A DNA stretch of 26,177 nucleotides from the NCBI GenBank assembly GCA_030753015.1, contig JASMDC010000048.1, positions 1 through 26,177 on the forward strand, given 5' to 3'. This document shows positions 1 to 26,177 of this stretch, piece after piece (the first letter of the stretch is position 1; every line of letters begins with the position of its first letter). A program made the position numbers and the translations under genes. Under the pieces are notes generated by a model. The model saw only the letters and a list, made by a program, of their open reading frames with translations. It was not told the DNA's origin and searched no databases. Origin of the DNA: Candidatus Undinarchaeales archaeon. Its GTDB lineage: Archaea > SpSt-1190 > JASMDC01.

Positions 1-91
1 CGGACATCGTGCGTTCGTGATCGTGATGAAAAAGGATTAGTGGAAAGCTGTCACGATTTTATTTTGTCCCACAGCCGACCCCAGGGAAACG

Positions 92-99
92 TTTTTAAA
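92..99 (+). promoter_or_regulatory. TATA box for membrane protein paralog A
   Basis: TTTTTAAA preceded by purine-rich GGGAAAC (BRE-like), ~50 nt before GTG 148. Confidence 0.55.
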
Positions 100-147
100 C
101 CCGTTCCAGCTCTGACAATCCACTCCCCCCAGGAGGAAGGAACCACC

Positions 148-495
148 GTGAGGCTGTTACAGAGCAAACGTGGCCAGGGCGTTGCAGGTCCCATTGATGA
201 GATCCTCTTCTTCATCCTCATCCTCATCTTCGTGTTCGGCTACTCGCCATTGGAGGCGATGTCACTCACGGGACGCATCAGCTACTGGGTGTTCGTGCTG
301 TTCCTGGCCCCGGTCGCGGTAGTGTTCCTCTCCCACCTCCTCTTCGATCCCGAGCCCATCGGCGGTGACCACGACCACTGGTGGGACGGATACGCGCGAC
401 AGGTGCACGTGACGGCCGGTACCGAGAAACTCAACAAGCTCACTCTCACCGAGGCGCAGCACCCCGACCACCACTACGCTTACCGAACGCTCTGA
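148..495 (+). CDS. small two-TM membrane protein of unknown function, paralog A
   Basis: GTG 148 follows AGGAGG; KRGQ N-terminus then two hydrophobic segments; aligns end to end with 548..913 (PxDEI, VFGYxPLEA, ISYWxFV, EPIGG, WWDxYA, NKxTLTE). Confidence 0.75.
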   Translation: MRLLQSKRGQGVAGPIDEILFFILILIFVFGYSPLEAMSLTGRISYWVFVLFLAPVAVVFLSHLLFDPEPIGGDHDHWWDGYARQVHVTAGTEKLNKLTLTEAQHPDHHYAYRTL

Positions 496-505
496 GGTCG
501 CTGTC

Positions 506-519
506 CGAAAGCTATTTAA
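506..519 (+). promoter_or_regulatory. BRE/TATA promoter for paralog B
   Basis: CGAAA-GC-TATTTAA ~30 nt before ATG 548. Confidence 0.55.
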
Positions 520-547
520 CACCCGTTAGGATATCTTCTAGTGGGAG

Positions 548-913
548 ATGGGCGTAACGCGAGACCTGCTTCGTGCACGGAGAGGGCATGGCCCCGCCGG
601 ACCTTTCGACGAGATCGCCATGTTCATTCTCATCCTCATCTTAGTGTTCGGCTACACACCGCTAGAGGCCCTGAACCTCACCGGGGATATCAGCTATTGG
701 ACCTTCGTCGCGATCGTCGCTCCCATCTGCCTCCTCTTCGTCGCCTATCTGGCATACGACTCTGAACCCATCGGAGGCGAACGGGACGACTGGTGGGATT
801 CGTACGCGAGTCAGATCAACCAGCGCCACGGGATCGAGCGCATCAACAAGGTGACGCTCACCGAGGGCAGCAAGAACCACTCCTGTGACCACGACGACCA
901 TCATCATCACTGA
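548..913 (+). CDS. small two-TM membrane protein of unknown function, paralog B, His-rich C-terminus
   Basis: Clear paralogy with 148..495; ends HSCDHDDHHHH. Confidence 0.8.
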   Translation: MGVTRDLLRARRGHGPAGPFDEIAMFILILILVFGYTPLEALNLTGDISYWTFVAIVAPICLLFVAYLAYDSEPIGGERDDWWDSYASQINQRHGIERINKVTLTEGSKNHSCDHDDHHHH

Positions 914-947
914 TATCTTGGCCCGATGTCGTCCGGGATCGAACGCT

Positions 948-1538
948 TCATCCACCGGATATCTTGCCCGAGCAGATGGCGCGCTCTGAATGTTCGCCCA
1001 CTGCCCCGAGCACGTCGTAGGTCACCCGCACCTTCGATGTGTACTGGCTACCCACATTAAGGTCAGTGGCACCGTTGCCCACGTCCTCTATCGAGAACAT
1101 GACGTTCGTGGACTCCATAACAAGGTGAGCCAGACAACCGCTCGTAGGATCACCCTCGACATTATTGAAGGAGCAATCGGTCCCCCGCTCCGACCACGTC
1201 ACCATGGTACCGTCGGGATACTCGACGAATATATTCGTCACCCGGACGACCCCGGTCACCGTGTTGAGCAGGTGGAGGTCGAACCGGCTCTCGCGATCGT
1301 TCCCGTCCGAGTCGTCGATGGGGAGGTCCCATGTCCCGGGCTCGCGGGTGGCCACGAGAACATGGTCCTTGTACACGAGTCTATCGAATCCCACGCATGA
1401 CGTCTTCATGTAGCTGAGCGGATTGAAGAAGCCCATGGAGTAGAAGGCAGCGCCAGCGATGACGATGATGAGGAACGTCCACCCGTAGGTGCCCAGGAAC
1501 TCCATCCCGGCCTGACCATGGTGGGCTTTCAGTATCAT
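948..1538 (-). CDS. archaeal type IV pilin-like protein (class III signal peptide)
   Basis: HHG|QAGMEFLGTYGW + hydrophobic helix + GFFNP; Glu at +5; four Cys conserved with the 3876..4940 N-terminal domain. Confidence 0.85.
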   Translation of the reverse strand: MILKAHHGQAGMEFLGTYGWTFLIIVIAGAAFYSMGFFNPLSYMKTSCVGFDRLVYKDHVLVATREPGTWDLPIDDSDGNDRESRFDLHLLNTVTGVVRVTNIFVEYPDGTMVTWSERGTDCSFNNVEGDPTSGCLAHLVMESTNVMFSIEDVGNGATDLNVGSQYTSKVRVTYDVLGAVGEHSERAICSGKISGG

Positions 1539-1766
1539 ATCGCATCCCTGCTATCGGTTAATATTATTCCAACCTCTACCTAACACCTCTAGACGGACCG
1601 TCGCTATATTCTTCGTCCATGGAGTGTATATACCGTGCTATACTAGATAGTCCATCTCCTGCTATTAGACAATTACTCGCGACCATCACACAATGATTCT
1701 GCAACGAGGGGTGCTGTTATCACCCACAAAAGAGCGGGGATCGTGACCGACCGTGTGCCCGATGGC

Positions 1767-3809
1767 CTAGGGCAACCAGCAGGAGGCGATCCCCTCTATG
1801 TCGTTGTAGGTCGAGGTGGTCGTGATGGATTCGCCCGACACGATCTCTTCTTGCTCTATATCGTAGACGTAGATCCTGTCACGGCCGTGAATACCGATCC
1901 ACAGCTTGCCGTCGGGGCGCATCTCCAGGCCTTCCGCATCAGTGGATCCCGGGAGGTTCCGATCGATCCTTGTCAGTCCTGGATCGCTGGGATCGTAGAC
2001 GTAGAGGTTGTCATCCTCGACGGCGTAGAGGAGGGTGCCATCGTCGTTCCACGCCAGTCCCTCGACGTTCTTACTGTTCGAATAGACAAGGGTACCCGCC
2101 CCTGTAGCGGTGTTGATCGTGATGAGGCCGTTATCCTCGGACCATCCATACAGTACACCATCGGACGGTCGGAACGAGAGGCCGACGACCTCCTCGAACC
2201 CCGTGATGGGGCCCACAGGGGCGATCATGCCGGTCACAGCATCGATTATGTGTAGGATAGCGATCTTCGAGTTGTCGTACGCAGTAGCGTAGAGCAGTCT
2301 CGTCGTGGGATGGATGTCGAGACCCTCGAAGTCCATGTTCCCACGGACAGGACCCAGCTCGGTGATCGAGCCCGTACCTAGGTCGATGGAGATGAACTGG
2401 GAGTCCTTACCCCTATCATCATGTATGGCGTAAAGGACTGTGGGTGCGCCCGATCCACAGGTGACAGGATTGACGATGTTGCAGGTGTTTTCGAACGTGC
2501 AGATGTCATCGCCCGAGCAGTCACTGTCTGTGGTGCACTCCGGCCCGGGAGTCGGAGTGGGTGTCGGCGTTGGCGTGGGTGTCGGCGTTGGCGTGGGCGT
2601 TGGCGTGGGCGTGGGCGTGGGCGTGGGCGTTGGCGTGGGCGTGGGCGTGGGCGTTGGCGTGGGTGTCGGTGTCGAGCTGCTCGTGATATGGATGAAGCAG
2701 ATCTTGGAGTTGCTGGATCCTGCCGCAGGATTGACCGTCAGCTTTCCATCGCTCACGGTCACGGTCGTGGTGTACTCGTCATAGTTGTCCTGGCCGTCCG
2801 GATCGGTCAGCACCGTCCCCTCGACGTTAAACGTGTTCACTTGGTCAGTATGGTCCGGGTCGCCCGCTGCCAGGAGAATATCGTAGGCCCCGTTGGGAAC
2901 CTCGATCTCCCAGGTCCGGTCACCGGACTTCTCGAGGTGGTTCAGCGTGTCGTAGCGCTGGTCCGGATTGGTACCGCGGTCACGGGTCTCGAAGTTGTTG
3001 GAATCCCAGCCGTAGCTGTAGCCGTTACCGCGGTCACCAAAGGCCTCGCCGCTATCCATCATATACCCGGACGGTACGGGGCGGCCATCTGGCTGGAAGT
3101 TGACCTGCATACCCGGGACAGGGGTGGGTGTCGGTGTGGGAGTAGGTGTGGGAGTAGGTGTCGGCGTGGGTGTGGGAGTTGGTGTCGGTGTGGGTGTGGC
3201 TGACGGGTCCGGTGTGGGCGTCGGGGTCGCCGACGGACCGGGCGTGGGCGTCGGTGTGGCGCCGCCGGGCGGTTGTTCGGAGGGATCGTCGCTCATGACC
3301 CACCAGGTGATAGTGTTGACGATCTCGCCTGCCGCTGCGATGTCCAGGTCGCCGTCGCCGTCGAGGTCGGCGGCGTGGACGGAGAGCGCCCCGTCGAAGT
3401 TGTCGACCACGTAGTTGCGGGTCCAGACAGATCCCTTGTTCTCGTACCACGAGATGGAGCCGTCGTTGTACTGTGCGATAACGAGGTCGAGGTCGCCGTC
3501 GGCGTTGATGTCGGCCGCGAAGATGCTGGTGACGTGCTCGAAGTTACCGTCGATGACGTGCTCGTCCCAGCTGGCGCCGTTCTCCCACCACAGGAGCTTG
3601 GCGTCGTCGTATGCGGCGCCGATGATGTCAAGGTCGCTGTCGCCGTCCAGGTCGGCCGCGTGGACCGCAGACGCACCGTCGAAGTCGTCCTTGATGACGT
3701 GCTTGGTCCAGCCGCTGCCGGTGTTCTCCCACATGGCGATCTCGTTCTCGATGTACCCGGCGGAGAGAACGTCGATGTCGCTGTCGCCGTCGATATCGGC
3801 CCCGTACAC
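1767..3809 (-). CDS. C-terminal part of pilin-adhesin fusion: FG-GAP repeats 4-7, Pro/Thr linkers, carbohydrate-binding-like domain, Cys-rich motif, beta-propeller
   Basis: Same frame as 3876..4940 and open from 3875; DxDGDxDxD repeats; VNFQP..GY..DSG..FGDRGNGYSYGW domain; CTTDSDCSGDDICTFENTC; repeated EGL/VGL blades; no signal peptide of its own. Confidence 0.8.
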   Translation of the reverse strand: MYGADIDGDSDIDVLSAGYIENEIAMWENTGSGWTKHVIKDDFDGASAVHAADLDGDSDLDIIGAAYDDAKLLWWENGASWDEHVIDGNFEHVTSIFAADINADGDLDLVIAQYNDGSISWYENKGSVWTRNYVVDNFDGALSVHAADLDGDGDLDIAAAGEIVNTITWWVMSDDPSEQPPGGATPTPTPGPSATPTPTPDPSATPTPTPTPTPTPTPTPTPTPTPTPTPVPGMQVNFQPDGRPVPSGYMMDSGEAFGDRGNGYSYGWDSNNFETRDRGTNPDQRYDTLNHLEKSGDRTWEIEVPNGAYDILLAAGDPDHTDQVNTFNVEGTVLTDPDGQDNYDEYTTTVTVSDGKLTVNPAAGSSNSKICFIHITSSSTPTPTPTPTPTPTPTPTPTPTPTPTPTPTPTPTPTPTPTPTPGPECTTDSDCSGDDICTFENTCNIVNPVTCGSGAPTVLYAIHDDRGKDSQFISIDLGTGSITELGPVRGNMDFEGLDIHPTTRLLYATAYDNSKIAILHIIDAVTGMIAPVGPITGFEEVVGLSFRPSDGVLYGWSEDNGLITINTATGAGTLVYSNSKNVEGLAWNDDGTLLYAVEDDNLYVYDPSDPGLTRIDRNLPGSTDAEGLEMRPDGKLWIGIHGRDRIYVYDIEQEEIVSGESITTTSTYNDIEGIASCWLP
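2548..2673 (-). repeat. coding (Thr-Pro)x21 hexamer tandem repeat
   Basis: Degenerate GGCGTG/GGCGTT/GGTGTC hexamers on the + strand. Confidence 0.95.
3121..3258 (-). repeat. coding Thr-Pro linker with PSATPTPTP units
   Basis: TPTPTPGPSATPTPTPDPSATPTP... Confidence 0.9.
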
Positions 3810-4292
3810 GTCACGGGCGCCGCCGAAGGACGCGTCGATCGAGTGCTTGGTCCAGCCGCTGCCGGTGTTCTCCCATCAGGCGACCTCGGAGGCGAGGGCG
3901 CCAGCGCCGAGCACGTCGATGTCGCTATCACCGTCCAGGTCGATGGCGTGTATCGCGCGGGCGCCGTCGAAGGAGGAGTCGATGGAGTGCTTGGTGAACG
4001 TGGGCGGGCTCGCACCGTCGTTCTCCCACCAGGCGATCTCGTCGCCCGTGAAAGCAGCCCCGACGACGTCCATGTCGCCGTCGCCGTTCAGGTCGGCGGC
4101 GTAGGCGTCCCTCACTCCTAAGAAGGAGGAATCGATGAGGTGCTCGTCCCAGCCGGACGCGCCGCCGAGGTTCTCCCACCAGGCGATGGTGTCAACATCG
4201 TACCCGGCACCGAGCACGTCAACATCACCGTCGCCGTCGATGTCGGCCGCGTACACCGCCGTGGCTCCGCCGAAGTCCGACTCGAGATCGTA
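3296..4292 (-). repeat. seven FG-GAP-like repeats (~48 aa each) spanning the internal TGA
   Basis: Seven A(A/I)D(I/L)(D/N)xDxDxD...W(W/Y)EN-type units; 33-nt identical copies at 3699-3731 and 3843-3875. Confidence 0.9.
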
Positions 4293-4940
4293 GCCCTGGA
4301 TCGGGACGGGGTTGCCGAAGTAGGCCCGGTCGTCGCCACCGAGCTCGATCTTGCCCGAGCAGATGGCCGTCTCGGACATGCCCTGCAGCTCGCCGAAGCT
4401 GTCGTAGGTGACCTTCACCTTCGCCCGGTAGACATTCCCGCCGAGCAGGTCAAGCGTCCCCGCCCCAACGTCCTCCATACGGAGAGTGACGATCTCAGCC
4501 TCAGTGAGGTTGTGCTGCTGGCATCCCGAGTTGGTCTCGCCATCACGGTTGAACGTCTCGCACGCGTACCCACGGTCGGTCCACCGCTGGACCACACCCT
4601 CGGGAAACTCGACTAGAACCTCCTTGATCATGACCTGCTTACCGAAGCCGTTCTGGAGACGAAGGTTGAAGAGGCTCTCCCGGTCGTTGCCGTCAACGTT
4701 GTCGTCCGGGATGTCGAAGAGGCCGGTCTCGCGCCTGGCACCGAGGAGGTGGTCACGGTAATGGAGTTTCTGGAAACCGACACAGGAGCTCTTGACGTAG
4801 GTGCCGGGATTCAAGAAGCCCATGGAGTTCAAAGCAGCACCAGCGATAACGATGACGAGGAAGAGCCAGCCGTAGGTCATCAAGAATTCTATTGATGCCT
4901 GACCGCGCTTGCTTCTGAAATGCATCCAAATACCCCTCAT
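3876..4940 (-). CDS. N-terminal part of pilin-adhesin fusion: class III signal-peptide pilin domain + FG-GAP repeats 1-3
   Basis: KRG|QASIEFLMTYGW; pilin domain paralogous to 948..1538; ends at a TGA in a Trp position (EVA*WEN); alternative start ATG 4925. Confidence 0.85.
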   Translation of the reverse strand: MRGIWMHFRSKRGQASIEFLMTYGWLFLVIVIAGAALNSMGFLNPGTYVKSSCVGFQKLHYRDHLLGARRETGLFDIPDDNVDGNDRESLFNLRLQNGFGKQVMIKEVLVEFPEGVVQRWTDRGYACETFNRDGETNSGCQQHNLTEAEIVTLRMEDVGAGTLDLLGGNVYRAKVKVTYDSFGELQGMSETAICSGKIELGGDDRAYFGNPVPIQGYDLESDFGGATAVYAADIDGDGDVDVLGAGYDVDTIAWWENLGGASGWDEHLIDSSFLGVRDAYAADLNGDGDMDVVGAAFTGDEIAWWENDGASPPTFTKHSIDSSFDGARAIHAIDLDGDSDIDVLGAGALASEVA

Positions 4941-5125
4941 AGCACCATCTAACGATTATCAAAGTACATGCTTCTTCCAATATTTAGTCATCTTGTGCTT
5001 TAATGCTTTCTACATAGGTTGTATATACAATAAATACATCTATACCATTCCACAAAGTACCTACATAAATACGACGTGAGCTCCAGATAATCAGTCATTT
5101 AAAACAGCAAGCCCATTGGACGTCC

Positions 5126-6502
5126 ATGAAATCGCAGCATGTGACTATAATTGCCGGTCTTGAGTATGGCAATAGGACGCTGCGTGATTTCTTGCCACGC
5201 GATGTCGATGTCCACATCCTGCGCCCCACATCCTGCGCGACGCCTGTCGGTGATCCCGCGACCGCGCTGGCCCGTGCGCTCGACGAGCCGCTAGGGATGC
5301 TGAGCCTAAGAGAGACGGTGGCACAGCACTACCTGCGAGGGAGGTCCGTGCTCATCCTCGTCGACGACAACACACGCCCGAACCAGCACACGCGGATCCT
5401 CCTTCCGCTGTTGCGCGATGCGCTCATCAGATGCGGTGTTGCCGATGATGACGTCCAGGTCATGGTCGCCTCCGGTACCCACCGCCCACCTACCGAGGAG
5501 GAGGTGGCCCGCATGATCCTAACGCCGGAACTGGCCCGCGACTTTGGCGAGAGGGTGTTCGTCCATGACTGCGACCGGGACAACGAGCGCATCGGTACCA
5601 CCCGGTTCGGGACACCCGTATGGCTCGACCGTCGCCTGCTCGAAGCGTCCATGGTCATCCCCCTCACCGACAGCGAGTTCCATTACTTCGCCGGCCAGGC
5701 GGGGACCGTGAAGTCCATCTGCCCCGGGACCGCAGGTCGGGAGACCATCCAGGTGAACCACGCTCGGATGTTCCATCCCGAGCACGGGTTCATGTCAGAG
5801 TGCCGGCTTGCCAATATCAAAGACAATCCCGTCTTCCAGGACATCACGGAGATCGCCCGCATGGCGACCGAGCGGGTGCCTGTGTTCGGCGTGGACGCCG
5901 TGATGGACTGCGGCCACATCGTGCACCTCGCGGCCGGGGAGCTGGGAGCGCTCCACTCCGCTGCAGCGCCCGTGCTCGAGGGATTGCGGGTGGTCGACAT
6001 AGAACGGCCCGGCGATATCGTCGTGGTGTCCGCAGCAGCCCAGGGCATCAACCTCTATCAAGCTGTAAAGGCCGTCCACTGTGGCTGGAACGCGGTACGC
6101 AAGGACGGTCGCGGACGCATCGTTGTGATCGCCCCGTGCTCGGACGGCGTCGGTAACGAGGCGTTCAGCGAGGCCATGTCGGCCGTCGCAGGTCTCCCCC
6201 CACGGGAGGCGATGCGCAAGGTGATCGCCAAGCGGTGCGGGGCCGATGTCTTCCGCATAGGGAACCAGAAGCCTGTGGACCTGCTACGCACCATCGACAC
6301 CGTGGGGGAGGGGAGTATCAACATGCTCACCGAGATGGACCCCCAAGAGCTCGAGGGGGTGTTCCGGCTGGTCGCCATCCCGGCAGGAAGCGATCCTGCT
6401 GCGGCCCTGCGAGTAGCTCTCAAGGGATTCGCTTCAGAGCACGAACGGCCGCTCATATATCTGCTGGAGGATCCGTCGGTACTAGTTCGGATCCCTCCAT
6501 GA
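5126..6502 (+). CDS. larA: LarA-family nickel-pincer-dependent 2-hydroxyacid racemase/epimerase
   Basis: DDNTRP, ASGTHR, VHDC, HYFAGxxGxxKSICPG, NH and NLYQAVK motifs; TATA-like ATTTAAAA at 5097-5104; substrate not determinable. Confidence 0.85.
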   Translation: MKSQHVTIIAGLEYGNRTLRDFLPRDVDVHILRPTSCATPVGDPATALARALDEPLGMLSLRETVAQHYLRGRSVLILVDDNTRPNQHTRILLPLLRDALIRCGVADDDVQVMVASGTHRPPTEEEVARMILTPELARDFGERVFVHDCDRDNERIGTTRFGTPVWLDRRLLEASMVIPLTDSEFHYFAGQAGTVKSICPGTAGRETIQVNHARMFHPEHGFMSECRLANIKDNPVFQDITEIARMATERVPVFGVDAVMDCGHIVHLAAGELGALHSAAAPVLEGLRVVDIERPGDIVVVSAAAQGINLYQAVKAVHCGWNAVRKDGRGRIVVIAPCSDGVGNEAFSEAMSAVAGLPPREAMRKVIAKRCGADVFRIGNQKPVDLLRTIDTVGEGSINMLTEMDPQELEGVFRLVAIPAGSDPAAALRVALKGFASEHERPLIYLLEDPSVLVRIPP

Positions 6503-7352
6503 ACTTGTCCTTCCACAGCTCCTGACGCCGGGCCTCGAGGAGGTTGTTATCCTGGCCCAGGTACTCGGCGGCGGTCATCACGCGCTCGTCCTCCCACACC
6601 GAGGTGAGCTTCGAGCGGTACTCCAGCTGGCGGACGGCGTGGTGGTCGAGCACGAGCTTCTTCACTCGCGTCTCGTCCAGGAGGCGGCGCAATCCCTTCT
6701 CCGCATCTTCAAGGAGATGTGTCTTGAGCTTCCCGGCAACGTAGAACCGGGGGCCACCCACGACAAGGATGGTGGGATCCCGGTCGATGATCCATTGGAG
6801 TGTTGCCTCCTCGGTGGGGCCCTGTACGTCCGAAGTGTGGACGAACGAGCCCTCCTTGGACCTTACATTGGTCATGAGCACGTACCCACGTCTGGTGCGG
6901 CTCGTACCGTGGGGCACCGCGGGGCTCATCTCGATGGTGCAGCCGGTCAGCTTGTACTTCTGGCCGTCACCGAACTCCATCTGCCGGGTCATGCTCCTCA
7001 GCCTATTGATGAAGAAGGGCGCATGCACCATCTTCTGGCTGCGGTTGATGTTCTCCTTGGGGTGCTTGACGATGACCAGCTTCTGTGTATAGAAGTTGGA
7101 GTTCGGACCATAATGGTCGTGGTGGAAGTGGGAGACGATGATGGTGTCCGCGGTCTCTGCGACCTCGGCGATGCGCTCGGCGATTTCCGTGAGGGCGTCC
7201 ATCTCGGGGCTCGTGGCCGGCAGCCCGAACCGGGTCTTGGCGAGGCAGGCACCAGGGTCCACGACGATACGGTGATCACCTGCGCGCACGAGGGTGCACA
7301 TGGAGCGCACGCCCATCGAGTCGAAGGCGATAGGGACGACCTCGAAAACCAC
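6453..7352 (-). CDS. MBL-fold metallo-hydrolase, archaeal UPF0282 family
   Basis: FDSMGVRSM, DPG, SHFHHDHY, VPHG, HTSDVQGP, LDHH, TAAEYLG, LLEARR. Confidence 0.88.
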   Translation of the reverse strand: MVFEVVPIAFDSMGVRSMCTLVRAGDHRIVVDPGACLAKTRFGLPATSPEMDALTEIAERIAEVAETADTIIVSHFHHDHYGPNSNFYTQKLVIVKHPKENINRSQKMVHAPFFINRLRSMTRQMEFGDGQKYKLTGCTIEMSPAVPHGTSRTRRGYVLMTNVRSKEGSFVHTSDVQGPTEEATLQWIIDRDPTILVVGGPRFYVAGKLKTHLLEDAEKGLRRLLDETRVKKLVLDHHAVRQLEYRSKLTSVWEDERVMTAAEYLGQDNNLLEARRQELWKDKFMEGSELVPTDPPADI

Positions 7353-7458
7353 GACCTATTCTCGAACGGTAATTCACTTAAAGATTATCGAAAAGGATCC
7401 GGCGCCCTGAGTGCTAGTTACTTAAGGTTTGAAGGGGTGGCAGCGGCCAGGTGTTCCC

Positions 7459-9279
7459 GTGTCCGGCTACGTCATCGATACATCGGCCCTCATCGCCAGA
7501 GGAGCGGACCGCGTGCTCGATGCGGCGGACGGAGGGACCATCGAGCTGATCGTCCCGGCCGCCGTTGTGCATGAGCTCGAGGAGGAGGCAAAGGCCGACC
7601 ACCCGTCGGGGTGGGTGGGGCTGGAAGAGGTCAAGCGCCTCGTGGCCCTCCAGAACGAGGGACGGCTCGCCCTCAAGCTCTCGTCGGGTGAACAGCTCCA
7701 CGGCCGTATCGGTCGGACCCAGTCCGACCGCGCGGCCCGTCAGCTCGCAAAGGACGAGAAGGCCGCTTTGATTACCGCCAGCCGTGTTCAGGAGGCGCTC
7801 GCCCAAGCGCTGCAGATCAGCGTGGTGAAGGTGGGTGGTGCGAGCGAACGTCTCAAGGTTGAGGAGCTATTCAGCGAGGACACCATGTCCGTGCACCTGC
7901 GCGAAGGTGTACGCCCGCTCGTCAAGCGAGGCAGGCCTGGAGAGGTGCAGCTCGAGCCGTTGGGGGCCGAACCGCTCACGCGGGCCCAGGTCATGGAGTA
8001 CATCGTCGACACCCTTGAACGGACCCGCCGTTCACCGGAGGGGTTCGTGGAGATCGAGGCAACTGGGGCGACCGTGGTCCAGTATGGGGCCCTGCGCATC
8101 GGCATCGCTATCCCACCCTTCGCCGACGGCGTTGAGATGACGGTCGTGCGCCCCGTGGCGCGGCCGGACCTGGAGGCTTACGAGCTCGCCCCCGAGCTGC
8201 TCGAACGACTGGAATCCCGGGCCGAGGGCGTTGTCATCGCCGGTTCACCGGGTGCTGGGAAGTCCACCTTCGCCCGGGCGTTGGCCGAGCTGTACGCTGC
8301 CAACGACAAGGTCGTAAAGACCATGGAGTCCCCCCGCGACCTGCAGGTGGGCCCTGAAGTCTCCCAGTACGGCCCGCTGGACGGTTCTTTCGAGCGCACC
8401 GCCGACATCCTTCTCCTCCTCCGTCCCGACTACACCATCTTCGACGAGCTGCGCCGCACCGACGACTTCCGCATCTTCGCGGACCTGCGCATGGCTGGCG
8501 TCGGGATGATTGGGGTGACCCACTCGTCCTCGGCCATCGACGCCATCCAGCGGTTCATCGGTCGAGTCGAGTTGGGCATGCTCCCACAGATCATCGACAC
8601 GGTGGTGTTCGTCCGCGACGGGTTCGTGGATGAGGTGTTCGACGTCAAGATGGCTATCAAGGTCCCCCACGGGATGACCGAGTCGGACCTCGCCCGTCCA
8701 GTTATCGTGGTCAGCGACTTCTTCTCCAAGGAACCGAGGTTCGAGATCTACACCTTCGGGGACGAGACGGCCGTGGTCCCGGTACGGTCCATGGCACCCA
8801 AGGACGTCGCTCGGCTCAGGGACCGCATCGTCCGGATAGTGGGCCGGCGGGTGGGCTCGACACGGAGCGTGCGTGTGGAGGTGCTCTCCGAGCGGCGTGC
8901 GGCCGTGTACGTGCCCGACGACCAGGTCTCGCGGATCATCGGTCAACGCGGCAGCACGATCGCTGCGCTGGAGCGGGCCGTCGGCATCCGTCTCGACGTA
9001 CGCGCCCTGGGCGAGGCGCCCCGTGCATCCAGACCATCCACCAAGAGCGGAGCCCTGCGCTTCCGGCTCATGGAGGGGAAGCGCAACTACGTGTTCGAGC
9101 TCGGAAGCAGGATGGCCGGTGTGACCGTGGACCTGCGCGCTGGCGGTGAGACAGTGACGACCATGGTCGCCGACCGGAAGGGCAAGGTCAAGGTGCCGGT
9201 GCGGAGCCCCGAAGGCAAGCGCCTCAAGCGGGCCGCCGAGGCCGGTGAGCCGATCGAGGTCGTGGGCGCGCTCGCATGA
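7459..9279 (+). CDS. PINc/VapC-family ATPase (PINA-like: PIN + P-loop ATPase + KH)
   Basis: IDTS PIN start; TMSVHL; GSPGAGKSTF; KTMESPRDL; RPDYTIFDELR; DLARPV; IIGQRG KH loop; GTG 7459 after AGGTG (ORF open from 7429). Confidence 0.92.
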   Translation: MSGYVIDTSALIARGADRVLDAADGGTIELIVPAAVVHELEEEAKADHPSGWVGLEEVKRLVALQNEGRLALKLSSGEQLHGRIGRTQSDRAARQLAKDEKAALITASRVQEALAQALQISVVKVGGASERLKVEELFSEDTMSVHLREGVRPLVKRGRPGEVQLEPLGAEPLTRAQVMEYIVDTLERTRRSPEGFVEIEATGATVVQYGALRIGIAIPPFADGVEMTVVRPVARPDLEAYELAPELLERLESRAEGVVIAGSPGAGKSTFARALAELYAANDKVVKTMESPRDLQVGPEVSQYGPLDGSFERTADILLLLRPDYTIFDELRRTDDFRIFADLRMAGVGMIGVTHSSSAIDAIQRFIGRVELGMLPQIIDTVVFVRDGFVDEVFDVKMAIKVPHGMTESDLARPVIVVSDFFSKEPRFEIYTFGDETAVVPVRSMAPKDVARLRDRIVRIVGRRVGSTRSVRVEVLSERRAAVYVPDDQVSRIIGQRGSTIAALERAVGIRLDVRALGEAPRASRPSTKSGALRFRLMEGKRNYVFELGSRMAGVTVDLRAGGETVTTMVADRKGKVKVPVRSPEGKRLKRAAEAGEPIEVVGALA

Positions 9280-9291
9280 GGGCCATTTCAA

Positions 9292-9299
9292 TTTATATA
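9292..9299 (+). promoter_or_regulatory. TATA box for dacZ
   Basis: TTTATATA ~24 nt before GTG 9323, consistent with a leaderless mRNA. Confidence 0.6.
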
Positions 9300-9322
9300 C
9301 ATTGAACGTGGGTAGTCACTCA

Positions 9323-10219
9323 GTGAAAAAGATACAGGAGTCCATCGGGAGGGCCGCGGTGAACGTGGCCAAGGAGGTCTCTGCCGACGCCATCGTGTCC
9401 CTGGAGCGTCCCGATGCACCTGTCCCCTCGGACACCTTCGAGGAGTTCAAGAAGCGCCTGATGAGCATCCTCACCCCTCCGAAGACGCCGGTGCGGGTGG
9501 TCATGTTCAAGAAATCCCGACGCGGAGCCGTCAACTACCGTCGACGCGGGGAGTTCGTCATCGAGGTGAAGGCCTCGCCCATCGAGGGTGCCATCTTCAT
9601 CAAGGAGGCGGTGATGGGCATCATCCGCGAGGGCTGGCTCAAGGAAGGTGACCGCATCGTGAGCGTGGGCGACAGTTCGCTCGGCGCGGGCTACTCGGGC
9701 CTCCTGTTCCTCTTCGACATCGACCGCACATTCTTCGAGATGTCCGTGCTCGAGCTGGACAAGAACGTGGGCAGCGACGTTCTGGAAACGGTGATCGCGC
9801 TCGCCAAGGAGGTCGCAAAGGAAGGCCGCGAGGGCCGCCACATCGGAACTGCCTTCATCGTCGGCGATTCGGACGCTGTTCTCAAGCGCTCGCGCCAGCT
9901 CATCATCAATCCATTCTCCGGGTACGCGGAAGAGCATCGGAACATAACCGACCCGGAGCTCAAAGAGACCATCAAAGAGTTCGCCCAGCTCGACGGCGTG
10001 TTCATCATCGGCGCGGACGGGACGATCTACGCCTCCGGTGCCTATTTAAACATTGACCCGGAAGGGGTCAGCGTCCCCTCGGGGCTCGGCTCGCGCCACC
10101 TGGCGTGCGCCGCCATCACCAAGAACACCATGGCGATCGCCGTGGCGGTGTCCCAGAGCGGGGGCATCATCAGGGTGTTCAAGCAGGGCGAGATGGTGAT
10201 GGAGGAGAAGCCCGAGTGA
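9323..10219 (+). CDS. dacZ: diadenylate cyclase (DisA_N/DAC domain), archaeal DacZ type
   Basis: EGREG..IGTAF, INPF.GY, IKEFAQLDG, GLGSRH, AVSQSGG; N-terminal extra domain; start inferred from promoter position. Confidence 0.88.
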   Translation: MKKIQESIGRAAVNVAKEVSADAIVSLERPDAPVPSDTFEEFKKRLMSILTPPKTPVRVVMFKKSRRGAVNYRRRGEFVIEVKASPIEGAIFIKEAVMGIIREGWLKEGDRIVSVGDSSLGAGYSGLLFLFDIDRTFFEMSVLELDKNVGSDVLETVIALAKEVAKEGREGRHIGTAFIVGDSDAVLKRSRQLIINPFSGYAEEHRNITDPELKETIKEFAQLDGVFIIGADGTIYASGAYLNIDPEGVSVPSGLGSRHLACAAITKNTMAIAVAVSQSGGIIRVFKQGEMVMEEKPE

Positions 10220-10230
10220 GGGTACATCGT

Positions 10231-10305
10231 GGGCTCGTGGCCTAGTCTGGATAGGGCGGCGGCCTCCTAAGCCGTAGACCGCGGGTTCAAATCCTGCCGG
10301 GCCCA
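10231..10305 (+). tRNA. tRNA-Arg(CCT), intronless, CCA not encoded
   Basis: Acceptor GGGCTCG/CGGGCCC; anticodon arm GCGGC-CTCCTAA-GCCGT; T arm GCGGG-TTCAAAT-CCTGC. Confidence 0.95.
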
Positions 10306-10306
10306 T

Positions 10307-10326
10307 GGGAGGGATCTTCCCCTCCC
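10307..10326 (+). terminator. hairpin immediately after the tRNA
   Basis: GGGAGGGA-TCT-TCCCCTCCC inverted repeat; no T-run. Confidence 0.3.
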
Positions 10327-10394
10327 GAACCTTGCTACCAAGAGAGAAGGTTCTTCAAGGTTACCCGTCACATCCGTTATCACTGGTAGGTCAT

Positions 10395-11138
10395 ATGGCC
10401 ACTAACGTCATGCTGGGTCTCTTCTGGGGCTCTGATGAGAAGGAAGAGCCGATAAAGCCCTTTGGCCCCGAGCTCGTCGAGCTTGAGCGGACTGTGCTGA
10501 AGAAGGGTATGGACACCGAGGTCACCGTGTCCATCACGAACGTCTCCAAGATGTGGCTGGAGGACCTTCATGTGAAGATCGAAGTACCGCCCGGGTTCCA
10601 TGACAAGTACAATACCTGCGACATCGATCTCGGTGATGTCAGGCCGACCGACACCGTCACCAACACGGTCACCCTTCATCCCAGCGGCTGTATTACAGGG
10701 AGCTTGAGCGGTACCGCGACCTTCACCGTCGTCGGCGGGAGGAAGGCCGTCGTCGACATCCCTCCCAAGTTGATCGGCTCTTGCACACCGTACCTCACGA
10801 CCATCCTCGTCAACGAGGAAGAGTTCACCGGGATGACGAGCGAGCTGGAGCACGTCGGGGAAGAGGTCGATGTGGAGAGCATCGACGATGCTGTCGGCGC
10901 CCTCAAGAAGGGGCTTGTCAAGCTCAACATCGTGACGTCCAGAAGGGAGGAGGAATCCTCCGGAGCGACACTCTCATTCTCGGGCAGGGAGGAGATGACG
11001 AACAACGAGATCTTCCTCACTGTCGTGTTGACCGAGAGCGACAAGGGCGGCACGGCGGCCATCACGGTGTGGTGCAAGGACCTTGACATGGCGAGCGTTC
11101 TCTGTGGCGAGGTCAGGGAAATGCTCGGACCGGCCTGA
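10395..11138 (+). CDS. hypothetical protein; Ig-like sandwich + alpha/beta platform resembling coatomer/adaptin appendage domains
   Basis: V.ITN....LEDLHVKIEVP...LGDVRP Ig-like pattern, then YL.....EEF..M and a C-terminal strand-helix; start ATG 10395 or 10410. Confidence 0.7.
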   Translation: MATNVMLGLFWGSDEKEEPIKPFGPELVELERTVLKKGMDTEVTVSITNVSKMWLEDLHVKIEVPPGFHDKYNTCDIDLGDVRPTDTVTNTVTLHPSGCITGSLSGTATFTVVGGRKAVVDIPPKLIGSCTPYLTTILVNEEEFTGMTSELEHVGEEVDVESIDDAVGALKKGLVKLNIVTSRREEESSGATLSFSGREEMTNNEIFLTVVLTESDKGGTAAITVWCKDLDMASVLCGEVREMLGPA

Positions 11139-11148
11139 GCCGACAGGC

Positions 11149-11451
11149 TCACGCGCGCTTTCCGTTGGGCTCTGAGATGAAGCCCTTCTCCTCGCACATG
11201 CGCACCACGTGGACGACGGCCCAGTGCTCCTCTTCGGAGAGGTCGCGCTCCTCCTCGACAACAAAGCGGTGGAGTCCGGCGATACCATCGTACGCGGTCC
11301 CCAGGCCACGGCGGTGGAAGAGCTCGAGCACATGGCTCGAGAGAGCGTACCCGACAGCATGGTCATGGCCCTTGACGACCGACAGTTTGAGCCCCGTCAC
11401 GCTCCGGAGCACGTCCTCGATCAATACGGTCTGTACGGCTGCGTCCTCCAT
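11149..11451 (-). CDS. hypothetical protein
   Basis: Fills the gap between neighbours with coding-like composition; ATG 11451 ~35 nt from an AT-rich box at 11486-11491; no motif recognised. Confidence 0.5.
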   Translation of the reverse strand: MEDAAVQTVLIEDVLRSVTGLKLSVVKGHDHAVGYALSSHVLELFHRRGLGTAYDGIAGLHRFVVEEERDLSEEEHWAVVHVVRMCEEKGFISEPNGKRA

Positions 11452-11525
11452 GTCCCGGTCCCTATGTATGAACAGGGGCACAGGCTTTTAACCTTGGCGC
11501 CCACCGTCCAGAGGAGGGGTGTTCC

Positions 11526-11726
11526 ATGGTACTGTCGAAGAAGGACCAGGAGATGATCGAGCGTCAGAACCGCGGTGTGTTCGAGCGCCGGCTCAACATG
11601 CGAAAGAAGAACGCCCTCGTGTGCGCCCAGTGCGGGAAGACCTTCCCACTTGGTCGGAAGGCCGCGTTCAACAACCACATCAAGGGCTGCCGGGGGAACA
11701 AGGGAATCCCCGAGCTGGAGATATGA
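11526..11726 (+). CDS. small basic zinc-finger protein (C2HC-like)
   Basis: CAQCGKTF...FNNHIKGC; TATA-like CTTTTAAC upstream. Confidence 0.7.
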   Translation: MVLSKKDQEMIERQNRGVFERRLNMRKKNALVCAQCGKTFPLGRKAAFNNHIKGCRGNKGIPELEI

Positions 11727-11738
11727 GTGCTGCCCCTC

Positions 11739-13031
11739 CTAGAGATGGAGGCGCTTGTACGGGATGACCACCTGGAGCTCCTCGCCCACGAGATCGCTCA
11801 CCAGCAGGTTCACCGTCGGACCGTGGTTGACGCCGGGAGCGTAGAGGACCTGGCGGGGCTTGATCCCTTCCGCGGGCTGTGAGAGGTCCACCTCGGCACG
11901 GAAGAACCCGAGCCAGTTGCCGTCCAGCTCCGCTTCCTCGGCGAGCAGCCCGTCGCCCCTGAGGATCTTCACTAGCTCCACGAACTCGTGACGTTTCTCT
12001 CCGTCGTTCTTGAGATCATCCCTGGTGTACTCGTGACGCTGGCCATCGTAGGTCAGAGAGATGGTCTCACCGGCATCGCCGTCGAGCACCGTGAGCCAAT
12101 CGGTGACCGCGGTCGTGCTCGCGACCTGTCCATTGGCCACGTCCTTGGAAGCCCGGCCCATGACGAGGTAGGGCGACACCCGGAAGCCGATGTTCCGGTC
12201 GGGGAGCGTTGCGGACATGTTCCCGGTGCCGTTCATGTCATCGTCCTCCAACCGTCCGAGCAGATATCCCTTCTCGTCGTTGGAGAGACGATCGGTGGAG
12301 ATGTTGTCCAGCACGTCCCGGAACAGGGAGACCGTGTCCTTCGTGCGCTGGTTGGTGTTCCGGTCCAGGGGGACGGTCGAGGGATTTTCCTGGTCGGCGA
12401 AGTACATCATGTCCATGTAGACATCAGTGTCCGTTGACGCACCGTCGATCGCCGCCTCGACGACCTTGGCCAGGAGCTTCGCGTCCTGTTCCTGCCCCAG
12501 CTTGCGGTACTGCATCGTCTGGATTGACATGGAGACTGCGAACTTCCCGGAATAACCTGCGGCCTGCTCGAGCTGGTCCAGGCCGTGTTGGTCCGCGACG
12601 ACCTCGTCGCCGTCGAGCTGGTAGTGAACGCCGGACGTGATGATCTTCGAGCGCTTTCCGGTGGCATCGTACACCGACTTCGTGAAGTCGCCGATGCCCT
12701 CGCCGGTCTCGTACCGGAGGTGACCGGGCTCGCTGTCCCTGAAGGTCTCGACCAGCACGCCCTCGTAGGTGTTCCCCTGCACGGGGATCCCCGTGTACGC
12801 CGATGCCTGGCCCAACGCCTCCATGAACTTCTCGGTCTGATCCCAGCGCGCGGTGGCGATCTTCGGGAGCGATGATGCGTGACATCCGGGGCACCGCTGC
12901 CGGCAGCCGCGCTGCGGGTAGACACCGTGGAGATTTCCAACAAGAGAGGAAAGTTCATCGTCCGAGAACTCCTTGAACACCTCATGGGCCACTGCGTACT
13001 CGTCGCCGGCACCCTCCTCGAGCTCATACAC
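11739..13031 (-). CDS. divergent radical SAM superfamily protein
   Basis: CRQRCPGC (CxxxCxxC); DSEP and ITSG at GGEP/TNG-equivalent positions; no SPASM cysteines. Confidence 0.7.
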   Translation of the reverse strand: MYELEEGAGDEYAVAHEVFKEFSDDELSSLVGNLHGVYPQRGCRQRCPGCHASSLPKIATARWDQTEKFMEALGQASAYTGIPVQGNTYEGVLVETFRDSEPGHLRYETGEGIGDFTKSVYDATGKRSKIITSGVHYQLDGDEVVADQHGLDQLEQAAGYSGKFAVSMSIQTMQYRKLGQEQDAKLLAKVVEAAIDGASTDTDVYMDMMYFADQENPSTVPLDRNTNQRTKDTVSLFRDVLDNISTDRLSNDEKGYLLGRLEDDDMNGTGNMSATLPDRNIGFRVSPYLVMGRASKDVANGQVASTTAVTDWLTVLDGDAGETISLTYDGQRHEYTRDDLKNDGEKRHEFVELVKILRGDGLLAEEAELDGNWLGFFRAEVDLSQPAEGIKPRQVLYAPGVNHGPTVNLLVSDLVGEELQVVIPYKRLHL

Positions 13032-14037
13032 GGCTCGTATCCTCCTGTGCTCCGTTCCTGTGGTGGACGGACTTGACGGCGATGCGCATCAGCTTGGTGG
13101 CCGTACGCACACCGGTTGTGTACTTGGATACGTTGCCTGAGCTCATCCGCTCGCCCTTGAGCTCCGGCTGTGCGAGGTGGTCGTCCACGACCCACATGAG
13201 GCCAGTGGCACCGCCACCGTAGCTGTTCGCGACAGCGCTTACGGCCGCGAGCTCCATCTCGACGGCTTCGTAGCCCGCGTCAACGAGTTCTGTGAGCCGG
13301 GCGGGAGTCTCCTCCCGGACCCAGGAGCAGGTGTCGTAGATGGTGGCTCCCTTGAGCGTGATATCCTGTGCGTCCGCGGACGCGAGGAGCGCGTCGTTGA
13401 GCTCTTCGCTCACCGACGTTGTGGAATTGTATATCTCTGGGATGGGGGAGCGTGTCCCGACCTCGCCCGTAGCATAGATGATGTCACCGGAGTCGAGCCC
13501 GTCGGTAAGACCGCCCACGTTGCCGATGTAAGTGAAGTTGCGGGCCCCGCCGCGGCAGAGGGCATCGGTTAGCATGGCCGCATGCTCCTGGCCCATGGGC
13601 GCCGATACGATGCCCATGGTCGTGCCCTTGTAGGAGATTATCTTGTGGGTGTCCGAAAAGGATTTCTCCACCTTCGCGCCGTAGGGGACGGTGAAGGCGT
13701 CACCGTAGACCATTATGTAGTCGGTGGGAAGATCGATGTCGTCCAGTGAGGGCGCCTCGCGGGAGGGCCCCTTGGGGAGGATGGAGGTCAGTGCGTCCAC
13801 GGCATCGAAGCAGGCGTCCTGGTAGCGGGGCGGGACGTGCCGGGCGATGCCGTTGAGCGCACGGGTGAGCAATGAGGTCGTCGGTGTTGAACTGCCGTAC
13901 AAGCCTTGGGAAGTGACGTACCGGGCGACGGCCGAGTCCCGTGCCTCGGGATCGGCGATGGTCTCGAAGTAGCCCGCATGAGCTGGATCGATAGCTCCGG
14001 CCTCATCGGTCACTTCAGGTAGCTCGTACATCGTCAT
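13024..14037 (-). CDS. nucleoside phosphorylase family protein (PNP_UDP_1) with N-terminal extension
   Basis: PMG, IGNVGGL....SGDII, RET, AVEMELAAV, VVDD; overlaps the next gene by 8 nt. Confidence 0.8.
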   Translation of the reverse strand: MTMYELPEVTDEAGAIDPAHAGYFETIADPEARDSAVARYVTSQGLYGSSTPTTSLLTRALNGIARHVPPRYQDACFDAVDALTSILPKGPSREAPSLDDIDLPTDYIMVYGDAFTVPYGAKVEKSFSDTHKIISYKGTTMGIVSAPMGQEHAAMLTDALCRGGARNFTYIGNVGGLTDGLDSGDIIYATGEVGTRSPIPEIYNSTTSVSEELNDALLASADAQDITLKGATIYDTCSWVREETPARLTELVDAGYEAVEMELAAVSAVANSYGGGATGLMWVVDDHLAQPELKGERMSSGNVSKYTTGVRTATKLMRIAVKSVHHRNGAQEDTSRV

Positions 14038-14873
14038 CCACTCCCAGCGGAGCTCTCCGCTGTTGCGTCGTTCGTGTGTGCCATCAGGTGAGGGAGCTCG
14101 ACCTGGAGGTCGTACTGTCCGCCCAAGGTGAACATGATCCGGTCATTACCGGACTTGTGCATGAACTTCTCGAGGAGGTAGGGCTTCGCCCGGTAGCGGC
14201 TGTCGCGTTCGATCTCGTCCATACGCGAGCCGAACCACACTTTCCTGAACGTCTCTCCCTTGAGACGCGCGTCCACGAAGGTGAGGATGAACTCATCGTC
14301 GAACCCGAACTCGTCTCTGAGATAGGTGGCGATCCGGGTCTCTGACCAGCCCTCGTCCTTCCGTAGCTTTATGGCGAGGGCGTCTGTGGTCTGTTTCATC
14401 CGCTGGTCGTGGACCCTCCTTGCGATATCGGGTCGCTCGTTCGCATCCATTAGCTGGTAGGCCACATCCATCGCCACGAGCTCCTCGAGCCACTCCGAGC
14501 AATCGTACAACGCCGCGTGGGTGCCCTCGTGGGCAAGGATGTAGTCAACGGTGGCTGCGTCAGCAGCGTGCTCGGTCTTCACGTACACCTCGGTCTCGAA
14601 CCTCCCCTTCCGCGGATTGGCGTACTTCGTGTACCCGTCCGGGTCGATGTCGGCGAAGTCGAGGTTGTTGGTGGAATAGGTGTAGTGGTGGCCGAAGTGG
14701 GCATTGACCAGGGAGAACACGCGTTCACCCTCGCTCCTGAGCTCGTGGGTCGACATGATCGCGTCGGTGCACTCGGGAGAGGCCCGGTACTGCTGGATGG
14801 CGTACCGGAGGTCGCAGACGATCTCATCGGTCGTGATGAAGCCCGTCCCGATTGAGTCGGCAAGGTCCGGCAT
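14034..14873 (-). CDS. HExxH (zincin-like) metalloprotein
   Basis: YILAHEGTH followed by WLEELVA (candidate third ligand Glu); ATGA overlap with the next gene. Confidence 0.65.
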   Translation of the reverse strand: MPDLADSIGTGFITTDEIVCDLRYAIQQYRASPECTDAIMSTHELRSEGERVFSLVNAHFGHHYTYSTNNLDFADIDPDGYTKYANPRKGRFETEVYVKTEHAADAATVDYILAHEGTHAALYDCSEWLEELVAMDVAYQLMDANERPDIARRVHDQRMKQTTDALAIKLRKDEGWSETRIATYLRDEFGFDDEFILTFVDARLKGETFRKVWFGSRMDEIERDSRYRAKPYLLEKFMHKSGNDRIMFTLGGQYDLQVELPHLMAHTNDATAESSAGSG

Positions 14874-14924
14874 GAGTAATCACTCGCGAGTGGTGACTCG
14901 CCGGAGCCATACGCCCTATATATA
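14874..14924 (-). promoter_or_regulatory. TATA box plus 26-bp imperfect palindrome (putative operator)
   Basis: TATATATA at 14917-14924; GAGTAATCACTCGCGAGTGGTGACTC at 14874-14899 abutting the ATG. Confidence 0.55.
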
Positions 14925-14968
14925 CTCTCCGTTGGGGAAAAATGTCTAGAAGCGGGAACAGCAAGTGC

Positions 14969-15097
14969 CTAGAACGCACCCATGAGATATAGGAGGCCTG
15001 CTGACAGGAGAACGGCAAGAAGGAACATCCCCACGATGGAACGATAGGCCGAGATGGGGAAACCCATGAGCATCTGCTCCTCGTGTTCATCCCCCAT
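14969..15097 (-). CDS. 42-aa single-TM microprotein
   Basis: MGDEHEEQMLMGFPISAYRSIVGMFLLAVLLSAGLLYLMGAF; CAAAAC-CTTAAAG promoter ~27 nt upstream. Confidence 0.6.
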   Translation of the reverse strand: MGDEHEEQMLMGFPISAYRSIVGMFLLAVLLSAGLLYLMGAF

Positions 15098-15208
15098 TCT
15101 AAAGAACGTAGAGTCCCTAACGGCTTTAAGGTTTTGCTTGGTGGAGCGCGCGTCAAGCCTAATCAAATGGGGATGGATCCGTTTGTCGTGCATTCAGGCT
15201 TGCACCAG

Positions 15209-15418
15209 CTACATGGGCGGGAGATTGCCCACTCCGCCCGACGGGGCGCAGTCGTCCAGGCACTTACGCAGCTTCCGCATGCAATCCGAGTATATCTCGG
15301 TAGGCTCCCCCATGCTGTCGTATTTGAGCGCGCAGCCCTTACCACAGATGGAGCTGGAGTTCGCCGGGGGGCCGGGCGCCCGGCTTGCTGCGAGGGATTC
15401 CCCCCTCACGGTCGTCAC
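15209..15418 (-). CDS. small Cys-rich protein (69 aa)
   Basis: GTG preceded by GGTGAT SD-like motif; GC-rich third codon positions; Cx3C...Cx6Cx3C. Confidence 0.5.
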   Translation of the reverse strand: MTTVRGESLAASRAPGPPANSSSICGKGCALKYDSMGEPTEIYSDCMRKLRKCLDDCAPSGGVGNLPPM

Positions 15419-15461
15419 AAATCAATATCACCGCCGGGGACCATCCTTGGAGGAGGGCCCC

Positions 15462-15534
15462 CGGGCGATGATGACCTTGTTACGAAGGTACGGGGGAGCT
15501 GGCCCCCGATGACCTGACCAAAGTACTGAGCCCG
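15462..15534 (+). ncRNA. box C/D guide sRNA with antisense element to the 16S rRNA 3' minor domain
   Basis: Terminal stem CGGGC/GCCCG; box C ATGATGA 15468-15474; box D CTGA 15526-15529 in canonical kink-turn register; C'-like CGATGA 15507-15512; ACCTTGTTACGA 15474-15485 complementary to universal SSU UCGUAACAAGGU. Confidence 0.75.
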
Positions 15535-15547
15535 TGGGCCTCCAGCA

Positions 15548-15561
15548 CTATAAACCTTTCG
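15548..15561 (-). promoter_or_regulatory. BRE/TATA promoter pointing through the sRNA toward the Cys-rich ORF
   Basis: Minus-strand CGAAAG-GTTTATAG. Confidence 0.55.
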
Positions 15562-15610
15562 CCGGTGATGGCGCGGACCCCCGTCCCTCGACGGGTGCCC
15601 TTTTCCAGGC

Positions 15611-17746
15611 CTATTTCGCGTGCTTCTCGATCAGCTCGACCACGTCGGGGAAGTCGATGCCCAGCTTCTTCACCGTCGCCAGGGTGGGGACGCCGTCGCT
15701 GTCCCACCCGCGGCGCTCGTACACCGCGTCCTTGAGCTTCTCGTACCGCTCCTCGCGGAACTTGCGCAGGATGGCGATCTTCTCCTCGGTGGACTTGCCC
15801 TCGATGTCGACCTCGTGCGTCTCTGTGAGCTGCTTGTCGTACCGCTCCTGGCGCGACTCGTACTCGATGGGAAGCACGGGGCCCACGGACCGGTAGGGGA
15901 TGTCGTCGTGCTTACGGGTGCCGAACCCGAGCTTGAGGTTGAACAGCCGCTGGAAGTTGTACACAGACTCGCTCATGGCGATGAGATCTTCGGGCTTCGA
16001 CTTCCGACCGGTCACCGCGGAGAAGTACTTGGCGTACCACTCCACGTGCTTCATCACCTTGGCAGGCTCCTTGGAATCCTTGTTGTCCTCGGGCACGATG
16101 TCGTTCCACGGCAGCTTGCACAGTCCGTTGAGACCGAACCAGGTCCGCCACATGGGGAACCAGTGGAGCGCCTCGGCCTTCTGCTCGAAGGTGGGCATGA
16201 AGTTGTGCACCATGTCCAGGAAGATGAGCCAGGCCTCGTCATGCTGAGGGCCCTTGAGCGCAAGGCCGTACCCGCCCTGCTGGGCCAGAGACTCCTTGGT
16301 CATGTACTCTGAAAACTCCATGCCCTTGGCCTCCATACCGATATCCTGCATGATGGAGGGATCGGCCCCGTACTCCGTAGCGAAGATCGCCTTCATCCTG
16401 CGGATGCCCTGGCCGACGATGACGCCGAAGCCCTCGTCGCGGGCCATCTGGTGCAAAAGCTCCAGCGCCGCCAGCCGGTTGCCGAACCTAAGCTCCAGAC
16501 CGCCGGTGTGCTCGGTAGTGATGAGCCCCAGCTCGTAGCACTCGAAGGCGAACGCCGCTCCGGTACCGTAGGATATCGTGTCGAGGCCGTAGGTGTCGCA
16601 GTAGAAGTTGATCTCGACCACGGTGTGGGGGTCGAAGATGCCGAGGTTGGAGCCACAGCCAGCGATGGTCTCGTACTCGGGACCGTCCACGAACACCTTC
16701 TTCCCGGCATAGGGGCCGGTGAGGGGAACGAAGTCCTTGACGCCGTGGGCGCAGGCGACCGTGCACCCCTTCCAGCATCCATCGAAGCCCTTGTCGAAGA
16801 GTCGGCGGTACACCTCGGCCCCCAAGTTGGCGGATTCCGGATGCTTGCCGTAGCGATAGTTGTGGGTGGGCAGGAGGTCGAAGTCGTCCATGATGGTGAC
16901 CAGATGCGTGGTACCCAGCACGGCCATCTCGTTCTGCTTGGGGTCCAGCTCCTTGATCTCCTTGGAGTGGAGCTTGGCAACCTCCTTGAGCGCTTCGATG
17001 TCGGCCGGGGCGTTCGTGTCGATCTTGACCGGGTTCCAGCGAGCGACGATTGCCTTCAGACCCTTGTCCGCGAACACGGTACCGATACCGCCACGGCCCG
17101 CCTGCTTGTAGCGGGCGAGCTTGCGCCCCATGTCGTACCAGGAGAAGTTCAGGCACCCGATGCGGGTGTTCTTGGCCCCTGTGCCCGCAGTGACGACAGA
17201 GATGTTCTGGGGCTTGTCCCCGCCGAAGTGCTCGGTGAGGATCGCGGAGATCTCGTGGGCCTCCTCGGGAAGGTCGGGGATGCTCAGGATCTTTACAACG
17301 CCCTCGATGCCGTCGATGAGGACCACGGAGTCCTCCATGCCCTTTCCGGCGACCTCAAGGACGTCGAAACCGCTGAACTTGAGGAAGGGACCGAAGTAAC
17401 CGCCGACGTTGGAGTCGATGACAGAGCCTGTGATAGGCGAGATGGTGGTGACGATGCTCTTGCCCGAGCCGGGGTAGATGGGCGTACCGCCCAGGGCGCC
17501 GGACGCGATGCAGATCTCGTTCTCCGGAGAGTCCCACTTGGTGTCGCCGGTGACCGCGTTCCACAGGAGCCACAGGTCGAAGCCCTTGCCGCCGATGAAG
17601 GTATCCTTCATCTTCTTGTCGACGGGCTTGATCGAGATCTCGTAGTCAGAGATGTTCACGTACAGCGTCTGGTCGGCGTAACCGCGGTCGATGGCGGGCC
17701 GGTCATAGGTGATGGATGCAAGCTCCTGGATGCTGAGTTTCTTCAT
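15611..17746 (-). CDS. aor: aldehyde:ferredoxin oxidoreductase family (W/Mo-pterin) protein
   Basis: FIGGKG, SPITG...DSNVGG, AGRGGIGTV, CWKGCTVAC, GPEYET, CDTYGLDTIS, GLCK, YERRGWDSDGVP; ATG 17746 after GAGAGG. Confidence 0.92.
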   Translation of the reverse strand: MKKLSIQELASITYDRPAIDRGYADQTLYVNISDYEISIKPVDKKMKDTFIGGKGFDLWLLWNAVTGDTKWDSPENEICIASGALGGTPIYPGSGKSIVTTISPITGSVIDSNVGGYFGPFLKFSGFDVLEVAGKGMEDSVVLIDGIEGVVKILSIPDLPEEAHEISAILTEHFGGDKPQNISVVTAGTGAKNTRIGCLNFSWYDMGRKLARYKQAGRGGIGTVFADKGLKAIVARWNPVKIDTNAPADIEALKEVAKLHSKEIKELDPKQNEMAVLGTTHLVTIMDDFDLLPTHNYRYGKHPESANLGAEVYRRLFDKGFDGCWKGCTVACAHGVKDFVPLTGPYAGKKVFVDGPEYETIAGCGSNLGIFDPHTVVEINFYCDTYGLDTISYGTGAAFAFECYELGLITTEHTGGLELRFGNRLAALELLHQMARDEGFGVIVGQGIRRMKAIFATEYGADPSIMQDIGMEAKGMEFSEYMTKESLAQQGGYGLALKGPQHDEAWLIFLDMVHNFMPTFEQKAEALHWFPMWRTWFGLNGLCKLPWNDIVPEDNKDSKEPAKVMKHVEWYAKYFSAVTGRKSKPEDLIAMSESVYNFQRLFNLKLGFGTRKHDDIPYRSVGPVLPIEYESRQERYDKQLTETHEVDIEGKSTEEKIAILRKFREERYEKLKDAVYERRGWDSDGVPTLATVKKLGIDFPDVVELIEKHAK

Positions 17747-17870
17747 AGTACCACGTTCCTCTCGCGCGCCGGAGGTCCGAGCGCAGGGATGTAAGGAGGC
17801 TCCATGAGGAAAAAGGTTTAAAAGTGACTTTCGGGACGTGGGAGCCAGAAGCACGGGCGAAAGCGCGCGC

Positions 17871-18398
17871 TCACTTTTCCTTGATGAGCCCAAGCTCCTT
17901 CTTCATCGAGTAATGGCGCACCCAGTCGCCGCCAGGAACCTGGGGTAGGTCGTCCACCTTTTTCCCGGGCATGACGTACATGCCGACGTTCTCCAGTTCC
18001 CTCTCTCCCGTGTCCACGGTGAACTTCTGCCGCTTGTAGCCGTAGTCACGTTCCATTCGGTCGAGGGTGCTGGCGGCCTGTTTGTTATGGACCTCGTACA
18101 GCTCTACTACGATGCTGTCCTCGGGATCGCCGGTCTTGTAGGCGATGGGGAACTTCCCGACGTCGCGCATGGCGTAGCCGGAGAGCCGCCCGTCGCCCAG
18201 GAAGGTGGCGTTCTGGTCCAGTTCGAACGCTTCGTGGTTGTACTCACCCGCCCTGAGGGTGCCGTAGATCAGCATGAGGTCCCCGGACGGCTCGAAGCCC
18301 TCGATCTCCCGCTGCTCGCCCCACTCTATCGACGCCATCTCAGGACGGCGGTACGAGTCGACTTTGGAAAGCGCGTGGTCGAGGGGCCCGTCATACAT
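17871..18398 (-). CDS. gamma-glutamylcyclotransferase family (GGCT/AIG2-like) protein
   Basis: IYGTLRAGEYNH, VELY, LDRME..GYKR, GDW; own TATA TTTTTATA near 18434-18441. Confidence 0.88.
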   Translation of the reverse strand: MYDGPLDHALSKVDSYRRPEMASIEWGEQREIEGFEPSGDLMLIYGTLRAGEYNHEAFELDQNATFLGDGRLSGYAMRDVGKFPIAYKTGDPEDSIVVELYEVHNKQAASTLDRMERDYGYKRQKFTVDTGERELENVGMYVMPGKKVDDLPQVPGGDWVRHYSMKKELGLIKEK

Positions 18399-18466
18399 GG
18401 TTCGTCACTTGTACGTGGTGACCGATAGGGGTGTATAAAAAGGTTGCCTTGAGGAGCGCGTCGAGC

Positions 18467-18967
18467 TCAACCTCGAGACGAAAGGCACTGTTTCCGGGAA
18501 AAACTCACCCAGTCACCGAAGGGCACGGACGGACATCCCTCGAGCCGTCCTTCGGACATGATGTAGATGGTGCCGGTGACGGTCATACTGTCCACCTCGA
18601 CGGTCACCTCCCTGCGATCGTACCCGGCCCCGCTCTCTAAGGCATCGATGCGGTCGTACACCGTGCGGTCGTGGACGCGGTAGGCCTCGACGACGATGCC
18701 ATCATTAGTGCTGTCCGAGGCATGAACGGCAGGGCAGTGTCCCAGCGAGCGCATGGCCCACCCGGAAAGTCGTACCGTACCCAGATAGGTCGCTCCATCT
18801 TCCAGACCACATAGGCGGTAGTTGTGCTCGCCGCGGCGGAGGGTGCCGTAGACGATCAGCACAGAACTGTCACCCGCTCCTTCATCCGCCGTCCCCATGG
18901 CGTCAGGAGAGGGATCCCGTCCTTTTAGCTGTTTGGGATGTTCCGTACCCGTTCGGTTTCCCTTCAT
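18467..18967 (-). CDS. gamma-glutamylcyclotransferase family protein, second paralog
   Basis: VYGTLRRGEHNY, VEAY, IDALE..GYDR, GDW; ATGA overlap with the upstream ligase. Confidence 0.88.
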   Translation of the reverse strand: MKGNRTGTEHPKQLKGRDPSPDAMGTADEGAGDSSVLIVYGTLRRGEHNYRLCGLEDGATYLGTVRLSGWAMRSLGHCPAVHASDSTNDGIVVEAYRVHDRTVYDRIDALESGAGYDRREVTVEVDSMTVTGTIYIMSEGRLEGCPSVPFGDWVSFSRKQCLSSRG

Positions 18968-20263
18968 GTCGTGCGTCCGAGCACCTCGCGGACCTGCTCG
19001 TCAGCCGATAGCTCGGACAATTGTACAGCGACCGTGCCATGCTCGAGGACATGCTCCACCGGCGCCAGTACCGTGCCCCGCTCGCCCAGGATGGTGAGCC
19101 CCTCCCGCGCGTAGGGGAGCAACCGGCGCACCCAGTCATCGACGCGTGCCTCGTTCAGCACAGTACCGTCAGGTGACCAGCGGGCGTTCATACCATCCAG
19201 ATAGGCAGCTTCCGCGTACCTGTCGCAGCTGCCGCGCTCCAGCGGCGCATCGAGCACTTGGGCCATCTGATCATCAGGATGCTCGAAGGTGTAGTAGAGC
19301 AATCCGAGCTGGAACCCTGCTAGCGCTGAGGCGACGTCCGTCATCGAGTGGACGATTACCCCGTTCTCGTCTTTAAGGGCCAGGGGCGTGTCCATGCCGC
19401 GCACCTCCACCATATACGTCTGGTCGCGGTGGCGCAGGCGGACGTTCGTCAGGACGCGATGCGGATCTCCGTCCTCCACCAGCTCGAGCTCAGGTTCCTG
19501 TCCGTCGAGCTCCCGGGTCCATGCGAAGTAGTCGTCGACCGCCTCGATGTCCGGACCGCTGCCGATGACCTCGCGGCCCGTGACCATGTCGCGGGTTATC
19601 GCTCGATAGAAGAGCTGGCGTGCGTTGTGGTAGCGCTCCGATGCCTCCCATCCTGCGGTCCCGAGGAGCTGTGCCATCTCTCCCGAGAGCAGTGAGCCCG
19701 GGCTCGTCGAGCCGAGCGCGTTGGCAAGGGGGTGGAGCTTGCGCAGCACCCGGTAGGCCGTGGCGGTCCTGTCCTCGTCATTGACGAACGAGCACGTGAA
19801 CTGGAATCCCTTGATCGCAGAGAACCCAACGTACCAGGGATTGTCCGTCCCATCCCCTCCACGCTCGCTGAGCACGTCCCCGGTCTCGTACCGGTGCACT
19901 TCACCAGAGTATGTGGCCTGGGGGAACAGAGCGCCACCTACATAGGGCGTCAGTCCCCCCAGACCGTCCACGGCCTGGCTGGAATAGGCCGCGAGCTCGG
20001 TTATGGCACCGGTCACCGGGACGGGCGCTGTTCCGATCTCCACCATCGCATGACCGACCTCGGTGGAGTAGTCGTAGGGCGCTAAGTCCTGGTTGAGCCT
20101 GAGAGCATACGTGTTGAGCGCTTCGCCCTCAAGGCTCGTTCGCGGTGAGAAGGTAGTGGTGTCGACGGCCTCGAGCTCTAGCTCGTAACCGACGAGGTCG
20201 TTCGTGTATCTACATGCTGAGTCGCTTTTCGCACTCCCCCCTTTCTGCGTCTATCGTTAACAT
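18964..20263 (-). CDS. glutamate--cysteine ligase (GCS2)-like carboxylate-amine ligase; 5' end out of frame
   Basis: Frame stays open upstream of ATG 20046 and encodes VGYELELE and TEVGHAMVEIGT; later NVRLR, VEVRGMD; no in-frame ATG/GTG/TTG before GYELE; ATG 20263 is one base out of frame. Confidence 0.7.
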
Positions 20264-20395
20264 GACGGCATTTCATCGCGGATATGTTTAAGTATGTTTC
20301 GTTTTCCTTCGATATTTCAAAATTTTATACGATTATCGTAGATTGGATATATTCCGCAAGAGGTTATTTAAAACCGCCCACACCCTTCCGCTCTT

Positions 20396-21298
20396 GTGCC
20401 CATTCCGGTCTATCTGGCGCCCATGTGCAATGTGACGGACATCGCTTACCGTCAGCTGTGTCGCGAGCACGCTGGCATAACGACCTGCCTCGACATGGTC
20501 AGCGCAAGGGGACAGCTCACCCGAGATGAGACGCCTCCCCTTTTGCCGGACGACGGGGTGCAGCTTTTAGGCGGCGATCCACAGTACCTCGTTCCTGCGG
20601 CCCTCCAGTTCCCCGATGCGGCCTTCATCGACCTCAACGTCGGCTGCTCGGTACGCAAGGTGGTACGCAAGGGACAGGGCTCGGCCCTGCTCAAGGACCT
20701 GGCTAACCTCCGCCGGTGCGTGGAGGCGCTGGTGGACGCATGTCCTCAGCCGGTGACGGTCAAGATACGGATCGGTTGGGATAGAGAGACGCTGGAGGAT
20801 ACGGCCCGTGCCCTCAAGGGCCTGGACATCGCCCGGGTGACGGTCCATGGCCGCACGGCAGTCCAGAACTTCAGCGAGCCGGCGGACTGGGGGGCCATCG
20901 AACGGGCCGTGGGGCTCTTCGACGTCCCCGTGGTGGGCAACGGCGACGTGACGTCGTTCGAGAGAGCGACGTGGATGATGGAGGGCACGGGGTGCGACGG
21001 AGTGATGGTCGGACGCGCTGCTATCAATGATCCGCTCGTTCTCCGCGATATCGAACAAGGTGAGGACACGTGTCGGACGCCCGAAGAGCGCATCACCCTC
21101 TTCGAGGAGTACGCCGGACTAGTGGAGCGGTACGGAAATGTACGGTTCGCCCAGGTGCGCCAGCATGCTGTACAGTTGTGTCGGAGCATGCCCGGGGCGG
21201 CGAAGAAGCGGATGGCGATCCTCCACAGCACGGACGTGGAGCAGGTTCTAGCCGTGCTTGGAGAGCAAAGAAGTCCCATTCAGGACAAACTTGAGTGA
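20396..21298 (+). CDS. dus: tRNA-dihydrouridine synthase (DusB-like)
   Basis: LAPM, VQLLG, IDLNVGC, GSALL, VTVKIRIGW, VHGRT, GNGDV, GVMVGRA; TTATTTAAAA at 20363-20372. Confidence 0.92.
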   Translation: MPIPVYLAPMCNVTDIAYRQLCREHAGITTCLDMVSARGQLTRDETPPLLPDDGVQLLGGDPQYLVPAALQFPDAAFIDLNVGCSVRKVVRKGQGSALLKDLANLRRCVEALVDACPQPVTVKIRIGWDRETLEDTARALKGLDIARVTVHGRTAVQNFSEPADWGAIERAVGLFDVPVVGNGDVTSFERATWMMEGTGCDGVMVGRAAINDPLVLRDIEQGEDTCRTPEERITLFEEYAGLVERYGNVRFAQVRQHAVQLCRSMPGAAKKRMAILHSTDVEQVLAVLGEQRSPIQDKLE

Positions 21299-21377
21299 TT
21301 CTGGTACATCCGGGCCAGCACCCTTTTAACCGTTCCGCGCCTTCGCGGACCCACACGATACCTGACAGGTGAACATC

Positions 21378-22649
21378 ATGATAGAGAAGAAGAAGGAGAA
21401 AGTGATCCTTGCCTACAGCGGTGGGCTGGATACATCAGTTATACTCAAGTGGCTCGTGAACAAGGGCTTCGACGTCATCGCGTACTGCGCGGATGTGGGG
21501 CAGGATGACGACTTCGAGGCTGTCAAGCAGAAGGCCCTCAAGACAGGGGCGTCAAAGGTTTACATCGAGGACATCAAGGAGGAGTTCGTGGTGGACTACA
21601 TCTTTCCTGCTGTCCAGGGGAACGCAATCTACGAGGGACGCTACCTCCTGGGCACATCCCTGGCTCGCCCCCCCACGGCAAAGCGCCAGATCGAGATCGC
21701 CTGGAAGGAGGGCGCAAAGTACGTGTCCCACGGCGCCACTGGAAAGGGGAACGACCAGGTGCGCTTCGAGCTCACCTTCCTGGCCCTGGACCCGGACATC
21801 ACCATCATCTCTCCGTGGAAGGACCCCGAGTTCCTGGAGACGTTCAAGGGGCGCAGCGATCTCCTCGCCTACGCCAAGGAGCACGGCATCGATGTGACCG
21901 CATCCAAGAAGAAGCCCTACAGCGAGGACGACAACCTGCTGCACATATCCCACGAGGCAGGAGTGCTCGAGGACCCCGACTACCGCCCGCCCGAGCACGT
22001 GTTCTCCAAGACAGTGTCCCCCAAGGACGCACCGGACAAAGATACCACCATCCAGATCCACTTCAAGGACGGCAAGCCGATCAAGGTCGTGAACCTGGAC
22101 GACGGGACACAGAAAGAAGGTGCTCTGGCGCTGTTCACCTACCTCAACGAGCTGGGCGCCGCCAATGCTATCGGACGTCTCGATATGGTGGAGAACCGCT
22201 TCATCGGTATCAAATCCCGCGGCGTGTACGAGACGCCCGGTGGCACCATTCTCTGGGAGGCCCACAGGGACCTGGAAGGCCTTGCCATGGACAAGGAGGT
22301 CATGCACCTCAGGGATACGCTCGCCCCCAAGTTCGCGGACCTCATCTACAACGGGTTCTGGTACTCTCCGGAGATGGACTTTCTCCTATGCGCCATCGAG
22401 AAGAGCCAGGAGGCCATCGACGGAATCGTCACACTCACCCTCTACAAGGGGAACGTGATGGTCGTCGGCCGCTCGTCCCCGACCTCGCTCTACGATCAGG
22501 ACCTCTCCAGTATGGAGGTGGAGGGCGGGTACGACGCCACTGATGCCAAAGGATTTATCAATATCAACTCAATCCGCCTCAAGGCCCACCATATGGTGCT
22601 GCATAAGAAGAAGCCGTACGGGTGGCGCAATCCGAAGCATTTCGGTTGA
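21378..22649 (+). CDS. argG: argininosuccinate synthase
   Basis: [50 protein letters not shown]; AGGTGA SD before ATG 21378. Confidence 0.97.
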
Positions 22650-22653
22650 GGAC

Positions 22654-23835
22654 ATGGCGAAGTTGTGGGACAAGGGCGGAGCGCTGGACGCGCGCGTGGA
22701 GGCGTTCACCGTCGGTGACGATCCCCTGCTCGACCAGCGCCTCGTCCCCCACGACTGCCGGGCGTCCATCGCCCACGTCCGCACCCTGGGCAAGGCCGGG
22801 GTGCTCACGGACGACGAGGTGGAAAAGCTCGCAGCCGAGCTCGAGCACATCATCGAGCTCCACGCGACCGGAGACTTCCCCATACCCCCCGAGCTCGAGG
22901 ACTGCCACACCGCAATAGAGCACCACCTCACCATGGCCCTCGGTGATCTGGGGAAGAAGGTGCATACAGGGCGCTCGCGCAACGACCAGGTGCTGGCAGC
23001 GCTCCACCTCTACTACGACGAGGAGCTGGGCGGGGTCAGCGAGCTTATTTGCGAGCTTATTGCGGCACTGACCAAGTTCGCGGAACAGCACAGCGACGTA
23101 CCCATCCCGGGCCACACCCACACACGCAAAGCCATGCCCTCGTCAGTTGGCTACTGGGCCAAGGGGTTCATCGGGGCCCTCACCGACGACATAACGTTCC
23201 TAAGCCCGGTGAGTGCGCTCGCACAGCGCTCCCCGCTAGGGACCGGTGCCGGGTATGGTGTGCCTCTGGAGCTCGACAAGGAGTTCACGGCAAAGGAACT
23301 GGGATTCAAGCATGTCATTGAGAACGGTGTGCACGCCCAGCTCTCCCGCGGGAAGACGGCGGCGGCCATCCTCCACGCCCTGTCCCAGGTGACGGCCACG
23401 CTCAACGCCATGGCCTGCGACCTCATCCTCTTCAGTATGCCAACGTTCGGGTACTTCGAGCTCCCCAAAGAGATGACGACCGGTAGCTCCATCATGCCCC
23501 AGAAGAAGAATCCGGACGTGCTGGAACTGGTGCGCGCGAGCCATCACCGCGTCGTCGCCAGGGAGCACGAGGTCCAGGGCATCTGTTCGAACCTCATCTC
23601 CGGCTACCACCGCGACTACCAGCTCACCAAGGGCCCGGTGCTCACGGGTCTCGACACCACCAAGCACTGTCTGGTCATCATGGCCGCGGTCATCCAGGAG
23701 ATGGTGGTGAACGAGGAGAACTGCCGGAAGGCCATGACCGACGAGCTGTACGCCACAGAAGAGGTCTACAAGCTCGTCAGAGAAGGCGTCCCGTTCAGGG
23801 ATGCGTACAAGCAGGTCAGCGACCAGTATCGATGA
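22654..23835 (+). CDS. argH: argininosuccinate lyase
   Basis: HTGRSRNDQV, PGHTH, SPLG, TGSSIMPQKKNPD, GVPFRDAY; 4 nt after the argG stop. Confidence 0.95.
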   Translation: MAKLWDKGGALDARVEAFTVGDDPLLDQRLVPHDCRASIAHVRTLGKAGVLTDDEVEKLAAELEHIIELHATGDFPIPPELEDCHTAIEHHLTMALGDLGKKVHTGRSRNDQVLAALHLYYDEELGGVSELICELIAALTKFAEQHSDVPIPGHTHTRKAMPSSVGYWAKGFIGALTDDITFLSPVSALAQRSPLGTGAGYGVPLELDKEFTAKELGFKHVIENGVHAQLSRGKTAAAILHALSQVTATLNAMACDLILFSMPTFGYFELPKEMTTGSSIMPQKKNPDVLELVRASHHRVVAREHEVQGICSNLISGYHRDYQLTKGPVLTGLDTTKHCLVIMAAVIQEMVVNEENCRKAMTDELYATEEVYKLVREGVPFRDAYKQVSDQYR

Positions 23836-24811
23836 GCTCTCGAGAGACAGGATCGCTCCTCTTCTCGGACTCAGCCCTGCGCTGCTGCATCTCCGTGTAG
23901 AAGTGCTCGAAGTCGCCCCGCAGTGAGTTCTTGCGCTCGATCACCGCGTCGATGAAGTCGTCCGCGGACACAAAGGCGGAGTCTGTACTGTTGAACGCCT
24001 GCAGGCTCTTCTCGCGCTCAAGGGCATATGGACGCAGGATCTCCTCGATCTCCTGGTCGGGTATGGCCTCGATGGCCGTGATGACCTTCTCGGCAGCATC
24101 GAGGTCCACCTCGCACGCGCCCTCGATGTAGTGCGTCCACATGTCGTTGTAGACGGGCGTCCATACCTTGGGCGTGTCGTATGTGTGCGACAGCTCATCC
24201 TTGCCGTAGAACCTGAACGCCTGCCCCTTGTCGATGGCGTGGTACTGGCCGTCCCGGCCGACGAGGAAGTTCTTGTGATGGGTGTCGAAGTTGCCGATGA
24301 ACCAGTCGAACACCTGGTTCCGCACCAGGAAGTCCGTCCTGTCCTTGCCGAAGTAGTCATCCTCCGACCACTTCGGGTTTGGGAGCGCGCCCCTGTTCTT
24401 CACGAACTCCTGGGATGAGCCGCTCGTGCAGAAGGGGCCATCCTCACCGTTCAGGACCAGGAAGTTCCCGTACTTTGTATAGGGGACGGTGATGTCGTCC
24501 AGCCCTGGCCGGTGCGCGAGGTCGTACACGGCGGCCTCGCCCATGGCCAGGAACCGGTCCTGGTCGCTCAACGATCCCTTGACGACCCACTCGGTGTCGT
24601 CCTTCAGGTCCCTGGCGAAGTAGATGTCGCAGGCGCTCTCACCGACCTTCATGTGCGAGGGCGTCGGGAGGAGCGTGTAGCATCCCTGGATACCTTTTTC
24701 GGTCCCGGTGAGGTAGTCGCCGATGGTCTGGGCCAGGGATCCGGTGTCAAGCTCGTCGGAGTAGGGGCGAAGGAGTTCGTCCACCGGCGCCGGAGCATAG
24801 GCCGAGACCAT
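23816..24811 (-). CDS. HipA/PI3K-PI4K-like kinase
   Basis: WVVK catalytic Lys, helix-C Glu (GEAAVY), FDWFIGNFDTHHKNFL catalytic loop, AIDKG metal-binding motif. Confidence 0.75.
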   Translation of the reverse strand: MVSAYAPAPVDELLRPYSDELDTGSLAQTIGDYLTGTEKGIQGCYTLLPTPSHMKVGESACDIYFARDLKDDTEWVVKGSLSDQDRFLAMGEAAVYDLAHRPGLDDITVPYTKYGNFLVLNGEDGPFCTSGSSQEFVKNRGALPNPKWSEDDYFGKDRTDFLVRNQVFDWFIGNFDTHHKNFLVGRDGQYHAIDKGQAFRFYGKDELSHTYDTPKVWTPVYNDMWTHYIEGACEVDLDAAEKVITAIEAIPDQEIEEILRPYALEREKSLQAFNSTDSAFVSADDFIDAVIERKNSLRGDFEHFYTEMQQRRAESEKRSDPVSRELIDTGR

Positions 24812-24879
24812 TAGGACGGGTGCTTGTTCTTCACGATATTAATATAGTTTACCACGGGGTAGTGACAACTATGCGCCCC

Positions 24880-26031
24880 TCATTTCTTGATATGGACCTC
24901 GACCGTATCCCCGTCTCCCACCGAGTGGTCCAGCCCGACCTTCTGGCCGGGGAACCTGGCCGATCCCCAGATGCGGGCGAAGGTGAAGCGCTTGACCAAG
25001 TCCTTGTGGACGCGGATCGCCACGTCCCGCACCGTTGAATCTACGGGCAGCGTGATGGGTTTCTCCACGCGCTTCTTCCCGGGCGACTTCGTGTATACCC
25101 TGATGAGCCCGAGCTTGTCCCACACGCCGTCCCGCACCAGCTCCATCCCCTCACCCTTGAGGGGGGAGGCAGGGAGGACCGTTAGATGCGGAAAGGCCTT
25201 CTTCAGTGCTTCGAACCCCTCGGTGGAGCCGGAAAGGTCCCCCTTGGTGACCACGATCACCAGTCTCTGGTACTGGATCCGCTTGTCCATCACCCGCTCC
25301 ACGTCCAGAACGGTGGCCCGGCCCACGAGGCGCACGGTCGCGCAGTGGATGTTGCGTGCCTGGAAGGCTTGCCGTATCTCGGCGGGATCCCCGTCGAGGT
25401 ACTTCTCCCCCAGGATCTCGATGCCGCCCGTCGAGCCCACTTCGACCTTCACGGGGGGGGCGGGTCGGTCGGTGATGATGCCGCCTGACGTCAGCTCCTC
25501 GACGATTAGCTCCAGGGATCCCACGGGATCGTCGATCGCGTCGATCACGGCAACGATCATGTCGGCGTTGCGCACAATACCGAGGTAGGAACGACCGTTC
25601 TCCGTGTCGCGCCAGTCCTCCATGACCGCTGGGATCTCGACCAGCTGCACCGGGGCCCGGCCGCAGGGCATCATGGCGATCGTGGGCAGGGCGGTGGTAA
25701 AGGCGTAGTCGGCAACCTCGACGTTGGCGTTGGTAAGTAAGTTTAGCAGGGCCGACTTGCCCGCATTGGGGAGGCCAATGACGGCCACCTGTGCCGCACC
25801 GTCCTTGCGTACCGAGATAGAGAAGCGCTTGCCGGCGGTAGCGGCACGCTCATCCAGGTCACGCATGCGGGCCAGTTTGCGCTTCCATACCATGCGCAGC
25901 TTCTCGGTCCCCTTGTGCTTGGGGATGATCGAGAGGATGTTCGCGATGGCCTTCATCTTCTCCTTGGTACTGGTGGCTTCGTCGTAGGCGTTGGAGGCCG
26001 AGATGAACCCAGGTGGGAGATTGGTAGGCAT
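24880..26031 (-). CDS. drg: DRG/OBG-family GTPase with C-terminal TGS domain
   Basis: MPTNLPP, PKHKGTEKL, GLPNAGKS, YAFTT, TKGD, IRVYTK, ARIWG, GQKVGLDH. Confidence 0.93.
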   Translation of the reverse strand: MPTNLPPGFISASNAYDEATSTKEKMKAIANILSIIPKHKGTEKLRMVWKRKLARMRDLDERAATAGKRFSISVRKDGAAQVAVIGLPNAGKSALLNLLTNANVEVADYAFTTALPTIAMMPCGRAPVQLVEIPAVMEDWRDTENGRSYLGIVRNADMIVAVIDAIDDPVGSLELIVEELTSGGIITDRPAPPVKVEVGSTGGIEILGEKYLDGDPAEIRQAFQARNIHCATVRLVGRATVLDVERVMDKRIQYQRLVIVVTKGDLSGSTEGFEALKKAFPHLTVLPASPLKGEGMELVRDGVWDKLGLIRVYTKSPGKKRVEKPITLPVDSTVRDVAIRVHKDLVKRFTFARIWGSARFPGQKVGLDHSVGDGDTVEVHIKK

Positions 26032-26177
26032 GGTCCGGATGACAAGAAAGGTGAAAGCAGATTAAAGCCTTTCGCCGGGGCGGCGCCTTACTCATATAAT
26101 ATACCTTAATCCAAAGGGAGGGTTTAAATACGGCGTGTCGCTGCCGAGTAGTAACAGAATGGGGCCTGAACGCTCTG

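Follow-up and report, generated by a model that had tools for sequence, protein, structure and literature searches.

A cassette of ~157 nt, multiplied inside one archaeal genus, appears to carry a + strand gene for a box C/D-type RNA, and its copy in the window (the whole 26,177-nt stretch of DNA analyzed here) would supply a guide toward U1498 of 16S rRNA; we assign this reading as a whole a probability of roughly 60%, weighted to the identity of the family. That the cassettes constitute a real family of C/D-type RNAs is its firmer part, which we regard as probable. The existence of the element observed in the window is confirmed, and it is one copy of a repeated, apparently mobile cassette rather than a single gene, which the original prediction, made from the letters of the window, had missed. 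The host is an uncultured marine archaeon with a large genome (3.6-3.8 Mb), recorded under the label Candidatus Undinarchaeota.

Layout and fold of the window copy

The features of the cassette and of the RNA body are given below in positions of the window, together with the only RNA-library contig found on the cassette.

15405..15561, + strand: repeated cassette of ~157 nt, the unit common to the paralogues, with limits from BLAST and alignment against the 8 other copies of this MAG (G000) and the copies of its sister species (G001)
15387..15537, no strand assigned: sole RNA-library contig on the cassette (metatranscriptome run X20; 151 nt, depth 2, identical)
15418..15431, + strand: weak left-end BRE/TATA-like motif, whose position would imply + strand initiation at the terminal stem
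15456-15540, + strand: RNA body of the window copy, with C box, D box, terminal stem, GC hairpin and 16S complement
15456-15466, + strand: 5' stem GGCCCCCGGGC, pairing with 15530-15540, with covariation
15467-15474, + strand: C box GAUGAUGA, in which RUGAUGA (15468-15474) reads AUGAUGA
15475-15486, + strand: guide 1, 12 nt, on the D' side; 15474-15485 are the bases that pair with 16S 1495-1506
15487-15490, + strand: GGUA at the D' place, the family consensus, with GGU pairing to ACC at 15512-15514
15491-15508, + strand: internal GC hairpin separating the D' place from the C' place; every copy has one, differing in length and with compensating substitutions
15508..15514, + strand: C'-like GAUGACC, near-invariant across the family (C' GAUGA at 15508-15512)
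15513-15525, + strand: guide 2 (D-side), an orphan with no rRNA or tRNA complement beyond chance
15526-15529, + strand: D box CUGA, from the sequence and the family alignment
15530-15540, + strand: 3' stem GCCCGUGGGCC, pairing with 15456-15466, with covariation
15548..15561, - strand: right-end BRE/TATA motif CGAAAGGTTTATAG, facing into the cassette, with a predicted minus-strand start near 15524

The proposal of a box C/D sRNA with a C/D kink-turn and an extended terminal stem held up well, given the consensus C and D boxes, the K-turn geometry, the 12-nt spacer, the covarying stem and the presence of genes for L7Ae, Nop5 and fibrillarin, the latter two adjoining each other on contig C47 of this MAG. 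The terminal stem (15456-15466/15530-15540) spans 11 bp, composed of 10 Watson-Crick pairs around a single C.U mismatch, and would bring boxes C and D together as a standard K-turn, whose geometry as read from the sequence comprises a G-A-U bulge followed by GA facing the GA of CUGA. The self-pairing of the guide (ACCTT/AAGGT, 15474-15478 against 15485-15489) and the GC hairpin inserted at 15491-15508 were likewise recovered, the latter in every copy of the family. As for the statement that no clear D' box exists, CUGA is indeed absent there, but the place holds a GGUA conserved family-wide, which reads GGCA in one copy.

Around this internal hairpin, GGUA and GAUGACC may form a K-turn-like variant that takes the place of the usual archaeal K-loop, clamped by the hairpin. 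A sheared pair between A15490 and G15511 could form at this motif; considered as a K-turn, a G.A is possible at 1b.1n, but an A.U stands at 2b.2n (2n = U). The subfamily of the window copy has an extra C (15491) between A15490 and the hairpin stem, which places its internal motif further from a K-turn than that of the other copies. In an RNA transcribed from the + strand, L7Ae would bind both motifs, Nop5 and fibrillarin would assemble on them, the GGUA motif included, and the two 12-13-nt spacers would be presented as guides for methylation.

The shared fold was examined in 16 homologous RNAs, where 94.8% of the cells were paired compared with 80.7% in shuffles and 35-63% in slid-alignment controls, the alignment having been fitted to the model, which favours this pairing score. 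Ten of the 18 pairs changed on both sides, none of 500 shuffles came as high, and the terminal stem (helices 1 and 2) accounts for 6/10 pairs of this kind; GGU/ACC and the GC hairpin entered the same test as helices 4 and 5. Guides 1 and 2 showed no helix co-evolution, their own pairs reaching -4.7 kcal/mol and cross pairs -4.6 kcal/mol, and they are therefore available for pairing in trans. A rod-shaped RNA closed by a guide 1-guide 2 helix was rejected, as own pairs were no better than cross or shuffled pairs, and so was an H/ACA reading (pocket, K-turn and ACA), for which the upper stem is limited to 3 bp and a conserved ACA is missing after the stem. An Rfam search returned no family at threshold, with weak sub-threshold matches to archaeal C/D families on the + strand.

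The cassette family and a more distant RNA of the same design

The MAG contains nine copies of the cassette, window copy included, and its sister species of the same genus at least four more, while none was detected in the other 15 genomes of the phylum that were searched. The copies combine conserved flanks and boxes with variable guides and covarying stems; outside the cassette limits the DNA is unrelated between non-syntenic copies, and the neighbours are unrelated genes. Among 16 aligned members, the C box is conserved in 14 (degenerate in the contig C95 copy and in the second copy on G001 contig C9) and the D box CUGA is kept in 13, with CTGG once and CCGA twice. Of the 14 main-family copies extracted, 13 have both the C and the D box, the stem and exactly 12 nt from C to GGUA; the spacing from C' to D is 12-14 nt. 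The + strand hairpin is closed by GNRA loops (GUAA and GCAA) in two copies, and guide 2 is the fastest-changing segment between related copies, the guides differing more than the flanks.

Both cassette ends carry CGAAAG and a T/A-rich motif, inward-facing, as an imperfect inverted repeat, and inspection by eye revealed no target-site duplication. The nearest G001 copy, 88% identical to that of the window, lies at a different locus. At the syntenic G001 site (contig C20), flanking genes with 85-91% identity enclose an unrelated 480-nt spacer from which the cassette is absent; a ~435-nt segment differs between the two genomes, hence the comparison displays no clean insertion.

A pattern scan of genome contigs matched 10 stretches, two in G001 and eight in bacterial records, and in a metagenome scan 2 of 63 stretches fit the model, namely a sequence identical to the C37a copy and a relative's version of the C117 copy. 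Under strict criteria, no compact C/D sRNA of canonical form was found in this MAG. The covariance-model search yielded the cassette family and one further sRNA on contig C32 only; weak model matches (C11, C95b and G001 C22, C19 and C6) and candidates from a loose C/D regular expression (C50, C59, C109 and C106:78352) were set aside as coding-like or degenerate and lacking rRNA targets. The C32 sRNA has the same design and is identical in both species except at the outer end of its 3' stem. Through its D guide it is complementary to 16S ACCGCCCGUCA, N+5 falling on C1402, a residue that Table 4 of PMC7005279 gives as Cm in P. abyssi, yeast and human; this known conserved Nm site supports the design as the C/D type of the lineage. 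The D'-side guide of the same RNA forms 12 bp (3 G.U) with 23S helix 89, a pairing equalled in 2/200 shuffles.

Guide targets and competing readings

At 15474-15485, ACCTTGTTACGA can form 12/12 Watson-Crick pairs with TCGTAACAAGGT, its exact complement, which occurs once in the 16S rRNA of G001; no SSU or LSU rRNA was found in this MAG, which is why the match was checked on the same-genus G001. The 1492R primer convention makes the matched stretch E. coli 1495-1506, and the same numbering was obtained from an alignment to an E. coli rrs copy 22 nt short of the standard numbering. The antisense match that the original prediction had reported is thereby sustained, and 3/200 shuffles of guide 1 performed as well against rRNA. 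Counting N+5 from 15487 leads to A15482, opposite U1498, so that the N+5 rule would have the 12-bp duplex direct 2'-O-methylation to U1498, a residue of the P site and decoding centre. That the window copy methylates U1498 in reality is, in our judgment, slightly short of an even chance. Position 1498 is m3U, not Um, in P. abyssi and E. coli (Table 4 of PMC7005279), and, with the cassette missing from the G001 syntenic site, Um1498 would be specific to one species at a universally conserved site.

The remaining guides behave differently. In 27 of the 28 guides of the family no perfect rRNA run exceeds 9 nt, and taken together they look like orphans on this sequence comparison. For guide 2 of the window copy, neither rRNA nor tRNA offered a target (174/200 shuffles score as well), consistent with the earlier failure to assign one. 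A second guide-1 type, AUGGAUUCUGG, present in eight copies, forms 9-10 bp with 16S GCCGGAAUCC with N+5 on G1338, a P-site residue, in a weak match that 4 to 48 of 200 shuffles equal. Among tRNAs, with two mismatches allowed, nothing notable emerged apart from 7 bp between guide 1 and the tRNA-Thr(CGU) anticodon loop, which was discarded as too short. Separately, one 23S region (~306-321 of the extracted sequence) is matched by C95 guide 1, C117 guide 2 and G001-C9b guide 2, and about one such coincidence is expected among some 300 guide pairs.

Promoters were scored with a matrix built from 36 tRNA upstream regions. The right-end motif of the window copy reaches 14.9 bits compared with a tRNA promoter median of 12.6, and 7/9 copies score 11.3-14.9 bits, the background for at least 12 bits being ~1e-4 per position. 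At the left end, 4/9 copies score 2.5-6.4 bits, and in the window copy this left-end motif escapes detection, lying outside its two best + strand matches (the best, 3.0 bits, being elsewhere). The strongest promoter motif of the cassette as judged from sequence is thus one that faces antisense to the C/D RNA, which had also been overlooked at first. The X20 contig, which is without strand assignment and could reflect DNA carry-over, starts 65 nt ahead of the predicted + strand start and extends 13 nt past the predicted minus-strand start. Over positions 15000-16500, two RNA runs cover only this stretch and 16124-16268 (run X19), which says nothing on expression.

These observations bear on whether the cassette encodes an RNA and from which strand. 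A repeat acting at the DNA level, for example as a site of protein binding or recombination with palindromes that resemble RNA stems, would account for the GC-rich palindromes CCCCGGGG, the inward-facing promoter-like ends and conserved flanks that extend past the RNA body. We consider it very unlikely, since conservation is higher in the unpaired boxes than in the stems, an RNA is indicated by substitutions that keep G.U pairing possible and by loops that vary in length alongside compensatory pairs, and the RNA-library contig covers the cassette. A minus-strand transcript as the main product, whether as an antisense to the C/D RNA, a structured leader reading leftward or one of two convergent RNAs, deserves more weight and is still quite unlikely. 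It draws on the disparity between the two end motifs, on minus-oriented ORFs or genes to the left of 5/9 copies (C60, C37a, C37b, C117 and C95), on a fold that in the window copy is 2.3 kcal/mol better on the minus strand, and on the 39% of antisense reads reported for the MITE-like sRNA loci of Pyrobaculum calidifontis (PMC6009581). Against it, the K-turn motifs, the 12-nt spacing, the GNRA loops and the excess of G.U pairs (50 versus 29) all belong to the + strand, which folds better in 11/16 copies (summing to -630 versus -599 kcal/mol). The left neighbours are moreover unrelated to each other and oppositely oriented in 3/9 copies, and the RNA contig passes beyond the predicted minus start. 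The 69-aa ORF at 15209-15418, which starts inside the left end, had no Pfam match and no homologue in G001 and 19 other genomes searched, and a conserved minus-strand ORF from the left end (GTG/ATG in 8/12 copies, GTT in 4) was dismissed because similarity ends ~20 nt on.

Granted a + strand C/D-type RNA, its function can be read in several ways. The cassette might be a selfish MITE-like C/D element with drifting guides, its 16S match being lucky or very recent and no modification occurring in vivo, a reading we regard as possible though on the unlikely side. It gains from guide 2 and most guide-1 sequences lacking a target, from guides that vary more than flanks, from the absence at the G001 syntenic locus, and from the decay of the 16S match in the nearest relatives of the window copy (an indel in the guide of the nearest G001 copy leaves 8 + 3 bp, and the in-genome paralogue C37a is down to 7). 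The P. calidifontis elements, described as having orphan guides or non-conserved tRNA targets (PMC6009581), argue in the same direction, as does a selection effect, in that a recognisable primer-site sequence drew attention to the element. It has to accommodate, however, a perfect run of at least 12 that would arise by chance anywhere among the 28 guides in only ~2% of cases (68/3000 shuffles), a match located precisely in the interval from the C box to the D' place, its N+5 position falling on a P-site residue, and the textbook target of the C32 sRNA of the same design. A more speculative and unlikely scheme is that of a self-propagating "guide nursery", in which a promoter-flanked C/D cassette, eukaryote-like in its long terminal stem and in a true K-turn with a hairpin at C'/D', copies itself, its spacers drift and occasionally yield a working guide, the window copy being a newborn guide for a species-specific Um1498 and the inward promoter producing a controlling antisense RNA. 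As to the chemistry, a guide either for 2'-O-methylation or for acetylation or chaperoning had been envisaged; the spacing fits the N+5 methylation branch, and the acetylation branch is left without its enzyme. U13/SNORD13 presumably carries the same ACCUUGUUACGA element, and its element 18S-A (nt 1-6) is described as pairing with 18S 1854-1859, with further elements existing. A U13-like RNA that assists C1510 acetylation or folding of the 3' minor domain without methylation would agree with a duplex that stops at U1506, 4 nt 5' of C1510, where Table 4 of PMC7005279 places ac4C in P. abyssi, yeast and human. It would also agree with the reported sufficiency of a single antisense element in D. 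melanogaster SNORD13 (PMC9226516), with archaeal RNA-guided acetylation being described as still open in the literature (PMC9226516), and with the proposal that nanoarchaeal sRNAs over helices 44/45 guide folding (PMC5389701). We nevertheless hold it extremely unlikely. The NAT10/TmcA domains PF13718 and PF05127 had no match in this MAG (98.9% complete) and PF05127 none in G001 (99% complete), with positive controls matching, so that no acetyltransferase domain was detected in the former and no helicase domain in either; no snoU13 match came from Rfam at E<=10 over 15300-15700; the boxes are spaced as in a methylation guide; by eye, no convincing second antisense element lies 3' of C1510; RsmA/Dim1 is encoded, so no bypass is needed; and the sister species has no cassette at this locus. 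With the enzyme missing, the U13/ac4C idea is unsupported, and the element gives no occasion to raise RNA-guided acetylation in archaea.

Implications and comparison with known systems

If the family of + strand C/D-type RNAs is active, it would represent the second archaeal case of a transposon-like spread of C/D guides and the first outside Thermoproteota, offering a direct view of the birth of new rRNA methylation guides. It would further show that a D' motif other than CUGA, capped by a hairpin, can support assembly of a C/D RNP in archaea, and would call for broader search models, as present ones miss such RNAs. All the predicted sites, namely C1402 (C32 sRNA), U1498 (window copy) and possibly G1338, belong to the P site of the 30S subunit, and Um1498 in this species but not in its sister would set up a natural experiment on modification of the decoding centre.

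The cassette RNAs share with canonical archaeal C/D sRNAs, as these are described in PMC7994747, the RUGAUGA and CUGA boxes, the terminal K-turn, two guides of ~12 nt, the N+5 rule and targets in functional centres of rRNA. They differ in their long 11-bp terminal stem, in a D'/C' interval made of a 14-26-nt hairpin instead of a 3-9-nt K-loop, in GGUA instead of CUGA as D' box, in length (84-97 versus 50-60 nt) and in being multi-copy with conserved promoter-like flanks. Like the cassette RNA, eukaryotic box C/D snoRNAs have a terminal stem and an internal stem joining degenerate C' and D' boxes; the cassette RNA differs in its archaeal-type dual 12-nt spacers, and we see no evidence of common descent. 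SNORD13 (U13) and yeast snR45, the guides of helix 45 ac4C, are likewise C/D RNAs antisense to the SSU 3' end near the ac4C site. The cassette RNA has one such element, with methylation-type spacing, and NAT10 was not found in the genome, whereas SNORD13 and snR45 are reported to need NAT10/Kre33 and usually 2-3 antisense elements around an unpaired C (PMC9226516; bioRxiv 10.1101/2022.05.12.491732). Nanoarchaeum equitans, also DPANN-affiliated, has C/D guides (sR13 and related) to helices 44 and 45 in the 16S 3' minor domain and decoding region; its sites 1408/1409 and 1508 were mapped by mass spectrometry, whereas 1498 is predicted here, and it is described as lacking the RsmA that is present in our organism (PMC5389701).

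The closest precedent is found in the MITE-like C/D sRNA elements of P. calidifontis (Lui et al. 2018, PMC6009581), which number ~15 per genome against nine here. As reported there, near-consensus C and D boxes, degenerate D' and C' boxes, modest guide similarity, highly conserved flanks, orphan guides and restriction to a single lineage are common to both. Antisense transcription was measured in P. calidifontis and is predicted here from a promoter motif alone; cassettes lie close to genes, compared with a distance of ~320 nt for the P. calidifontis elements (PMC6009581), and their ends carry inward BRE/TATA-like motifs rather than clear terminal inverted repeats. With respect to these elements as described, the cassette comes from another phylum, has a different sequence and an internal hairpin with a putative K-turn, and includes one copy with a perfect rRNA guide.

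Parts of the element and its 16S rRNA match

Reading of the window sequence confirmed the observation at 15456-15540, where every component named by the original prediction of a box C/D sRNA directed at the 16S decoding site is present.

Parts of the element in the window sequence
15456-15466 (+), 5' stem GGCCCCCGGGC
15467-15474 (+), C box GAUGAUGA
15475-15486 (+), guide 1 spacer (D' side), 12 nt
15487-15490 (+), GGUA in place of D'
15491-15508 (+), GC hairpin
15508-15512 (+), C' = GAUGA
15513-15525 (+), guide 2 spacer (D side), 13 nt
15526-15529 (+), D box CUGA
15530-15540 (+), 3' stem GCCCGUGGGCC

The sole Rfam match at threshold in the window was tRNA-Arg(CCU) (10231-10305, +). As SSU and LSU rRNA were not found in the source assembly (G000; 3.85 Mb, 117 contigs, 60% GC, 98.9% complete), the rRNA operon of the sister-species genome G001, the sole same-genus genome in the collection, was taken for the target tests. 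The exact complement of window 15474-15485, TCGTAACAAGGT, occurs once in the G001 16S and corresponds to E. coli 1495-1506 by alignment to E. coli rrs (the copy used is 22 nt short of standard numbering, with the same shift of 22 at all three mapped sites), which is also where we take it to lie by the 1492R primer convention. Position N+5 counted from GGUA is A15482, which pairs with U1498; guide 1, paired with 1495-1506, would by this rule direct a 2'-O-methyl group onto U1498.

The cassette family and its fold

The surrounding cassette (15405-15561) is one of nine copies in the source genome, recovered by DNA search of 41 genomes and BLAST against its own assembly (contigs C60, C37 with three copies, two in tandem, C106, C52, C117, C34, and C95; 69-83% BLAST identity), and more copies lie in G001. 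With 12 copies as its basis, covariance model R1 gave 10 matches in G000, 5-6 in G001, and none in the other 15 phylum genomes searched (2 of 17 positive), and the wider model R2 gave no credible additions. Scanning one genome per species for the pattern gave 10 stretches, eight of them in bacterial records and left aside, and placed the family in G001 only (record title: Candidatus Undinarchaeota archaeon); two of the 63 stretches from a metagenome-contig scan fit the model. The neighbors of the copies are unrelated to one another and include genes for aldehyde:ferredoxin oxidoreductase, pyruvate kinase, IS605 OrfB/TnpB, nucleotidyltransferase, DUF3795, FAD oxidoreductase, F420 ligase, beta-CASP nuclease, M28 peptidase, HAD, and a histidine-kinase 7TM protein. 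The two tandem copies (G000:C37:~3180-5130), 303 nt apart, adjoin the IS605 OrfB/TnpB gene (PF01385, E = 3.6e-12). Both genomes of the genus measure 3.6-3.8 Mb at 60% GC, against 0.6-1.2 Mb for all others of the class and phylum in the collection, and the genus is either a large-genome lineage within a DPANN phylum or doubtfully placed.

Each copy runs from ~50 conserved nt through 8 variable nt, a GC-rich 5' stem, GAUGAUGA, 12 variable nt, GGUA, a hairpin varying in length and sequence, GAUGACC, ~10 variable nt, CUGA, and the 3' stem to ~22 conserved nt. Of 14 main-family copies extracted, 13 have a spacer of exactly 12 nt between C box and GGUA, and the most conserved letters are those of the unpaired box motifs. 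Three helices (terminal stem, GGU/ACC, and hairpin) are backed by RNAalifold and pair counts: 94.8% of 286 cells are paired, compared with 80.7% in shuffles and 35-63% in slid-register controls, the alignment having been fitted to the model, which favors the fold. Both sides changed in 10 of 18 pairs, and the observed values were not attained in any of 500 shuffles; guides 1 and 2 showed no co-evolution as a helix. The termini have textbook C/D K-turn geometry (stem, G-A-U bulge, GA opposite GA, U.U, G-C), and the internal site presents, in the same register, G.A followed by A.U (A.C in one copy) and two C-G pairs, with an extra C15491 in the window's subfamily. This site reads as a putative K-turn-like motif closed by a real helix, which L7Ae may accept.

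Guide targets and predicted function

The C/D RNP proteins are encoded in the source genome, with fibrillarin and Nop5 genes adjacent on contig C47 and L7Ae also present. A strict regex found no compact canonical C/D sRNAs in its 3.85 Mb. A more distant R1 match with unrelated flanks, the C32 RNA, is identical between the two genomes except at the outer end of the 3' stem.

G000:C32:4679-4764 (-), C32 RNA, single copy, conserved
G001:C2:85589-85671 (+), its counterpart

Organized like the cassette RNAs, it comprises a stem, GAUGAUGA, 12 nt, CGCA, a hairpin, GAUGA, 15 nt, CUGA, and the closing stem. Its D guide pairs with 16S ACCGCCCGUCA, with N+5 at C1402, which is Cm in P. abyssi, yeast, and human (Table 4 of PMC7005279), and its D'-side guide forms 12 bp (three G.U) with 23S helix 89, matched by 2 of 200 shuffles. 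This RNA provides the best argument that the hairpin design may be a working methylation guide in the lineage. It is followed on its own strand by a promoter-like AAGGTTTATATT and then by the gene for an SBF-family transporter.

Among 28 guides tested in the family, only the window's guide 1 has a perfect rRNA run of at least 10 nt (next best, 9 nt); 3 of 200 shuffles of this guide score as well, and 68 of 3000 shuffles produced a run of at least 12 nt in any guide of the family. The guide AUGGAUUCUGG, common to eight copies, forms 9-10 bp (one G.U) with 16S GCCGGAAUCC, with N+5 at G1338, a match that exceeds chance only weakly, being equalled in 4 to 48 of 200 shuffles. All three predicted sites, U1498, C1402, and G1338, belong to the P site (PMC7005279). 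Guide 2, for which the original prediction could name no target, likewise gave none here against rRNA in any copy (median ~115 of 200 shuffles as good) or against tRNA; between syntenic pairs, 2-5 of its 13 positions differ or one base is deleted, while the flanks are well kept. The best rRNA match of C95 guide 1, C117 guide 2, and G001-C9b guide 2 is G001 23S ~306-321 (extracted sequence), two of these three guides being related to each other.

Methylation of U1498 by the window's guide 1 is plausible, at about even odds. Against a conserved role, the nearest copy (G001 C1, 88% identical, at a different locus, the match limited to 157 nt) has an indel that leaves 8 + 3 bp of the 16S match, and the paralogue C37a retains 7 bp. 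Contig C20 of G001 carries the window's neighbor genes (85% and 91% identical) with an unrelated 480-nt segment and no cassette between them, and U1498 carries m3U rather than Um in E. coli and P. abyssi (PMC7005279). Between the two species, the entire spacer that separates the 279-aa gene from the aldehyde:ferredoxin oxidoreductase gene is unrelated (window 15175-15610 versus G001:C20:41225-41700); it is a hotspot of replacement, not the site of a clean insertion.

The C/D RNA with its 16S match stood; its proposed U13-like role in guiding ac4C formation is not supported. The guide 1 duplex stops 4 nt short of C1510, the ac4C site universal to archaea and eukaryotes (PMC7005279), and one antisense element suffices in fly SNORD13 according to PMC9226516, which also calls RNA-guided acetylation in archaea an open question; geometry alone is thus no ground for excluding the idea. 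What tells against it is the missing NAT10/TmcA enzyme: searches of G000 recovered neither domain, the helicase domain was likewise not found in G001, and positive controls matched. A snoU13 search gave no match at E<=10, and an RsmA/Dim1 gene is present.

Strand, expression, and comparison with known systems

Promoters were scored with a matrix trained on the sequences upstream of 36 tRNAs, which have a median of 12.6 bits and the consensus CAAAAGGTTTATAA. The tRNA calls for G000 number only 36 across the assembly; ARAGORN reports a tRNA with a 4-base anticodon (ccag; C21:39278-39372) and tRNA-SeC(tca) (C32:28602-28676).

Promoter-like motifs at the cassette ends
Right end (-), seven of nine copies score 11.3-14.9 bits, the window's copy 14.9; its transcript would begin near 15524
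Left end (+), four of nine copies score 2.5-6.4 bits, with no detection in that of the window

Though weak, the motif at the left end has the right position for a transcript beginning at the terminal stem. The plus strand is favored by the K-turn motifs and GNRA loops (two copies), by a greater number of G.U pairs (50 versus 29), and by folding, which is more stable on that strand in 11 of 16 copies (-630 versus -599 kcal/mol in sum); in the window's own copy, the minus strand folds 2.3 kcal/mol better. Two RNA runs among the 23 listed hold small parts of 15000-16500. Metatranscriptome run X20 contributes one contig of 151 nt (15387-15537, no differences from the window, depth 2; from either strand, with DNA carry-over possible), its right end 3 nt from the terminal-stem end and its left end 65 nt upstream of the predicted plus-strand start; on this thin evidence, it fits a 5'-extended plus-strand precursor better than a primary minus-strand transcript. 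A 69-aa Cys-rich ORF (15209-15418, -) begins with a GTG within the conserved left end of the cassette; Pfam gave no match for it, and the 20 other genomes searched yielded no homologue.

Altogether, the best reading of the window's element is that it belongs to a MITE-like family of box C/D-type RNAs, restricted to one genus, whose C'/D' motif is non-canonical and capped by a hairpin. Known archaeal sRNAs, as described in the review PMC7994747, have a K-loop where this family has the helix-closed K-turn-like motif. The closest precedent is Pyrobaculum calidifontis, for which Lui et al. 2018 (PMC6009581) describe 15 MITE-like copies of a C/D-like element. Its C and D boxes match the consensus and its C'/D' boxes are degenerate, the guides are orphans of loose similarity, the flanks are conserved, and 39% of reads are antisense; the authors call it the first such case in archaea. 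Compared with that account, the cassette family appears to be of the same kind, in another phylum and with a different internal architecture.
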